A program made the translations under genes and the position numbers. A stretch of 64,000 nt of DNA. Origin: a bacterium. Lineage in GTDB: Bacteria; UBA8248. Shown here in pieces: positions 1-64,000 of this stretch. Below the pieces are notes generated by a model that worked only from the letters and a program-made list of their open reading frames with translations, ran no database searches and had not been told where the DNA came from. Each line of letters opens with the position of its first letter. The first letter of the stretch is position 1. The DNA is taken from the NCBI GenBank assembly GCA_965261085.1, contig OZ253442.1, positions 2,240,001-2,304,000 of the forward strand, in the 5' to 3' direction.

Positions 1-1
1 T

Positions 2-85
2 ATAATCAGGGAGCGCGAGACGTATGACGACCTCATTCGCGGCGAGCATATACCGGCATTCATCGAAGAAAGGCGGATTCCTTGA
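2..85 (+). CDS. lysA: diaminopimelate decarboxylase, 3' end (partial)
   Basis: Frame from position 2 reads IIRERETYDDLIRGEHIPAFIEERRIP*, resembling the LysA C-terminal IRxRETxEDL motif; stop overlaps the dapF start. Confidence 0.75.
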   Translation: MIRERETYDDLIRGEHIPAFIEERRIP

Positions 86-906
86 ATAAAATCGAATTCA
101 CCAAGTTCAGCGGAAGCGGCAACGATTTTATATTCATCGACAACAGGAATCTGGAGCACCGGGCCGATGAGATGATCGATTTCGTCCAGAGAGTTTGCCG
201 CAGGGGCCAGTCCGTGGGCGCGGACGGGCTGATGTTCATCGAACCGAGCGAACGGGCCGATTTCAAGTGGCGATTTTTCAACGCCGACGGTTCGGAGGGT
301 GAAATGTGCGGGAACGGCGGGCGTTGCGCCGCGCGTTTTGCGAGAGAGTTGGGCATCGCCACGGATTCAGTGTCGTTCGAGACCATCGCGGGCGTCATCG
401 ATGCGACGATGAGCGATTCGAGCGTAAAGCTGCGGATGACCCAGCCCTTTGATTATCGCGCAGGGATTCGGCTCGATATCAACGGAAGAGGAGTGCTGGT
501 GGATCACATGAATACCGGCGTCCCCCATGCCGTGGAATTCATGGACGATGTCGAGGACGTCGATATCGTGGCCGATGGGCGGGCGATTCGGACCCATAGT
601 GAGTTTGCTCCGGCGGGTGCGAATGCGAATTTCGCCCGGGTGAGCGGGGATAATTCCTTGGTTTTAAGAACGTATGAGAGAGGCGTGGAGAACGAAACCC
701 TCGCCTGCGGCACGGGCGCCGTGGCCACGGCCGTACTCGCCGCCACGCGCGGGCTCGTAACCGCTCCTGTGGACGTGCAAGTGCGCAGCGGGGAGATTCT
801 GAAAATCTATTTTGAGGGCGTTGGCGCGGAAGTTAGCGATGTCTATATGGAAGGGGAGACCAGGCTCGTTTACCAGGGGGAGATGACGGAAGAAGCCTTA
901 CTTTGA
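82..906 (+). CDS. dapF: diaminopimelate epimerase
   Basis: FTKFSGSGNDF, NADGSEGEMCGNGGRC and RTYERGVENETLACGTG motifs with both catalytic Cys. Confidence 0.97.
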   Translation: MNKIEFTKFSGSGNDFIFIDNRNLEHRADEMIDFVQRVCRRGQSVGADGLMFIEPSERADFKWRFFNADGSEGEMCGNGGRCAARFARELGIATDSVSFETIAGVIDATMSDSSVKLRMTQPFDYRAGIRLDINGRGVLVDHMNTGVPHAVEFMDDVEDVDIVADGRAIRTHSEFAPAGANANFARVSGDNSLVLRTYERGVENETLACGTGAVATAVLAATRGLVTAPVDVQVRSGEILKIYFEGVGAEVSDVYMEGETRLVYQGEMTEEALL

Positions 907-986
907 TGAATCAAAAACGATGAGCCGGAGAATTTGAATTCCTGTCCGGCTTTTGGTGTGAATGGATTTGAGCAGAACCGTCAGTA

Positions 987-1136
987 TCACTCGGATGTGA
1001 GCGCGCTCGGGAAATCATCCAGCCAGAGTTCTCTCAGAAGAATGCACACCATCCCCGAAGCCATGATGATGGCGCTTATCAGTGCGAAATCGAGCAAATC
1101 GTAACCGGCGTATATCTCATACATCAAAATCCACAT
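987..1136 (-). CDS. small (49 aa) putative single-pass membrane protein
   Basis: ATG at 1136 preceded by GGAG; hydrophobic stretch FALISAIIMASGMVCILL; co-oriented at the end of the ECF operon. Confidence 0.45.
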   Translation of the reverse strand: MWILMYEIYAGYDLLDFALISAIIMASGMVCILLRELWLDDFPSALTSE

Positions 1137-1212
1137 GGTCCGCTCCAAACAAGACGCCCCGGGCGCCTGCGGCACGGCTCTTCAGGCCATGCCGCAGGTG
1201 AGGCGGAGATAC

Positions 1213-1836
1213 TTAATAAGTCTGAGACTGGTTCCCGGAGCCTTGGCCTTTGTGCATCTGCTCATGGAACCTGTGGCCTCGGCCCGGGCGCTTCCGGGCG
1301 ATTTTCGATAGCTGCTTCTGCTGCTCGGCGTTCAGGACGGATTTCCCCTCCTGAATCGCCTTGAGGCGCGCGATCCTCAAATCCACCCGCATGTTCGAAA
1401 CCTCGCGTATTTTCTTCTCCACGTCGGTGAGGTCGATTTTCTCGGTATCGAGCGCACGTTTGAGGTCGATTCTGCGGGTCTTCATTTCAGCGCGTTCTTT
1501 CACCGACTTTTTGGAAAACGCGTCCCTGATGTCCTTGAGGCGTTTGATTTGATCGTCGGTGAGCTTGAGCTCTTCGTGACTCCTCAGCGCGATGGAAACC
1601 AGAGGGCGCGCCGAGAAGGGCCGCGGGCCGCGCATTCCGCGATGCCCCCGGTGGCGGGGTCCCAAGAAATGTGTCTCTTCCATCATTTTTTCGATGAATT
1701 GCGGGAAATTCTTCATGTGGTGCGGGGGGATGGGGGCGGGAGGGGGAGATTGGGCCCAGGCCGCGCCTGCGAGACCGAGGCTCAATACGGCGGCGATGAC
1801 GGCTGTCGACAAGGTGCGGCGTTTTTGACGTTTCAT
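1213..1836 (-). CDS. Spy/CpxP (LTXXQ) family periplasmic protein
   Basis: Signal peptide ending AAWA-Q; LKLTDDQ and VLNAEQ motifs; helical and basic; GGAGG before ATG 1836. Confidence 0.8.
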   Translation of the reverse strand: MKRQKRRTLSTAVIAAVLSLGLAGAAWAQSPPPAPIPPHHMKNFPQFIEKMMEETHFLGPRHRGHRGMRGPRPFSARPLVSIALRSHEELKLTDDQIKRLKDIRDAFSKKSVKERAEMKTRRIDLKRALDTEKIDLTDVEKKIREVSNMRVDLRIARLKAIQEGKSVLNAEQQKQLSKIARKRPGRGHRFHEQMHKGQGSGNQSQTY

Positions 1837-1904
1837 GTTCAAATTCCTCCGGTGTGGCGTTTGTGTTTCACTTCGGCGGCATTGCATCTACTTACAAGGA
1901 CTCA

Positions 1905-2378
1905 CTACTTCTTCGACTGACCGGCCGGGTCGCCTGGGTGGTGCTTTTTGGATCTCCTCCATCTCCGTTTGCGTCTTTCTTCGTATTTTTCGACCATTTT
2001 GTCAAAAGATGTTTTTTGTTCGTTATCCAGGAAAGAGCGCACGTCCTTGCGTATTTCCTGCATGATGGAATTGATCTGGGGGCTCATTCGGCTTCTGATG
2101 TCGCGTATACGCTCATAATGGCGCTGGAGCGCGCGGTCTACGTTAGCTCGTTGCGCGGAGTTCAGATTCAAGTCCCGCTCCAGCCGGCGCATGAAGCGTT
2201 TTCCACCTCTGGCGCGGCGAGAACGGACTTCGCGCGCCCCGAAGGTTTTCCCTTCTTTTAGAAACTTGTATTCCGCGTATTGGCGTCCACCGAGGTAGCC
2301 GATGCCGGCGCCCGCCACGAGCACGACCAAAAGCACGGCCGATGCCTTCATGAACTCTTTTGTGAACCAGGTTTTCAT
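1905..2378 (-). CDS. membrane-anchored Spy/periplasmic heavy-metal-sensor-like protein
   Basis: N-terminal TM (AVLLVVLVAGAGIGYLGG); LNLNSAQ and FLDNEQ LTXXQ-like repeats; start approximate. Confidence 0.65.
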   Translation of the reverse strand: MKTWFTKEFMKASAVLLVVLVAGAGIGYLGGRQYAEYKFLKEGKTFGAREVRSRRARGGKRFMRRLERDLNLNSAQRANVDRALQRHYERIRDIRSRMSPQINSIMQEIRKDVRSFLDNEQKTSFDKMVEKYEERRKRRWRRSKKHHPGDPAGQSKK

Positions 2379-2397
2379 CGTATTTGTCTCAAGAAGC

Positions 2398-2853
2398 CTA
2401 ACGCTCTTGTGAGCCGTAGGCGACGTATTGAAGCAACTCTCGGCCCGTTTGCGCTTCGAGTCCGTTGCCAATCATCAGGATGGGGTTCAGGGGATTCCGG
2501 TCATAATTGACTGCCAGATTCGCCTGGGTCTCTAAAATGCGCATCTGCCTCTCGGCGCCCTGGCTCCAGAACAGGCTCGCAACGATTAGCAAGACTCCCA
2601 AAGCCGCCACGGCGAGTCTCGGCCCCGTTGAAGCCAGTGTCGTGATGAAAGACAGAGGCTGGAGCGCTTGTGTTTCATGGGCGCTGAGCTGGGGGCGCAA
2701 CTTCTCCCAGAGTTTCTCATCGGGCGCGGGCGCATCCTCGCGCGCGGCCTGGAACAAGGCTTGAATCTCGGTGACCGTTTCGTTTTCTGGCCGGGGAGCA
2801 TCCCAACTCTGGGCATTTTGATGGCTCTCGAAGAGGTCTTTCCACCAGCTCAT
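2398..2853 (-). CDS. putative anti-sigma factor (single TM)
   Basis: Overlaps the ECF sigma stop; central TM LAVAALGVLLIVASLFW; typical anti-sigma position. Confidence 0.6.
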   Translation of the reverse strand: MSWWKDLFESHQNAQSWDAPRPENETVTEIQALFQAAREDAPAPDEKLWEKLRPQLSAHETQALQPLSFITTLASTGPRLAVAALGVLLIVASLFWSQGAERQMRILETQANLAVNYDRNPLNPILMIGNGLEAQTGRELLQYVAYGSQER

Positions 2854-3485
2854 GACATCTCCTCCCGGGCATTTTCCGCCACCCGCAGAATTCCCGCGCG
2901 CGCCCGGTTGAGCCTTGAGCGCACCGTGCCGGGTCTGATCTGTAGCACTTCACCTATCTCATCGTAACTCATTCCCTCGAGCTCGCGCATCACCAGTATC
3001 CGGCGATGTTTCTCCGGCAATTGCGACAAGAGTTTTTGAAGCTCACTGCTCGCTCGTTTTTCCTGCATTCGCCGCAGTTCGTCCTGGTGTTCTGCGTCTT
3101 CTGGTGCGATGACATCGGCGATTTTCTCTTCGTCAAGCTCTGTCGGCAACGGCGCGCCGCGCTTCAGGTAGTCTCGGCAATGGTTGACCGCAATACGGTA
3201 GACCCAGGTGGAAAACCTGGCGTCAGCTCTGAATTTGGGCAACGCGATATACGCTTTCAGGAATACCTCCTGAACGATGTCGTCGGTGTCTTCTCTGCGC
3301 TCACCCAACATTCCCCACACGAGGCGCTGGATTTTTCCGGCATTTTGACGAACCAGGGGTTCAAAGGCGTCTTTGTCGCCGTTTTGGCAGCGTTTGATCC
3401 AGGCGGACTCTTCGTGTTCTTCGTGCGGGGCTTCCAAAAGTCCAAATCCCCATGCCGGTATTGCGAGAGAGAACATCTTCGTCAC
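2850..3485 (-). CDS. ECF RNA polymerase sigma-70 factor
   Basis: DDIVQEVFLKAY, FSTWVYRIAVNHC and EGMSYDEIGEVL..GTVRSRLNRAR (regions 2 and 4). Confidence 0.95.
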   Translation of the reverse strand: MTKMFSLAIPAWGFGLLEAPHEEHEESAWIKRCQNGDKDAFEPLVRQNAGKIQRLVWGMLGERREDTDDIVQEVFLKAYIALPKFRADARFSTWVYRIAVNHCRDYLKRGAPLPTELDEEKIADVIAPEDAEHQDELRRMQEKRASSELQKLLSQLPEKHRRILVMRELEGMSYDEIGEVLQIRPGTVRSRLNRARAGILRVAENAREEMS

Positions 3486-3646
3486 CTTATAGTATCAAAT
3501 AAGCTGCCCAGGAATAGGTGTTTTCACGTTTCCTCTTCCTACACCCGTTATGACGCAAGCAGGTTCCCACTTCGAGACAAAACACGTATGATGTGCTTTA
3601 CAATCAATGACTTGTTGATTATTCATTACCAGGGAAGGGGGATCCC

Positions 3647-4444
3647 GTGTCGATACGAATCGTTGTGGCCGGAGCCGGCGGAAGGATGGGGGGCCGCATC
3701 ATCCACCAAATTGTCACATCGAGTGATCTTTCCCTCTCGGGCGCGCTCGAACGCGATGGATTCGAGGGATTGGGGGAGGATGCGGGCGGGCACGCAGGCT
3801 GTGGGGAGTTGGGCGTCGGTCTTACTTCTGATTCATCCTCGTTGAGCGGCGACGTGCTGGTCTCCTTTGCGATTCCGGAGGCGAGCGTCGCCCACGTGCG
3901 CCTGGCGGCCGAGAAGGGGATGGCGGCCGTCGTCGGCACCACCGGTTTCAGCGATGCGCAGCGCGAGGAAATCGCGGGCCTCGGCGAGAAAATCGCCTGC
4001 GTCGTCGCGCCGAATATGAGCGTGGGGGTGAACGTCACCTTTCGGCTGATAGAAGAGGCGGCCCGGCTCCTCGGCGATGCTTACGACGTCGAGGTGATGG
4101 AAGTCCATCATAACCAGAAGGTGGATGCTCCCTCGGGAACGGCGGTGCGCATGGGTGAGATTCTTAGCCGTGTGATGGGTAAACAATATCCCAAGGACGC
4201 GGTTTTTCACCGCGAAGGCCAGACCGGAAAACGCCCCGAGGGCGTCATCGGCATGCAGACGCTGCGCGGCGGCGATGTTCCGGGTGAGCACACGGCCTAT
4301 TTCTTCGGCATGGGCGAGCGGGTGGAAATCACGCACAGGGCGGGCAGCCGGGATAATTTCGCGGCCGGCGCGATTCGCGCAGTCCGGTGGGTGGCCGATA
4401 AGGCCCCCGGCGTTTACGGCATGGCGGAAGTATTGGGCCTTTAA
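3647..4444 (+). CDS. dapB: 4-hydroxy-tetrahydrodipicolinate reductase
   Basis: GAGGRMG, VGTTG, APNMSVG and EVHHNQKVDAPSGTA motifs. Confidence 0.97.
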   Translation: MSIRIVVAGAGGRMGGRIIHQIVTSSDLSLSGALERDGFEGLGEDAGGHAGCGELGVGLTSDSSSLSGDVLVSFAIPEASVAHVRLAAEKGMAAVVGTTGFSDAQREEIAGLGEKIACVVAPNMSVGVNVTFRLIEEAARLLGDAYDVEVMEVHHNQKVDAPSGTAVRMGEILSRVMGKQYPKDAVFHREGQTGKRPEGVIGMQTLRGGDVPGEHTAYFFGMGERVEITHRAGSRDNFAAGAIRAVRWVADKAPGVYGMAEVLGL

Positions 4445-4497
4445 GAAAATTTATTACCTGTATCTTATACGTCAAAAAACTCGTGAGGAGATGACTG

Positions 4498-5019
4498 ATG
4501 GCTCAAGAAATCAAGGCGGCCGGCGTCGAATACTTGAAGGCTGCGGACGGGAGAACATTGGCGCTGGTCATCAGAAATCATTTTGACGATTATGCGGCTT
4601 TTCCCCCTTACCTGGATTCAGAGGAAGAGCGCGCCCATCTGGCGGAAGCCTACTCGGGCGCCGACCCGGAAACGGAGAGAAGAACAAAGGCGCACATGAC
4701 GCCGGACGAAAACCCGCTTCAAATCGTCATGCTGAACAGAAACCCGGGGTCCGTGGTGAACCCGCACTATCATGAAGTCACGGAGCGTCCCACCAACACG
4801 ACGCGCCAGCAGATCATGATATGCCGCTCAGGCCGTATGCGAGTCGGGGTGTACGCCAAAGAAGGCGACCATGCGGGTGATGTGGATTTAGCGCCCGGCG
4901 ATTTGATTCTCATGTATGAGGGGCACCGCATCGAGTTCCTCGAAGCGGGAACGAAGGCCATTGAGATCAAGGAAGGCCCCTTCCCGGAAACCGATGAGGC
5001 GGACAAGGTCGATTTTTAG
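4498..5019 (+). CDS. cupin-fold hypothetical protein
   Basis: PHYH...GDLILM..GH..EIKEGP cupin-like pattern; GAGGAG upstream. Confidence 0.65.
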   Translation: MAQEIKAAGVEYLKAADGRTLALVIRNHFDDYAAFPPYLDSEEERAHLAEAYSGADPETERRTKAHMTPDENPLQIVMLNRNPGSVVNPHYHEVTERPTNTTRQQIMICRSGRMRVGVYAKEGDHAGDVDLAPGDLILMYEGHRIEFLEAGTKAIEIKEGPFPETDEADKVDF

Positions 5020-5131
5020 GGGAATTATATACATGACTCGGCAGTGGGATTCCGGGCTCTGAATTCGAAAAGGAGCGACGTAATCACTCCCCCCTGGAGG
5101 GTTATCGGCAACTGATAAAAGAGGAAGAACC

Positions 5132-5685
5132 ACTCCCCCCTTGAGGGGCAAGCCCGATTGAAGAATGAGGGATTGTCAGTGAGCTAAGGGCGCAAGCCCG
5201 CAAGCGAACTGGTGGGGGGTAAATCGCGACCGGGGAGGGAGTGATTGCAGACCTACGACGAGGAAGATATCGGAACGCAATTCCTCGCTCCTCGGGGTTG
5301 TTGAAAAAGCCCTGATTTCGTGATTTGGCGTATGTTGTCAACCGACGAGAGGGGGGGGCCGTGGACAGGTCGCGACCTGTCCTTACGAGGCGGTGCGGCT
5401 TTGTTCGTCATTCCGGCGCATGCTGGTGGCAACCGCGAGGTTGGCCATGTGTTTTGCTTTTTTTTTATTTTCTGATTGATTCCAGCCAATGACGAGGAGA
5501 TGAAAAGCCGGAGTATTGCCATTCCGCTCGGCACTGGATTCCGGCTTTCGCCGGAATGACGGCAGTGGTCAATTCTTAGCGGGGCGGACTTTTTCAACAA
5601 CCCCTCCTCGCTCGGAATTGACCCCCCACGCATCAGCCATCGCAAAAGGCGCTCGGCTTCTGCGACTCCCCCTCAAGGGGGGAGT
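5132..5685. repeat. REP/MITE-like element (ACTCCCCCCTTGAGGGG ends), interrupted by a nested insertion
   Basis: Ends ACTCCCCCCTTGAGGGG and CCCCTCAAGGGGGGAGT; internal segments match the 38967-39116 element in inverted orientation. Confidence 0.75.
5294..5604. mobile_element. non-autonomous MITE with IS1182-type ends (311 bp)
   Basis: GGGGTTGTTGAAAAAGCCC ... GGACTTTTTCAACAACCCC terminal inverted repeats (1 mismatch), nearly identical to the ends of the IS at 59527-61048; flanked by a TCCTC 5-bp direct repeat. Confidence 0.8.
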
Positions 5686-5836
5686 GAGAAAAACCCAGAC
5701 AGATAGGAGTGGTTTTGGAGAGGGAATCATGAATTTAACTGGTAGGTTCTTTATGAATTGAGCAGCAAGAAGAAGTCGTTAGTTCAAGTATATAATTCCC
5801 TTTTAATATCTTTGCGCCGTGAGGCTTGGTCCTGAA

Positions 5837-6796
5837 CTAGGCGCCAGATTTGGCGATCCCGAATTGTTTCGCGAGTGTTTTCGCCGCCTCCTGGTAGGAT
5901 TTTTGTAATTCAGGATTTGGCGCAATCGGGTTGTGGTACCGGCCCAGGAAGCGGTTCTCCTTGCTCCAGATTTCCCGGACCTGGAGAATGGAATCGACGG
6001 TTCCATCGCTCTTGTCGTCAACGAACGTATAATAGTAGCGGCTGTATTGATTCGAGACGTCCGAGAAGAATTTCTCATCCTTGTGGTAAATCTTCTGAAT
6101 CGGGCCGGTCGGCGCCTGGAGCCGCAAGGTCCGTCCTCCGAATATCGAATCCGACACCAGGAGCGTATATTTTTTGCCTCCGATCGTCCGGTTGACCGTG
6201 TAGATGCTGCCCGAAAGCGTCGGTTTCTTGTCCCCCAGCGCAAACGCGCTCAGTTTTCCGTAGAGGCTGGTGTTGACGGATTTCGAGAAATTGTTCGAGA
6301 TGCCGTAAACGACGAGCAATATCACCGCCGCGGCCAGAAAAACGAGGGTGGGAGACCTTCTCGTCGCTTTCCCTTCTTCCTCTTTGCCCCGGTTGGCGGC
6401 CACGTCTTCCCTGATTTCAGAGAGTTGCTTGTACATTTCCTCGGAGGTGAGTTCCAAAGGTTCGGGCAAAGGCTCCGGTTCGGGCGCCGCCTTCCTTGCC
6501 GCTGCGGCGGGCGCCGCTCCACCTGCGGCTGCAGGGGCCGCCACGCCACCGCCGGCGAAGAAATCCGCATTTATCTGGGTGTATTTGTTCCACTGGGAGG
6601 GGAGGTCGCTTTCTGCGAAAATAGCGTCCACCGGACAGGCCGGAACACAGGCCGCGCAGTCGATGCACTCAATGGGGTCGATATACAGCATCGGGCTCGT
6701 GCCGTCCGCAGCTTCATGAATGCAGTCGACCGGGCATACGTCTACGCATGCGGTATCCTTGGTGCCGATACATGGTTCCGCGATGACGTAGGTCAT
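5837..6796 (-). CDS. 7Fe-ferredoxin domain fused to a TM helix and an extracytoplasmic domain
   Basis: N-terminal CIGTKDTACVDVCPVDC and CIDCAACVPACP (FdxA-type); Ala/Pro linker; TM LVFLAAAVILLVVYGI; about 150-aa C-terminal domain. Confidence 0.85.
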   Translation of the reverse strand: MTYVIAEPCIGTKDTACVDVCPVDCIHEAADGTSPMLYIDPIECIDCAACVPACPVDAIFAESDLPSQWNKYTQINADFFAGGGVAAPAAAGGAAPAAAARKAAPEPEPLPEPLELTSEEMYKQLSEIREDVAANRGKEEEGKATRRSPTLVFLAAAVILLVVYGISNNFSKSVNTSLYGKLSAFALGDKKPTLSGSIYTVNRTIGGKKYTLLVSDSIFGGRTLRLQAPTGPIQKIYHKDEKFFSDVSNQYSRYYYTFVDDKSDGTVDSILQVREIWSKENRFLGRYHNPIAPNPELQKSYQEAAKTLAKQFGIAKSGA

Positions 6797-7094
6797 CGGA
6801 ATGAGCTCCTCAAACTAAGGTCCGGGCAGTATCATTTCACACCCCACCTGGGTGCTTTTTAACGCGGGGATGTTATCACTTTTTTTCGGGGAAACACAAT
6901 CTGCGCGAGGGATACGGCGAAATTTTGGGTTTTGGGGTGAAATGTGGCTTTTAGATACGAATACCGATGTTTTGGGGATAATGTTTTTCATCGACACAAG
7001 CAGTTTGGGCAAAGAATTATAGACTAGATTACAATTTGCCCATGAACCCCCCATTGTTGTAATTAACTACGGAAATACAAGTGGCTCCACCATT

Positions 7095-7649
7095 TTATTC
7101 CTCAGACTTTTGTTCTTCGCTAACTTTTGCCTCACCTTTTTCTACTTGGTACCCTTTGGCCCTCATGCAGGCGTCAGTCAACGCTTGAATTTCATCGTTT
7201 CTGGTAATCATTTGTAACCACGCCGAACCAGTAACGCCACGGGCATTGCGCCGAGCGTAGATTTCGCAGTTCGCCAGATCTAATACCCGTTTAGCTGGTT
7301 TCTTTACATGAAATTTTGGCTTCGATATTTCGGAGAGATAACGAGACATTTTTCCCCTAATATCCTTCATCTGTCGACCTATATCCCGCAATGTCCTACT
7401 ACAATATTCCATATTGTTTTGCTGAACACATAAAGCCGCGAAAATAAGTGGGATATATTTGTTCTGTTCAGTGATGTCAGTTGCTATCGATGCCAACATA
7501 ATGTTCTGCTCTCTCAAGATTGCATTCTGAGCTATTAAGAGCTTCTCGACGTTGCTTTCCTCTGCCCACAGTGATGAGGTCGAAGTCAGTCCGATAAAGA
7601 CAAAGATGAGTGCTCCAATAAGATACGAAGCTATTCTACTTTGGTTCAT
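7095..7649 (-). CDS. hypothetical exported protein (AT-rich region)
   Basis: 184-aa ORF with signal-peptide-like N-terminus and 4 Cys; AGGGG upstream; no family recognised. Confidence 0.6.
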   Translation of the reverse strand: MNQSRIASYLIGALIFVFIGLTSTSSLWAEESNVEKLLIAQNAILREQNIMLASIATDITEQNKYIPLIFAALCVQQNNMEYCSRTLRDIGRQMKDIRGKMSRYLSEISKPKFHVKKPAKRVLDLANCEIYARRNARGVTGSAWLQMITRNDEIQALTDACMRAKGYQVEKGEAKVSEEQKSEE

Positions 7650-7823
7650 ATACTTTCCCCCTTTAGGTAGTTTGCTCTGCCTTCCTTAAGCATATCAATC
7701 CTTCTCTATATTCCCGCCAGATATCCTTTCCATCGTACTGAGTTTCGACAGCAAAGTTATGTTTTGAATTTGCTGGCGGATGATGCCAGTGACGCTATTG
7801 ATTTGAAGTAATTTCTTTGGCAG

Positions 7824-8180
7824 TTAATCGTTACTGTGCGTGTCCTTGTGTCTATCTCTTAACAATTCAAGCCTATCGAGAATTCCATCCCGTCCGAATC
7901 CGATAAAGGTGGTTTTGGGGAGAGAAATATCTTCCCAACGGTATTTTTCAAGGTTCTCGTAGAGTTGGATATAGCCATTGAGTGCGCGCCAATCTTCGTT
8001 GGTGATTTCGGCGGTGTCAGCTATGTTGCGCTCAAATTTATGTGCACTTTTTGTTTGTTCGATGATTTGTTCAAGAATCTTTGAATAATCTGGTGCGTTC
8101 ATACTGATGGCCTCCAAATGGATAGGATGGGCGCTTTTGTCAAGTTGTGATTCCTTGTATAGAGAAACGGGAGAGGCCAC
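7824..8180 (-). CDS. hypothetical protein (AT-rich region)
   Basis: ORF with protein-like composition; start may be the downstream MNAPDYS; no family recognised. Confidence 0.5.
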   Translation of the reverse strand: MASPVSLYKESQLDKSAHPIHLEAISMNAPDYSKILEQIIEQTKSAHKFERNIADTAEITNEDWRALNGYIQLYENLEKYRWEDISLPKTTFIGFGRDGILDRLELLRDRHKDTHSND

Positions 8181-8490
8181 ATTCTCCCTTTAGAAATTTG
8201 ATATTCTTTCCTTGCTGGTTTGGAGAAGGTGGCCCCTCGTTTTTGCCTTTTATCACATTATTGCTGTTTTTCATCTGCGCAAGCGGTCCGATTGTGTTTC
8301 CCCCTCACATCCCCCACCCATCCCCCAAACCTTGCCGTGTTTTCCAAGGCGTGTTAGGTTTTCCCGCACATGGAACGTGGAACACTGCGTAGCTTGCGAG
8401 AAACTGCATCAGGATAACCATATAACTCTTTGATAAATTGCTCGTAAGGGGCATATCTCTTTCTATCAAACATCACTCTTGAGGAATTTC

Positions 8491-9666
8491 ATGGCGTCAA
8501 TCAATATCGAACGCGCGTATCGCTTGAAGCGCTTGCCTCCCTATCTCTTCGCGGAAATCGACAGGATGAAGGCAGAAGTCGCCGATTCGGGAATGGACAT
8601 CATCAGTCTGGGTATAGGCGACCCGGATTTGCCGACTCCTGCCCACATTATCGAAGAACTCGATGTGGCTTCGCGAAAAACCTCGAATCACCAGTATCCC
8701 TCCTATGAGGGCATGCCTTCCTACCGCAAGGCCGTCGCGGACTGGTATGGGTCGCGGTTCGGGGTTTCTCTCGATCCGGCCTCCGAGGTGATCTCCCTCA
8801 TCGGCTCGAAAGAGGGCATCGCCCATATCCCCCTGGCGTTCGTGGACCCCGGCGACTATGTGCTCGTACCGGATCCGGCCTATCCTGTTTACGAGATCGG
8901 GACGTATTTCGCCGACGGGAAGGCGCACTTCATGCCCCTCACCGCGGAAAACGATTTCCTGCCGGACCTGGGTGCGATTCCATCCGACGTGGCGAAAAAA
9001 ACGAAACTCATGTTCATCAACTATCCGAACAACCCCACCGCCGCTTGCGCGGAAGTGGACTTCTACGACGAGCTCGTCGAGTTCGCCCGCTCCTACGACA
9101 TCATCGTGTGCAGCGACAACGCTTATTCCGAAATGGCCTTTGACGGCTATGAGCCCATCAGCTTCCTGAACGCGGAGGGCGCCAAGGACGTGGGCGTCGA
9201 GTTTCACTCGTGCTCAAAGACCTACAACATGACCGGCTGGCGCATCGCCAGCGCGGTGGGGAACGCGGAAGTCCTCGCCGGCCTGGGGGCCGTCAAGACA
9301 AACGTGGACTCGGGCGTATTCGGCGCGGTGCAGGAAGCAGGCATCAAGGCGATGAGCGCGGACCAGGGCTGCGTGGCCGAAATGCGCAAGATATATCAAG
9401 GCAGGCGCGACGTAATAATTGACGGCTTGAAGAAACTCGGGCTGGAGGCGGCAACGCCAAAAGCCACGTTCTATGTTTGGGTGAAATGCCCAGACGGCTT
9501 CACGTCGAGTGAATTCACGGCGCATATTCTCCGAAATTGCGGTGTCGTCACGACGCCGGGTAATGGTTTTGGTCCCTCCGGCGAGGGATATATTCGTTTC
9601 GCCCTGACGGTTCCTGAAGACAGGCTCAAGGAAGCGCTCGAAAGAATCGAGAAGGCTGGGTTTTGA
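8491..9666 (+). CDS. dapL: LL-diaminopimelate aminotransferase (class I/II PLP)
   Basis: [44 protein letters not shown] motifs; dap context. Confidence 0.85.
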
Positions 9667-10172
9667 GCCAAAAGGCGCGCGCCTTTATCGGCGCAGGCGC
9701 CAACCTGGGCGAGCCGGTTCGCCAGATTCGGCAGGCGATAGATGCGTTGCAAAAAATCCCGGGAGTGGGGCTTCTGGGCGCGTCGTCTTTCTATCGCACG
9801 CAGCCCATGGGTCCTATCGCGCAGCCTCCCTTCGTCAATGCCGTTTTTTCGCTCGAATGCGGGATTAGCGCCCAGGAGTTGCTCGCTCTCCTTCTGAGCG
9901 TGGAAGAAAAAATGGGACGCATAAGAAGGGAACGGTGGGGCCCTCGGGTGATCGACCTGGATTTGCTCTTCTTTGATGAGGCGATCATCAGCGAGCAGGG
10001 TCTGGAAGTGCCGCATCCCCGGTTGCATGAGAGGCGCTTTGTGCTGACTCCGTTGGTCGAAATAGCGCCCGATGTCGTTCATCCCGTCCTAAAAAAGTCC
10101 GCTTTCGATTTACTGGCCGCTCTTCCTGCAGAGGGCCCCTGGGTCGAGAAATTGCAACAACAAGAAAAATAA
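9663..10172 (+). CDS. folK: 2-amino-4-hydroxy-6-hydroxymethyldihydropteridine diphosphokinase
   Basis: [17 protein letters not shown] and [12 protein letters not shown] motifs. Confidence 0.96.
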
Positions 10173-10299
10173 GGTCTTCGACATCATGACCAAAGTGAGA
10201 CCTTGTTTTTCTCCTCTTGTCTTTCCCTCTGAATTTTTGAGATGATGTTCCTCCGCCGCCCCCTCTGATGTCAGTGGTTGATTTTCCCAGAGATTTCGC

Positions 10300-11154
10300 A
10301 TGAAAGTTGTCGATACGCCTCAAAAAATGCGTGAACTGGCCGAAATGCTCAGGCGAGATAGTGCGCCGCTCGGTTTGGCGCCGACGATGGGAGCGCTGCA
10401 CGAGGGGCACAGAAGCCTGATAGTTCGGGCAATGGATGAGTGTGGCGCCGTGGTCGTGAGCATTTTTGTGAACCCGGCCCAATTCACTCCCGGTGAGGAT
10501 TATCAGACCTATCCGCGAACCTTCGAGGCGGATCTGCAAGTTTGCCGGGAGATGGGTGTTTATTCCGTCTATGCGCCCAAAGCGGGCTCCATGTACCCCA
10601 ATGGATATGACACCTGGGTGGACGTGCCGGGCTTGGGCGCGCCTCTTTGCGGCGGCCACCGGCCGGGACATTTTCAGGGTGTCGCCACGGTCGTACTCAA
10701 ACTGTTCTCCGCTTGCCTTCCGCACCGGGCGTATTTTGGGGAAAAAGATTACCAGCAACTTGTTTTAATCGAGCGCATGGCCCATGACTTGAATATCGGA
10801 GTCGAGATTGTTCCTTGCCCGATAGTCCGCGAAGACGACGGGGTGGCCTTGAGCAGTAGAAACGCCTATTTATCGGATGAGGAGCGATTGCGCGCGCGTT
10901 CCATCAGCGGCGCCTTGTTCCATGCGCAAAAGATGGTGGCGACCGGGGAGAGACTCTCTTCCACTATTATAGATGCCTGCGTGGATGAGTTGGAGAAAGT
11001 CGATGCAAGGGTCGATTATGTGCAAATCGTAGACCCGGCGACGCTCGAAAAAGCAGAAAAAATCAACGGTGTTGCGAGAATGGCCATTGCGGCCCATATC
11101 GGTAAGACCAGACTGATCGACAACATCTCATTGGAGCCTCACGATGAGGCGTAG
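10300..11154 (+). CDS. panC: pantoate--beta-alanine ligase
   Basis: PTMGALHEGH, SIFVNPAQF, FGEKDYQQ, ALSSRN and TRLIDN motifs. Confidence 0.97.
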   Translation: MKVVDTPQKMRELAEMLRRDSAPLGLAPTMGALHEGHRSLIVRAMDECGAVVVSIFVNPAQFTPGEDYQTYPRTFEADLQVCREMGVYSVYAPKAGSMYPNGYDTWVDVPGLGAPLCGGHRPGHFQGVATVVLKLFSACLPHRAYFGEKDYQQLVLIERMAHDLNIGVEIVPCPIVREDDGVALSSRNAYLSDEERLRARSISGALFHAQKMVATGERLSSTIIDACVDELEKVDARVDYVQIVDPATLEKAEKINGVARMAIAAHIGKTRLIDNISLEPHDEA

Positions 11155-13807
11155 ATTCTATTTTCTTACGTTGTCCGTTCTATTGGGGTTTGTATTCTCG
11201 CCATTCGCCACAGTCGAGGGCCAATTCAAAGAAAGCCCGCAGTCCCATCTCGAATTTGGATTGAATACCTACCAGGATGGATTTCTTGAGCCTGCGATAG
11301 ATGCCTTCAGAGCCTATCTCAAAGGAATCGGGAAAGGTAAAGAGGTTCCGATCGTGCGTTATCTGCTCGCCGATGCGCTGCGTCGTGAGGACCGACTCAA
11401 AGAGGCGATTGCGGCGTATCAAGGGTTCTTGAGCCGATATCCCCGCCACGCAAGGGCCGGTGAAGTTCAGTTTCGCATCGGAGTGCTCGCAGAGAGGATC
11501 GGCAATAGAAAAGAGGCGATACGCGCTTATTCTTCCGTAAAGCCCGGGCGCTACCGAATAGAGGCGCTCTACAGGGTTGCCGCGCTTAGGCTGGCGATGC
11601 GCGAGTGGCGAGGCGCGGTCGTTGCGCTTGATAAATTCATCAAGTCCGCGTCCAAGGACCCACGTGTGGAAGATGCCCTATTCGAGCGCGCCATTGCCCT
11701 GGACCGGATACCGCGAATCAGGGAAGCCGAGGCGGCTTATCAACTGGTCGTGCGCCGGTTTCCCAAAAACCCGCGGGTACATGCCTTCTCGTTGCGACTC
11801 GCAAAAATACAATTGGAACTCAATAAGTTTGCCTCGGCTGAGAAGACCTTTGACTCTTTATTTCAGGGACATCCCGGAGAGAAAAAACGCACTGACTTGA
11901 GACTGGCGCAAGCCGCGAGTTTATTTGCGCAAAAGAAATACTTGAAGGCAGGCGCTGCCTTTGAAGCCGTTTTGGGAATGAGGCTTTCAAACTCACAACG
12001 CATATCGGCGGAGCGAGGCTTGGCGTCCTCCTGGTGGCGCGCCGGTGAATACGAGAAGGCCGCACCGGCCTATCAGCGGTTGATTCGCAATCCGGCCAAG
12101 GATGGCGCCTACCTCTTGTATTTCTTGCAAAGCGTGGAAAAAGCAGGGCTTTGTGTGGAGAGAGGCGAAAAATATCTCGTTTTTGCGCTTGATGTTATCG
12201 GCAAAGGAGCGCCATTTCCTTCTTCTTCTCGCTTTCAGATGGCGGATTGCCTGTTGAATGCGGGTTTAAAAAAAGAGGCGATGAGTCAATATCACGAGCT
12301 TATCCGCCGCGTGCCGAATACGCGTGAGGCGATATGGTCCGGGCTGCGGCTGGCAGCCATATCGGAGAAAAACGCCAAGCCAAACGCGGAAGAACTCATC
12401 GGGCGGTACCAGCGGATACTGAAATCATTCAACGAACTCAGGAAATCAGAGGACAAAATCGAGCCCGATATTATGCAAGCCGTCTATCAAGGCGTTTTGC
12501 GGGCGGCGTTTATCCATAATGCCCGAAAAGATTGTGCTCAATCCGTTGCTTTAGTTAAAATAGTTCCCGAACAATATATACCCAAAACCTCGCGCTCAGA
12601 GGTGGCCTTCCTGAGAGCCGAATGCGCATGGGGTGCCGGCGACCTCGACGAAGCGGGAGTTTATTTCAATCAAGTTCTTCTTGGTCAAAAACGCCCCGAT
12701 CTTGTTATTCGGGCGCGGTATCGTCTGGGTGAGTTGTCGGAGAAGCGCGGGAACAAAAAAGAAGCAATAAAGCGTTTTGAGGGTGTGTTGCCACTTCTTT
12801 CCGAAGAATTAAAGCGCGAGACGCGCCTGAAAATTGGCAACCTATATCGTGAGCAAGGGGATTTTCAAAAGGCGCGAGCATTTCTCTTGCCGCTCGCGAG
12901 CGATGAGAAGGTGAGCGTTTCGAGGAGGCTTTCGATCTGGTATTTCCTGGCGCGTAATTCATTCGGCGCGCGAGATTGGAAAGGCGCGGATGAGGCCTTC
13001 GCCTCCTGGTATGCGCTCAAGCCGTCCAATCTCGGGGAGGGGTTCAGACTGTGGGCGTTTGTGCTATTTGAGAGAAAAGACTGCGCTCGCGCGGTGAAAA
13101 TCTCGGGACAGGCGTTGCAAAATGAGAAATTACAAGAGCAGAAGTTGGCGTTACACAGGCATCGGGCGTCGTGTTTTCTCAAAGAAAAGAATTTGAAGGA
13201 ATTCACGGATGCGCTGCACCACATTCTTATCCTTGACCCTCATGATGCCGAAGTGGCTTTAAGGCTGGGGGAAGTGTATGAGAACAAGGGAGATGTCGAC
13301 CAGGCTGCTCAAGCTTACACTTATTTTTTAAGCAAATTTCCCAAAAATGTTAAAGCGAGTATGGTGGCTTTGCGGCTTGGCGCGATTGAGTTGCAGAGAA
13401 AGAAGCCGGAAGCAGCATCGGCGGCTTTTCGAATAGCTTCAAAATCGAATGATGCGAACATTTCTGGTACTGCGTTACTCCAAATCGCAGTGGGCTTTGA
13501 GAGAGAAGGCGAAAAGATCAAGGCGCTTGAGCTCTTTGAGTCGTTGACGCGCTCTGGTGAGAACCATATGGAATGGGTGCGCTCGGCGATTTGGCGTGCC
13601 GCGGCGATTCGTGAATCACGTCGAGAATGGAATAGGGCTATCCGCCATTATCGAAGCATTGCGGCGCTCGAAAATGGGCATGCTTCGGCACGGATGGGAG
13701 AGGAAATCAAGCAAGCGAGAGTGAGAATTCGCCGGCTTGAGTCTTATTTGGCTTCGCTCAAAGAGCGTGAGTGGAAAATGAAAAATCGAAAGCCGCTGCT
13801 TAGATGA
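11144..13807 (+). CDS. large periplasmic tetratricopeptide repeat protein
   Basis: Signal peptide; many BamD/YbgF-like TPR repeats (AYQGFLSRYP, AYQLVVRRFP, AYTYFLSKFP). Confidence 0.85.
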   Translation: MRRRFYFLTLSVLLGFVFSPFATVEGQFKESPQSHLEFGLNTYQDGFLEPAIDAFRAYLKGIGKGKEVPIVRYLLADALRREDRLKEAIAAYQGFLSRYPRHARAGEVQFRIGVLAERIGNRKEAIRAYSSVKPGRYRIEALYRVAALRLAMREWRGAVVALDKFIKSASKDPRVEDALFERAIALDRIPRIREAEAAYQLVVRRFPKNPRVHAFSLRLAKIQLELNKFASAEKTFDSLFQGHPGEKKRTDLRLAQAASLFAQKKYLKAGAAFEAVLGMRLSNSQRISAERGLASSWWRAGEYEKAAPAYQRLIRNPAKDGAYLLYFLQSVEKAGLCVERGEKYLVFALDVIGKGAPFPSSSRFQMADCLLNAGLKKEAMSQYHELIRRVPNTREAIWSGLRLAAISEKNAKPNAEELIGRYQRILKSFNELRKSEDKIEPDIMQAVYQGVLRAAFIHNARKDCAQSVALVKIVPEQYIPKTSRSEVAFLRAECAWGAGDLDEAGVYFNQVLLGQKRPDLVIRARYRLGELSEKRGNKKEAIKRFEGVLPLLSEELKRETRLKIGNLYREQGDFQKARAFLLPLASDEKVSVSRRLSIWYFLARNSFGARDWKGADEAFASWYALKPSNLGEGFRLWAFVLFERKDCARAVKISGQALQNEKLQEQKLALHRHRASCFLKEKNLKEFTDALHHILILDPHDAEVALRLGEVYENKGDVDQAAQAYTYFLSKFPKNVKASMVALRLGAIELQRKKPEAASAAFRIASKSNDANISGTALLQIAVGFEREGEKIKALELFESLTRSGENHMEWVRSAIWRAAAIRESRREWNRAIRHYRSIAALENGHASARMGEEIKQARVRIRRLESYLASLKEREWKMKNRKPLLR

Positions 13808-13814
13808 GGGATGT

Positions 13815-16800
13815 ATGATGCGATTCGCGGCGTTTAATTTCCGGTGCAGGCTTCTCCTTGGCCTGGTGGCCATCTGCTGTGGCTATTGGGGAGCAGAAAG
13901 TATTGCGTGGGCCAAGAATGAAAGCGCCACCCAAGGGAAGCAACTCACCATTTCCTTGCCTGAAGTCGTCGTGGAATCGCCCAATATCGAGCGCCTCATC
14001 GCTGCACGCGTGCGTCCCATTCCTCCCAAGAGATTGGGCGTTCGTCTTCCCGTCGTTTTTGTAGAGCTTGAAACTCGATCGATTCGCCTACCTGCTCGCC
14101 CGATGCCATCCGAAAAAAAGCCGGACCTGGATATGGCGCAAATCCTGAGTGGTTTGTCGGATGACTTTATCGATGAGAGTGAACAATTCAACACGGCGCT
14201 TGCCTATTTGCAAAAAGGCTCGCCCGTAGAGGCGCTCGCCCTTTTCGATGGATTAGCGAAAAAAACGAAGATTCATTTCTGGCGCGCAGCTTCTCTTTTC
14301 TGGGCGGGAGAGGCGCTTCTTGGTTTGAGAAAACCTCAGGAAGCCAGAGAGAGAAGAGAGAGGTTGTTGAACTTGCTGTTGACCGATGGTTTTCGTTACG
14401 TGTCGGCCGCAAGATATGCCCTGGCGCAAGAGCGTTGCGAGGCGCGTGATTATGAAGGGTGCCTCAGCCTGTTGGAAGGGCAGTCGTGGGAAAATGGCGA
14501 ACTCGCCTATGAGGAGGCGTTTTTCCTGAAAAGCTGGGCGCAGGCGAAAATGGGTTCCGTCGATGAAGCGATCGACACATGGACGATGCTTGCGAATGCG
14601 AAGGGACGGCTCGCGTTTCAGGCACTCGTGGCGCTCGGACATCTCTATCTTCAAAGAAAAAATTATACTCAGGCGGAAAAACGCTATGCAGCGGCCGAGG
14701 CGCTCGGTTCAGGGAGAGGTAAGCTCGATAATGTACTGCTGGGAGAAGCGCTTTACGGTCTCGGGTGGGCGCGATTGTTCTTGGGCCGAATCCAGGGAGC
14801 AAAGCGCGCGTTTTCTCTTTTCATGCGTCGTCACCCAAAGCATCTCCTCAGAGTTTTCGTTCAGGCGGGTTTGATTTCAACTGAAATCGAGTCAATCCAA
14901 AAACCTCACGAAAGACTAAATAAGTTAAGAGACCGTCTCCTAGGATTCTCCCGGGTTAATCGCCGAAAAATGCTCTCTGGCGCTTTGCGTCTGCAATTGG
15001 CTTGGAAGTTGTTCCGAATTGGGGTGTATGAAGAAGCATCAATTCTGGCGGGAAAGGTAAGCGATGAGTTCCCTCTCGGCAGAATCTATCGCATAGCGAG
15101 AATTGTAGAGGGTCTTTCTCAATACCATCTTGGCAAAGTCAAGCGCGCGTATGGGATCCTGCGTTTGGGAGCAGATTACCCGCCGGTCTCCGTGCACCGG
15201 CTGGCGGAGCAGGACGCCGCTCGTTCTGCGGCGATGGCGACGGCTTTTGCCGCCTTTCGACTCAGAGATTTTAAGGGCGCTTTGAATGTACTGAAACATT
15301 GGGCTTTCTTGCCGGAAAGAGGATCCGCAATTTCCCCGGATGGTCTGGCCATGTTGTGGTATGGAGAGGCGGCCTTTGAATTAGGTAATCTCGATGAGGC
15401 TGCTCGTGCCTTTCGGGCGGTTGCTAGGCAGACGCCTGAGTATTACCGCGCCTTGGGAGGGCTTGCGTGGGTTCAATATCGGAAGAAGAACTGGAGAAAA
15501 GCAGCCCTCGCCTTCGATCGTGTTTTTGAGCATAAACCGGGCGGTGTCTTGGCGGCGGAAGCTCTCGCCCGCGCGGGAGAGGCTCGCTTCAACCTCAGAA
15601 ACTACGACGGTGCTTTACAATCTTTCGAAAGAATAGAGAAGAAATACAGAGGAAGCGATGTCGCCAAAGAAGCGTTGTACCAGAAGGCGAAATTGTTGTT
15701 CAGGCGTAGTCGTTTCGATGCGGCGGAGAAGAATTTTCATGCTTTTTTGAAGCGTTACCCCAAAAGCAAAACGGTAGCCGAAGTAAAATATAATCTGGCT
15801 TTGATTCCTTTCCGAAAAGGTCAATACTCTTTAGCGCGCAAGAAACTTCTTGGTTTTCTCGAATCACATAGAGATTCCTCCTTAGGGGGCGATGGATATT
15901 TGCGCCTGGCCGACTCATCGTACAACGAAGGGCGCTATAGAGAGGCGAATCGCTTATATCGTTTGATGATGAATAGGTATCCTTCTCACCCGAAATTCTC
16001 AGAAGCCGTCTATGGTCGTTTGCTCAGCCATCTTCAACTCGGTGAGTATGCCAACTTCTTGTCAGGCGCGCGTGAATATATAGACCGATATACGGAGAGC
16101 AACCTGAGTATTTCCCTGGCTTTTCAAATCGGAGAAGTTTTACTCACGCAGAGGAACCGGGTAGAAGCCCTGAAAGCATATAAGGATGTCATAGCACAAT
16201 ATCCGAAGAATGAACTGGCCGCTCATGCCCTGTTGCGAGTGGCGGGCATACATCGCAGCAAAAAAGACATCGATAAGGCTCTTGATTCGTATGAGATTTT
16301 GTTGTCCCAGTATCCGGCGGTCAGTTTCCACGCTGATGGGCTTTTTGGCGTTGGGGAGACCTTGGCCGGCATTGGCCGATGTACAGAGGCGAAGCAGAAA
16401 CTTACGGATTTCTTGGAGGTATATCCAAGCCATGACTATGAAATGCTGGCCCGGTTCGCCTTGGGCCGCTGCATGGTTCGATTGCGAGAATACGATGGGG
16501 CGCTCACTCACCTCAAGACGATCATGAGCAATGAATTCGCCGCAGGCGTGGATTTGCGTAGTCAATCCGCGCTCCTGGTGGCCGAGCTTTATAGGAAGCG
16601 AAAAAAATATGCCGATGCAGAACGCGCGCTGAGCATCGCGGTCGAGTTCGGGGCGCTTGAACTGGCCGCGGAAGCTTTCTTCGCGCACGCGCGGATATCC
16701 TCTGAGCGTAAAGGTCAAAAAGCAGCGGCTGAATACTTGAAGTTGACCTATCGATACCCGGATCAGAAAATATGGGTAGCGCGGGCATTTGGGCGAGCCG

Positions 16801-16952
16801 GTGAACTGTATGAAAAAGCGGGCAATCGCACGCTTGCCCTCCGGATTTATCAGAAGATGAGAAAAGTGGTGGAAGATCCCGCATTTAAGCGAAAAGCTCG
16901 AATCGCCATCAGGCGAATTACGAAACAAATCAAGAAGCGTTCACGGCGATGA
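13815..16952 (+). CDS. large periplasmic tetratricopeptide repeat protein with TonB-box-like N-terminus
   Basis: Signal peptide ending AWA; LPEVVVES shortly after; many TPRs (FLKRYPKS, VIAQYPKN, LTYRYP). Confidence 0.85.
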   Translation: MMRFAAFNFRCRLLLGLVAICCGYWGAESIAWAKNESATQGKQLTISLPEVVVESPNIERLIAARVRPIPPKRLGVRLPVVFVELETRSIRLPARPMPSEKKPDLDMAQILSGLSDDFIDESEQFNTALAYLQKGSPVEALALFDGLAKKTKIHFWRAASLFWAGEALLGLRKPQEARERRERLLNLLLTDGFRYVSAARYALAQERCEARDYEGCLSLLEGQSWENGELAYEEAFFLKSWAQAKMGSVDEAIDTWTMLANAKGRLAFQALVALGHLYLQRKNYTQAEKRYAAAEALGSGRGKLDNVLLGEALYGLGWARLFLGRIQGAKRAFSLFMRRHPKHLLRVFVQAGLISTEIESIQKPHERLNKLRDRLLGFSRVNRRKMLSGALRLQLAWKLFRIGVYEEASILAGKVSDEFPLGRIYRIARIVEGLSQYHLGKVKRAYGILRLGADYPPVSVHRLAEQDAARSAAMATAFAAFRLRDFKGALNVLKHWAFLPERGSAISPDGLAMLWYGEAAFELGNLDEAARAFRAVARQTPEYYRALGGLAWVQYRKKNWRKAALAFDRVFEHKPGGVLAAEALARAGEARFNLRNYDGALQSFERIEKKYRGSDVAKEALYQKAKLLFRRSRFDAAEKNFHAFLKRYPKSKTVAEVKYNLALIPFRKGQYSLARKKLLGFLESHRDSSLGGDGYLRLADSSYNEGRYREANRLYRLMMNRYPSHPKFSEAVYGRLLSHLQLGEYANFLSGAREYIDRYTESNLSISLAFQIGEVLLTQRNRVEALKAYKDVIAQYPKNELAAHALLRVAGIHRSKKDIDKALDSYEILLSQYPAVSFHADGLFGVGETLAGIGRCTEAKQKLTDFLEVYPSHDYEMLARFALGRCMVRLREYDGALTHLKTIMSNEFAAGVDLRSQSALLVAELYRKRKKYADAERALSIAVEFGALELAAEAFFAHARISSERKGQKAAAEYLKLTYRYPDQKIWVARAFGRAGELYEKAGNRTLALRIYQKMRKVVEDPAFKRKARIAIRRITKQIKKRSRR

Positions 16953-16986
16953 AAATTGAAAGCTCCCATTTACTCAAAGGTGCATA

Positions 16987-17589
16987 TTGATGTTCGAATT
17001 TTTGGCCAGAGGCGGGGTGTTGATGATTCCGTTGGGTGTTTGCTCCATCTTGGCCTTGGCCATAATCCTGGAGCGGACCCTGAATCTACGCACCAAGAAA
17101 ATCATTCAACTCGATATTTTGCAGCAAGTCAGAGATCTGGTTGCGGAGAACCAGGTGTCTGACGCCATGACCCTTTGTAGACGCTATCCTTCGGTCATGG
17201 GCAGGATACTGCTCGTTACGATAGCGAATCACGATAGAGAGCGAGAAGAACTCCGCTCCGTCGTGGAGGACGCGGGCAGGCAGGAGGTTACCACGCTCGA
17301 CAGAAACCTAGGCGCCTTGGGAACGATCGCCGCCATATCGCCACTTCTGGGCCTCACTGGCACGGTTTTCGGCATGATTCGCACCTTCGCCATTATCAGC
17401 GAGAAGGGAATCGCTCATCCCAGCCAACTCGCCGGCGGCATCAGCGAGGCCCTTATCACGACGGCGACCGGACTCGTCGTCGCGATACCCACTCTCATTT
17501 TCTACAACTATTTCACGAACAAGGCGGACCGTCTCATCCTGGAAATTGAAAAACACTCTTACCGGGTTGTTGAGACGCTAAAACGGTGA
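16987..17589 (+). CDS. exbB: MotA/TolQ/ExbB proton channel protein
   Basis: PLLGLTGTVFGMIRTF and LAGGISEALITTATGLVVAIP motifs. Confidence 0.92.
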   Translation: MMFEFLARGGVLMIPLGVCSILALAIILERTLNLRTKKIIQLDILQQVRDLVAENQVSDAMTLCRRYPSVMGRILLVTIANHDREREELRSVVEDAGRQEVTTLDRNLGALGTIAAISPLLGLTGTVFGMIRTFAIISEKGIAHPSQLAGGISEALITTATGLVVAIPTLIFYNYFTNKADRLILEIEKHSYRVVETLKR

Positions 17590-17596
17590 GGAAATA

Positions 17597-18022
17597 ATGA
17601 AGTTTCGAGAACTCAGGCGCGTACGAGCAGAACCTGGTATGACAGCCATGATCGATATCATCTTTTTGCTACTCTTGTTCTTTGTCTTGAGTTCTTCATT
17701 TGTTCTGCAACCAGGTGTCAAAGTGGAGTTGCCACGAACTGTCACACAGGAACATCCCGTCCGCAAGGATTTAATCCTCATCATCGCGCGTGATGAAAGA
17801 GTGTTCTTGAATAACGATCAAGTACCCCTTAAATCTCTCTGGGGTCGATTGATAGAAGAGTTGAAAGTCCAGCGAGAGGGCATGATCATCATTCGAGCGG
17901 ACAAGGGAGTGCCTCATGGTTTGGTGGTGCAAGTGATGGACATCGCCAAACAGGCGGGAGCCCTGCGAATGTCGATTGCGACGGCGCCAACGAGGCGGGC
18001 GCAAAAAAAGACGACGAAATAG
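17597..18022 (+). CDS. exbD: biopolymer transporter ExbD/TolR
   Basis: TAMIDIIFLLLLFF (conserved Asp) and IRADKGVPHGLVVQVMD motifs. Confidence 0.93.
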   Translation: MKFRELRRVRAEPGMTAMIDIIFLLLLFFVLSSSFVLQPGVKVELPRTVTQEHPVRKDLILIIARDERVFLNNDQVPLKSLWGRLIEELKVQREGMIIIRADKGVPHGLVVQVMDIAKQAGALRMSIATAPTRRAQKKTTK

Positions 18023-18047
18023 CCCGAAGGAGGCTAGCTCAAATACC

Positions 18048-18887
18048 ATGAGCTTTTCGTTAATTCTGATGTTGTTGATTTCTATCGTGCTCCATATGAG
18101 CCTCGTTGTGCTAGGCCCTGCCATCAAACTGGCGTCGATATTCGCCAAACAGCCCGAGAGAATGGAAGTCGAACTGGTACGCCGTGAGATCCCCATACCA
18201 GAAGCGCTACTGCCGAAGCCGTTGCCCGAAGTTCCCTTGCCGAAACCATTGGATTTGAGCCACATGCTTCAAAAAGAAGGCGCGGCGAAGCGGGACTTGG
18301 ATCTCTCCATGAAAACGAAGCTCGAAGCGCCTGATCCAGGATCGTTGCCTGAGAGCAAGCCGCTACCCGATCCCCCCACTGTGGAAATGCCGGAACCGGT
18401 GCTTACCCCCGGGAAAATACTTCCGGCCGAGATTTCGGAAGCAGGCGGAGGGCTAGAGGAAATCGTTTTGCCGATAGAAGAAAAAATAGGAGAATCAAGG
18501 GGTTTGAAGGGCAGAAAAAAAGTAGCATTTTCGGATTCCATAGCGGACCGGAAAATGTTGGATGAATTGTCGCGCCTGAACTTTTCCCGCCCATCCCAGA
18601 AAAAGAAACGAACCGCCATTGCAGGGCCGGCTGCAAGGCGAAGACTCCTGTTTCAGCCCAAACCCCCCAAGCTTGAGAGGCTCGAAAGCACGACGGAGAT
18701 CGTACTGAAGTTTTGGGTGCTGCCCGACGGCACCGTCGGCCGCGTCATTCCGACTAGAAAGGCGAGCGCTTATCTCGAAGGCCTGGCTTCGAATCACCTG
18801 AAGCGCTGGCGCTTCAGTCCGCTGCCCCCGGGCGCCGGGGACAAGGAGCAATGGGGCGAAATCACCTTCCGTTTTCTCTTGCGCTGA
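18048..18887 (+). CDS. tonB: TonB-like energy transducer
   Basis: N-terminal TM with S-x3-H (ISIVLH), Pro/Glu-rich linker, TonB C-terminal-like domain (FWVLPDGTV...RWRFSP). Confidence 0.8.
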   Translation: MSFSLILMLLISIVLHMSLVVLGPAIKLASIFAKQPERMEVELVRREIPIPEALLPKPLPEVPLPKPLDLSHMLQKEGAAKRDLDLSMKTKLEAPDPGSLPESKPLPDPPTVEMPEPVLTPGKILPAEISEAGGGLEEIVLPIEEKIGESRGLKGRKKVAFSDSIADRKMLDELSRLNFSRPSQKKKRTAIAGPAARRRLLFQPKPPKLERLESTTEIVLKFWVLPDGTVGRVIPTRKASAYLEGLASNHLKRWRFSPLPPGAGDKEQWGEITFRFLLR

Positions 18888-18897
18888 GGAGTGTGTT

Positions 18898-19356
18898 TTG
18901 GAATACGAGGCTACGGGTTTGTTTTACGAGGAACTCGAAGAGGGCAGGGCGTGGAAGACCGCCGCGCGTACGATAGGAGAGTCCGATGTCAACGCCTTCT
19001 CCGCTTTGACGGGTGATTACACCTATCTGCACACCGATGCGGAGGCGGCGGCCAAGACCCCTTTCGGGGAAAGGGTGGGCCATGGGCTGCTCGGGCTTTC
19101 ATTCCTCATGGGTATGGTGACCAGGCTCGGGATAGTCGAGGGGACGGTCGAGGCGTTTTTGGGCTTGGAGTGGCGCTTTCGCGGTCCGATTCGCTTCGGC
19201 GATACGATCGCCGGCGAGGTAGTCGTGAAATCAAGGCGCATCTCCAGCAAGGGCCAGGGGTTGGTGACGCTCGCGCTTAAGCTCTTGAATCAACGCGATG
19301 AGCTCATCCACGAGGGCGACGTCACCATCATGGTGGAGCGAAAGGAAAAAGATTAG
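18898..19356 (+). CDS. MaoC-like (hotdog) dehydratase
   Basis: FSALTGDYTYLHTD...FGERVGHG and FRGPIRFGDTI motifs. Confidence 0.88.
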   Translation: MEYEATGLFYEELEEGRAWKTAARTIGESDVNAFSALTGDYTYLHTDAEAAAKTPFGERVGHGLLGLSFLMGMVTRLGIVEGTVEAFLGLEWRFRGPIRFGDTIAGEVVVKSRRISSKGQGLVTLALKLLNQRDELIHEGDVTIMVERKEKD

Positions 19357-19460
19357 ATTGTATATCCCGTTTATTATCAGCTAGTTATGATGCCTATCCG
19401 TATGTTCTGCTAGAATCTCGATCGTGCACGGTTCCCTCCTGTTTTCCCGCGATCTTTTTG

Positions 19461-19600
19461 CAGAAATTTATCGAAAAACCATGTGAATTTATCGAATTTT
19501 TCAGGAATTCCAAAGCCCCCTAAGGGGCCAAGCCGCTTCGCCACCATACCTCCGCGCCCGTTTCATCCCACCGTCGCAAATGCGGGAAAAAGTGCGCTTC
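19461..19600. repeat. dispersed non-coding repeat, copy 1 (about 140 bp)
   Basis: Aligns with 52778-52915; contains AATTTATCGA twice at 21-bp period. Confidence 0.7.
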
Positions 19601-19611
19601 AATGATGGCGG

Positions 19612-19963
19612 TTATCTCGAGGGCGCCGAACGGCTCGTCCATCCGTAGGGCTTGCCCGCCGTGTGCTTCGTTCCGAGCCGTTGATGCGTCTCCTGCCATT
19701 GGAGCTTGACCGATTCCCGGCGCTTTTCCGCAGCCTTGGACAATCGCATGGCGATGTCGACGGCCTCGTCGATATTCTTCTTCTTCACCATGTCCTTCAG
19801 CGCCCGCGCAACCGCGCGCATAAAACGCTGCACTTGTCCGGGTTTCTCGGCAATCCTTTGCTCGTGAACCACCACGCCATGTCCTAGCGGAGAAATGCCG
19901 AAATCCGCGAACATCATAAAGTACCCCGGTTTCCCTTTTCCCTGGCGGGCGCGCACGACGAGA
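19612..19963 (-). pseudogene. fragment of an NMT1/SsuA-type ABC substrate-binding protein
   Basis: FADFGISPLGHGVVVHEQRIAEKPGQVQRFMRAVARAL...GKPYGW resembles the C-terminal half of SsuA/THI5-like binding proteins; no start or N-terminal half. Confidence 0.6.
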
Positions 19964-21304
19964 TCAAACGGCGAGGTTTTCTCGCAGAGTCTTGCCCTCA
20001 TAGGAATTCCTGTACCTCCCCCGTCTTTGTAATTCGGGAACCAGGTGATCCACGATGTTGAGCATAATCTCGCGTGGCCCGGCCTGGGACTGCTTGACCA
20101 TGAAGCCGCCGCGACTCCCGGTCGCTTCGAATATCTCTTCGAAACGATCGGCAATCTGCGCCGCCGTACCGGTGAGCGCGGTGGCGTAACCCGTTGCCGA
20201 CTCGAGCCCATGCCGGAAGAATTCCTCGCGATCGATCTCGGCGTGCTCGCCATATTTGTGCGCCAGGAGATTGACGAAACCCACCGGGGAGGCCTGCGCG
20301 GCGACGATCCGTTCTTGAAGTTCCGCCAGGGAGAATCGCGGCGGCAGTTGGGACATGTCGTAGCCGGTATTGTGCGACAGCCATACCCCGACGGCTTCGG
20401 TAGGCACATCGGCAATCAGCATTTCTCGCATCGCATGCGCCTGTTTCTCGGTTTCACCGACGATGGCCCTGAGCGCCCAGATGATGCCGACCTCCTCCGG
20501 GTCCCGCCCCTCTGCGACGAGGGCGTCATCGAGGTCTTGTCGTTGCTTCGTCATGAGCGGCAACGTTTTGGTTCTGCCAAAAACATGATCGGCGACATGA
20601 GCGGCGCCTTTGGTGCCGCGCGGAGAGCCTCCGGCCTGAATGATTACGGGACTTCCTTGAGGAGACGGAACGACGCTTAGAGGCCCCTTGACCTTGAAAA
20701 ACTTCCCCTGGTGGTTGATCGGATGAACTTTGGCAGGGTCGGCGATCCGGCCCGAAGCCTTGTCCCAGAGGAAAGCATCCGGTTCGACGCTTTTCCACAA
20801 CGCCCGGCAGACGTCGATAAACTCTTCCAGCCGCTCGTAGCGCTCACCATGCTCCGGAAGCCCATCGTAGCCATAGTTCGCAAAATCGGAACGGCGCGCC
20901 GAGGTGATGACGTTAAAGGCCATTCGACCGTTGGTAATATGGTCCATGGAATTCAAAAGACGCGCCGTATAAAAAGGGTGCATAAAGCTGGATGAGTACG
21001 TCAAGCCGAACCCGAGATGTTTGGTGACGCGTGACATCGCGACAATCCACGGACTCATGTCAAACCTTGGCCATGCGACGCCGTAGCTGACCGCATCGTC
21101 AATCGAGTCTTTCCACATGTCGGGAATGCCCGTCGAGTCTCCTAAGAAAATGAGGTCAAGACCGCCACGCTCCGCGACGCGCGCAACTTCCTCGAACAGG
21201 CCGATATTGGGGTGGTGGCGGTCTACCCACGAACCCGTATTCCTCCAGTTGCTCTCCACCTCGGTCCACGAGATATCGAATGCCAATTGGATGCGCTTCT
21301 TCAT
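19964..21304 (-). CDS. NtaA/DmoA/SoxA-family FMN-dependent monooxygenase
   Basis: AERGGLDLIFLGD, DHITNGRMAFNVITS, SPQGSPVIIQAGGS, LVPELQRRG and TLRENL motifs. Confidence 0.93.
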   Translation of the reverse strand: MKKRIQLAFDISWTEVESNWRNTGSWVDRHHPNIGLFEEVARVAERGGLDLIFLGDSTGIPDMWKDSIDDAVSYGVAWPRFDMSPWIVAMSRVTKHLGFGLTYSSSFMHPFYTARLLNSMDHITNGRMAFNVITSARRSDFANYGYDGLPEHGERYERLEEFIDVCRALWKSVEPDAFLWDKASGRIADPAKVHPINHQGKFFKVKGPLSVVPSPQGSPVIIQAGGSPRGTKGAAHVADHVFGRTKTLPLMTKQRQDLDDALVAEGRDPEEVGIIWALRAIVGETEKQAHAMREMLIADVPTEAVGVWLSHNTGYDMSQLPPRFSLAELQERIVAAQASPVGFVNLLAHKYGEHAEIDREEFFRHGLESATGYATALTGTAAQIADRFEEIFEATGSRGGFMVKQSQAGPREIMLNIVDHLVPELQRRGRYRNSYEGKTLRENLAV

Positions 21305-21684
21305 CTAATTTTCCTCGGAATATGACAATTACGCTCACCCTCGCCGGTAAGCTGATGTTGTCCGACTTTCTCCATTTGGCATCTTTAAGGGCGAAGTTTA
21401 CTACGGCTGGATGCGATCTTCCAGACCGGGTTTGATTGAGCCGTAGCCGAAAGTTGGTGAATGGAATAGCCATTTCGTGAGGCGTAAGCGTGCGGCAAGA
21501 AAAATCGGGGCCTTCCCCGCGATGAGGGGACGGGAAGGAACGGGATGAACACCTGCGGGAAAACCGACGGGAAAGAGGCGCGCCATTCGCATCGACCCGG
21601 GAGTCCGATCAGGGGTTCGCCGTCATTGCGGCGCATGCCGAAACGACCCGCCGTCGTTATATGGTAAGGGGTCGGCCCCTCTCC

Positions 21685-21927
21685 TCACCCCCCCACAATC
21701 GGCGGGAACACGCAAAGCTCCGACCCCGCGGGTATCACGACCGATTTCTTCGCGTGCCGCCCGTCGAGCAGGACGATATAAGCCTCCTCATAAGGAATCT
21801 CGAAGCGATCGAGCACGTCGTACACCCGCGCGTCCTCGGGCAGCGTGATTTCGGCCACGCCCTCCGCATCCTGCTCGGACGGCATTTTCTCCGCAAAATC
21901 GGCGAACAATTTGATGCGGATCTTCAT
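21685..21927 (-). CDS. MoaD/ThiS-family ubiquitin-like sulfur carrier
   Basis: MKIRIKLFA start, beta-grasp size (80 aa), C-terminal FPPIVGG. Confidence 0.88.
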   Translation of the reverse strand: MKIRIKLFADFAEKMPSEQDAEGVAEITLPEDARVYDVLDRFEIPYEEAYIVLLDGRHAKKSVVIPAGSELCVFPPIVGG

Positions 21928-22029
21928 GGACAACCTCTCGCCTCTTTCTTCCCGAATTTCCACCGGGCCTCACCCATCACCTGTGAAACGGTGTTCATGG
22001 CTGACGCTCTGGCGTTTTCCGGCGTAGCT

Positions 22030-23268
22030 TCAAGACCCGCTCTCCAGCATTTCTCTGGCGCGCGCCAGGGCCGCCTCGATCACCTGCTTGAGCGGTACCC
22101 CGTTTTCTTCCGCCAGGCGCTTGCAGTCCTCGTATTCGGGCGCGAGATTCGTGAGCATGCCCTCGAAGGTTCCTTTCTTGACGCGCACCCCGCCCCAGGG
22201 GAGCGCGACGTCCATCCACGCGCGCTCGGCGACCGCGCGCCCCGTCGTGCGGTGGCGAACGCCCAGGGTCGATGTTTCCTGAAACAGGAAGCGGGTGAGG
22301 GCGTCTTGTTTCGCGAGAGGGCTTAAGACCGTGAGCAGTTGTCCGGGCCTTCCCTTCTTGCCCGTCACGGGTATGGAGAACGCATCGAGCGCGCCCGCCT
22401 TAAGCGCCCCTTCGATGATGTGGGGGAAAAGTTCGGGGCTCATGTCGTCGATGTTGGCCTCTAGCACGGCGATGGTGGTGGGCGGTCCCTCGCCTTCGGT
22501 ACTCGCCTCGGTTTCTCCCAAAAAGGCGCGAACGGCGTTGGGGGTGTTCGGTTGGTCCTTGTCGCCCGCGCCGTAGCCCACCCGCGTTATCGTCATCTCG
22601 GGCATGGGGCCGAAAAATTCCGCGCTCTCGCCGAGCAATAAGGCCCCCGTGGGCGTCAGAACCTCGCCTTCCAGATCGCTCTCGGCCACGGGTATGCCTT
22701 CGAGCAGTTTCGCGGTCGCGGGCGCGGGGACGGGCATCCGCCCATGCGCGCATTGTACGAATCCGCGTCCCACAGGCAGGGGAGAGGCCGCGACCCGCTC
22801 GATTCCCAGCATGTGGAGGCCCAGAAAATAGCCCGTGATGTCGATGATGGAATCAATCGCGCCCACTTCGTGGAAATGGATGGCGTCGAGGCCGACGCCG
22901 TGGATGCCCGCCTCCACGACTCCCAGGCGGTGAAACGCGGAGATGGCGCGGTTTTTGGGAGCCTCGGGGATGGACGCCTTTTCGAGAATTTCCCGAATCT
23001 GCACGTAAGAACGGCCATGATGGTGCGCGCCGTGGGAGTCCCCCCCTTCGTGGTGATGATGGTGGGTTTCTTGTGTAATGTTCACCCTGAACATCCTGGC
23101 CGTAACTCCTTGTTTAATCAGTCTCTCAGAATAAAGGGAATAACCATCAATCCCCAGCTTCGCAAGCTCGCCTTCGAGTGCAGGAAAATCGAGGCCTACG
23201 TCTATCAAAGCGCCCACGAGCATATCGCCCGCAGCCCCAGCAAAGCAGTCGAAATAGATCGTCTTCAT
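22030..23268 (-). CDS. larC: nickel-pincer cofactor nickel insertase
   Basis: YFDCFAGAAGDM, His-rich loop, HFHEVGAIDSI, LTPTGA, EANIDDM and PEYEDC motifs. Confidence 0.96.
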   Translation of the reverse strand: MKTIYFDCFAGAAGDMLVGALIDVGLDFPALEGELAKLGIDGYSLYSERLIKQGVTARMFRVNITQETHHHHHEGGDSHGAHHHGRSYVQIREILEKASIPEAPKNRAISAFHRLGVVEAGIHGVGLDAIHFHEVGAIDSIIDITGYFLGLHMLGIERVAASPLPVGRGFVQCAHGRMPVPAPATAKLLEGIPVAESDLEGEVLTPTGALLLGESAEFFGPMPEMTITRVGYGAGDKDQPNTPNAVRAFLGETEASTEGEGPPTTIAVLEANIDDMSPELFPHIIEGALKAGALDAFSIPVTGKKGRPGQLLTVLSPLAKQDALTRFLFQETSTLGVRHRTTGRAVAERAWMDVALPWGGVRVKKGTFEGMLTNLAPEYEDCKRLAEENGVPLKQVIEAALARAREMLESGS

Positions 23269-24023
23269 GAAGCGGCCGTTTGCTTGTTGATGAGGTGCGC
23301 CTGACACGCCGCGCCGAAGCCGTTGTCGATATTCACCACGCTTAAGCCCGATGCGCATGAGGTCAGCATGGCGAACAGCGTCGTCAGCCCGCCCAGGTTC
23401 GCGCCGTAGCCCACCGAGGTGGGCACCGCGATGACGGGGCAGGCCATCAGACCGGCGACCACGGAGGGCAGGGCGCCTTCCATCCCCGCCACGGCGATGA
23501 TGACGTTCGCGGTGCGCAGGGTTTTCACTTCCGCCAGGAGGCGATGCAGGCCCGCTACGCCCACGTCGTAGACGCGCGTCACCTCAGAACCCAGAATGCG
23601 CGCGGTCACCGCCGCCTCCTCGGCGACGGGCATGTCGGATGTGCCCGCGCAAACGACTGCGACAGAACCGACGGGAGCGGGTGGATTCTTGGACGGGATT
23701 TCGACGATGCGGGCGGTTTCGTGGTGAAGCGCCCGGGGAGATAATTCCAGCAGGGCTTCGGCCTGCTCCGCCTTGGCGTGCGTGAGCAGAACAGATTGTT
23801 CTTTCGCCATCAGGCTCCTGGCGATTTCGACGACTTGGCTCCTGGTTTTCCCCGCGCCGAAGATGACCTCGGGAAACCCGTTTCTCAGGGCGCGATGGTG
23901 GTCCACCCTCGTGTGGCCCAGATCCTCGAAGGGCAGATCGCGAAGGCGCGCTGCGGCGTCATCCGGAGCGAGACGGCCCTGTTTCACCTGCTCCAGGAGT
24001 TCGAGGATGAGGTTCGGGTTCAC
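23265..24023 (-). CDS. larB: nickel-pincer cofactor biosynthesis carboxylase/hydrolase
   Basis: DHHRALRNGFPEVIFG, AGTSDMPVAEEA, VAGMEGALPS, PTSVGYG and VNIDNGFGA motifs; GTG start overlaps the larE stop. Confidence 0.95.
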   Translation of the reverse strand: MNPNLILELLEQVKQGRLAPDDAAARLRDLPFEDLGHTRVDHHRALRNGFPEVIFGAGKTRSQVVEIARSLMAKEQSVLLTHAKAEQAEALLELSPRALHHETARIVEIPSKNPPAPVGSVAVVCAGTSDMPVAEEAAVTARILGSEVTRVYDVGVAGLHRLLAEVKTLRTANVIIAVAGMEGALPSVVAGLMACPVIAVPTSVGYGANLGGLTTLFAMLTSCASGLSVVNIDNGFGAACQAHLINKQTAAS

Positions 24024-24868
24024 GAGAGGATGAGAAGATCGGGCTTGCGCTCGAATTTGAGCACTTCGTTCATACTTCCCGAACGGAATCCTTCCAGGTC
24101 GATGGTCACGTAGTTGAAGCCGGCCTCTTTCATGCGGGCGATCACTTGCTCTGAGATTTCTTCGTCTACCAGGCGCGCGATGTCGGCCTTGGGCACCTCG
24201 ATCCTGGCGACGTCGCCGTGGTGGCGCACCCGCAACTGCCGGAAGCCCAACTCCCGCAATCCGCTTTCCGCCTTTTCGACCTGGGCGATCTTCTCGGGCG
24301 TGATGCGGTCTCCATAGGGGAACCTGCTCGAGAGACACGCCTGCGCCGGTTTGTCCCAGGTGGGGAGGCCGAACGATTGGGAGAGGGTGCGGATGTCCTC
24401 TTTCGTCATTCCCACTTCCATGAGCGGGCTTCTCACGTCCAACTCCCGCGCCGCCTGCATGCCGGGACGATGATCGCCCACGTCGTCGGCGTTCGAGCCG
24501 TCGACGATGTGGGCCATTTCCTCCTGGGCCGCCACGCGGCTCAAGACGGTATAGAGTTCGTTTTTGCAGAAATAACAACGATTCGGCGGGTTGTTTCCAA
24601 AAGATTCATCCGCTATCTCGTCGGTGTCCACGATGATGTGGCGAATCCCGATTTGCGCCGCAAGGGTGCCCGATTCCTTGAGTTCGGAGGAGGCCAAGGT
24701 GACGGAGCGGCCCGTGACGGCGAGCGCTCCCGCGCCCAGAACCTCGTGTGCGACTTTGGCCAGAAATGTGCTGTCCACGCCCGCCGAGAACGCGACCAGA
24801 ACGCTCCCCATCTCCTCCAGGGTTTGTTCGAGTTTTTTGAGTTTTACGTTCGGCTTCGCATCGCTCAA
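24020..24868 (-). CDS. larE: ATP-dependent sulfur transferase LarE (Fe-S type)
   Basis: AFSAGVDS PP-loop, RCYFCK, DGSNADD, RPGMQA and ACLSSRF motifs. Confidence 0.95.
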   Translation of the reverse strand: MSDAKPNVKLKKLEQTLEEMGSVLVAFSAGVDSTFLAKVAHEVLGAGALAVTGRSVTLASSELKESGTLAAQIGIRHIIVDTDEIADESFGNNPPNRCYFCKNELYTVLSRVAAQEEMAHIVDGSNADDVGDHRPGMQAARELDVRSPLMEVGMTKEDIRTLSQSFGLPTWDKPAQACLSSRFPYGDRITPEKIAQVEKAESGLRELGFRQLRVRHHGDVARIEVPKADIARLVDEEISEQVIARMKEAGFNYVTIDLEGFRSGSMNEVLKFERKPDLLILS

Positions 24869-25188
24869 GATGAGTCTCCGTTAGGCGGCTGGATGTGCAT
24901 ATTCTATCCCGTCCTGCTCACCGAGAGCAACGCATCGACATTCGAGGTTTCATGGCGTATGACGATATCCGGTTCCTGGCAAGGAGGAGTCATGGGCGCG
25001 CTCGTCGGGGAGGCTGAGGCTGCTGTGAATGGAAGCATAAAAGGAGAGGGATTCTTTTAGTGCCACGAGAGAGTCCCCCGCTGATGTTTGATCGCCAAGG
25101 GATAGTCAAATCGTTCTGAATGGTCTATATGTTCGCCGTTTGAAAAGTTCAAGACGATGATGCGGACAAATAATAGAGGTGTAAGACT

Positions 25189-26277
25189 TTGAACGTGGAA
25201 GACTTGCTGAGAAAGGGCGTCTCATCGCTTCACGCCTATGTTCCGGGGCGCTCCATCGAAGAGGTGGCCGCCGAGTACGGGCTGAGCGAAGTCATCAAGC
25301 TCGCCAGCAACGAGAATGCGCTCGGCCCCGCACCCGGCGCGGTGGATGCGATTCGCAGCGCGCTTGATGGCCTGCACCGCTATCCCGACGGCGGGGCGAA
25401 GGCGCTGGTGGGCCGACTGGCGCAAAAACTGGGCGTCTCCCCGTCGCAGGTGTTCATGGGCAACGGCGGAGACGACGTTCTCTCCGTCTTGAGCAGAACC
25501 TTTCTCAACGACAGCGACGAGGTGGTCATTCCCCAGCCGACCTTCAGCCCCTATGCGCATGTGAGCCGGGTGATGGGCGCACAAGTCGTTTTCTCGCCTC
25601 TGCGGGATATGAAAATCGATCTGGACGACGTTCTCGATAAGGTTTCCGGGCGCACGAAAATCGTCTTCCTTTGTTCTCCGAACAACCCCACGGGCGGGAT
25701 TCTGGCCGAAGGTGAACTCGTCTCCTTCCTCGAAAAAATACCCGAAGGCCTCCTGGTGCTCCTGGATGAGGCCTATGGCGATTTCGCAGACGACCCTTCG
25801 TATCCCGACAGCGTCTCTTTGATCGACCGCTTTCCGCTGGTCGTCCTGCGGTCGTTTTCGAAAATCTACGGCCTGGCCGGCCTTCGCGTGGGATTCGCCT
25901 TGAGCCGAGAGGGCGTCGTTGATTACATGAACCGCGTTCGCGAGCCTTTCAACGTGAATCAGCTCGCGCAGGCGGCGGCCCTGGCAGCGCTCGAGGACGA
26001 CGGCTACAGGGAGCGCGCCATCGCTCTGGTTCGGAAGGGAAGAGAAGCGCTCTACCTGGCGTTTGAGAAGATGGGACTCGATTACGTGGAGAGCCAGGCC
26101 AATTTTATTTTCGTGCGCGTGGGGGACGGCGATGCGGCGATGGACGCCCTGATGCGCGAGGGCGTCATCGTTCGTCCCGGCAGCGCGTTCGGACATCCCG
26201 AATGGATCCGCGTCACCGTCGGACTCGAGACGGAGAACGAGCGCTTCCTCCTGAAGCTCAGAGATTTTCTCGCCTGA
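25189..26277 (+). CDS. hisC: histidinol-phosphate aminotransferase
   Basis: KLASNEN, RYPD, SPNNPTG, DEAY and RSFSKIYGLAGLRVG motifs. Confidence 0.93.
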   Translation: MNVEDLLRKGVSSLHAYVPGRSIEEVAAEYGLSEVIKLASNENALGPAPGAVDAIRSALDGLHRYPDGGAKALVGRLAQKLGVSPSQVFMGNGGDDVLSVLSRTFLNDSDEVVIPQPTFSPYAHVSRVMGAQVVFSPLRDMKIDLDDVLDKVSGRTKIVFLCSPNNPTGGILAEGELVSFLEKIPEGLLVLLDEAYGDFADDPSYPDSVSLIDRFPLVVLRSFSKIYGLAGLRVGFALSREGVVDYMNRVREPFNVNQLAQAAALAALEDDGYRERAIALVRKGREALYLAFEKMGLDYVESQANFIFVRVGDGDAAMDALMREGVIVRPGSAFGHPEWIRVTVGLETENERFLLKLRDFLA

Positions 26278-26326
26278 GATTGTTTCGTGATGTGCTCAGC
26301 CGGAATCTGAAAACGGTTTTGAAAAT

Positions 26327-26370
26327 AAAACCCCCGACGCGGGCGTTTCGTTTCCTGCGTCGGGGGTTTT
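26327..26370. terminator. bidirectional intrinsic terminator
   Basis: Perfect 14-bp inverted repeat AAAACCCCCGACGC/GCGTCGGGGGTTTT between convergent hisC and HU genes. Confidence 0.7.
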
Positions 26371-26523
26371 GGCTTAAAATTTCTGTTTCGAGGATGAAGA
26401 CTTTACGGATGCCGGATAAATACGAAAACGGGACTACTCGGCGCTTAAGTGGAGGTTGCCTGACGGAATCCCAATATACCGAATCGGGTGATTCTCGAAT
26501 GCGGCGTGTTCAGAGGCCCGTGT

Positions 26524-26799
26524 TTATTTGTTCACCGCATCCTTGAGGCCTTTGCCTGCGGAGAACTTGGGCGCCTTGCTCGCCTTGATGGATATTTCCT
26601 CGCCCGTTTGCGGGTTGCGTCCCGTACGCGCGGCCCGCTTTGAAACGGAAAATGTTCCGAATCCGACCAGAGAGACGCGGTCCCCTTTTTTCAGAGCTTG
26701 CGTCACGGAATCAAGCAAGGACTTCAGGGCCCGGTCTGCCGCCGCCTTCGATATGCCGGCCTCACCGGCGATTTTTTCTACAAGATCGGATCTCTGCAT
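26524..26799 (-). CDS. hup: HU family DNA-binding protein
   Basis: [24 protein letters not shown] signature. Confidence 0.97.
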
Positions 26800-27067
26800 T
26801 GGAGTCCTCCACTTTCAATTACGGGCTTTATGTAACCGATGACATCGCTATTGTATATCATAAGATAAACCAATCTATCTTAGCCACACGGAGAGGTCAA
26901 TACATAAAGTGGGGGGAGGGGAATTATCTCATCGGTTGGCATGTTTTTGTAACTATAAATCTTTTAATATTAGATACTTAAAAAAATCAAAAATCTTTAT
27001 CAAATCTGCAAATAGAGTGAGCACGCGTGTTTAGACTGTTTCGCGAAACTTTACTGAAGACTGAAAC

Positions 27068-28789
27068 CTAGCGGAGCGAGAGGCCCGTGCGGCGCGGCAT
27101 TTTGCGAAGGCGCTCATAGCGCGCGACGGTGGGCTGTTCGAGCAGGGGTTTGGGCTCGTTCTCGAGGTTTTGCTGGTGGACGTCATCCGCGAAACCTTTC
27201 ATGCCAACCCGGGGCAGCGCCTTGCCGATGAAGCGCTCGATGTTCTTGACGGGCGTGATTTCGCCGGGCGACATGAGCGTCATGGCGAAACCGATGCGGC
27301 CTGCGCGCGCCGTTCTGCCTGCCCGGTGCACGTAGTCTTCGGGGTATTCGGGCACGTCGTAGTTGATGACGTGCGAGATGCCCGTCACGTCGATGCCGCG
27401 CGAAACGATGTCCGTCGCCACGAGAATGCGGTGCTTGCCCTGGCGAAATCCAGTCAGCGCGCTCTCTCTCTGGCGCTGGCTTCTGTCCGAATGAATCTTG
27501 GCGACGGAAATTTCCTCGTTCTCCAGGAAATTGCAGAGCACATCGGCCCCGGTTTTGGTTCGCGTGAAGATGAGAACGCTGGTGGGGTTGTATTTGTCGA
27601 TGATGCCCAACACGCCGCGCGGCTTGTTCGCCATGCTGATGGGATAGACGCCGTGGTGGATGCCCTCCGCCGGCGTCGAGGGCGTCGAGATGTTGATCTG
27701 GACCGGCTCGCTCACCGCGCGGTTCGCCAGATCCTGAATTTTCTGGGGCATGGTGGCGGAGAAGAGCATGGTTTGCCGCTTTTCGGGCAAGCGTTTCAGT
27801 ATATCGGTGATCTCCTCGGCGAAGCCCATGTCCAGCATGCGGTCGGCCTCGTCGATGATGAGGATCTCCAGTTTCCTGAAATGAACGGATTTCCGGTTCA
27901 GGTGGTCGAGCAGTCTGCCGGGCGTCGCGACGACGATGTCCACGTCGTCCTGAAACGCCTGGAATTGGGGCTCGTAGTCCACTCCGCCGTAAATGACGGC
28001 GCACGAGGTTTCGAGGTGTTTCCCCAGCCGGTGGAAATGCTCAGAAACCTGGATGGCCAGCTCTCGCGTGGGCGTCAGGACGAGACACCGCGTGCCCGAG
28101 CCGCCTTGTAAGCGTTCAAGCGTCGGCAATGCGAACGAAGCGGTTTTGCCCGTACCCGTCTGGGCGCAGCCGATGATGTCCCGCCCCTCGCGCGCGACGG
28201 GAATCGCCTCCCGCTGGATGGGAGTGGGGGATTCGAACCCGAGGCCGTGAATCCCTCGGAGCAGTTCCGGCCCGAAGCCGAGTTCCCGGAAGCCCTCGGG
28301 CGCCTCGTCGACCTCGAAATCGCCCACGCCGAATTCGGCGGGGTCTTTTTGGTAGGTGATTCCGTTATAGGAGGGATTTGCGGCTTTCTGGGATTTTTGC
28401 GGCGCGGCCTGCGCTCCCGCCACCGCGGGTTTTTTGTTATGGCGCCTTCTTTTTCTTTGATTTTTGGATGGGTTATCGTCGTTTTTCAGCTTTTTCGATT
28501 CTAGGGTCGTTCCGTTTTGCTTATGCAAAGGTTCTCCATTATTTTGTTTTCTCCGCGGGCGTCTGCGCCGGCGGCGCGGATTCACGGAATTCGTTGTCGT
28601 CGGGTCGGTTTTTTCCTGCCGGGATTCGACATCGGCGGGTTTCGAGGTGGAAGATGCGTTGCTCCGATCGGCATGGGTTGCGGATGGCGCGGAAGCGGAT
28701 TCCTGAACCTTGGGGGGAGATTGACTCTCGGGGGAGTTTGCTTTGTTTTTGGAGCGAATGATGCTCGCTAAATGTTTGAAAATTCTCAC
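27068..28789 (-). CDS. DEAD-box RNA helicase with long disordered N-terminus
   Basis: Q motif, AQTGTGKT, PTRELA, DEAD, SAT and HRAGRTAR motifs. Confidence 0.95.
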   Translation of the reverse strand: MRIFKHLASIIRSKNKANSPESQSPPKVQESASAPSATHADRSNASSTSKPADVESRQEKTDPTTTNSVNPRRRRRRPRRKQNNGEPLHKQNGTTLESKKLKNDDNPSKNQRKRRRHNKKPAVAGAQAAPQKSQKAANPSYNGITYQKDPAEFGVGDFEVDEAPEGFRELGFGPELLRGIHGLGFESPTPIQREAIPVAREGRDIIGCAQTGTGKTASFALPTLERLQGGSGTRCLVLTPTRELAIQVSEHFHRLGKHLETSCAVIYGGVDYEPQFQAFQDDVDIVVATPGRLLDHLNRKSVHFRKLEILIIDEADRMLDMGFAEEITDILKRLPEKRQTMLFSATMPQKIQDLANRAVSEPVQINISTPSTPAEGIHHGVYPISMANKPRGVLGIIDKYNPTSVLIFTRTKTGADVLCNFLENEEISVAKIHSDRSQRQRESALTGFRQGKHRILVATDIVSRGIDVTGISHVINYDVPEYPEDYVHRAGRTARAGRIGFAMTLMSPGEITPVKNIERFIGKALPRVGMKGFADDVHQQNLENEPKPLLEQPTVARYERLRKMPRRTGLSLR

Positions 28790-28867
28790 GATTAATGTTT
28801 ATAGGAAAGATGTTCGCGTCTGTCAAGCGCGAAACTCGAGGACTCGTAATTGCAAGGGAGTGGGTTC

Positions 28868-29869
28868 ATGACGAAAAAAGGGATCGTTTTGTGGCATCAG
28901 GAGACCATCGACGCGCGCGACATTCCGCTGTTCGCCCGGTGGTGTGAGGATTCGGGCATCGACTCGCTCTGGTTTCCCGAAACCTGGGTGCGCGACGGCA
29001 GCATCCACATCGCCATGGCGGCGCAGGCGGTGGACAACATCAAGCTGGGCTCGGCGGTGTTCAACATTTACGGTAGAAGCCCGGGTTTGATGGCCCAAAC
29101 GGCGGCGGAACTCGACGTGTTGAGCAATGGCCGCTTCCATCTCGGGCTCGGCTCGAGCGGCCGGGCGGTGATCGAGAACTGGCACGGGGTTCCCTTCGGC
29201 AGCCCCCTGAAGCGCTCACGGGAGATGGTCGAAGCCCTGCGTCAGGCGTTTCGCGGCGATCGCGTGGAGCTCAGTGGCGAAATCTACCGGATGAGCGGTT
29301 TCAAGCTCAGGCGAAGGCCGGTGCAGGAGCGCCTGCCCATCTATCTGGGGTCAAACGGCCCGAACTATACGAGGCTGACCGGTGAGATCGCCGATGGCTG
29401 GATTCCTTTCTGCATCCCGTTTTCGAAAACACAAGACGCGCTGAAATTCCTGGAAGAGGGCGCTGAATCGGCGGGCAGGGCGGTTTCTGAAATCGACGTG
29501 GCGCCCTTCGTCTACGCGGCGCCTTTTGACGATCTGGCGCGCGCGCGCGCACTCGTAAAGCCCGAACTCGGCTTTTACATCGGCGCGATGGGCGATTACT
29601 ATCACGCCCAGCTCACGCGCTGGGGCTACGGGGAAGACGCCGACAACATCCGGGTGGCCTGGCGGAAGGGAGGCCGCAGAGTTGTGGGAGAAGCGCTCTC
29701 GGATGAACTGGTGGATGATCTCGCCATCTGCGGTCCCAAATCGAGATGCAACGAGATGCTGGCCTCTCTCAGGGAGATGGGCGTCACGCAGCCGCTTTTC
29801 CGCGTGCCCGACGAGACGCCCGAAGAGGACGTGAAGCGAGCGCTTAGGACATTGGGAGAACTCGACTAG
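28868..29869 (+). CDS. luciferase-like (LLM) flavin/F420-dependent oxidoreductase
   Basis: WFPETW, LDVLSNGRFHLGLGSSG, PIYLG and GEIADGW motifs. Confidence 0.9.
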   Translation: MTKKGIVLWHQETIDARDIPLFARWCEDSGIDSLWFPETWVRDGSIHIAMAAQAVDNIKLGSAVFNIYGRSPGLMAQTAAELDVLSNGRFHLGLGSSGRAVIENWHGVPFGSPLKRSREMVEALRQAFRGDRVELSGEIYRMSGFKLRRRPVQERLPIYLGSNGPNYTRLTGEIADGWIPFCIPFSKTQDALKFLEEGAESAGRAVSEIDVAPFVYAAPFDDLARARALVKPELGFYIGAMGDYYHAQLTRWGYGEDADNIRVAWRKGGRRVVGEALSDELVDDLAICGPKSRCNEMLASLREMGVTQPLFRVPDETPEEDVKRALRTLGELD

Positions 29870-29873
29870 AGCG

Positions 29874-30398
29874 CTAAACGGGGTATCGCCCCCAGCCTGC
29901 GATGTGGCCCCTCAGATAGCAGATTTGCCCGATGTGCGAGAGGTGATCGCCCAGATACCTTCCCAGCACCAGACCGAGCTTGATGGGTTTCTTGGTGTAG
30001 AAATCGATTTCTTCCCGCTCCAGGTCCGCCGCGCTTAATTCCGCGAGGCAGGGGAGCGTTTTTTCGCGCACTGCTTCGAAATAACCCATCAGGGCGTCCT
30101 TGCTGACTTTAAGCGCGAGAACCTGTTCGAGAGTAAAGCCCACGCCGGTGCATTCAGTGTCGGGCTCCATGCCGAACCGATCGTGCCATTTCCCCTCTAT
30201 CCAAAGCTCCTGAGTTCCGCCGATGAACGAAAATGTTCTGTCCTCAAAGCGCGTCATATGCCAGACGAGCCAGCCCATGGGGTTGTCGTTCGGGCCCGGC
30301 TGAACCATTAAATCCTCATCGGTGACGTCATCCATGACTTCTCTAAGCCTCATCCCGTAGGCTTCCAGTCGCTCTCCTATGATTGTCGACGCATCCAT
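29874..30398 (-). CDS. DinB family protein
   Basis: NPMGWLVWHMTRFED and DHLSHIGQI metal-binding His pattern. Confidence 0.85.
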   Translation of the reverse strand: MDASTIIGERLEAYGMRLREVMDDVTDEDLMVQPGPNDNPMGWLVWHMTRFEDRTFSFIGGTQELWIEGKWHDRFGMEPDTECTGVGFTLEQVLALKVSKDALMGYFEAVREKTLPCLAELSAADLEREEIDFYTKKPIKLGLVLGRYLGDHLSHIGQICYLRGHIAGWGRYPV

Positions 30399-30428
30399 GT
30401 CCAGATTCCTCCATGGTTCGTGATGCAG

Positions 30429-30456
30429 AAAAAACGCCCCCACTCACGAGGGGGCG
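30429..30456 (-). terminator. intrinsic terminator after the selenoprotein gene
   Basis: CGCCCCC/GGGGGCG stem followed by a T-run on the minus strand. Confidence 0.6.
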
Positions 30457-30476
30457 CTTATGGACGACTTGTCCGG

Positions 30477-31169
30477 CTAAATCGCGGTGCTTGCGCGAGC
30501 GGTGAAGATGGTTTGCTCCATTTTGGGCATCCCCTCGAACGCGGGGTCTTCGTTCACAATCCTGGCCAGATATTCATCCACGTGCTCGGCGTTCGACCAG
30601 GTGCATTTGTAGGCCACTTTGCCGTCCTTGCCGATGAGCCAGATGGTGTTCGGCAGGTCTCCGAGCATGGCGTGCACCTTTTGGTCCATCTCGTCGACGA
30701 GGATGTTGGTCTCCATGTTCTTGACCTCGGCGAGCTTCTGGGCGTAGCTCCGCTTGTGCTCGTAGGATTCATGGTTTCTGATCTCGGGGAACCCGCGTTC
30801 GCCCGCGTGGGGTTCTCTCACGTAGAGATTGAAGACGACCACGTCGCGGTCCGCATATTTCTCCTGCAATTCTTCGTAAAACGGCACCTGCCGCCTGTAT
30901 GGCGGTCACGTAATGGCGCCCGTGGTCATTACCACGTATTTCTTGCCCAGATAATCCGTCGTGCGGTGGGCGTTCCCGTGAATGTCTTTGAGTTCGAAGT
31001 CGGGGAAGGAGGTGCCGGGAGGAAGAACGTTTGGAAATTTCTTATAAAAACTCTTGACCCGTTTGCTTGTGACGAGTTTGATGGTCTTCAACAGGTTGAG
31101 GTATTGCCAGGACCAAAAACCCGCCAGCGGTCCCCAGGGTTTTGGGACTGAATCGTTAGCCGGTCTCAT
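30477..31169 (-). CDS. iodothyronine-deiodinase-like thioredoxin-fold selenoprotein (in-frame UGA at 30908-30906)
   Basis: The two ORF-track ORFs are in one frame; readthrough gives TGAIT-U-PPY...NLYVREPH, matching the deiodinase GSxT[U/C]PPF and YIxEAH motifs. Confidence 0.85.
30879..30905 (-). promoter_or_regulatory. putative bacterial SECIS element
   Basis: After UGA: CCGCCAUAC-AGGCGGC-AGGU-GCCGUUU hairpin; G-containing apical loop begins 16 nt after the UGA. Confidence 0.65.
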
Positions 31170-31355
31170 ATAAGGAAACTCCTCTGCGAACTACGCTGAA
31201 TTGTATGGTGGTGTATGCACTGAACTTGTTTACCCAATCGCAGAGTGAAACACAACCGCCCAAACGTGGGAACGAAAGACGGTCCTTGAAGGGCGAATTT
31301 TGTGAATTTTTTATTTCAAGTTTTAATATCGTTTATCTAAAGTAGATTGTAGAAA

Positions 31356-32222
31356 TTAAAAATCAAACGACAGTTGCGGCTCCTTCTCCCCCGAAACGCC
31401 TTTTGAGGGATGTTTCGGAGGAGTGTTCTCACGCCCTTCGGAGTGGATCGGTTTTTTCGGGGGTTTCGTTGCGCCTGGTTCTTCAGGCGGCGCGTGAGCG
31501 GGGGATACGGATTCACCCGGCGGGGTCCACCTCGGTTTTCTTGTTCCAGGCAGTACCTCGTCCCCGGTCGCCTCATCCGGTTTTTCGCGGTGCTGATAAT
31601 CGTTTCTCCCCCGGGCGTCTGCGGCCGCCGCCTCGAGAGCCGCCGTCAGGTCTTTGGGTCGCTCCCAGGCGGCTTCTTGCGGGGATGCCCGCTCCCCGCC
31701 CTTCTTGCGCATGAGTTTGGATTTCAGGTCCTCGATGCGGGCGTAAAAGCCGGGGCTGTGGGGTGTGGAGGGTATTCGGAGAAATTTTCTGTCGATGTGG
31801 TGCATGAGTTCGTGGATGAGGGTATCGAGAAACGTTTTGCCCGCGACGACCTGTTCACGAATGGACGTGAGGTTGGCGATCTCGATCACCGCGTTTTCGC
31901 AATAATAGACGCCGTACAGCTTATAGGCGAGTTTTCCCCCGCGCAGCTTGTGGGGTTGCCGCTCATCGGACACGCGCAGGCGCGTACGGGAGATTTTGAG
32001 GGCCCGGCAAATGTTGTCGAGTAGTTTTTGGCCCAGAGCTTCGCGCTCGTGCGCGCTCGTGGATGCGATGAGCCTTCCGGTGAGTTCGCGCTCTTCCGCC
32101 GAGGGTTGGTATTTCAATGCCGATAATTTGTTGGAGCGCGTGAAATCCGGCGTATCGCGGCGTCTGCCCATGAGGGAACCGCTCCCGGGACGAATGCGGG
32201 CGGAACGAATCGCAGATGTCAT
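31356..32222 (-). CDS. SprT/Wss1-like HEXXH zinc metalloprotease with C-terminal clamp-binding-like motif
   Basis: TLIHELMHH...PHSPGFY; Pro/Glu/Lys-rich tail; ends QLSFDF; start may be 32171. Confidence 0.7.
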   Translation of the reverse strand: MTSAIRSARIRPGSGSLMGRRRDTPDFTRSNKLSALKYQPSAEERELTGRLIASTSAHEREALGQKLLDNICRALKISRTRLRVSDERQPHKLRGGKLAYKLYGVYYCENAVIEIANLTSIREQVVAGKTFLDTLIHELMHHIDRKFLRIPSTPHSPGFYARIEDLKSKLMRKKGGERASPQEAAWERPKDLTAALEAAAADARGRNDYQHREKPDEATGDEVLPGTRKPRWTPPGESVSPAHAPPEEPGATKPPKKPIHSEGRENTPPKHPSKGVSGEKEPQLSFDF

Positions 32223-32282
32223 GGGCGGTCGAGCGTCATTATACGAGAATCAGGCACCCGTTGCGAGACCCTTGTTTAAGAA

Positions 32283-33320
32283 CTAGTCGTTCTCGAGAAT
32301 CTCCTCGATTGTCACGATCCGCCTCTCGGCGTTGCTCTTGAGAATCGCCCGCATGATGGCGAGCGCGCGCACCCCGTGGCGCCCGGTGACTTCGGGGTCT
32401 CTTTCTTCTCGAATTGCGCCGACCAGATCCTCGAATTGCTCGCGGTTGGCCAGGAGTCTCCCCTCCACGAGGTCGTGGTCGAGTTCTACGGTTTCGGTTT
32501 CGAGGCCGCCCATCAGGTCGATGGGCCGCTTGAGAGTCGGGTTTTCCGTCGTGGAGAGGCTCAGGTTCGCTTCGGTGCCTTGAATGTCAAAAGCGAAATG
32601 GAACGGGGCGAGATAGCTGCTGGAGATGACGCCCATGAGCCCGCTCTTGAAACGCAGAATGGCGGCGGCGGCATCTTCCTGTGGGTTGGGGCCGCCTACC
32701 TTGGCGCATGAGGCGCTCACATCGTCCACGTCGCCGAAGAGGTATTCCATCACGTCACCTAAGTGAATGGTGTAGCTGTAGAGCGGACCTCCCGGGTTTT
32801 CCGTGGCGTCCCACCGCATGCTCTTAGGGCCTGCGGTGAAGCCGTGGTTGTTCGAGAACGTGGCGATCGTGTAGTTCACCAGGCCCAGATTTCCGCTTTC
32901 CACGATTTCCTTCGCCTTGCGGAACATCGGCCAGCGCCTGAAGTTCTGCCCCATGTGGAGTTTCACCCCAAAATCCTTGCACGCCTGATCGACTGCTTTG
33001 GCGTCGGAGACGCTCAGCGCCATGGGTTTTTCCAGATGGACGTGCTTGCCCGCCCGGGCGGCGGCTATGGCGATTTCCTTGTGTACGGAGTTCGCCGTGG
33101 CGATGACGACGGCCTCGGTTTCCGGGTCGGCCATCACCTCGTCGAGGGAGGCGAAATTCTGGCCGCCGTATTTGCCCACAAATTCCTCGCGGGAGGAGGG
33201 CGTGCGGGCGAAGCCGCCGGTTATTTCCACTTTCCCGGAGGCGAGGGCGGCGTCGGCGAGCACGGCGCCCCACCAGCCGAGCCCGATGAAGGCCATGCCG
33301 ATTTTCGGTGCATCATTCAT
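32283..33320 (-). CDS. Gfo/Idh/MocA family oxidoreductase
   Basis: IGLGWWG and GKHVHLEKP motifs. Confidence 0.92.
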   Translation of the reverse strand: MNDAPKIGMAFIGLGWWGAVLADAALASGKVEITGGFARTPSSREEFVGKYGGQNFASLDEVMADPETEAVVIATANSVHKEIAIAAARAGKHVHLEKPMALSVSDAKAVDQACKDFGVKLHMGQNFRRWPMFRKAKEIVESGNLGLVNYTIATFSNNHGFTAGPKSMRWDATENPGGPLYSYTIHLGDVMEYLFGDVDDVSASCAKVGGPNPQEDAAAAILRFKSGLMGVISSSYLAPFHFAFDIQGTEANLSLSTTENPTLKRPIDLMGGLETETVELDHDLVEGRLLANREQFEDLVGAIREERDPEVTGRHGVRALAIMRAILKSNAERRIVTIEEILEND

Positions 33321-33397
33321 CTATTGCTCCTTGGCGTATGAAAACATGTGTGCATTTCACCAAAAGCGAGTGGAGGAGGCACAAGTGCCGATGCGCT

Positions 33398-34165
33398 CTA
33401 GCGGCCCTGCCATTCGGGTTTTCTCTTCTCCATGAAGGCCGCGAGGCCCTCCTGCGTGTCCCGGGAGGTTTGGAGACGGAAGCTGATGAGTTTGGCCATG
33501 GCGATGCCCTCGCGCACGTCGGGCGTTCTCAGACCCTTGATCACCGCCTCTTTCGTGTGCCGGACGGAGAGCGGCGCGTTCTCGTTGATGAGAGCGGCCA
33601 TGGCGCGCGCCTCGTCCATCAGTGCGTCTTGGGGCACCACCTTGTTCACCATGCCCCAGCGCGCGGCCTCATCCGCCGGGATGTTCCTGCCGGTCAGCAT
33701 GAACTCCATGGCGATGCCGGGCGGGATGGTTTTGGGCATCCTCTGGTGACCGCCGAGGCTCATCGCGCCGTACTTGGGCTGGGGATAGCCGAAAACGGCG
33801 TTCTCCGAAGCGATCCGGATGTCGCACGAGAGCGCCAGCGAACAGCCCCCGCCATAGGCGTAGCCGTTCACCGCGGCGATGATGGGCTTGTAGATCTCGA
33901 GTTCGCCGTACCACATCGTGGGCGATTCGTGATCCTCGTACTGGCCTTTGCTCTCCACGATCATGTTGAGGTCATGGCCGGCGCAGAATGCGCGATCGCC
34001 CGCGCCGGTGACGATGGCCGTCCACGCCTCATCGTTTTTCGCGAATTTCTGCCAGACGTCATACAACTCACCCACCATCTCCTCGGTATAGGAGTTGAGC
34101 TTCTCGGGCCGGTTCAGGGTGATGGTGGCGATTCTGTCTTTCACGTCATATATGATGAGACTCAT
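33398..34165 (-). CDS. enoyl-CoA hydratase/isomerase family protein
   Basis: ITLNRPEKLN, AFCAGHDL and KPIIAAVNGYAYGGG motifs; start ATG 34165 after GGAGG. Confidence 0.92.
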   Translation of the reverse strand: MSLIIYDVKDRIATITLNRPEKLNSYTEEMVGELYDVWQKFAKNDEAWTAIVTGAGDRAFCAGHDLNMIVESKGQYEDHESPTMWYGELEIYKPIIAAVNGYAYGGGCSLALSCDIRIASENAVFGYPQPKYGAMSLGGHQRMPKTIPPGIAMEFMLTGRNIPADEAARWGMVNKVVPQDALMDEARAMAALINENAPLSVRHTKEAVIKGLRTPDVREGIAMAKLISFRLQTSRDTQEGLAAFMEKRKPEWQGR

Positions 34166-34310
34166 CAGGAATCCTCCCTGCAGGTTTGATAAATGTGCTC
34201 TTATGTATTCGTTGGGCTGAAAGTAGCGAGGCCGGGCCTTCAAGTCAATGATGCGGGGATTCCACCCGCATTTCCGCTCGTTCGTGAAACCCCGCCCATC
34301 CGGCGTTTTC

Positions 34311-34339
34311 TTGACAGGTTCCGGCGCGGGTGTTAGCGT
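34311..34339 (+). promoter_or_regulatory. putative sigma-70 promoter for the M24 peptidase gene
   Basis: TTGACA-17 bp-TAGCGT with an extended -10 TG. Confidence 0.45.
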
Positions 34340-34426
34340 CGCCGCGAATTTTCCATTTTCTGAATAATCTTTTGTGGACTTGATATTTTCAGGCCGAAAT
34401 CTTTGTTTTTCGAGGAGGAAGACGCA

Positions 34427-35665
34427 ATGACGGACTACCCCACGTGGGCGCGCGGCTCGATGATGGTCGACTGGGAGCACCGCATCGACATGGATCGCAT
34501 GCGCAGAGAACGCGTAGAGAAGACCCAGGCGGCGATGAAGGAACAAGGCATCGACGCCCTCATGCTCTGGAAGGATGAGAACGTGCGCTATCTGACCAGC
34601 GCGCGCGTCATCATGATTCAGTACAGATCATCCACCACCTACGGCGTGCTGCTGAGGCAGGAGGGAAATCCGACGCTGCTCGCCTCAAGCGGCGAGGCGC
34701 ACCGCATCGAGGAGTGCATGCCCTGGATCGACGACTACGTGCCCATCGGCATCCTTGAGGAGCCGGGCCTCGTGGAGCACACGGTGGGCACCGACATCAA
34801 GAATCGCTTTGACGACTGGGGGGTTTCGAACGGCACCATCGGCCTCGATGGCCACACGTTCACCCAGCGGGCGATGATCGAAAAATACTTTCCAGAAGCC
34901 ACCTTCGTGGACGGCGAGCAGTTCATGTACATGAGCAGGGTGCAGAAGACGCTGGATGAGATCGCCTGCCTCCATCAGGCGTGCGCGATTGCCGACGCAG
35001 TGACCATCACGGCGCTCAACCATGCCGTGCCGGGCGTGCGCGAGTTCGACGTGGCGGCAGAAGCGATGAAGACGCTCTTCACCCACGGCGGTGAGTTCGG
35101 GCATCTGGCGTCCCCGTTCGTCGCCTCAGGCGAGCACATGGCGCCGCCGACGCGCTTTCCCACCGATAAGATCATCAGGAACGCAGACATCGTCTTCATC
35201 GACATCGGCGCCTGCTGGAACGGCTACTTCGGCGACTGCGGGCGCGCGATGATAGCAGGCGGCCCGCCCCATCCCATGCAGCGCAAGGTGTATACGACCG
35301 TGTACAAGGCGCTCAAGGCGGGAATCGCCAAGATGCGCCCCGGATATACGAACGACGACTCGGCGGCGGAGTTCCTGGAAGTGGCGCGCTCCGCAGGTCT
35401 CGAGGATAACTTCATCAAACTCTTCATCGGGCACGGCTGCGGCATCTCGCCCAACGAACCTCCCTATGTGGGCGAGGTGATGCCCGGAGCCGAGAGCGTG
35501 GATTTCGTGCCGGGGATGACGTTCGCCATCGAGCCGCTGATTTTCGTGCCGGGTATTCCGGGCGGGGCCGGCGTGCGCATCGAGGATCATATTCTCATCA
35601 CCGAGGATGAACCCGTCTACATGACGCGCGCTCCCTATTGCGAGGAACTGATAATTCAGGATTGA
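34427..35665 (+). CDS. Xaa-Pro peptidase/creatinase (M24) family protein
   Basis: Metal-ligand pattern IDIG..GD..R, GHGCG, AIEP, RIED; creatinase-like N-domain. Confidence 0.9.
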   Translation: MTDYPTWARGSMMVDWEHRIDMDRMRRERVEKTQAAMKEQGIDALMLWKDENVRYLTSARVIMIQYRSSTTYGVLLRQEGNPTLLASSGEAHRIEECMPWIDDYVPIGILEEPGLVEHTVGTDIKNRFDDWGVSNGTIGLDGHTFTQRAMIEKYFPEATFVDGEQFMYMSRVQKTLDEIACLHQACAIADAVTITALNHAVPGVREFDVAAEAMKTLFTHGGEFGHLASPFVASGEHMAPPTRFPTDKIIRNADIVFIDIGACWNGYFGDCGRAMIAGGPPHPMQRKVYTTVYKALKAGIAKMRPGYTNDDSAAEFLEVARSAGLEDNFIKLFIGHGCGISPNEPPYVGEVMPGAESVDFVPGMTFAIEPLIFVPGIPGGAGVRIEDHILITEDEPVYMTRAPYCEELIIQD

Positions 35666-35738
35666 GCAGGCGTTGACCTGAATCGGCGCCCCTGGCGTGA
35701 GGTCAGGGGCGCTTTTTCATTATGAGACGAGGCATGCG

Positions 35739-36596
35739 TTGACAGAGATTCCCCTGGCCGTTGCGGCGTCGGCTTTTTTCGCGCTGACGTTCATCTTCTC
35801 GCGCTTGGCGACGCGGGAGGCGACGCCCGTGTTCGGCGGGTTCGTGGCCTCGGCCGTGGTGGCGCTGCTCTATCTGCCCTGGATAGCGGTGAGCGTGCCG
35901 ATGAGCGCTTTCGCCAACCCGCACCTGCTTTGGTTCGTGGGACTCGGCGTAATCACCCCCAGCATATCGAGGACGTTTCAGTTCGCGGGCGTCCAGCGCA
36001 TCGGGGCGGCGCCTTCGGGAATCCTGCGCGGTCTGGGACCGCTCTTTTCGAGTACGCTGGCCGTCTTGCTTCTCGGCGAGCAGCTCACGCCTGTCCTCGC
36101 TATGGGAACCGCGCTCATCGTCTTCGGCATCGTCGTCTTGTCGATCAGCAAAGATGAGATTCGCTCGTGGGCTCTCACCGGAATCGCCTACGCCATCGGG
36201 GCCACGCTCATATGGGTCATGCGCGACCTCATCATCCGCTACTCCTCGCCTGATGTGCCCTACAAGACGCTGGCGATTTTCGTGATGGCGGGAACGTCGA
36301 GCATCGTCATGGCTTTTGTCCTGGCGAATTCCAAAAGGGCGCGCGAGGACTTCACCGGAAAGGGCCTCTTTTATTTCGTGCTAGTGGGCGTCGCGAGCTT
36401 CTCGGCGCTGACGGCGCTTTTCTTCGCCCTCGAGGAGGGCCGCATCGTCGTCGTGTCGCCAATCACCTCGGCCCAACCCTTGTTCGTGCTGCTCTTCTCG
36501 CGTTTCTTGCCGCAAGGCATGGAGACGCTGACGCCGCTCATGGTGCTGGGCGCGGCCTTCATTGTTGCGGGAGGCGCGCTGATTAGCCTCGTGTGA
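35739..36596 (+). CDS. DMT/EamA family transporter
   Basis: About 10 TMs, PLFSSTLAVLLLGE motif; start approximate. Confidence 0.85.
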   Translation: MTEIPLAVAASAFFALTFIFSRLATREATPVFGGFVASAVVALLYLPWIAVSVPMSAFANPHLLWFVGLGVITPSISRTFQFAGVQRIGAAPSGILRGLGPLFSSTLAVLLLGEQLTPVLAMGTALIVFGIVVLSISKDEIRSWALTGIAYAIGATLIWVMRDLIIRYSSPDVPYKTLAIFVMAGTSSIVMAFVLANSKRAREDFTGKGLFYFVLVGVASFSALTALFFALEEGRIVVVSPITSAQPLFVLLFSRFLPQGMETLTPLMVLGAAFIVAGGALISLV

Positions 36597-37655
36597 TCAG
36601 TCGGCGAGCCTGTCCTCTAAGCCGAGTCCTTCGGCCATCTCCCTGAGTTGGGCGAGCACGGGCGCGGCGACGGGCACGCCCTCGCGGCGCATTTCTTCTT
36701 TTCTGCGCGCGAGGTTCTCGCCTGGAACCCGGATGGGGCCCTTGCCCTCCATGGGAGCGGAATTCCTGATCTCGCGGATTCTCAAGTCCATCTCCGCCTT
36801 GAAATCATCCAGGTCGCGGAAGATGTCCGGCCGCATGGCGAAAAAGACCTGGCCGGTGTTCGTGGGCGTCTTGAAATCCTTGTTGAAATCGATGACGTCC
36901 GAACCGAAAGCCGCTCCGTTCAGCACGCCGGCGAGCGCGCCGATCATCATGTTCAGACCATAGCCCTTGTGTCCCCCGATGGGGAGCAAAAAACCCTCCT
37001 CGGCCCGCGAGGCGTCCGTGAGGGGTTTTCCGTCCGGGGTCATCATCCAGCCCTCGGGCATCGGCTTTCCCTCCTGGGCGTAGACTTTCACCTTCCCGTA
37101 GGAGGTCTCCGTGGTGGCCATGTCGAGGAGGAAGGGCGGCTCCTCGCCCGCCGGAATGGCGTAGGCGATGGGGTTGGTGCTCAGGAGCATGTCCACGCCG
37201 CCCCAGGGGGGCATGTGGTTGGCGTTGGCGACGGCCATGTACATGCCGATCATCTCGTGCGCGAGGGGCAGGGCGGCGTAGACGCCCGCGGCGCCGGCAT
37301 GGTTTCCGTGGTGTATGCCGATCCACGCCAGCCCGCTTTCTTTCGCCTTTTGGATGGCGAGTTCGGCCGCGTACGTCACGACCACCTGGCCGAAGCCGTT
37401 ATCCCCATCCACCAATGCGCTCACGGGGGTTTCGCGCTCGGCGCGGATGTTAGGCCTCAGATTGTAGCCGCCTTCGCGTATTCTGCGGCAATAGGGAGGG
37501 AGCCTGAAGATGCCGTGTCCGTGCATCCCGTGGAGGTCGGCTTCTATCATGCGGACGGCGCAGATGCGCGCGTGCTCGTCCAGGACGTCGTGCGCTTTGA
37601 GGACGGCGTGAATGAAATTCTCCAGGCGTTCGACGGGGTAGCGCAGCTCGGACAT
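36597..37655 (-). CDS. Ldh_2 (malate/L-lactate/sulfolactate/ureidoglycolate) dehydrogenase family protein
   Basis: ADLHGMHGHG, DGDNGFG, TNPIA, LDMAT and GGHKGYG motifs. Confidence 0.92.
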   Translation of the reverse strand: MSELRYPVERLENFIHAVLKAHDVLDEHARICAVRMIEADLHGMHGHGIFRLPPYCRRIREGGYNLRPNIRAERETPVSALVDGDNGFGQVVVTYAAELAIQKAKESGLAWIGIHHGNHAGAAGVYAALPLAHEMIGMYMAVANANHMPPWGGVDMLLSTNPIAYAIPAGEEPPFLLDMATTETSYGKVKVYAQEGKPMPEGWMMTPDGKPLTDASRAEEGFLLPIGGHKGYGLNMMIGALAGVLNGAAFGSDVIDFNKDFKTPTNTGQVFFAMRPDIFRDLDDFKAEMDLRIREIRNSAPMEGKGPIRVPGENLARRKEEMRREGVPVAAPVLAQLREMAEGLGLEDRLAD

Positions 37656-37885
37656 GGGGTCTCCTCGATCGACTTGCGGTTTTGAGCCTTACGGGGGGCG
37701 CGTGCGTACAGTCACAACCCCCATTTTCTGTAAAGATTCCTTAAACCCGGGTTTTCTCACTACGTGGTGAGATTTATATGATATATTTTCAAAGGCCGTC
37801 ATGGAAGGCGAATTTAAACACATGAAAAGCATTCGCCTGTTCTGGAGACAAACGCAACTCCAGCCGCCACCCAAGAGGGGATTAC

Positions 37886-38890
37886 ATGAATTACATCAAA
37901 AAGCCCGAGTGGTCGATGCCTGAGCGCGATGCCACGCCGGAATCCGTGTTCTTGAACCGCCGCAATTTTCTGGCGGGCGGCGCGGGTTTGATGCTGAGCC
38001 AGATGGTGACGCCTCCCTACTGGCCTGAGCGCGATGGGCCGCTCGCCATGGCCCAGGCGAAGAAGGCGGGGGCTAACCCTAAGGATCAGACAGTGGGTCT
38101 TTACCCGGCGCGCCGAAACTCCGCTTTCACTCTGGACCGGCCCCTGACGGAAGAGAAAGTGGCCGCCGAGTACAATAATTTTTATGAATTCGGCGGCTCC
38201 AAGACAATCTCCTGGCTGGCCAAGCGCATGGAGACGCGCCCCTGGCAGGTGGAGGTGAAAGGCCTCGTCAAGAAGCCGAAAATCTATGACATCGATGAGT
38301 TGATAAAAGGCATGACGCTCGAGGAGCGGCTTTATCGTTTCCGCTGCGTGGAAGCATGGGCGATGGCCGTTCCGTGGACGGGTTTCAAGATTTCCGAGTT
38401 GATCAAAAAAGTGGAGCCCACGAGCAAGGCGAAATACATCCAGTTCACGACTTTCCTGAACCGCAAGGTGGCGCTCGGGCAACTCCAGGTCTGGTACCCG
38501 TGGCCTTACGTGGAAGGCCTCACCATGAAGGAGGCCATGAACGATCTGGCGATGATGGGGACGGGCATATACGGGCATCCCCTGCCGCAGCAGCATGGCG
38601 CGCCCTTGCGTTTGGTGGTTCCCTGGAAGTTTGGGTTCAAGAATGTGAAATCCATCGTCTCCATCGAATTCACCGATAAGCGGCCCCGCACGTTCTGGGA
38701 GAGAGCGGCCCCCAGCGAATACGGCTTCTGGGCCAACATCAACCCGAAGTTTGATCACCCCAGGTGGTCCCAGGCCACTGAGCGCATGCTGGGAACGAAC
38801 AAGAGAAGGCCGACGCTCCTGTTCAACGGCTATGCGAAATGGGTGGGAGATATGTATCCGGACATGAACGACCGGAAGTATTTCATGTAG
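37886..38890 (+). CDS. msrP: protein-methionine-sulfoxide reductase catalytic subunit
   Basis: Tat motif NRRNFL; YNNFYEFG, RFRCVEAW, GAPLRLVVPWKFGFK and HPRWSQATER motifs. Confidence 0.95.
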   Translation: MNYIKKPEWSMPERDATPESVFLNRRNFLAGGAGLMLSQMVTPPYWPERDGPLAMAQAKKAGANPKDQTVGLYPARRNSAFTLDRPLTEEKVAAEYNNFYEFGGSKTISWLAKRMETRPWQVEVKGLVKKPKIYDIDELIKGMTLEERLYRFRCVEAWAMAVPWTGFKISELIKKVEPTSKAKYIQFTTFLNRKVALGQLQVWYPWPYVEGLTMKEAMNDLAMMGTGIYGHPLPQQHGAPLRLVVPWKFGFKNVKSIVSIEFTDKRPRTFWERAAPSEYGFWANINPKFDHPRWSQATERMLGTNKRRPTLLFNGYAKWVGDMYPDMNDRKYFM

Positions 38891-38966
38891 TGTCCGATTA
38901 CAAAATGTAGCGGCAGGTTTTTCGTAGGGGCGATCCTCTGTGTTGTAAACGCCCGTATCGGGAAAT

Positions 38967-39116
38967 ACTCCCCCCTTGAGGGGGAGTCGCAGAGGCCGAG
39001 CAGTTTTGTACGAAGGCTGATGCGGTGGGGGGTATGATTCTAAAATAAAAGCTCCCCCCACCGGCTCGCTTGCGGGCTGCGCCCTTATCTTGCCGACTCC
39101 CCCTCAAGGGGGGAGT
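38967..39116. repeat. 150-bp REP/MITE-like element with 23-bp terminal inverted repeats
   Basis: ACTCCCCCCTTGAGGGGGAGTCG ... CGACTCCCCCTCAAGGGGGGAGT; flanked by GTAG/GTAA-type REP hairpins (about 38924 and 39138). Confidence 0.8.
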
Positions 39117-39175
39117 GGAATAAAACCCTGTTTTTCCGTAAGGGCGGATCTTTGTGTCCGACCGGTTTTCATTGG

Positions 39176-40399
39176 CTACGTTTTCAGGGCCTGTTCCAGA
39201 TCCTCGATTAAATCATCCGCATCCTCGATGCCCACCGACAGCCGGATCAGGGTATCGCTGATGCCCAGCGCTTTTCTGCTTTCTTCGGTGAGAGAAGCGT
39301 GGGTCATGATGGCGGGATGCTCCACCAGGGATTCCGTGCCTCCGAGGCTCTCCGCCAGGGTGAATAGCTGAACATTTTCCAGGAATCTGCGCGCCTCGGC
39401 CATGCCCCCTTTGAGGTAGAACGCCAGCATGCCTCCAAAACCGCTCATTTGCCTTTTCGCCAGTTCGTGCTGGGGGTGAGATTCGAGCCCCGGATAGATA
39501 ACTTGCTCGACGCCTGCGTGTCCCTCCAGAAACCCGGCGATTTTCATGGCGTTTTCCTGGTGTTTTTCCATCCGTACGGGGAGGGTGTCGATGCCACGCA
39601 TGGTCATGTAGCAATCAAAGGGAGCGGGAGTCGCTCCGAGCGCGTTCTGGTAATGCTTGATGCGCTCATGAAGGGACTGGCTTTTCGTCACGAGCGCGCC
39701 GCCGACGACATCGCTGTGCCCGCCAATGTATTTCGTCGTGCTATGAACGGCAATGTCCGCCCCCAGGGCGAGCGGCCTCTGGAAGTAGGGGCTCATGAAG
39801 GTGTTGTCCACGGCGACGATGGCGCCGTCTTTCCCGTATGTGGAGGCGATGCTGTGGATGTCGGCCATCTTGAGCAGCGGGTTCGTGGGGCTCTCTATCC
39901 AGATGAGCCTCGTGTTTTCCCTGATTTTCCCGGCCAGGGACTCTTCATCCGCCATGTCGACGTAGTCGCACGCGATCCCGAATTTCTCGAACCCCCGGAA
40001 ATCCTTGCCCGTGATGAGGCGGAACGTTCCGCCGTACACGTCGTCCGAGCAGAGCATGTGATCGCCGTGGGAGAGCAGGGCGAAGAGTATCGTGGTGGTG
40101 GCGCCGAGACCTGAGGAAAACGCCAGTCCGTGGCATTCGGTTTCCTCATTGTCTGGACGTTCGAGGCCGGCGATGTTTCGCTCCAGGGCCTCTCGCGTCG
40201 GATTGCCCGAGCGCGAGTATTCAAAATCGCCTACGGGCTCGCCGGGCGTATGCTGCTTGAACGTGCTGCTCAAGCAGATGTCGGGCTTCACGGCGCCGGT
40301 GAGTTCGTTGGGTTCTTTTCCGTAGTGGACCGCTCTGGTGGATATTTTCATTTTACTCCCGGAAGGCGAGGGGGCGGTTTCGGTTTCCGCTTCGATCAC
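39176..40399 (-). CDS. cystathionine gamma-lyase/synthase family PLP enzyme
   Basis: YSRSGNPT, ESPTNP, DNTF, HSTTKYIGGHSD and LAESLGG motifs. Confidence 0.93.
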   Translation of the reverse strand: MIEAETETAPSPSGSKMKISTRAVHYGKEPNELTGAVKPDICLSSTFKQHTPGEPVGDFEYSRSGNPTREALERNIAGLERPDNEETECHGLAFSSGLGATTTILFALLSHGDHMLCSDDVYGGTFRLITGKDFRGFEKFGIACDYVDMADEESLAGKIRENTRLIWIESPTNPLLKMADIHSIASTYGKDGAIVAVDNTFMSPYFQRPLALGADIAVHSTTKYIGGHSDVVGGALVTKSQSLHERIKHYQNALGATPAPFDCYMTMRGIDTLPVRMEKHQENAMKIAGFLEGHAGVEQVIYPGLESHPQHELAKRQMSGFGGMLAFYLKGGMAEARRFLENVQLFTLAESLGGTESLVEHPAIMTHASLTEESRKALGISDTLIRLSVGIEDADDLIEDLEQALKT

Positions 40400-41406
40400 T
40401 AGGACGCGCTCTTTGGCGCCGGCTCCTGTTCCATCTCCTCCTCATCCATGAACGAGTTGGCCGCCATCCATTCGTCTGAGAATATCTTACTGAGATAAAA
40501 CATGCCCGAATCCGGCATCAGGGTGACGATTCTCTCCGGTTTCTCGAGGGATTCCGCATACCGCACGGCGCCTGCCACTGCGCCGCCCGCCGAACCGCCC
40601 ACCAGGATTCCTTCTTCTCTCGCCAGCCTGCGCGCCATCAGGAGGCATTCCTTGTCGGTCACGCGAACGACTTCGTCGATGTTCTCGAAACTGAGCGTCG
40701 CGGGCTTGAAGCTCTCCCCGATCCCTTCGGTCTTGTAGGAGCCCGCCTCGGGGTCCGTTTCCCCGTAGAAAAGGCCGTACAGAATCGAACCGATGGGGTC
40801 GACGCCCACGATCTTGATGTCGGGATTCTTCTCTTTCAGGAATCTTCCCGTGCCCGAGATGGTGCCGCCGGTGCCGAGACCGGTGACGAAGGCGTCGAAA
40901 TCTCCTCCCGTCTGACGCCAGATTTCAGGACCCGTCATGCGGTAGTGGGACTCGGGATTGTTGGTGTTGTTGTACTGATTCGCCAGAATAGAGTTGGGTG
41001 TTTCCTCCACGATCCTGCGCGCGACGCAGTAGTGGCTCTCGGGGTCATCGAGCGCCACCGTCGGCGTGACGATGACTCTCGCGCCGTATGCGCGCAGCCG
41101 GTCGATTTTCTCCTGGCTCATCTTGTCGGGCATCACGAAAACACAACTGTAACCCTTGATGGCGGCGACTATGGCGAGCCCTGCGCCGGTGTTCCCCGAG
41201 GTGGCCTCGACGATCGTTCCCCCCGGCTTGAGTTCGCCCTTTTTCTCAGCGTCTTCGACGATCAGCGGAGCGATGCGGTCTTTCACCGAGAGGCCCGGAT
41301 TCATGTATTCAACCTTGACGAACAGTTCCGATTCGACTTCCGCGCCAATGGAGTTGAGCCTTACGATCGGCGTGTCGCCGATGGCCTCCAGAATGTTGTT
41401 CTTCAC
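40399..41406 (-). CDS. cystathionine beta-synthase / cysteine synthase family protein
   Basis: KVEYMNPGLSVKDR, EATSGNTG, PDKMSQEK and GTGGT motifs. Confidence 0.9.
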   Translation of the reverse strand: MKNNILEAIGDTPIVRLNSIGAEVESELFVKVEYMNPGLSVKDRIAPLIVEDAEKKGELKPGGTIVEATSGNTGAGLAIVAAIKGYSCVFVMPDKMSQEKIDRLRAYGARVIVTPTVALDDPESHYCVARRIVEETPNSILANQYNNTNNPESHYRMTGPEIWRQTGGDFDAFVTGLGTGGTISGTGRFLKEKNPDIKIVGVDPIGSILYGLFYGETDPEAGSYKTEGIGESFKPATLSFENIDEVVRVTDKECLLMARRLAREEGILVGGSAGGAVAGAVRYAESLEKPERIVTLMPDSGMFYLSKIFSDEWMAANSFMDEEEMEQEPAPKSAS

Positions 41407-41485
41407 CCGGCCACACCCTCAAAAACAGCCTGAAGACTTGAAAACCCCGTACTTGTGAGACGATTATGCGGCATCCGCGCGGCCT

Positions 41486-42724
41486 CTACAAATCATCGAG
41501 TATTTCGACGGCTTGAAACGATTTTCCCTCCATGAACTCGAGGCTCGCTCCACCGCCCGTGCTCACATGGCTCACCTCCTTGCTCAACCCGGCCATCTCG
41601 ATGGCCGCTGCGCTGTCGCCGCCTCCGATGACGGTCGTGGCGCCGTTTTTCGTCGCCTCCGCGAGGGCATGCGAGACGGCGAACGTGCCCCCATCGAACG
41701 GCTTGACCTCGAAGACGCCCATGGGACCGTTCCAGACGATGGTTTTCGCCCCTAAAATCATTCCAGAAAACCGGCGCGCGGATTCAGGGCCGATGTCGAG
41801 ACCCATCAGGCCCTCGGGAATTTCTCCCTGGAATACCTTGAATGGCGCTCCTTCTTCGATGGCGCGCGCGGCGATGACGTCCGTGGGCAAAACGAGTTTC
41901 TCACCGCCTAAGGATTGCAGCCGCGCGGCGACCTCGATCCTGTCTTCCTCCACGAGGCTCGTGCCCGTTTCCTGGCCGTTCGCCCGCATGAACGTATAGA
42001 CCATGGCGCCGCCGATGAGCACCCGATCGCATTTACTTAAAAGGGTTTCTATGACCATCATCTTATCGGAGACTTTTTTCCCGCCGATGATGGCGAGAAA
42101 GGGTCTTTTCGGCTCATTCAGCGCCCCGCCCAAGTATTGAAGCTCCTTTTCGAGCAGAAATCCCGCGACGCGGGGTTTGCCGACCATCATCTGCGGCACG
42201 GTGAGCATGCTCGCGTTATCGCGGTGGCAGGTGCCGAAGGCGTCGTTCACATAAACGTCGGCCAATGACGCCAACCCCTGCGCGAAAGCGTCTTTTTCCC
42301 GTCTTTGGGCTTCATCCTGAGCCGCCGCCTTATCCTTGATTTGTTCGGCCTTGTGAAAGCGCAGGTTCTCGAGGAGGCAGCATTCTCCGTCTCCCAGCGC
42401 GGCGGCTGCGCTCTCGGCGGCGGGTCCAACGCAGTCTCCCGCAAAACCGACGCTTTTGCCGAGGAGTGCCTCCAGGCGCTCGGCGATGGGCCTGAGTGTC
42501 CATTTGCCGTCGGCCTGCGGGCCATCTCCCGTCGGGCGGCCTAGGTGGCTCATGAGAACGAGGCGGCCGCCGCCACTCAATATGTGGTTTATCGTGGGAA
42601 GCGCCATGCGGATTCTGCGGTCATCAGCGATTCGGCCGTTCACGTCCTGGGGGACGTTGAAGTCCACCCGCATCAGCACCCGCTTACCGCGCACGTCGAG
42701 GTCCGAGATGCTTTTCTTCGTCAT
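41486..42724 (-). CDS. pgk: phosphoglycerate kinase
   Basis: RVDFNVP, SHLGRP, LENLRF, WNGPMG, GGGDS and STGGGASLE motifs. Confidence 0.97.
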   Translation of the reverse strand: MTKKSISDLDVRGKRVLMRVDFNVPQDVNGRIADDRRIRMALPTINHILSGGGRLVLMSHLGRPTGDGPQADGKWTLRPIAERLEALLGKSVGFAGDCVGPAAESAAAALGDGECCLLENLRFHKAEQIKDKAAAQDEAQRREKDAFAQGLASLADVYVNDAFGTCHRDNASMLTVPQMMVGKPRVAGFLLEKELQYLGGALNEPKRPFLAIIGGKKVSDKMMVIETLLSKCDRVLIGGAMVYTFMRANGQETGTSLVEEDRIEVAARLQSLGGEKLVLPTDVIAARAIEEGAPFKVFQGEIPEGLMGLDIGPESARRFSGMILGAKTIVWNGPMGVFEVKPFDGGTFAVSHALAEATKNGATTVIGGGDSAAAIEMAGLSKEVSHVSTGGGASLEFMEGKSFQAVEILDDL

Positions 42725-42903
42725 GAAGTATCGCCCCTATGGATATGAACGCCGCCGGGAATGTCGCCGAAGGACAAGTGGTGTATAAGGAAAATCGTCA
42801 TGAAAATCCAGCGCCGGGCGATGGTCTTCGAGGTTCGCGTTTTGTCTTCACCCGGCACCGACGCAGATTCGAGTATGAACGGATCGACAAGAAAGGGGAA
42901 TAG

Positions 42904-43698
42904 ATGATCAGCATAGATTTGAGCGGGAAAATCGCCCTGGTGACGGGTTCGAGCCAGGGAATCGGGCAGGCGTGCGCCAGCGTTCTGGCGCGCGCGGGCG
43001 CTTGCGTCGCGCTTGCGGCCCGGAACGAGGAGAATCTGACGGAAACCGCTTCAGAGATCATCGCCGCCGGTGGACGCGCGGAGGTGATGGCGGGCGACCT
43101 CACCCTCGCGGGCCGGACCGAGCGCGTCGTCGAAGAAACCTGCGCCCGCCTGGGTGGGATTGATTTTCTCATCAACGCCGCGGGCGTGAGCAGGCGCTCA
43201 GACCCCATAGAGACGACGGATGAGGACATCGATCTCGCCATCGATTTGAAACTCCGCGCCGCCATCCGTTTGACGAAAGCCGCGATTCCGCAGATGAGAA
43301 AACGCGGCGCGGGCGTCATCGTCTACTTTTCGGGGCTGAGCCATGTGCACACCTCGGAATACCATGGCTCGGGCTGCATATCGAACGCAGGCTTATCCGC
43401 CTACAAGCATCAGCTCGCCCGCAGGCTGGCGCCCGAGAACATCCGGGTGAACCTCATCAACCCCGGAACGACGGACACTCCGAGGTATGTCCGGCAGACG
43501 ACGAGAATCGCAGAGTTGACGAGCCGCACGTATGAAGAGGTGGATGCGGAAAGGCGCGCCGAATTGCCCATGGGTCGTCTTACGCGGGCCGAGGATTGCG
43601 CCAACGCGGCGTTGTTTCTGGTCTCCGACCTGGCTTCGAACATCACGGGGGAATCCATCAACGTGGACGGCGGGCGGTGCGACGTGGTGAGACCCTAG
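42904..43698 (+). CDS. short-chain dehydrogenase/reductase (atypical active site)
   Basis: TGSSQGIG and INAAG motifs; canonical YxxxK is not evident. Confidence 0.88.
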   Translation: MISIDLSGKIALVTGSSQGIGQACASVLARAGACVALAARNEENLTETASEIIAAGGRAEVMAGDLTLAGRTERVVEETCARLGGIDFLINAAGVSRRSDPIETTDEDIDLAIDLKLRAAIRLTKAAIPQMRKRGAGVIVYFSGLSHVHTSEYHGSGCISNAGLSAYKHQLARRLAPENIRVNLINPGTTDTPRYVRQTTRIAELTSRTYEEVDAERRAELPMGRLTRAEDCANAALFLVSDLASNITGESINVDGGRCDVVRP

Positions 43699-44459
43699 AG
43701 GGCGCTGCTGCCGCCGTCGAGATATACCGTCTGCCCGGTCATGAAGTTACTCTGGGGGCCGCAAAGGTAGACAACGAGGGGCCGTATTTCTTCAGGCTCG
43801 CCATAGCGCTTCATGGGGACGAAGCGCAAGAACTCCTCGCTTTGCGCCGGATCGGCGATTCGATCGACCGTCATCGGGGTCGGGAAGCGGCCAGGCGCGA
43901 TGCAGTTCACCTGAATGTTTTTCTCCGCAAGTTCGACGGCGAGCGCCTCGGTGAAACCCCGGACGCCTGCCTTAGACGCCGCATAGGCCACCTGATTGGG
44001 ACGGCCCCGGCTGCCTGCGCCCGAGCCGAGATTGATAATTTTGCCTCCCCCCGCCTCGAGCATGTAGCGCACCGCCGCCCGGCAGCAATAGAACATGCCG
44101 CTTAAATTCAAATCGATGGTCTCGCGCCAGATTTCATCCGTCATCTCGAGAATCGGGCTGGGGAGCGAAACGCCCGCGTTGTTGATGAGAATATGCGGGC
44201 CGCCCAATTCCTTGTTGACTTGCTCGAACAAGGCGCTCACCCGCGCCGAATTCGTGATGTCGCAAACGGCGGGCATGGCCTGGACGCCGAATTTCTCACA
44301 TTCTTTCGCGGTTTCGACCATCGGTTCCGGCCGCCTGCCGATGAGGACGACGTCCGCGCCTGCCTCAGCAAGACCGATGGCCAACGAAGCGCCGAGCCCC
44401 TGCCCGCCGCCCGTGATGCAGGCTGTCTTGCCGCTTAAGTCCACGCCGGGTGAGGTCAT
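43695..44459 (-). CDS. short-chain dehydrogenase/reductase
   Basis: TGGGQGLG, NNAG and YAASK motifs. Confidence 0.92.
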   Translation of the reverse strand: MTSPGVDLSGKTACITGGGQGLGASLAIGLAEAGADVVLIGRRPEPMVETAKECEKFGVQAMPAVCDITNSARVSALFEQVNKELGGPHILINNAGVSLPSPILEMTDEIWRETIDLNLSGMFYCCRAAVRYMLEAGGGKIINLGSGAGSRGRPNQVAYAASKAGVRGFTEALAVELAEKNIQVNCIAPGRFPTPMTVDRIADPAQSEEFLRFVPMKRYGEPEEIRPLVVYLCGPQSNFMTGQTVYLDGGSSAL

Positions 44460-44656
44460 TTTTCTCCGCCTCATACTGCGGTTTGCAAAAAGCGTCTGCG
44501 TTGTGTTTCCCGGTTTGGGTGCGCCAAAGTCGCTCAAGGACTTTACCACCATGCGCTACTGGGGTACATAAGGCATGGTTCCGACATGGATTCGATAACA
44601 CTTCTCTTCAGCGCTTTGGTTGAAGAGTCCGAGACAACATATTTTGTGAGGATGCC

Positions 44657-45898
44657 ATGAGTCTCGCGCAAGCGCCTGCAGTTATCAGTTCTGAAAATAC
44701 GGAGTTGGTCGGCTATCACGACCTAGAGGATCGGCCCGCCTTCAAGACGGCGATTCAGGAAGTAGATGGACGCTTTTATCTGTATCTATCGCATTTCTGG
44801 GAGAGCGGCTGGAGCGTTTTTGACGTGACGGAGCCTGCGGACCCCAAACTACTCAAGTTCATCGAGGGCCCCGACAACACCTGGACCCTGCAGGTGCAGG
44901 TGGCGGATGGCTTGCTCATCACCTCTTTGGAGAAAATTCCCCCCGGATGGGGGCCGAGGCCCGAGGATCCACCTGAAGCCGAAGGCGTCTACATCTGGGA
45001 CGTGAAAAAAGACCCCGGGGATCCAGAACTTATCTCGCACTGGCAGACGGGGGCCGACGGCACGCACAGGAATTTTTACAACGGTGGCCGCTATGTCCAC
45101 TTGTCCGCATACGCGCCCGGCTACGATGGGAACATTTACCGCATTCTGGATTTGTCCGATCCCCGAAACCCCAAGGAAGCGGGCCGTTTCTGGCTTCCCG
45201 AGCAAGAGCAGGAACCTGCCGCAGGGTCAGATGATTGGAGCGAAGGGATGCGCGTGTTCCAGCACGGGCCCGCTCATGCGGAAAACGGGCGGGCGTATTT
45301 GCCGTATGCGCGTGGCGGGTTCGTTATCGCGGATATAGAGGACATATCCAGCCCCAAACTCATCAGCCGTTTCAACGTCTACCCGCCGCTGGGCAGCGCG
45401 ATCGCCGTACACACGGCGTATCCTTATCTCAAGCGGGGCTTCGCCATCATCAACAGCGAGGCGCTCAAGGAGAATTGCGACGAGCCGCTCAACTACACGG
45501 CGATAATCGACATCAAAGACGAAACGGCCCCGAGACTCATGACTCTCTTCCCGGTTCCCGAGCCGCCGCCTGGTTATTCCCACAAGAGTTTTTGCGAGCG
45601 AGGCGGACGATTCGGCCCGCACAATCAACACCACTCCCAGGGGCTCGATTGTCTGGAGCAGAGGGAAGACCGCGTTTACCTGACGTATTTCAACGCGGGT
45701 CTTCGGGTCTATGATATTTCAGAGCCCATCCACCCACGCGAGATCGCGCACTACATACCCGCCGACCCGACGAAACGCCTCGGCATGCTGCCCAAAACGC
45801 TCGTCACCCAGAGCGAGGACGTGATCGTGGACAGGCGGGGGGTCATTTATGTTACGGACAAGAACCACGGACTGCATATATTGCGTTGTACTGTTTAG
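44657..45898 (+). CDS. LVIVD-repeat (beta-propeller) protein
   Basis: Repeated V/I.DV/I..P..P units (FDVTEPADP, LDLSDPRNP, YDISEPIHP); GRFGPHN and YFNAGLRVYD motifs. Confidence 0.82.
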   Translation: MSLAQAPAVISSENTELVGYHDLEDRPAFKTAIQEVDGRFYLYLSHFWESGWSVFDVTEPADPKLLKFIEGPDNTWTLQVQVADGLLITSLEKIPPGWGPRPEDPPEAEGVYIWDVKKDPGDPELISHWQTGADGTHRNFYNGGRYVHLSAYAPGYDGNIYRILDLSDPRNPKEAGRFWLPEQEQEPAAGSDDWSEGMRVFQHGPAHAENGRAYLPYARGGFVIADIEDISSPKLISRFNVYPPLGSAIAVHTAYPYLKRGFAIINSEALKENCDEPLNYTAIIDIKDETAPRLMTLFPVPEPPPGYSHKSFCERGGRFGPHNQHHSQGLDCLEQREDRVYLTYFNAGLRVYDISEPIHPREIAHYIPADPTKRLGMLPKTLVTQSEDVIVDRRGVIYVTDKNHGLHILRCTV

Positions 45899-45918
45899 GT
45901 GAAAAGGAGAAAAATTCT

Positions 45919-46608
45919 ATGCCTACCATCGTTGACCTTTCACGAGAGATTTATCATCGCACGCCCGCATATCCGGGCCAGCCGCCCATCCTGTACGCCG
46001 AGTGGAAAAATCATGAAGAGGCCTTCAAGGACTCGGGCAATGTCTGGGGGAACGCCCTGAACTTCGTCACCATGCCCGAGCACGGCACCACGCATCTCGA
46101 CGCTCCGCGCCACTTCCACAAAGATGCGACGCCGATGAACGAGTATCCGCTCGAGAATTGCATCGTTCGCGGCATTTGCATCGATTTGCAGCACATCGAG
46201 CCCAGGGTGGAGATCAGCTCGAACGACCTCGATGAGGCGGTGAAGAAGACCGGCCTCTCGGCTCCCCAGGGGGGTACGATTCTGCTCTGTACGGGCCACC
46301 ATGCCCGTACTTTCCCGACGAAGGCGTATGGAACGGATAATCCGGGCATCAATATCGAGGCCACCGAATGGCTCGCGGATCAGGGAATCGTCCATTTCGG
46401 AATCGATTCCATGCGTCCCGGCCCCGAGGGAGACATCAACGCTCTGGTGCACAAGACTTGCTGGGAGAGGGGAATCACCCACCTGGAAAGCCTGTGCAAC
46501 TTAGAAGCGCTGCTGGGTAAGGGAGAGTTCCAGTTTATTTCCCTGCCTCTGAAATTCCGCGAGGGGACGGGAAGCCCTGTCCGCGCCGTGGCGGTTCTCG
46601 ACGATTAG
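45919..46608 (+). CDS. cyclase / kynurenine-formamidase-like metal hydrolase
   Basis: EHGTTHLDAPRH, GIDS, HLESL and GSPVRAVA motifs. Confidence 0.9.
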   Translation: MPTIVDLSREIYHRTPAYPGQPPILYAEWKNHEEAFKDSGNVWGNALNFVTMPEHGTTHLDAPRHFHKDATPMNEYPLENCIVRGICIDLQHIEPRVEISSNDLDEAVKKTGLSAPQGGTILLCTGHHARTFPTKAYGTDNPGINIEATEWLADQGIVHFGIDSMRPGPEGDINALVHKTCWERGITHLESLCNLEALLGKGEFQFISLPLKFREGTGSPVRAVAVLDD

Positions 46609-46743
46609 TTCGTGTTCCGGGGTCCTTGCCCTTTAGTGGCGAGGACCCCGTCTTTTCGATTAAATGGCCAAAATGTGATAGGCTAGGTGTCTATCTGCGA
46701 CATCCGCCCCGGGGAGGGGATTTCTTAGCCCTCCGCAAAGCCT

Positions 46744-47478
46744 ATGCCCGAGTCTCCCAAACCCCGATCGGAGTACGCGCTCGAACTGGGGCGCCGCATC
46801 GCGCGCGCGCGTGAACGCAAGAGTTTGAACCGCAACCAACTGGCGCGCGCTGCAGGAGTCACCTGGGCGAATCTCACCCGTTACGAACAGGGACAAAACG
46901 AGCCGAGCGCGAGCAAACTTTTTGAAATCGCAAAAGTGCTCGATGTCTCCAGCGATTGGTTGCTGGGCCGAACCGGTGCGCCGGAAATTCCGGGCGTCGG
47001 GCCTCTGGATGTGGCCTTGAGCATGAGTGATAATTTGCAGGCGCCGGGCAAGGTGAACGATGCGGAATTTCGCGCCGTGCCTTTGGTGTCGGGCTCTATC
47101 GCGGCGGGAAGCGCCAGAATCGTGGATGAGGAAATCGAAGAATATGCGCTCATCCACGTCTCTCAGATTGCCGGGCGTGGAGATTTGGTCTCGGTTCGGG
47201 TGGACAGGGACATGGGCCGCAGCATGGTTCCCTTGATCCAGCCGGGCGCCGTGGTCGTCATTGATCGCCGTGACAAGGTGATCGTTTCAGACGGCATTTA
47301 CGCCGTTCGGGATGAATCCGGGGGGTGTACGCTCAAACGGTTGCAGTGGGCCCCGCCTCGTCTATGGCTGGTGCCGGAGAATCGCGAAGAAGTGGTTACG
47401 CATATCGATTTGGACGGGGAAGAGCCTGCCGATCGAATCGTGGGCCGTGTCGTCTGGGCCTATCAGCCGCTCGCCTGA
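46744..47478 (+). CDS. CI/LexA-like repressor (XRE HTH + S24 peptidase)
   Basis: XRE HTH (YEQGQNEPS..L..IAKVLDVSSDWLLG), AAG cleavage site, catalytic S (GRSM) and K (TLKRL). Confidence 0.9.
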   Translation: MPESPKPRSEYALELGRRIARARERKSLNRNQLARAAGVTWANLTRYEQGQNEPSASKLFEIAKVLDVSSDWLLGRTGAPEIPGVGPLDVALSMSDNLQAPGKVNDAEFRAVPLVSGSIAAGSARIVDEEIEEYALIHVSQIAGRGDLVSVRVDRDMGRSMVPLIQPGAVVVIDRRDKVIVSDGIYAVRDESGGCTLKRLQWAPPRLWLVPENREEVVTHIDLDGEEPADRIVGRVVWAYQPLA

Positions 47479-47481
47479 AAA

Positions 47482-48474
47482 TCAGGAACCCATCAATTCC
47501 CTGCATTTCTCCGTCAGGGCGGGGATGATTTTCTTGTAGTCTCCCACGATGCCGTAGCGTGCGCGCTGGAAGATGGGCGCTTCGGCGTCCGTGTTGATGG
47601 CCACGATGTTTTTGCTTGGCCCTGCGCCGACCATGTGCTGCATGGCGCCCGATATGCCGACGGCGATATAGAGATTCGGGTTCACAATTTTGCCCGTTTG
47701 GCCCACTTGCATGGGCGTCGGCACCCAGCCGGCGTCGACGGCGGCGCGGCTTGCGCCCACGGCCGCTTTGAGAACCTTGGCGAGTTCCTGCAGGTATTCG
47801 AAATTTTCGGGCCCCCCCAGGCCGCGGCCGCCGCTCACGACGATTTCCGCATCTTCCAAACGGACACCTTCTGCTTCCACTTTTTTCGCCTCCACGAAAA
47901 TCATGCGAATATCGTCGGCATCCACTGAAACGCCGATTTCCATGAACTCGCCCTCGCGGCCCTCTTCTATATCGGCCAGCGGCAGGGCTTTCGCGCGTGT
48001 GGATGCGATGGAGAGGGAATCTGTTTTTGAGCGGATATGGCTGATGGCGCTGCCCCCGTGCACCGGGCGAACGGCGGCGAGTTTGCCGTCCTCAATCATC
48101 AGGTCCGTGCAGTCGTGCGCATAGCTGGCGCCATGGCGGAAGGCAAGCCTGGGCGCGACGTCCCGCCCCGTGGAAGTATTGGCGACCAGAAAAATGGTCG
48201 GGTTCTCTTCCGTGATGACGGCGCCGATTACTTTCAGATACGCCGCATTGGTATACCCATCCAGAATATCCGATTCGGCCGCCAGCACCTTGTCGGCTCC
48301 CAGGGCGATGAGACCTTTTGCCAACTTCTGGGTGCCGGGGCCGCCGAGGAGGAGAGCCACCAGGGAACCTCCTTTTTCGTCGGCGAGTTTTCGGCCGATT
48401 CCACAAAGCTCACTGCTCACGAGCGCCAGCTTGTCCACTGTGCGCTCGGCTAAAATAAGGACGTTGTTCGGCAT
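47482..48474 (-). CDS. etfA: electron transfer flavoprotein alpha subunit
   Basis: [22 protein letters not shown] and GISGAMQH motifs. Confidence 0.96.
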
Positions 48475-48492
48475 GGCGTTGTTATTTCTCCC

Positions 48493-49293
48493 TTAAATAA
48501 TTTTATCTTCACGAAGACGAAGCGCCAGGGCGCCAGCTGCTTCTTCGAGTGATTCGCCTTCGATGAATTCGCAATTTCCGTCAAATACGGGCTTGTAGAA
48601 TTTAGTGACTTCAAAAGTAACCGCCTCTTTTCCGACCGAAGCGGGGTCTATGCCGATGTCCGCCACGCCCCAGACGGGAATTTGCTTGCGCGACGCCATC
48701 AAGATGCCTTTGACCGAGGGCAGACGAGGGGTGTTGATCTCGTTACTGGCGGTGAGCAGGCACGGGGTCGAAACTTCGACGACCTCCACGCCGTCTTCCA
48801 GAGCGCGTTCGCACCGAAGACCCGCATCGGTTTTCTCCACTTTCTGAAGCTGGCTTACGCTGGGAAGCTCAAGCGCTTCGGCGAGGGCGAGGGCAGTGGT
48901 TCCGTAGCTCCAGTCGCTGCTCAGCCTGCCGCAGAGGATGACGTCGAAACCATCCAACATTTGGATGGCGCTCGCCAGAATTCGCGCCGTAGCGAAGGCG
49001 TCGGAACCCTCAAAGGCCTCGTCTTGAAGCAAAATGGCTTCATCGCATCCCATGGCCAGGCATTTTTTCAGACCATCTCTGGCCTTTTGATCGCCCAGCG
49101 TCATGACGGTGATTTTTCCGCCGTGTTCTTCCTTGAGGTTGATGGCCGCCTCGACGGCGTTTTCGCAAAAGCCGTTGATGACGGGCGATACGTTCGCGGG
49201 TGGAATGACATCCATCTTCTCTTCATCGACCTTGAAATCACGGGGAGGAATGTCGGGGTCTTGTACTTGCTTGATGCAGACGATGATATCCAA
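48493..49293 (-). CDS. etfB: electron transfer flavoprotein beta subunit
   Basis: VCIKQV, NAVEAA, LAMGCD and NTPRLPS motifs. Confidence 0.95.
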   Translation of the reverse strand: MDIIVCIKQVQDPDIPPRDFKVDEEKMDVIPPANVSPVINGFCENAVEAAINLKEEHGGKITVMTLGDQKARDGLKKCLAMGCDEAILLQDEAFEGSDAFATARILASAIQMLDGFDVILCGRLSSDWSYGTTALALAEALELPSVSQLQKVEKTDAGLRCERALEDGVEVVEVSTPCLLTASNEINTPRLPSVKGILMASRKQIPVWGVADIGIDPASVGKEAVTFEVTKFYKPVFDGNCEFIEGESLEEAAGALALRLREDKII

Positions 49294-49589
49294 AGGGTTG
49301 ATTCTCCTGTTTTTGCTAGTTCGAATCTGTCATGGTCGCTTGAGGCGCTCGGATATATTCTGAATCAACAAAACGAGACGGCCTAAAAATAATGAGATGG
49401 AGCCGATGCGTCAACCAAGCAAGGCGTTTTTCTAGATTTTGCGCCCGCCGGTGAGATTTGGATTCCGCTTTCGTGTTTGACAGTGCAAAAAATCCGGGGG
49501 ATAAGATGACAATGGTTTGTCTGAATAGAATACTTTTCGATAAGCGGCTTTTCATTGTGTTTCCAGTTTTGGAATAGAGGGTCCCTCCC

Positions 49590-50681
49590 ATGTCAGAAGC
49601 AACAGAAGCCCAGATTCTAGAGGCTCTGAAGAAGGTGCGAGACCCTGAGGTCGGAAAAGACCTCGTGAGCCTCAACATGATCAAGGATGTGCAGATTTGT
49701 GGAGATGCAGTCGCTTTCACGCTGCAGTTGACGACGCCTGCGCATCCGCGCAAAGAAGAGTTCGAACAGGAATGCAAGCTGGCCGTCGGTTCTTTGGAGA
49801 ACGTGAATTCTGTGAACGTCCGTGTGACCAGCCACGTCACCGCGCGGCCCTCTATGGCGGGCAAAATGGACATCGCGGGTGTGAAGAACATCATCGCCAT
49901 AGCAAGCGGGAAGGGCGGTGTGGGCAAATCCACTGTGGCGGTGAACATCGCGCTAGCCTTGAGGAAAGAAGGCGCGAAGGTGGGGATACTGGACGCCGAT
50001 ATTTACGGACCGAGCCAACCCCTGATGCTGGGGATTCCCAAGGCGCAGCCCATAGCGGCGGGGGAGAACAAAATAAACCCCCTGGAGGCGCATGGACTGA
50101 AAGTCATGTCGATGGGGTTTCTGGTCGATGAGGACAGCCCCGTCATCTGGCGCGGCCCCATGGTGATGCGGGCGCTCGTGCAGTTTTTGAGCGAGACGAT
50201 TTGGGGGGAACTCGACTATCTGGTTCTGGACTTGCCTCCCGGCACCGGCGACGCGCAATTGACCATCGTGCAGCAGGTGTCTCTGGCGGGCGCCGTTATC
50301 GTCACCACACCTCAGGATATCGCTTTACTCGATGCGCGCAAGGGCCTTCAGATGTTCAGAAAAACCGACGTGCCCATCCTCGGCATTATCGAAAACATGA
50401 GCTATTACATGTGTCCCGAATGCGGGCATCGTGAAAACATTTTCGACACGGGCGGCGGGGAGAAAGCCTCCCAGCGCTATGAAGTCTCGTTTTTGGGGGC
50501 CATTCCACTCGATATCAAAGTGAGGATGGGAGGAGACTCCGGCGTGCCCGTCGTAGCGGGAGAGCCTGATCATCCGACGGCGAGGGCTTTTCGCGAGGCG
50601 GCCAGAAAAGTGGCTGAGCAGGTGGCTATCGTCAACGCATCAGGGCCCATATCGGTGCCTGAACTCAAGATCATCGGGTAG
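49590..50681 (+). CDS. apbC: Mrp/NBP35/ApbC Fe-S cluster carrier ATPase
   Basis: SGKGGVGKST, DADIYGPS, WRGPM, DLPPGTGD and CPEC motifs. Confidence 0.95.
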   Translation: MSEATEAQILEALKKVRDPEVGKDLVSLNMIKDVQICGDAVAFTLQLTTPAHPRKEEFEQECKLAVGSLENVNSVNVRVTSHVTARPSMAGKMDIAGVKNIIAIASGKGGVGKSTVAVNIALALRKEGAKVGILDADIYGPSQPLMLGIPKAQPIAAGENKINPLEAHGLKVMSMGFLVDEDSPVIWRGPMVMRALVQFLSETIWGELDYLVLDLPPGTGDAQLTIVQQVSLAGAVIVTTPQDIALLDARKGLQMFRKTDVPILGIIENMSYYMCPECGHRENIFDTGGGEKASQRYEVSFLGAIPLDIKVRMGGDSGVPVVAGEPDHPTARAFREAARKVAEQVAIVNASGPISVPELKIIG

Positions 50682-50840
50682 AAAAGATAACAATGGCGGA
50701 CGCCCCCGTGCGGGAAGTCCGGGCTCGCAATTCCGCCTCAGACCAGCGAATCATCTTTTAGCCCATTGACCGCTTCGTTCGAGGATGTAGCTTTCCTCAG
50801 GCGAGGTGTGCGGGCGATTTCTCATAAAAGGACTTATATC

Positions 50841-51788
50841 TTGGCGAAAGTAGTGTTGATCGATCCGCTTTACTCGACTCCAGCGTGGAATGTGGCTTCC
50901 GATTGGCTGGGTGCGGAGCACGAAGTCGTCGCTCCGGATGAATACACCCCGGCGGCCATAGAGCCGTTGCTGCCGGAGGCGGAGGGCATACTCACTGTGT
51001 TCCGGCCCGTCTCGCCCGAGATGATGGACATGGCGCCCAATCTCAAGGTGGTGGCCAAGCCGGGCGCAGGCGTGGATAACATCAATGTCGATGCGGCCAA
51101 TGAGCGGGGCGTCATGGTGTGCAACGTCGAGGGCGTACGGGGACGCTCCGTGGCGGAGCACGCTTTTTTCATGGCGCTGTATCTCGCGCGCCACGCCTGG
51201 ATGCGGGATGAGCAGGAAACTTGGGAGCATGTGCCCGCGGTGCAATTGGGCGGCAAATCGCTCGGCATCGTGGGTCTTGGAGATATCGGACGCAGTGCGG
51301 CGCGTATCGGCGATGGTTTCGGTATGGAGCTGCTCATCAACACGCGCACGGAAGATCCTTCCTACGTGCCCGAGGCGAAGCTCGAATTCCTGTCTTTTGA
51401 GGCGCTATTGCCGCGCGTTGATTTCCTGATTCTGTGCATGCCCCTGGCCCCAGAGATGCGGGGCATCATGAACAAGGAAAACATCTTGAAAATGAAACAA
51501 GACGCCATTCTCATCAATGTTTCGAGAGGTCCCGCCGTGGTGAGTGATGATCTTCTGGAGGTGATGCGCGACGGCCACCTCGCAGGTGCTGGGCTTGATG
51601 TCACCGACCCTGAGCCTCTGCCGAAAGACCATGGCTTGTGGGGTTTGGAGAACGTCATCATCAGCCCGCACCATGCTTCCCGGACGCCGGAGACGCAGGT
51701 TGCCGCCATGGAGCGCACGGCGGAGAACATGCGCAAAGCCCTGGCCGGTGAAAAACCCGTCAATATCGTGAACCCAGAAGTCATGTAA
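50841..51788 (+). CDS. D-2-hydroxyacid dehydrogenase family protein
   Basis: GAGVDNI, GLGDIG, INVSRG, LDVTDPEP and SPHHA motifs; start approximate. Confidence 0.9.
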   Translation: MAKVVLIDPLYSTPAWNVASDWLGAEHEVVAPDEYTPAAIEPLLPEAEGILTVFRPVSPEMMDMAPNLKVVAKPGAGVDNINVDAANERGVMVCNVEGVRGRSVAEHAFFMALYLARHAWMRDEQETWEHVPAVQLGGKSLGIVGLGDIGRSAARIGDGFGMELLINTRTEDPSYVPEAKLEFLSFEALLPRVDFLILCMPLAPEMRGIMNKENILKMKQDAILINVSRGPAVVSDDLLEVMRDGHLAGAGLDVTDPEPLPKDHGLWGLENVIISPHHASRTPETQVAAMERTAENMRKALAGEKPVNIVNPEVM

Positions 51789-51843
51789 TCGATTTTCCCC
51801 TATGCCGGACAGGTCGATGCAGGCCGGCCGGGCCGGAGTGTGA

Positions 51844-52701
51844 ATGCCGTTCGAACTGGTCGCCCTGAGCCCGGCTATCTTCTTTTCCCTCTCGAGCATC
51901 ATGACCAGGAGAGGGCTGGACGGCAGTACGCCGCACACGGGGAGTCTGGTCGTCCTCTTCATGCAGTTGTTTTTCTTCTCCTTTTGCCTGGTGGCGGTGG
52001 ATTTCTCCAAAATATCGCCCTCGATCTACTGGCTCGCCTTTCTGTCGGCGGGGCTCTCCTCGCCCGCGTTGTCCCTGTTGTTCCTGTACCGCTCGATCCA
52101 GAGGATCGGCGTGGCCCCCACGAGCGCCATCTCCAATACCCACGCCATTTTCGGGGCGCTTTGGGCTTTCATGTTTTTGGGAGAACGCCCGCCCGTCATC
52201 GTGTGGCTGGGGATTCTCTTCGTGGTGGCCGGTGTTTTCTGGATGTCGAGCGGAGGAGGTCCGCTCGCAAGGGGACGGGTGCTGCTTCTGCCGTTTCTCT
52301 CGGCCGCTTTTTTCGGACTCGCCCACATGCTCAGAAAAATGGGGCTGGGGGGGATGGACTCGCTCGTTTTCGGGGGATTCCTCCAATCCCTCTCGGCGTG
52401 CGCCGTGGGGCCGTTGTTCCTGAAGGCGAGCACGGGGTGGCGCCCGTTCGTGTTCAACCGCCCCTCGCTGATAAATTTCTTCTGGGCGGGGCTTGCGATG
52501 GCGGCCGCCCAGTTATGCCTGATGGCCGCCCTGAGCATGGGAGAAGTTTCCCGCGTCTCGCCCATGGTGGCGACGGTGCCGCTCTTTACGATCGCGCTGG
52601 CGCCCCTGATTCTCGGGAAGCGGGAGAGAATCACGCGGCGCATCGTTTTGGGCGCGCTCTTCACCGTGGCGGGGGTGGTTCTGGTGACGGCGCTCCGATA
52701 G
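51844..52701 (+). CDS. DMT/EamA family transporter
   Basis: About 10 TMs, FMFLGE and EVSRVSP motifs. Confidence 0.87.
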   Translation: MPFELVALSPAIFFSLSSIMTRRGLDGSTPHTGSLVVLFMQLFFFSFCLVAVDFSKISPSIYWLAFLSAGLSSPALSLLFLYRSIQRIGVAPTSAISNTHAIFGALWAFMFLGERPPVIVWLGILFVVAGVFWMSSGGGPLARGRVLLLPFLSAAFFGLAHMLRKMGLGGMDSLVFGGFLQSLSACAVGPLFLKASTGWRPFVFNRPSLINFFWAGLAMAAAQLCLMAALSMGEVSRVSPMVATVPLFTIALAPLILGKRERITRRIVLGALFTVAGVVLVTALR

Positions 52702-52777
52702 ACCAGGGGGTGGGATCCCTGTCGCCGCTAAAGGAAAATTATCCGATAAAACCTTATTATTCAATCATTTAACCATT

Positions 52778-52915
52778 CAGAAATTTATCGAAAAACCCCG
52801 TGAATTTATCGATATTTTCAGAAATTCCTTATTCTCGAACGCGGCGATGCGCTTCGCCATCATACACGCGCGCGCCTTGAGTCCCGCGACGGCAAATGCG
52901 GGGAAATGCGTTTCA
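52778..52915. repeat. dispersed non-coding repeat, copy 2
   Basis: Homologous to 19461-19600. Confidence 0.7.
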
Positions 52916-53213
52916 TCGTCGCCGAACATAGAGAACCGCCACGCCATTATACAGGCGCGCTCCCGATCCTCCCGACGGAAAATGCGGGACGGGCCCTTAT
53001 CCTACAGTCGGCAAAACCTCCCTCCTCGCTCGGAATTCACCACATCCAAAAAAAGGGTTGACAGAATGCGCGATGAGCGTTAATTGAAAATAGATGAATG
53101 TTCAGACATGATGGGGTTTTCTTTCTTATTCTGCAAAAAGACATGAACGGGTTGCAACATAGAGAGCAATGCCGAACGCATCATCCCCTATCGCCCTATG
53201 GGAGGATGACATC

Positions 53214-53570
53214 ATGCAGCAATCTTCTGTAAAGAGCCGTTCCTCCGCGTCCGGCGCCGCCGAGATTCTGCGGCATATTTTCGGGGATATCGAGCACGGG
53301 CTCCACTTGCGCTTGTGGGACGGGTCGGCCCTGTCAATAGGACGCGAGGTGCTCCCCGTCACCTTAACGTTTACGTCACTGAATGCCTTCAAGCGCGTTT
53401 TGTTGAATCCCGAGGCGAATACTTTTGCGGAAGCGTATTGTGACGGAGATATCGAAGTCGACGGGGACTTGTTCGAGGCCATGAAGGCGGCCGACAGCTT
53501 CGACACGATTGAACTGACCACAATGCAAAAATTCATGTTCGCCCTGCGTATATGGAAACTGTCCGAATGA
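53214..53570 (+). CDS. stand-alone N-terminal (lipid-binding) domain of a CFA-synthase-like methyltransferase
   Basis: LRLWDGS and FAEAYCDGDIEVDGDL match the N-domain of Cfa-family proteins; GGAGG before ATG 53214. Confidence 0.75.
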   Translation: MQQSSVKSRSSASGAAEILRHIFGDIEHGLHLRLWDGSALSIGREVLPVTLTFTSLNAFKRVLLNPEANTFAEAYCDGDIEVDGDLFEAMKAADSFDTIELTTMQKFMFALRIWKLSE

Positions 53571-54679
53571 GCGCCTGGGATGTTCTCATCGTCGGAGGCG
53601 GCCCGGGGGGCAGCACGGCCGCCTGGGAGTTGGCGAAGCGGGGCCGCCGGGTATTGCTTCTCGATGCGGCCACGTTTCCGCGCGTAAAACTTTGTGCGGG
53701 CTGGGTGACGAAGAAGGTGATGGCCGACCTGGAACTCGAACCGGGTGAATACCCCCATACCATACAGCCGTTTCAGAGCGTGTTCGTGGGCTATGACGAC
53801 AAGCTCCTCGAGACGAAATGGAGCGAGCCTGCGAGCTACGGAATCATCAGGAGCCAGTTCGATACCTATCTTTTGAGACGCGCGCAGGAAGAGGGCGCCG
53901 AAGTGCGCGAGGGCGTCCGCGTCCGGGGTATCGAGAAAACTGCAGGTGGGATGCGCGTGGATATAGGTGATGAAATTATCGAAGTTCCCCTCGTCATCGG
54001 GGCGGGGGGACATACCTGCCCCGTAGCCAGGACTTTCGGCGACGTCTCCTCGAAAGAATCCGTCGTCCTGACGCAAGAGAGTGAAACGAACGTGGGCGCC
54101 GAAAAACTCCGCGCCCTGGCGCCCCACTACGGTTTGCCCGAACTGTTTGCGGAACCCGACTTCAGGGGTTATGCGTGGTATTTTACAAAAGGAGATTTTT
54201 TGAACATCGGCGTGGGGTGCATCGGCAAGCGCCCGAACGTTCATGAGCGCCTCGAGATTCTGCTCGACAGATTCCGCCGAACGGGGAGGTTGCCCGCGAA
54301 GCTCGAACTCACGAAATTCCGGGGCCACGCCTATTCGGTCTATCGCAGGCACGTTCGCCGGCCGGTGGGCGATGGGTTCGCCTTGATCGGCGACGCCGCA
54401 GGACTCGCTAAGGATTTCAGCGGGGAGGGCATCGGCCCCGCCGTCCATAGTGCTAAAATGGCGGCGCGGGCCGCCCATGCGTATCTGGATACGGGGGAGG
54501 GTCTCGTCGAATACGGTGAGGCGCTTTCCGCGAAATACGGAAGCGGCGGGGAAGGGATGCTCGACAAATTGATCGACCGCGTTCCCGACAATGTTCTTTT
54601 CGGCGTGGCCAGGTTTATTTGCGGCAACGCCTGGCTCAGACGCCGATTGGTTCTGGAAGGCGCATTCGGAATAGGTTAA
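53567..54679 (+). CDS. geranylgeranyl-reductase-family FAD-dependent oxidoreductase
   Basis: DVLIVGGGPGG, FPRVKLCAG, RSQFD, GYAWYF and IGDAAGL..FSGEGI motifs; ATGA overlap with the upstream gene. Confidence 0.88.
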   Translation: MSAWDVLIVGGGPGGSTAAWELAKRGRRVLLLDAATFPRVKLCAGWVTKKVMADLELEPGEYPHTIQPFQSVFVGYDDKLLETKWSEPASYGIIRSQFDTYLLRRAQEEGAEVREGVRVRGIEKTAGGMRVDIGDEIIEVPLVIGAGGHTCPVARTFGDVSSKESVVLTQESETNVGAEKLRALAPHYGLPELFAEPDFRGYAWYFTKGDFLNIGVGCIGKRPNVHERLEILLDRFRRTGRLPAKLELTKFRGHAYSVYRRHVRRPVGDGFALIGDAAGLAKDFSGEGIGPAVHSAKMAARAAHAYLDTGEGLVEYGEALSAKYGSGGEGMLDKLIDRVPDNVLFGVARFICGNAWLRRRLVLEGAFGIG

Positions 54680-54700
54680 AACAACAACATTGAGGCGGCT

Positions 54701-55618
54701 ATGGCAAAAGAGAGAACAAAAGAATTCGATGCCGAGGCGATCTCACACCACTACGACATTTCCAACGAGTTTTACGAGCAGTTCCTGTGCGAGAACTTGG
54801 TGTATACGTGCGCCTACTACCGAGAGCCCGACGGCGATCTCGATCAGGCGCAGCGCGACAAGCTGGATCTGGTTTGCAGGAAGCTCAGGCTGGCTCCCGG
54901 AGATGATTACCTCGACATCGGCTGCGGATGGGGTTCACTGGCGATATGGGCGGCGAAGCACTACGGCGTGAACGCCACCGGCGTGACGCTCTCGCGCGAG
55001 CAGGCGAAATGGGGCCAGGAGTGGGTTCGCCGCGAGGGACTGGAAGGCAGATGCGAAATCCATCACATGGATTATCGGGATTTTCCCGAAGAGAGGACTT
55101 TTGCGAAAATTTCCGCCATCGGCATCATTGAGCACGTCGGCATCGCGAATTACCCGAGCTACTTCACTTCGGTGCGAAATCGTCTGCGCGACGGGGGCTT
55201 GTTCCTGAACCACGGGATTACGACGAACAAATTCTGGAAACACACGAGCCAGATCGATTTTCTGCTTCGCAACGTGTTTCCCAACGCCGAGATGGACAAC
55301 ATCTCTCATATTCAGGACGTGATGGAGCGGATGCGGTGGGAGATTCTGGACGTGGAGAACCTGAGGCTCCACTATGCGCGCACGTGCCAGCAATGGTATG
55401 AGAGATTCGAGGAAAACGCCGAAAAGATAAAGAAACTGGTGGGCGAGCGCACCTACCGGGTGTATCGAATCTGGCTGGTTTGTTCGGCGAACGCGTTTTT
55501 CTGCAATTCGCTGGGTCTCTATCAGGTTCTGGCCCAAAAATATGAAATGAAATATGGCCGTGGCGCGCCGACGACTCGCGAGGATATCTATAGAGCGCTT
55601 CTCGGCCTGGACGGCTGA
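54701..55618 (+). CDS. cfa: CFA-synthase-family SAM methyltransferase, catalytic domain only
   Basis: HHYDISNEFY, YTCAYY, LDIGCGWG, EHVG and HYARTC motifs; begins where the N-domain linker ends. Confidence 0.88.
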   Translation: MAKERTKEFDAEAISHHYDISNEFYEQFLCENLVYTCAYYREPDGDLDQAQRDKLDLVCRKLRLAPGDDYLDIGCGWGSLAIWAAKHYGVNATGVTLSREQAKWGQEWVRREGLEGRCEIHHMDYRDFPEERTFAKISAIGIIEHVGIANYPSYFTSVRNRLRDGGLFLNHGITTNKFWKHTSQIDFLLRNVFPNAEMDNISHIQDVMERMRWEILDVENLRLHYARTCQQWYERFEENAEKIKKLVGERTYRVYRIWLVCSANAFFCNSLGLYQVLAQKYEMKYGRGAPTTREDIYRALLGLDG

Positions 55619-55642
55619 GCAGCACCTGCGCATACGCCCCGG

Positions 55643-56635
55643 ATGAACACGTACGCTTCTTCGCTCACCCCTCCTTTCCGCCCGGCCTGGTATTGCCGGG
55701 GGCGTCACCTCCAAAGTATATGGGGATATTTTTTAAGGGCGCGCCCGCGCGTCGTCTGGCGGCGCGAGCGTTGGGATACGCCCGACGGCGATTTTCTGGA
55801 CGTCGATTTCCTGGATGCAGACGAGCCGGATGCTCCGACGCTGCTCGTGCTGCACGGACTGGAAGGCTCTTCGGACTCTCATTACGTGCGCGGGGCGGCA
55901 GTCAGAGCGCGCACGCTGGGCTGGCGGACGCTGGCGCTCAACTACCGCTCTTGCAGCGGCGAGCCGAACCGGAATCCCAAATTTTATCATTGCGGGGAGA
56001 CGGGAGACCTGGGCTTCGTGGCCGGGCGGATTATCGAGCGTTTCGGTGGCCCGCTCGTGCTCGCGGGCTTCTCCCTGGGGGGAAACGTGCTGCTCAAGTG
56101 GCTTGGAGAATGCGCCGATGGCGTGTCCTCTCGCATACGCGGGGCCGCCTGTATTTCTGCGAGCTTACAGCCCGCCGCTTGCGCGAAGGTTCTCGATTCC
56201 GCGCGGGGCTATTTTTACAGGCGGCACCTGCTGGGCAGCATGAAGGAAAAAGCAGAGCGTTTCTCGGAACTGCACCCCGGCCTCATCGACATCGAGGGGG
56301 TGAGGCGCGCGCGGACTTTTCACCATTTCGACCGCCTGGTCATCGCGCCCCTGTATGGTTTCAGTGATGAGCTGGATTACTACAGACAAGCAGACGCTTC
56401 TCCTTATTTGCCCCGAATCCGGGTGAAAACGCTTATCCTCACCGCGGAGGATGACCCCATCGTTCCGCCCCACGCTTTTCCCCACGATCAGGTGGCGGAT
56501 TCGGATTGGCTGAGCGGCATTTTGGTGAAAAAGGGCGGGCACGTGGGTTTCGTGTCGGGCGGAAACCCCCGCTCGCCGGTCTACTGGGCCGAGGAGCGCG
56601 GGTTCGAATTTTTGGAAAATTGCCTAAAAAGCTGA
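55643..56635 (+). CDS. YheT-family alpha/beta hydrolase
   Basis: HLQSIW, DGDFLD, HGLEGS, GFSLGG, EDDP and GGHVGF motifs. Confidence 0.9.
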   Translation: MNTYASSLTPPFRPAWYCRGRHLQSIWGYFLRARPRVVWRRERWDTPDGDFLDVDFLDADEPDAPTLLVLHGLEGSSDSHYVRGAAVRARTLGWRTLALNYRSCSGEPNRNPKFYHCGETGDLGFVAGRIIERFGGPLVLAGFSLGGNVLLKWLGECADGVSSRIRGAACISASLQPAACAKVLDSARGYFYRRHLLGSMKEKAERFSELHPGLIDIEGVRRARTFHHFDRLVIAPLYGFSDELDYYRQADASPYLPRIRVKTLILTAEDDPIVPPHAFPHDQVADSDWLSGILVKKGGHVGFVSGGNPRSPVYWAEERGFEFLENCLKS

Positions 56636-56644
56636 CTCGGGCGT

Positions 56645-57739
56645 TCAAGCGCCTCTGTCGTATTCCCTTGCCTTGAGTTTCTCGTGGCGCGCCATCGCGC
56701 AGCCGATCAAGCGGTCCAGCATTTCGGGGTAGGGGACGTCCGCCGCCTGGATCATCCGGGGATATCCGCTCAACTGCGTGAAGCCGGGCAGGGTGTTCAC
56801 CTCGTTGATGTAGGTCTCACCCGTTTTCTCACGGTAGAAGAAATCCACGCGGGCGAGTCCCGAGCAGCCCAGGACGCGGAATGCGTTCCGCGCATACGAG
56901 CGGGTGTGCTCGGCGAGGGATTCCTCCACCGGAGCGGGGATGATCAACTCCGCGCGGCCTTCCTCGTATTTCGCCTCGTAGTCGTACCAGCCCGAATGCG
57001 TTCTGATCTCCATGAGCGGACTGGCGAGGATGTCGCCCGGTGAGGGCCCCTCGAGCACGGAGCACTCGAGTTCGCGGCCCTGCGCGTGTTCTTCGATCAG
57101 GACTTTGCTATCGAAGCGGAAGGCGTCTGCGACCGCGTCGTGAAGATCATCGAGCCTCTCCACCAGGTGGACGCCGACGCTGCTGCCGGAAGATGAAGGC
57201 TTTACGAACAGGGGATAGCCGATTTTAGAAGCCGTCTCCTTTGAGAGGGCCTCTCGCGCCGTCTCCCACGTTTCGGGAAACAGCGTGAGAGCGGGCAGAA
57301 CGGGAAGCCCCGCCGCGCGCAGCACCGCCTTGGCCACGGCCTTGTCCATCGTGACTGCGGAGGAGGCGCACCCCGAACCAACGAACGGAACTTCAGCCAG
57401 TTCGAACAGGCCCTGAAGGGTGCCGTCTTCCCCGAAAGTGCCGTGGATAATGGGGAAAAAGACGTCTACCGCGAGAGGCTCATTCTTCCCGGCGTATTTG
57501 AGGGGTTTTCCGCTCGGGGTGCCCGAGAAGAGAACCTCCTCGCCGTCTTCGGGCGGCGCGTCGGGGCTGGGGAGGACGATCCATCCACCCGATTTCGTGA
57601 TGAGCAGGGGATGGACGTCGTATTTCCCGGGGTCCAATTCCGCCATGATGGAGCGGCCCGAATTGCGGCTCACTTCGTGTTCGGTCGAGCGGCCGCCGAA
57701 TACCACGCCGACGCTCATCTTTCGGGATGCTGACGCCAT
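56645..57739 (-). CDS. ddl: D-alanine--D-alanine ligase
   Basis: FGGRSTEHEVS, HGTFGEDG, GSSVG, YDYEAKY and NEVNTLPGFT motifs. Confidence 0.96.
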   Translation of the reverse strand: MASASRKMSVGVVFGGRSTEHEVSRNSGRSIMAELDPGKYDVHPLLITKSGGWIVLPSPDAPPEDGEEVLFSGTPSGKPLKYAGKNEPLAVDVFFPIIHGTFGEDGTLQGLFELAEVPFVGSGCASSAVTMDKAVAKAVLRAAGLPVLPALTLFPETWETAREALSKETASKIGYPLFVKPSSSGSSVGVHLVERLDDLHDAVADAFRFDSKVLIEEHAQGRELECSVLEGPSPGDILASPLMEIRTHSGWYDYEAKYEEGRAELIIPAPVEESLAEHTRSYARNAFRVLGCSGLARVDFFYREKTGETYINEVNTLPGFTQLSGYPRMIQAADVPYPEMLDRLIGCAMARHEKLKAREYDRGA

Positions 57740-57796
57740 TTTCGGCGAATCCTTCCTCGCGGGATGCGGTTGAAGCCTTTCAGGTGGGCGTGGGGC

Positions 57797-58363
57797 TTAA
57801 CGTATCAGTTTCGAGAGGAATTTAAAATCCTCGGTTCCCGCCACGCGGAGTAAATCGAAGAGCGCCTGCTCGGTCGTGGCGGGAATGGCCCCTGCGCGTT
57901 CCAGGGCGGAGAGGCCCGTCCGCCAGTTCAGTTTCGAGCGCGAACAGGTGGCGTCGGCCACCACGTGGACGATGAAGCCGTTATCCAGCAAGTCGAGCGC
58001 CGTCTGGTAGCAGCACACGTGCGTCTCCGCACCCGTGAGCAGTATCTTCGTTCTGCCCGTCTCATGCAGGCGCGGCAGGAACGTCTCCTCCGCGCAGCAA
58101 CTGAACGAAATTTTCTCGATGGGGGAGAACCCAGGCGCCTTCTCCGCCACCGCTTCGACGGTGGGCCCGAGCCCTTTTGGGTATTGCTCGGTGACGAGGA
58201 CCGGAAAATCGAGGCGCGTCGCCGTTTCGGCCAGCGTCAGGATGCGCCCGACGACTTGGGCGCGCACGTCCTCGCGCATGGCGGACATGAGCCTCTCCTG
58301 CGCGTCGACGATGAGCAGGAGGCAGTCTTCGGGTTTGAGTCGAAACGAATCGATGTCCGGCAT
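57797..58363 (-). CDS. isochorismatase-like hydrolase
   Basis: VDAQERL, TEQYPKGLG and ETHVCCYQT motifs. Confidence 0.9.
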   Translation of the reverse strand: MPDIDSFRLKPEDCLLLIVDAQERLMSAMREDVRAQVVGRILTLAETATRLDFPVLVTEQYPKGLGPTVEAVAEKAPGFSPIEKISFSCCAEETFLPRLHETGRTKILLTGAETHVCCYQTALDLLDNGFIVHVVADATCSRSKLNWRTGLSALERAGAIPATTEQALFDLLRVAGTEDFKFLSKLIR

Positions 58364-58518
58364 GCGCTCTCCTCAAGCGGGAAACCGTGAACGAGGCTAT
58401 TACAGCGTCTCTCGGGGGTCAAGGATTGGCCTGATGCCTTGATTCGCGCATGTGCGTGGGATAGCATCGCTGGGCGAAATTTTTCAGCCATCATGGATAT
58501 CAACAAAAGGGGGAAAAC

Positions 58519-59508
58519 ATGCCGGATAAGGCGAAAGTCGTCCTGACCGATTACGTCTGGGATTCTTTGGACGTGGAGAACGAGATTTTGGGAGATCTGG
58601 CCGATATCGTCGCCATGCAGACGAAGACGCCGGCGGAATTTCTCGCAGAAGCCGCCGATTGCGACGCGGTGCTCAACACCTACGCCGGCCCCATCACGCG
58701 AGAGGACATGGCGGGGATGCCGCGTTGCAAGATCATCGCGCGCTACGGCATCGGGGTGGACACCATCGATCTGGACGCCGCCACGGAGGCGGGCATCATC
58801 GTCACGAACAACCCCACCTACTGCATCGAGGAAGTCGCCGAGCACACGATGGCGCTCCTGCTCGCATCGGCGAGAAAGGTGGCCTTCTACGATAGACAGG
58901 TGCGCGCGGGCGAGTGGGCGGTGCCGCCGGGCAAGCCGATGTTCCGCCTCGTGGGCGCCACGCTGGGGCTGGTGGGCTTCGGCAACATCGCCCGCATGGT
59001 GGCCGTTCGCGCCGCTTCGTTCGGGATGAGGGTGCTCTTCAGCGACCCCTTCGTGGAGCAGGGCCAGTTCGATGCGCCCGGGGAAAAGATGGAACTGCCC
59101 GAGATGTTCGCCGAATCGGATTTCGTCTCCATCCATCCGCCGCTCATCCCGCAGACGCGCGGGATGATGAACGACGAGGCGTTCGCGCAGATGAAGAACA
59201 CCGCCGTCATCGTCAACTGCTCAAGGGGTCCGATTATCGACACGGACGCCCTGGTGCGCGCGCTCGATTCAGGCGAAATCGCAGGCTGCGCCCTCGATAC
59301 GACCGACCCCGAACCCCTGCCCGATCCGCACCCCCTGCGGGGGCGTGAGAACGTCATCATCAACCCCCACGCGGCCTGGTATAGCGAAGAATCCATGGTT
59401 GGCCTCCAGCAAGGGGCGCCCAACGAAGTCAAGCGCATACTTTCGGGCGACTGGCCCGTGAATGTGGTCAACAGGGCCGTAAAGGACAACAACCGCGCGG
59501 GTCTGTAG
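58519..59508 (+). CDS. CtBP-like D-2-hydroxyacid dehydrogenase
   Basis: RYGIGVDTID, YCIEEVAEH, GFGNI and NPHAAWYSEES motifs. Confidence 0.92.
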   Translation: MPDKAKVVLTDYVWDSLDVENEILGDLADIVAMQTKTPAEFLAEAADCDAVLNTYAGPITREDMAGMPRCKIIARYGIGVDTIDLDAATEAGIIVTNNPTYCIEEVAEHTMALLLASARKVAFYDRQVRAGEWAVPPGKPMFRLVGATLGLVGFGNIARMVAVRAASFGMRVLFSDPFVEQGQFDAPGEKMELPEMFAESDFVSIHPPLIPQTRGMMNDEAFAQMKNTAVIVNCSRGPIIDTDALVRALDSGEIAGCALDTTDPEPLPDPHPLRGRENVIINPHAAWYSEESMVGLQQGAPNEVKRILSGDWPVNVVNRAVKDNNRAGL

Positions 59509-59526
59509 GTCAAACGCTCGCTCCTC

Positions 59527-61048
59527 GGGGTTGTTGAATAACCCGGTTTCGGGAGCGGGCGGTATGGAGGGTCACGCGGCGGCGGACAGGAAGCCCGCGC
59601 AGCTTGCGAGGCCGCGATGGACGCACAGAGGCTCTTCCCGGGCCGACCAGGCCCTCCAGAGGGCGAATAACCTTGCAGCAAGTGCGGCGGAGAGCCGCTT
59701 GAGGTTGATCGCCGCCGCCGTCAGGTAGGACTGTATCTTCATGTTCTCAAGACCGCGCCGCACCGCGCGCGCAAGCCCGTGCCAGGTCTTCGCCTCGCCG
59801 TGGTAGCCCTCCGAGCGCCACATATGACGCCGGTACATCCGCCGCTCCTCCTCCCTCCATCGCGCATGGCGCCGGCGCGCGCGCAACAGCGCCGGATACG
59901 CATGCGGAACCAACACCACCTTGCTCGACCACGCCTTCGGCAGGCAATCCTCGCGAAGCGCGCAGCCCGCGCAATCACGGGTCTTCGAACGATAATAACG
60001 CCCCCCCTTTGCGGGCCGACGGGGGCTCAGTATCTTGCCGCGCGGACACTTCACGATGTCGTGCCGCGCGTCGTAGCGGAACAGGCGCAACGGAACACGG
60101 CTCTGCGAGGGTTCCCTCTTCGCCGGAATGAGCGCGGCCACACCCCGGCGCTCCAGGGCCGCGTAGACCTTCGAGTAGGCGTAGCCAGAGTCCGCCGTCA
60201 CCATCGCGGGCGCGCGCCCCGATACCTCGCATACCGCTTCCACCTGCGATTCGAGCACCTCACGCTCGTTCACCGTACCCTCCGTCACCGATACGTCGAG
60301 CACCACCCCGCGCGTGTCGTCCACCACAGCGTGCTGCTTGTAGCTCGGCTCGAATCCCCCGCCCGTTCTCGCCAGCCGCGCGTCCGGGTCCGTCCGGCTC
60401 ACCTTCCCGGAACCCCCGCCACGGCGGCCTCCTCCACCCTTCTTCCCGGCCTCCTCCTCGACGGGGTTCTCCGCTATCACCTCGTCCACGTGACGCTCCA
60501 CCAGACTCTCCCAACTCACGTCCGCGCGGATCAATGAGGCGTCCACGTGCACGACTTCGGCCTTGGCCACCTTCGCATCCAGGCACGCACGGACCGTGCG
60601 GCGGAATATCTCCCGGAACCGGGCCTCCCCCCAGCGCTGCCGTATCCGCGTCAGGCTCGAATGATCCGGCAGCCGATCCTCCAGCCCGTAACCGATGAAC
60701 CACCGGATCGCGATGTTCACCTGCGCCTCGCGCATCAACCGACGGTCGTGCACGAACCCCAGCAGAAGGCCCGCCAACATCAACCGAACCGCCACTTCGG
60801 GGTCGATCCCAGGACGGCCGTTGTCCGCGCAATAACAATCCGCCACTTCCTCGCGCAGCCAACTCAGGTCCAGAACGCGGTTCACGCGGGCCAATATGTG
60901 ATCCTCGGGAATCAACCTCTCCAGCGAACCGGTGATGAACAAATCCATCTGGGCGCGGTTCTTGCGTCCCAACATCGCGGATATTCCCTTCTCGGGCGCG
61001 TAATATCCATACATCCAAGCATAGAGTCAGGGGTTTTTCAACAACCCC
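59527..61048 (-). mobile_element. IS1182-family insertion sequence (1522 bp)
   Basis: 18-bp terminal inverted repeats GGGGTTGTTGAATAACCC / GGGTTTTTCAACAACCCC (1 mismatch) around a transposase. Confidence 0.9.
59572..60975 (-). CDS. IS1182-family DDE transposase
   Basis: GRPGIDP, PDHSSLTR, HVDAS, ADSGY, CPRG..C..C..C and EAKTWHGL motifs. Confidence 0.92.
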   Translation of the reverse strand: MLGRKNRAQMDLFITGSLERLIPEDHILARVNRVLDLSWLREEVADCYCADNGRPGIDPEVAVRLMLAGLLLGFVHDRRLMREAQVNIAIRWFIGYGLEDRLPDHSSLTRIRQRWGEARFREIFRRTVRACLDAKVAKAEVVHVDASLIRADVSWESLVERHVDEVIAENPVEEEAGKKGGGGRRGGGSGKVSRTDPDARLARTGGGFEPSYKQHAVVDDTRGVVLDVSVTEGTVNEREVLESQVEAVCEVSGRAPAMVTADSGYAYSKVYAALERRGVAALIPAKREPSQSRVPLRLFRYDARHDIVKCPRGKILSPRRPAKGGRYYRSKTRDCAGCALREDCLPKAWSSKVVLVPHAYPALLRARRRHARWREEERRMYRRHMWRSEGYHGEAKTWHGLARAVRRGLENMKIQSYLTAAAINLKRLSAALAARLFALWRAWSAREEPLCVHRGLASCAGFLSAAA

Positions 61049-61117
61049 GATGAAGGAGCGTTTGCCGCGACCGATGAAGGAGCGTTTGCCGCGACCGATG
61101 AAGGAGCGTTTGCCGCG
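61049..61117 (+). repeat. 24-bp tandem repeat, about 3 copies
   Basis: GATGAAGGAGCGTTTGCCGCGACC twice plus a 21-bp third copy, abutting the IS end. Confidence 0.9.
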
Positions 61118-61152
61118 GTGGCCTTTCACTTTCTAGGCTTCCGCGCCACGGA

Positions 61153-61368
61153 TCACCCGGCCTTGAGCGAGCGCAGCGGCAGGGCTTCGGTCTCCAGTGT
61201 GGAGAGATCGAGGCGCCGCGACGCATTGTCGATGTCGAAACCGAGCACGCCGCCTTCGGCGTCGAGGTCGACGTTCAGTCCGTCCGAAACCTCGCGCGTC
61301 TCCGCGCCCGACCCGGGTTTGAACTCGATATAGAGGCTATCGGTCTCAGGATAGTAGTGCAGCTTCAT
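61153..61368 (-). CDS. DUF2283-family small protein
   Basis: MKLHYYPETDSLYIEF...VDLDAEGGVLGFDI pattern; AGGAGG RBS. Confidence 0.82.
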   Translation of the reverse strand: MKLHYYPETDSLYIEFKPGSGAETREVSDGLNVDLDAEGGVLGFDIDNASRRLDLSTLETEALPLRSLKAG

Positions 61369-61692
61369 AGCTCCTCCTTCATACAGTATCGTATTCAAGA
61401 AGAACGCCTTCCACAAGTTTGTTAAATTCATTCTAATCCGGTGTGAGAAACACGTTTAGGCTCTTGACATCGGGCGATTTCGTCCGTAATAAGAACCTTG
61501 CGTTTGCTTACATCCCTATGGTCTCGGCGTCCGGCGAGGCCATGCGCCGCCCGTGGCGAAGCCAAGTGAATCGGTTTCATTATTCGTCGTTATGGTGGAT
61601 AATATATCCGCGCGGCGCTTGAAGGTGGATTGCTTTGAGATGCGGAAAGTCGAAAGGTGGTTTCAGCCTGAAAACAGGAGTGTAAGGTTCCT

Positions 61693-62247
61693 ATGAACAC
61701 TCGTTTGAAAGCTCCTCCGGTGAAGCTGCCCGCCGATTACGAGGAGGAGGCGAAAGAAAAAAAGCCGTTCATAGACCGCAGGCGGTTCATGAACTACACG
61801 GGGTGGCTCGGCGTTCTGGGCAGCATCGCTATTTCGCTGCTGGGGTTTTTGCGCTTCATGTTCCCGCGTGTTCTCTTCGAACCCCCCACGGTGTTCAAGG
61901 CGGGCAAGCCGGCGGATTACGCCGTGGGCGTGGTGGACACCCGCTACGTGAACAGCGAGCGCGTCTGGATCATCCGCGAGCAGAACGGCTTCTACGCCCT
62001 GAGCGCGATATGCACCCATCTGGGATGCACGCCGAAGTACCTGGGCTCCGAGGACAAGTTCAAGTGCCCGTGCCACGGGAGCGGATTCCGCCGAAGCGGC
62101 GTCAACTTCGAGGGCCCGGCCCCGAGGCCGCTCGAGAGACTGAAAATAGGGCTGGCCGAGGATGGGCAGTTGCTTATTGATAAGGGCAAGCTTTTTCGTC
62201 ATGAAAAAGGGGAATGGGACGCCACGGGCTCTTTCCTCTTTGTCTGA
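61693..62247 (+). CDS. Rieske iron-sulfur subunit of a quinol:cytochrome c reductase
   Basis: RRRF Tat-like motif and TM; CTHLGC and CPCHGS boxes. Confidence 0.93.
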   Translation: MNTRLKAPPVKLPADYEEEAKEKKPFIDRRRFMNYTGWLGVLGSIAISLLGFLRFMFPRVLFEPPTVFKAGKPADYAVGVVDTRYVNSERVWIIREQNGFYALSAICTHLGCTPKYLGSEDKFKCPCHGSGFRRSGVNFEGPAPRPLERLKIGLAEDGQLLIDKGKLFRHEKGEWDATGSFLFV

Positions 62248-62294
62248 ATAAAGGTTTTCGTATTCGTTTGAAGCAAGCGCGTGGGGGTATATAG

Positions 62295-63083
62295 ATGCTG
62301 AGTTTGAAAGAACGCTTGAACCTGGATCAGGTGAAAAAAAATGTTCTTGATTCCCAGATCTGGAGGTCGATGTTCCGCCATGGGTATGAGGATACGCCGA
62401 GAAACCGTGTTCTCATGGTCGTGGACAACCTTTGGCTGCACTTACACCCCACGAAAATCAGGCGCCACGCCATCCGCATCCGCTTCACGTGGTGCATGGG
62501 CGGGGTGACGTTCCTGCTGTTCTTGTACCTCGTCGTCACCGGCGTGGTGCTGATGTTCTACTACCGGCCAGTGGGCGAGTACGCCTACGCCGACATCAAG
62601 TATCTGGAATTCGACGCCCCCTTCGGCATGTTCATGCGCAACATGCACCGCTGGGCGGCGCACGCCATGGTCATCGCCGTGTGGCTGCACATGATGCGCG
62701 TCTTCATGACGGGTTCCTACAAGCCGCCGCGCGAGTTCAACTGGGTCATCGGGGTGTTGCTGCTCACGCTCACGCTTCTGCTCAGCTTCACCGGCTATCT
62801 GCTTCCCTGGGATCAGCTGGCCATCTGGGCGGTGACGGTGGGAACCAACATGGCGCGGGCCACGCCCCTGCTGGGACACGAGGGGCCGTTCGCCGAAATG
62901 GTGGGCGTCACGCCGCGATTCGACGCGCGCTCGGCTCTATTGGGCGGAACCATCGTGGGCCCGCCCACGCTTTTGCGCTTCTACGTGCTGCACTGCATCG
63001 TCGTTCCTCTGATAGCGGCGATTCTGATGATGGTGCATTTCTGGAGAATCCGAAAAGACGGGGGCATATCCGGGCCTCTCTAG
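62295..63083 (+). CDS. cytochrome b N-terminal (b6-like) subunit
   Basis: [27 protein letters not shown] and FYVLH..H motifs. Confidence 0.93.
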
Positions 63084-63117
63084 GTTTTTCGGGGCATAAT
63101 AGGGAAGGACGAAAACA

Positions 63118-63897
63118 TTGGCGAAGGAAGACAAGGTAGTCGGCTCTGCCGATGAGATGGCCAAGACGAGTTGGGAGCGGGTGAACGACAAGGTTCACGT
63201 GTGGCCCTACCTCACGCGCCTGGAGTTCATGTGCGCGATCATCATCACCGTGCTGCTGGTGGTGTGGTCCATCGTGATCGACGCGCCGCTCGAAGAGCCG
63301 GCGAACCCCTCCGTTACGCCGAACCCCTCGAAGGCGCCGTGGTATTTCCTGGGTCTTCAGGAGATGCTCGTGTATTTCGATCCGTGGATGGCGGGCGTGG
63401 TCCTGCCCACCCTCATCATCGTGGGTCTGATGGCCATTCCCTTTATCGACGTGAACCCCAAGGGGAACGGCTACTACACCTTCCACGAGCGCAGATTCGC
63501 CATCCTCATCTTCTTGTTCGGTTTTCTGGTCCTGTGGGTGTGGATGGTGGTGCAGGGAACCTTCCTGCGCGGGCCGGGATGGAACTTCTTCATGCCCTGG
63601 GAATACTGGGACCCGCACAAGGTCGTGGCCTTAACGAACGTGGACCTGCCCTACATGCTGGGCTTCAGGAGTTACTTGAGCCAGGCGGCGGCGGGCACCG
63701 TGATGATTGTGCTCTGGTACGCCAGCATACCGGCTTACTATATCTGGCGGCGCGAGCGCATGAAGAACGTGGGCCTGGTGCGCTATCTCATCAAGGCGTC
63801 ACTCAACATGACGATGATGGGGCTGGTGGCGAAAATGGTGTTGCGTATCGGGTTCAACGTCAAATACGTTCTCGTCACCCCGTGGTTCAACATTTAA
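63118..63897 (+). CDS. cytochrome b C-terminal / subunit IV-like protein
   Basis: TPNPSKAPWYFLG (PEWY-equivalent) plus additional TMs. Confidence 0.85.
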   Translation: MAKEDKVVGSADEMAKTSWERVNDKVHVWPYLTRLEFMCAIIITVLLVVWSIVIDAPLEEPANPSVTPNPSKAPWYFLGLQEMLVYFDPWMAGVVLPTLIIVGLMAIPFIDVNPKGNGYYTFHERRFAILIFLFGFLVLWVWMVVQGTFLRGPGWNFFMPWEYWDPHKVVALTNVDLPYMLGFRSYLSQAAAGTVMIVLWYASIPAYYIWRRERMKNVGLVRYLIKASLNMTMMGLVAKMVLRIGFNVKYVLVTPWFNI

Positions 63898-63921
63898 TAA
63901 GTTTTTCCTTGAGCGGAGAAG

Positions 63922-64000
63922 ATGGTTCAGGATAGACAGCGAAAACACCTGTGGTGGGACGCCTGCGGCGTGAAAGTGGCCGCCATCGCTCTGCTCGTCG
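63922..64000 (+). CDS. start of next gene (partial; possibly an exported/cytochrome c subunit)
   Basis: GGAG-preceded ATG; reads MVQDRQRKHLWWDACGVKVAAIALLV to the window end. Confidence 0.4.
   Translation, partial: MVQDRQRKHLWWDACGVKVAAIALLV

Follow-up and report, generated by a model that had tools for sequence, protein, structure and literature searches.

In a Nitrospinota genome, three adjacent genes probably encode a variant of the tmp-type route to mid-chain methyl-branched fatty acids, in which the two domains of a Cfa-family methylase are separate proteins and the gene for a flavoprotein of the geranylgeranyl reductase (GGR) family stands between them. This order, N-domain, GGR, catalytic domain (N > GGR > C), recurs under the labels of many phyla. 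We found no description of the three-gene split layout in the literature; it is a widespread, undescribed form of a published pathway. The locus lies in a stretch of 64,000 nucleotides (assembly GCA_965261085.1, contig OZ253442.1, positions 2,240,001 to 2,304,000), which we call the window.

Results

A Cfa-family methylase split around a flavoprotein gene

The ORF list of the window contains four close-packed + strand reading frames, which encode, in order, a Cfa N-domain, a GGR-family protein, a Cfa catalytic domain (CMAS) and a YheT-like hydrolase:

53200-53206, + strand: Shine-Dalgarno-like GGGAGGA, read from the sequence, 8 nt upstream of the N-domain ATG at 53214
53214-53570, + strand: free Cfa N-domain (DUF7884), 118 aa, from an internal ATG of ORF1 (53169-53570, 133 aa); Pfam DUF7884 32.4 bits against a cut-off of 27
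53567-54679, + strand: GGR-family FAD protein, TmpA-like, presumed methylene reductase, 370 aa, from an internal ATG of ORF2 (53552-54679, 375 aa); TIGR02032 165.3 bits against a cut-off of 158.8
54701-55618, + strand: Cfa catalytic domain (CMAS, TmpB-like C-half), ORF3, 305 aa; Pfam CMAS 291.6 bits
55643-56635, + strand: YheT-like alpha/beta hydrolase, ORF4, 330 aa; PRK10985 217.6 bits, under the cut-off of 267; Abhydrolase_1 45.5 bits

The 118-aa start of the N-domain is consistent with its congeners, and the GGR gene may start at 53552 instead of 53567. As the ATG at 53567 lies within GAATGA (53565-53570), the GGR start overlaps the TGA stop of the N-domain gene. The GGR and CMAS genes are 21 nt apart, and GAGG precedes the ATG at 54701; the CMAS and hydrolase genes are 24 nt apart, and a clear Shine-Dalgarno sequence is absent from this second gap. 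Reading frames, junctions and domains therefore bear out the first-pass annotation in its description of four packed + strand genes, with a ribosome-binding site of its own for the N-domain, an ATGA overlap and a catalytic domain that begins at the linker. The two Cfa domains are encoded in different frames with a 1113-nt gene in between, and a repeat search around this GGR gene found short chance matches and no terminal repeats, in keeping with the earlier statement that mobile-element ends are absent. In the whole 4.27-Mb genome the CMAS gene is the sole strong match of its kind (291.5 bits; the three others do not exceed 27 bits), and the N-domain gene gives the only DUF7884 match. RNA-library contigs span both the N/GGR and the GGR/CMAS junctions, which is a weak hint only.

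The split layout recurs across phyla

A survey of 80 related loci, retrieved with an alignment of the GGR protein, returned the order N > GGR > C on one strand in 60, under at least eight phylum labels. These comprise Nitrospinota (14 loci), Binatia (10), 'delta proteobacteria' (7), Methylomirabilota/Rokubacteria (4) and Tectomicrobia, Thermodesulfobacteriota, Planctomycetota and Proteobacteria (1 each), together with 21 unlabelled loci. Six further loci are interrupted by contig ends in a way compatible with this order, three of the 80 have the order N > C > GGR, and in ten a GGR relative has no neighbouring CMAS gene, five of these relatives being 54-57% identical to the window protein. The nearest named relatives among the loci retrieved are from Thiohalorhabdus, with GGR proteins 47-48% identical. 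Junctions are tight throughout the 60 loci: the stop of the N-domain gene and the start of the GGR gene share a 4-nt overlap in 33, and their spacing is within 30 nt in 59. In the flanks of the surveyed loci no further gene, such as an oxygenase, is kept across phyla.

Two natural fusion proteins join the flavoprotein to the methylase. One (P0391, 694 aa) is a CMAS-GGR fusion in which an N-domain is not detectable, while the other (P0392, 752 aa) consists of GGR, a weak N-domain match and then CMAS. Genes are interrupted in a few loci, by an in-frame stop in GGR (L037, L056) or by an N-domain in two frames (L066). Estimates of dN/dS are 0.14-0.32 for the N-domain, 0.08-0.15 for GGR and 0.06-0.15 for CMAS, and these sequence comparisons indicate that all three genes are under purifying selection. 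The first-pass annotation had considered that the arrangement might be unique to this assembly, with relaxed selection on the halves; instead it is found in 60 of 80 loci, at dN/dS values between 0.06 and 0.32.

The best 120 relatives of the CMAS protein are all 216-316 aa long, although lengths up to 534 aa were admitted in the search. In a CMAS tree a branch with support 96/98 separates all 29 split catalytic domains from the remaining sequences, and by this phylogeny they are a single clade. The other GGR-linked methylases (L095, P0392 and P0391) group with E. coli Cfa, off the split clade, so the coupling of GGR to a methylase may have arisen more than once.

Both halves of the methylase look intact

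The CMAS protein spans positions 97-393 of the CfaB model and matches residues 110-378 of Aquifex Cfa (7qos, 4e-59), and its residue 1 aligns with about residue 103 of E. coli Cfa, in the interdomain linker. The equivalents of E. coli Cfa C139, E239, H266, I268 and Y317 are kept at all five positions of the bicarbonate site, of which C139 and I268 are positions that we take to belong to it. E239, H266 and Y317 are named as ligands (PMC11387697). The N-domain protein covers positions 5-81 of the NCBIfam CfaB model and aligns to residues 41-82 of 7qos (E 0.0075). Its AlphaFold 2 model (pLDDT 91.6) has Cfa structures as the best Foldseek matches (7qos, E 2e-4; 5z9o), with SCP2 proteins also among the top, as weak matches (4jgx, E 1.7e-3, TM 0.36; UbiJ-SCP2 6h6p, E 1.2e-2, TM 0.35), and the fold is accordingly predicted to be SCP2-like and lipid-binding. 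The most conserved N-domain motif, residues 71-85, aligns to L57-W68 of E. coli Cfa, the part that faces the catalytic domain in that enzyme, and the alignment indicates that the N-domain retains a motif for docking on the catalytic domain. Domains, catalytic residues and the dN/dS values of the two genes all support the earlier view that both halves look intact.

Compared with the known Cfa structures (E. coli 6BQC, Aquifex 7QOS, Lactobacillus 5Z9O), the N (~20-100) and C (~103-378) proteins jointly span the full chain, and the SAM-binding residues are likewise kept. Cfa, however, is a single polypeptide, whereas here there are two, with a reductase partner and with scores under the NCBIfam Cfa and CfaB cut-offs: the CMAS protein reaches 252.5 against 400 for PRK11705 and 321.8 against 650 for CfaB (NF040703), for which the N-domain protein scores 24.1 bits. 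The product of the window cassette is probably not a cyclopropane.

In a reading that is compatible with the tmp-type pathway but that we consider unlikely, the free N-domain acts as a lipid-presenting subunit shared by the two enzymes: it extracts or holds the acyl chain, delivering it to the methylase first and to the GGR-type reductase afterwards. The N-domain would then be kept separate, and encoded directly before the reductase, because it serves both enzymes. E. coli Cfa suffers a large loss of activity when its domains are made as separate proteins (PMC11387697), and since splitting harms that enzyme, the retention of the split in two gene orders (60 and 3 loci), with the 29 split catalytic domains in one clade, suggests a compensating benefit. 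Translational coupling of the N-domain gene to the GGR gene, with the 4-nt overlap seen in over half of the N > GGR > C loci, is in line with this reading, as is the weak resemblance of the N-domain model to SCP2 carriers including UbiJ-SCP2. UbiJ is an SCP2 protein that acts in ubiquinone synthesis. However, among 30 longer N-domain relatives that we scanned, the domain is fused to CMAS in 22 and to an FAD domain in none; its top-conserved motif is the side facing the catalytic domain in Cfa; the P0391 fusion does without a detectable N-domain; the SCP2 matches are weak; and plain operon history also explains the tight N/GGR order. In a fuller and similarly speculative form, the N-domain would have been freed as an SCP2-like lipid chaperone for two enzymes in turn, lifting the unsaturated chain from the bilayer for the methylase and then presenting the exomethylene intermediate to the reductase, within a three-protein metabolon at the membrane surface comparable to UbiJ and the Ubi enzymes, and most of the 10-methyl-C16-type 'biomarker' lipids of many uncultured phyla would then stem from the cassette.

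The flavoprotein resembles TmpA and archaeal GGRs

Our preferred reading, the tmp-type pathway, rests on a comparison with the tmpBA ("ten-methyl palmitate") operon of Desulfobacter, Desulfobacula, Marinobacter hydrocarbonoclasticus and Thiohalospira halophila, in which a Cfa-like methylase lies beside a flavoprotein 'similar to archaeal geranylgeranyl reductases' (PMC7791843). This operon contradicts the assertion of the first-pass annotation that Cfa-family methylases have no flavoprotein partners of the GGR family. TmpB forms 10-methylene fatty acids and TmpA is the presumed methylene reductase; in E. coli, four of five tmp operons gave 10-methylenepalmitate and none of the five a 10-methyl product, so that TmpA activity was never demonstrated, and its mechanism is called unknown (PMC7791843, Fig. 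1 legend for the mechanism). Both systems combine, in one operon, a Cfa-family methylase that has the bicarbonate-site residues with an adjoining GGR-like flavoprotein, and they share a presumed chemistry of methylenation of an unsaturated acyl chain followed by reduction to a methyl branch. A comparison by eye finds TmpA motifs in common with the window protein (the conserved Cys region, G-Y-x-W and G-D-A-A-G-L). The published TmpB proteins, in contrast, are all in one piece (N + C), in the order tmpB then tmpA, whereas the window encodes the methylase as two separate proteins, one on each side of the reductase gene, and the printed Desulfobacter TmpA has ~310 aa against 370 aa here. BfaB and BfaA of actinomycetes, which make 10-methylstearate (tuberculostearic acid), take the same two steps, 10-methylene formation by a Cfa-like methylase and reduction by a flavoprotein; BfaB is also in one piece, but BfaA is of the FAD oxidase type while the partner here is GGR-family, and BfaA and TmpA have no meaningful homology (PMC7791843). 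The methylenation and GGR-type reduction put forward in the first-pass annotation are therefore plausible as chemistry, yet they do not amount to a new system, because the same reading is already in print for tmpBA (PMC7791843).

The window flavoprotein passes TIGR02032, is also matched by MenJ-type models and aligns to Thermoplasma 3oz2 (2.5e-16); in this alignment the KLCAGW Cys and the Y-x-W-x-F motif are in register, and in Y-x-W-x-F-P, T replaces P. The conserved Cys and Y-x-W-x-F-P are named motifs of the GGR family. In Foldseek, its AlphaFold 2 model (pLDDT 92.1) matches 3oz2 at TM 0.77 and Sulfolobus GGR 3ATQ at TM 0.69. The likeness to these archaeal GGRs extends over the fold, the FAD-binding motif, the Cys and Y-x-W-x-F, but sequence identity is only ~21-22%, the window protein has a conserved C-terminal helical extension (residues ~310-370), and its genomic partner is a fatty-acid methylase instead of isoprenoid lipid genes. 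This context argues for a methylene-acyl over an isoprenoid substrate.

That the N and C proteins are an ordinary cyclopropane synthase, merely split, beside an unrelated GGR protein that saturates an isoprenoid, polyprenol or quinone side chain, seems improbable to us. The CMAS sequence does not distinguish between methylene formation and cyclopropane synthesis, all cyclopropane-synthase bicarbonate-site residues being present and identical to those of E. coli Cfa at the five positions, and the gene is the only one of its kind in the genome. GGR proteins, moreover, are known as isoprenoid reductases (the TIGR02032 and MenJ-type matches), GGR relatives occur without CMAS in ten loci, and TmpA activity, as noted, was never demonstrated. 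Against this, the reductase lies between the halves in three quarters of the surveyed loci and under at least eight phylum labels, while other neighbours are not kept; two natural proteins fuse GGR and CMAS; and the published unsplit relatives yield an exomethylene product, not a cyclopropane. Less probable still, to the point of being remote, is a different product, such as a 10MeC16:1-like methyl-branched unsaturated acid or a furan-fatty-acid-type intermediate, with the GGR protein as an isomerase or desaturase. Cfa-family methylases do supply such pathways (PMC7380195), 10MeC16:1delta7 occurs with 10MeC16:0 in Ca. Methylomirabilis (PMC6581649) and the mechanism of TmpA is open in print (PMC7791843), but the window protein retains two features of reducing GGRs, the conserved Cys and Y-x-W-x-F, and across phyla the cassette has no extra conserved gene, for example an oxygenase, beside it.

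The hydrolase is most likely a lineage-specific neighbour

The YheT-like hydrolase, for which no PDB sequence match was found, had been counted as part of the system. Its gene follows the CMAS gene closely on the same strand, one RNA-library contig maps on it, and it adjoins the cassette in 29 of the 80 loci, labelled exclusively Nitrospinota, Tectomicrobia or not at all, and lies no more than 31 nt away in 19 of 27. However, it is never a neighbour in the N > GGR > C loci that bear another phylum label (24 in all), its distance rises to 258-599 nt in seven loci, a clear ribosome-binding site before it is absent, and further downstream genes are conserved in the same loci; because of this last point, its adjacency resembles ordinary local synteny. 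The hydrolase is most likely a lineage-specific neighbour whose membership of the system is doubtful, and we hold out little prospect that it is a functional fourth component that remodels or releases modified acyl chains.

Discussion

A proposed pathway

In the pathway that we favour, the SCP2-like N-domain protein would dock non-covalently on the catalytic protein, using the motif at which the N- and C-domains of one-piece Cfa meet, and the pair would bind membrane phospholipid. On a cis double bond of an acyl chain, for which delta-9 16:1 is the likeliest candidate, the pair would then place the methyl carbon of S-adenosylmethionine, so that an exomethylene (10-methylene) chain results. The GGR-family flavoprotein encoded between the halves would turn the branched C=C into a methyl branch by reduction. 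The methylenation step, published for unsplit relatives only, is assigned by analogy, and we infer the reduction by a GGR-type protein, the branch position and the non-covalent assembly. Substrate could come from enzymes of the same genome, which contains a match to a fatty-acid desaturase (75 bits) and others of the FabA/FabZ type. The dominating lipids given for cultured Nitrospina in PMC3660363 (14:0, 16:1 cis-9, 16:0) include 16:1 cis-9, and that list names no methyl-branched acid. As a separate observation, Methylomirabilota/Rokubacteria labels occur on four N > GGR > C loci, and 10MeC16:0 is termed typical of Ca. Methylomirabilis (PMC6581649).

Significance

Saturated methyl-branched acids are sought as lubricant feedstocks, the goal that PMC7791843 pursued. 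The cassette offers a natural test of whether a GGR-type flavoprotein reduces an exomethylene acyl chain, and of a Cfa-type enzyme with a separate lipid-binding domain, an arrangement that cripples the E. coli enzyme. In the field, 10MeC16:0 serves as a marker for sulfate reducers and 11MeC16:0 for Nitrospira (PMC6487957), while the GGR-linked route has published genes only in a small number of cultured proteobacteria. Should the cassette produce such lipids, this capacity would reach Nitrospinota, Binatia, Rokubacteria/Methylomirabilota, Tectomicrobia, Planctomycetota and others, and the taxonomic value of mid-chain methyl-branched markers would be weakened.

Gene content of the locus

Four tightly packed genes on the + strand, spanning 53214-56635, comprise a cassette of three genes, encoding a free Cfa N-domain (N), a geranylgeranyl-reductase-family flavoprotein (GGR) and a Cfa catalytic domain (CMAS; C), followed by a hydrolase gene.

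Genes of the locus (window coordinates, strand, product)
53214-53570, +, N-domain gene: 118 aa, with GGGAGGA upstream; Pfam DUF7884 match, plus the first ~80 positions of CfaB, an NCBIfam model
53567-54679, +, GGR-family flavoprotein gene: 370 aa; TIGR02032 at 165.3 bits, against a curated cut-off of 158.8
54701-55618, +, catalytic-domain gene: 305 aa; complete CMAS domain at 291.6 bits, CfaB model positions 97-393
55643-56635, +, alpha/beta hydrolase gene: 330 aa; nearest to YheT/PRK10985, with a score under the model cut-off

The ATG of the GGR gene overlaps the TGA stop of the N-domain gene. When aligned with solved Cfa structures, the N-domain protein covers residues ~20-100 and the catalytic-domain protein residues ~103-378, the first residue of the latter aligning at about position 103 of E. 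coli Cfa, inside the linker. The catalytic-domain protein retains the equivalents of E. coli Cfa C139, E239, H266, I268 and Y317. Neither a second real CMAS gene nor a second DUF7884 is present in the 4.27-Mb single-contig genome, and no repeats able to serve as mobile-element ends were found around the GGR gene, in agreement with the first-pass annotation, which had reported none. Given the open reading frames, domain matches, linker start and junctions, the four-gene observation made there is therefore correct in each detail checked.

Two metatranscriptome runs and two presumed RNA runs yielded short contigs that map to parts of all four genes and span both the N/GGR and GGR/C junctions. As this evidence consists of contigs, from libraries that may contain DNA and in which uncovered stretches carry no meaning, it gives a weak hint of cassette expression. 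Scans for promoters (1 promoter-like site vs 1.6 expected) and terminators (5 terminator-like sites vs 4.6 expected) did not rise above chance. In the surroundings, two D-isomer-specific 2-hydroxyacid dehydrogenase genes flank the cassette on both sides (50766-51788 and 58519-59508, + strand), and a gene with an electron-transfer-flavoprotein (ETF) domain lies 4 kb upstream (48493-49293, - strand). A 480-aa DDE transposase (DUF772, DDE_Tnp_1_6, DDE_Tnp_1) is encoded at 59572-61014 on the - strand, in a region of raised G+C (0.65-0.68 vs ~0.58-0.62 in its surroundings); just past it, at 61047-61117, a 24-nt unit occurs in three identical copies.

The gene order is conserved across phyla

Relatives of the GGR protein were sought by alignment in one-genome-per-species contigs; the best 80 of 214 related places were fetched, and the four proteins located in each.

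Gene order at the best 80 of 214 related loci
N > GGR > C, single strand: 60/80
N > GGR, contig end downstream: 2/80
GGR > C, contig end upstream: 4/80
N > C > GGR, three genes: 3/80 (two Thiohalorhabdus, one gammaproteobacterial)
GGR, then a one-piece 391-aa Cfa: 1/80
GGR relative on its own: 10/80

The 60 loci with the order N > GGR > C carry the labels Nitrospinota (14), Binatia (10), 'delta proteobacteria' (7), Methylomirabilota/Rokubacteria (4), and Tectomicrobia, Thermodesulfobacteriota, Planctomycetota and Proteobacteria (1 each), with 21 unlabelled. Loci whose GGR protein is 88-96% identical to that of the window are labelled Nitrospinota or Nitrospinaceae. Within the window's phylum, a GGR ortholog (E <= 1e-80) was found in 41 of 51 sampled genomes; by family, this query detected it in 40 of the 41 that belong to the same family as the window and in none of the 9 drawn from three other families.

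Spacing is tight in these 60 loci: the N-domain stop and GGR start overlap by 4 nt in 33 and lie <=30 nt apart in 59, one locus (L075) having its N gene 1981 nt upstream, and the GGR-to-C spacing ranges from -142 to 53 nt. Comparisons with congeners gave dN/dS values of 0.14-0.32 for the N-domain (nine congeners), 0.08-0.15 for GGR (eight) and 0.06-0.15 for the catalytic domain (seven). The arrangement is thus neither unique to this assembly nor under relaxed selection, with the order present in 60 of 80 loci and dN/dS at 0.06-0.32 throughout; from this conservation of order and low dN/dS it follows that the split is ancient, occurs widely and evolves under purifying selection.

Interrupted copies occur in three loci: the GGR gene contains an in-frame stop in L037 (5766-5768) and L056 (5598-5600), and the N-domain of L066 (4655-4946) is spread over two frames. 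Pseudogenization, recoding or errors of assembly could account for these. G024 is listed with '1 TAG'. Five loci labelled 'delta' or Thermodesulfobacteriota (L061, L062, L065, L067 and L071) encode a GGR protein that shares 54-57% identity with the window's and have neither CMAS nor N-domain nearby; in L061 (2233-9142), genes for an enoyl-CoA hydratase and for a luciferase-like monooxygenase are among the neighbours. The '489-aa open frames' 5' of congener GGR genes, considered as N-GGR fusions, are just stop-free extensions, with the N-domain in a different frame. The 970-aa open CMAS frame of a Rokubacteria locus (L083, 6077-8986) holds CMAS alone by Pfam, in its first ~275 residues, and is probably a stop-free run of high G+C rather than a fusion.

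The hydrolase had been put forward as part of the system, with a role in lipid remodelling. Among the best 80 of 214 loci it adjoins the cassette in 29, all labelled Nitrospinota, Tectomicrobia or unlabelled, and it is missing after the cassette in all 24 N > GGR > C loci that bear other phylum labels. Its distance from the cassette ranges between an overlap and some 600 nt, and further downstream genes are kept over the same loci. These observations argue against membership, and the hydrolase is probably a lineage-specific neighbour of uncertain relevance rather than part of the system. No PDB sequence relative of the hydrolase was found at E <= 0.001. A neighbour search of related loci, in which many clusters were overlapping spurious ORFs, found no flanking genes besides the cassette common across phyla.

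The split is a property of one clade

In a search of proteins <=534 aa, the 120 top-ranking relatives of the catalytic-domain protein are 58-99% identical to it and all 216-316 aa long. A maximum-likelihood tree was built from 40 CMAS domains; it is unrooted and has several long outgroup rows. In it, the 29 split-locus rows form one side of a branch (support 96/98, and 95% of 200 bootstrap trees), and 6 of 7 one-piece Cfa proteins recovered by the N-domain search adjoin them. The split is a property of one clade. A 2024 survey of the CFAS family takes members of 280-320 aa, ~10% of the family and mostly without an N-domain, to be CmaA-like, and its section 10 makes no mention of separate N-domain genes (PMC11387697).

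Searched against 1.84 billion representatives, the N-domain matched 162 clusters at E <= 0.001, and 94 of the best 150 of these are <=160 aa; the ESM Atlas likewise holds clusters of stand-alone 'DUF7884 domain-containing protein' (107-118 aa) from Nitrospinota, Methylomirabilota and Pseudomonadota. The structural model (pLDDT 91.6) matches Cfa-structure N-domains best, then, weakly, SCP2 lipid carriers including UbiJ-SCP2. When 30 of the 56 relatives >160 aa were scanned, 22 had CMAS as second domain and none a flavoprotein or GGR domain. Since the second domain is CMAS in 22 of these relatives and a flavoprotein in none, and since the best-conserved stretch of the N-domain, residues 71-85, corresponds in alignment to L57-W68 of E. 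coli Cfa, we think that the free N-domain would still dock on the catalytic-domain protein. As E. coli Cfa is reported to lose activity on splitting (PMC11387697, in the portion available), the split clade must bind its halves more tightly or employ the free N-domain differently. That the N-domain would serve first the methylase and then the reductase in turn is a bolder and less probable reading.

Coupling of a GGR-type flavoprotein to the methylase

The GGR model (pLDDT 92.1) best matches the Thermoplasma GGR-like structure 3oz2 (TM 0.77), followed by Sulfolobus GGR. In alignment with 3oz2 it retains the flavin-adjacent Cys and the Y-x-W-x-F motif, and its C-terminal helical extension (residues ~310-370) is conserved within the clade. 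Two related proteins join the activities in a single chain: P0391 (694 aa) has CMAS followed by a GGR-type domain, and in P0392 (752 aa) a GGR-type domain comes first and CMAS last, separated by a region that weakly matches the N-domain. Both share 36% identity with the window's GGR protein over the GGR part. These fusions, which occur in both domain orders, parallel in nature the engineered BfaA-B fusion of PMC7791843. In the CMAS tree, both fusions and the unsplit GGR-linked locus L095 cluster with E. coli Cfa and lie apart from the split clade, which could reflect more than one origin of GGR-methylase coupling or an exchange of genes. The conserved order and natural fusions are evidence that reductase and methylase act together.

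The first-pass annotation knew of no GGR-family partner for Cfa-like methylases, a claim contradicted by the 'ten-methyl palmitate' operon tmpBA of Desulfobacter, Desulfobacula, Marinobacter hydrocarbonoclasticus and Thiohalospira halophila, in which TmpB is a Cfa homolog and TmpA a GGR-like flavoprotein (PMC7791843). According to the parts of that report available to us, four of five tmpBA operons formed 10-methylenepalmitate in E. coli and none formed 10-methylpalmitate; because of the latter, the reductase role of TmpA is still assumed. By eye, the Marinobacter and Thiohalospira TmpA and the window's GGR have motifs in common at the conserved Cys, G-Y-x-W and G-D-A-A-G-L. The printed TmpB sequences, however, are all in one piece and in the order B then A, whereas in the window the methylase is split around the GGR gene. 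On later work on TmpA-type reductases, PMC7791843 alone was relevant in the literature searched, with subscription journals outside its coverage.

Candidate substrate and product

Searches of the genome gave a match to a fatty-acid desaturase family and others of FabA/FabZ type. The lipids dominating in a Nitrospina strain, which may or may not carry the cassette, are 14:0, 16:1 cis-9 and 16:0, with no methyl-branched acid in the portion of the report available (PMC3660363); 16:1 cis-9 is the delta-9 C16 substrate that published TmpB is reported to favour (PMC7791843). No report of methyl-branched acids in Nitrospina was found in the literature searched (subscription journals outside coverage). 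For Ca. Methylomirabilis, 10MeC16:0 and 10MeC16:1 are called typical (PMC6581649, as available), which fits the four cassette loci labelled Methylomirabilota/Rokubacteria.

Taken together, the observation of the first-pass annotation is confirmed and its interpretation is correct in part: the suggested methylenation followed by GGR-type reduction is the chemistry of the published tmp-type proposal (PMC7791843, in the parts available) and does not amount to a new system. The three-gene split layout, undescribed in the literature searched, which left subscription journals outside its coverage, is what is new: a Cfa-type methylase that occurs in nature as two proteins, encoded on either side of the reductase gene, in a layout that many phyla retain.
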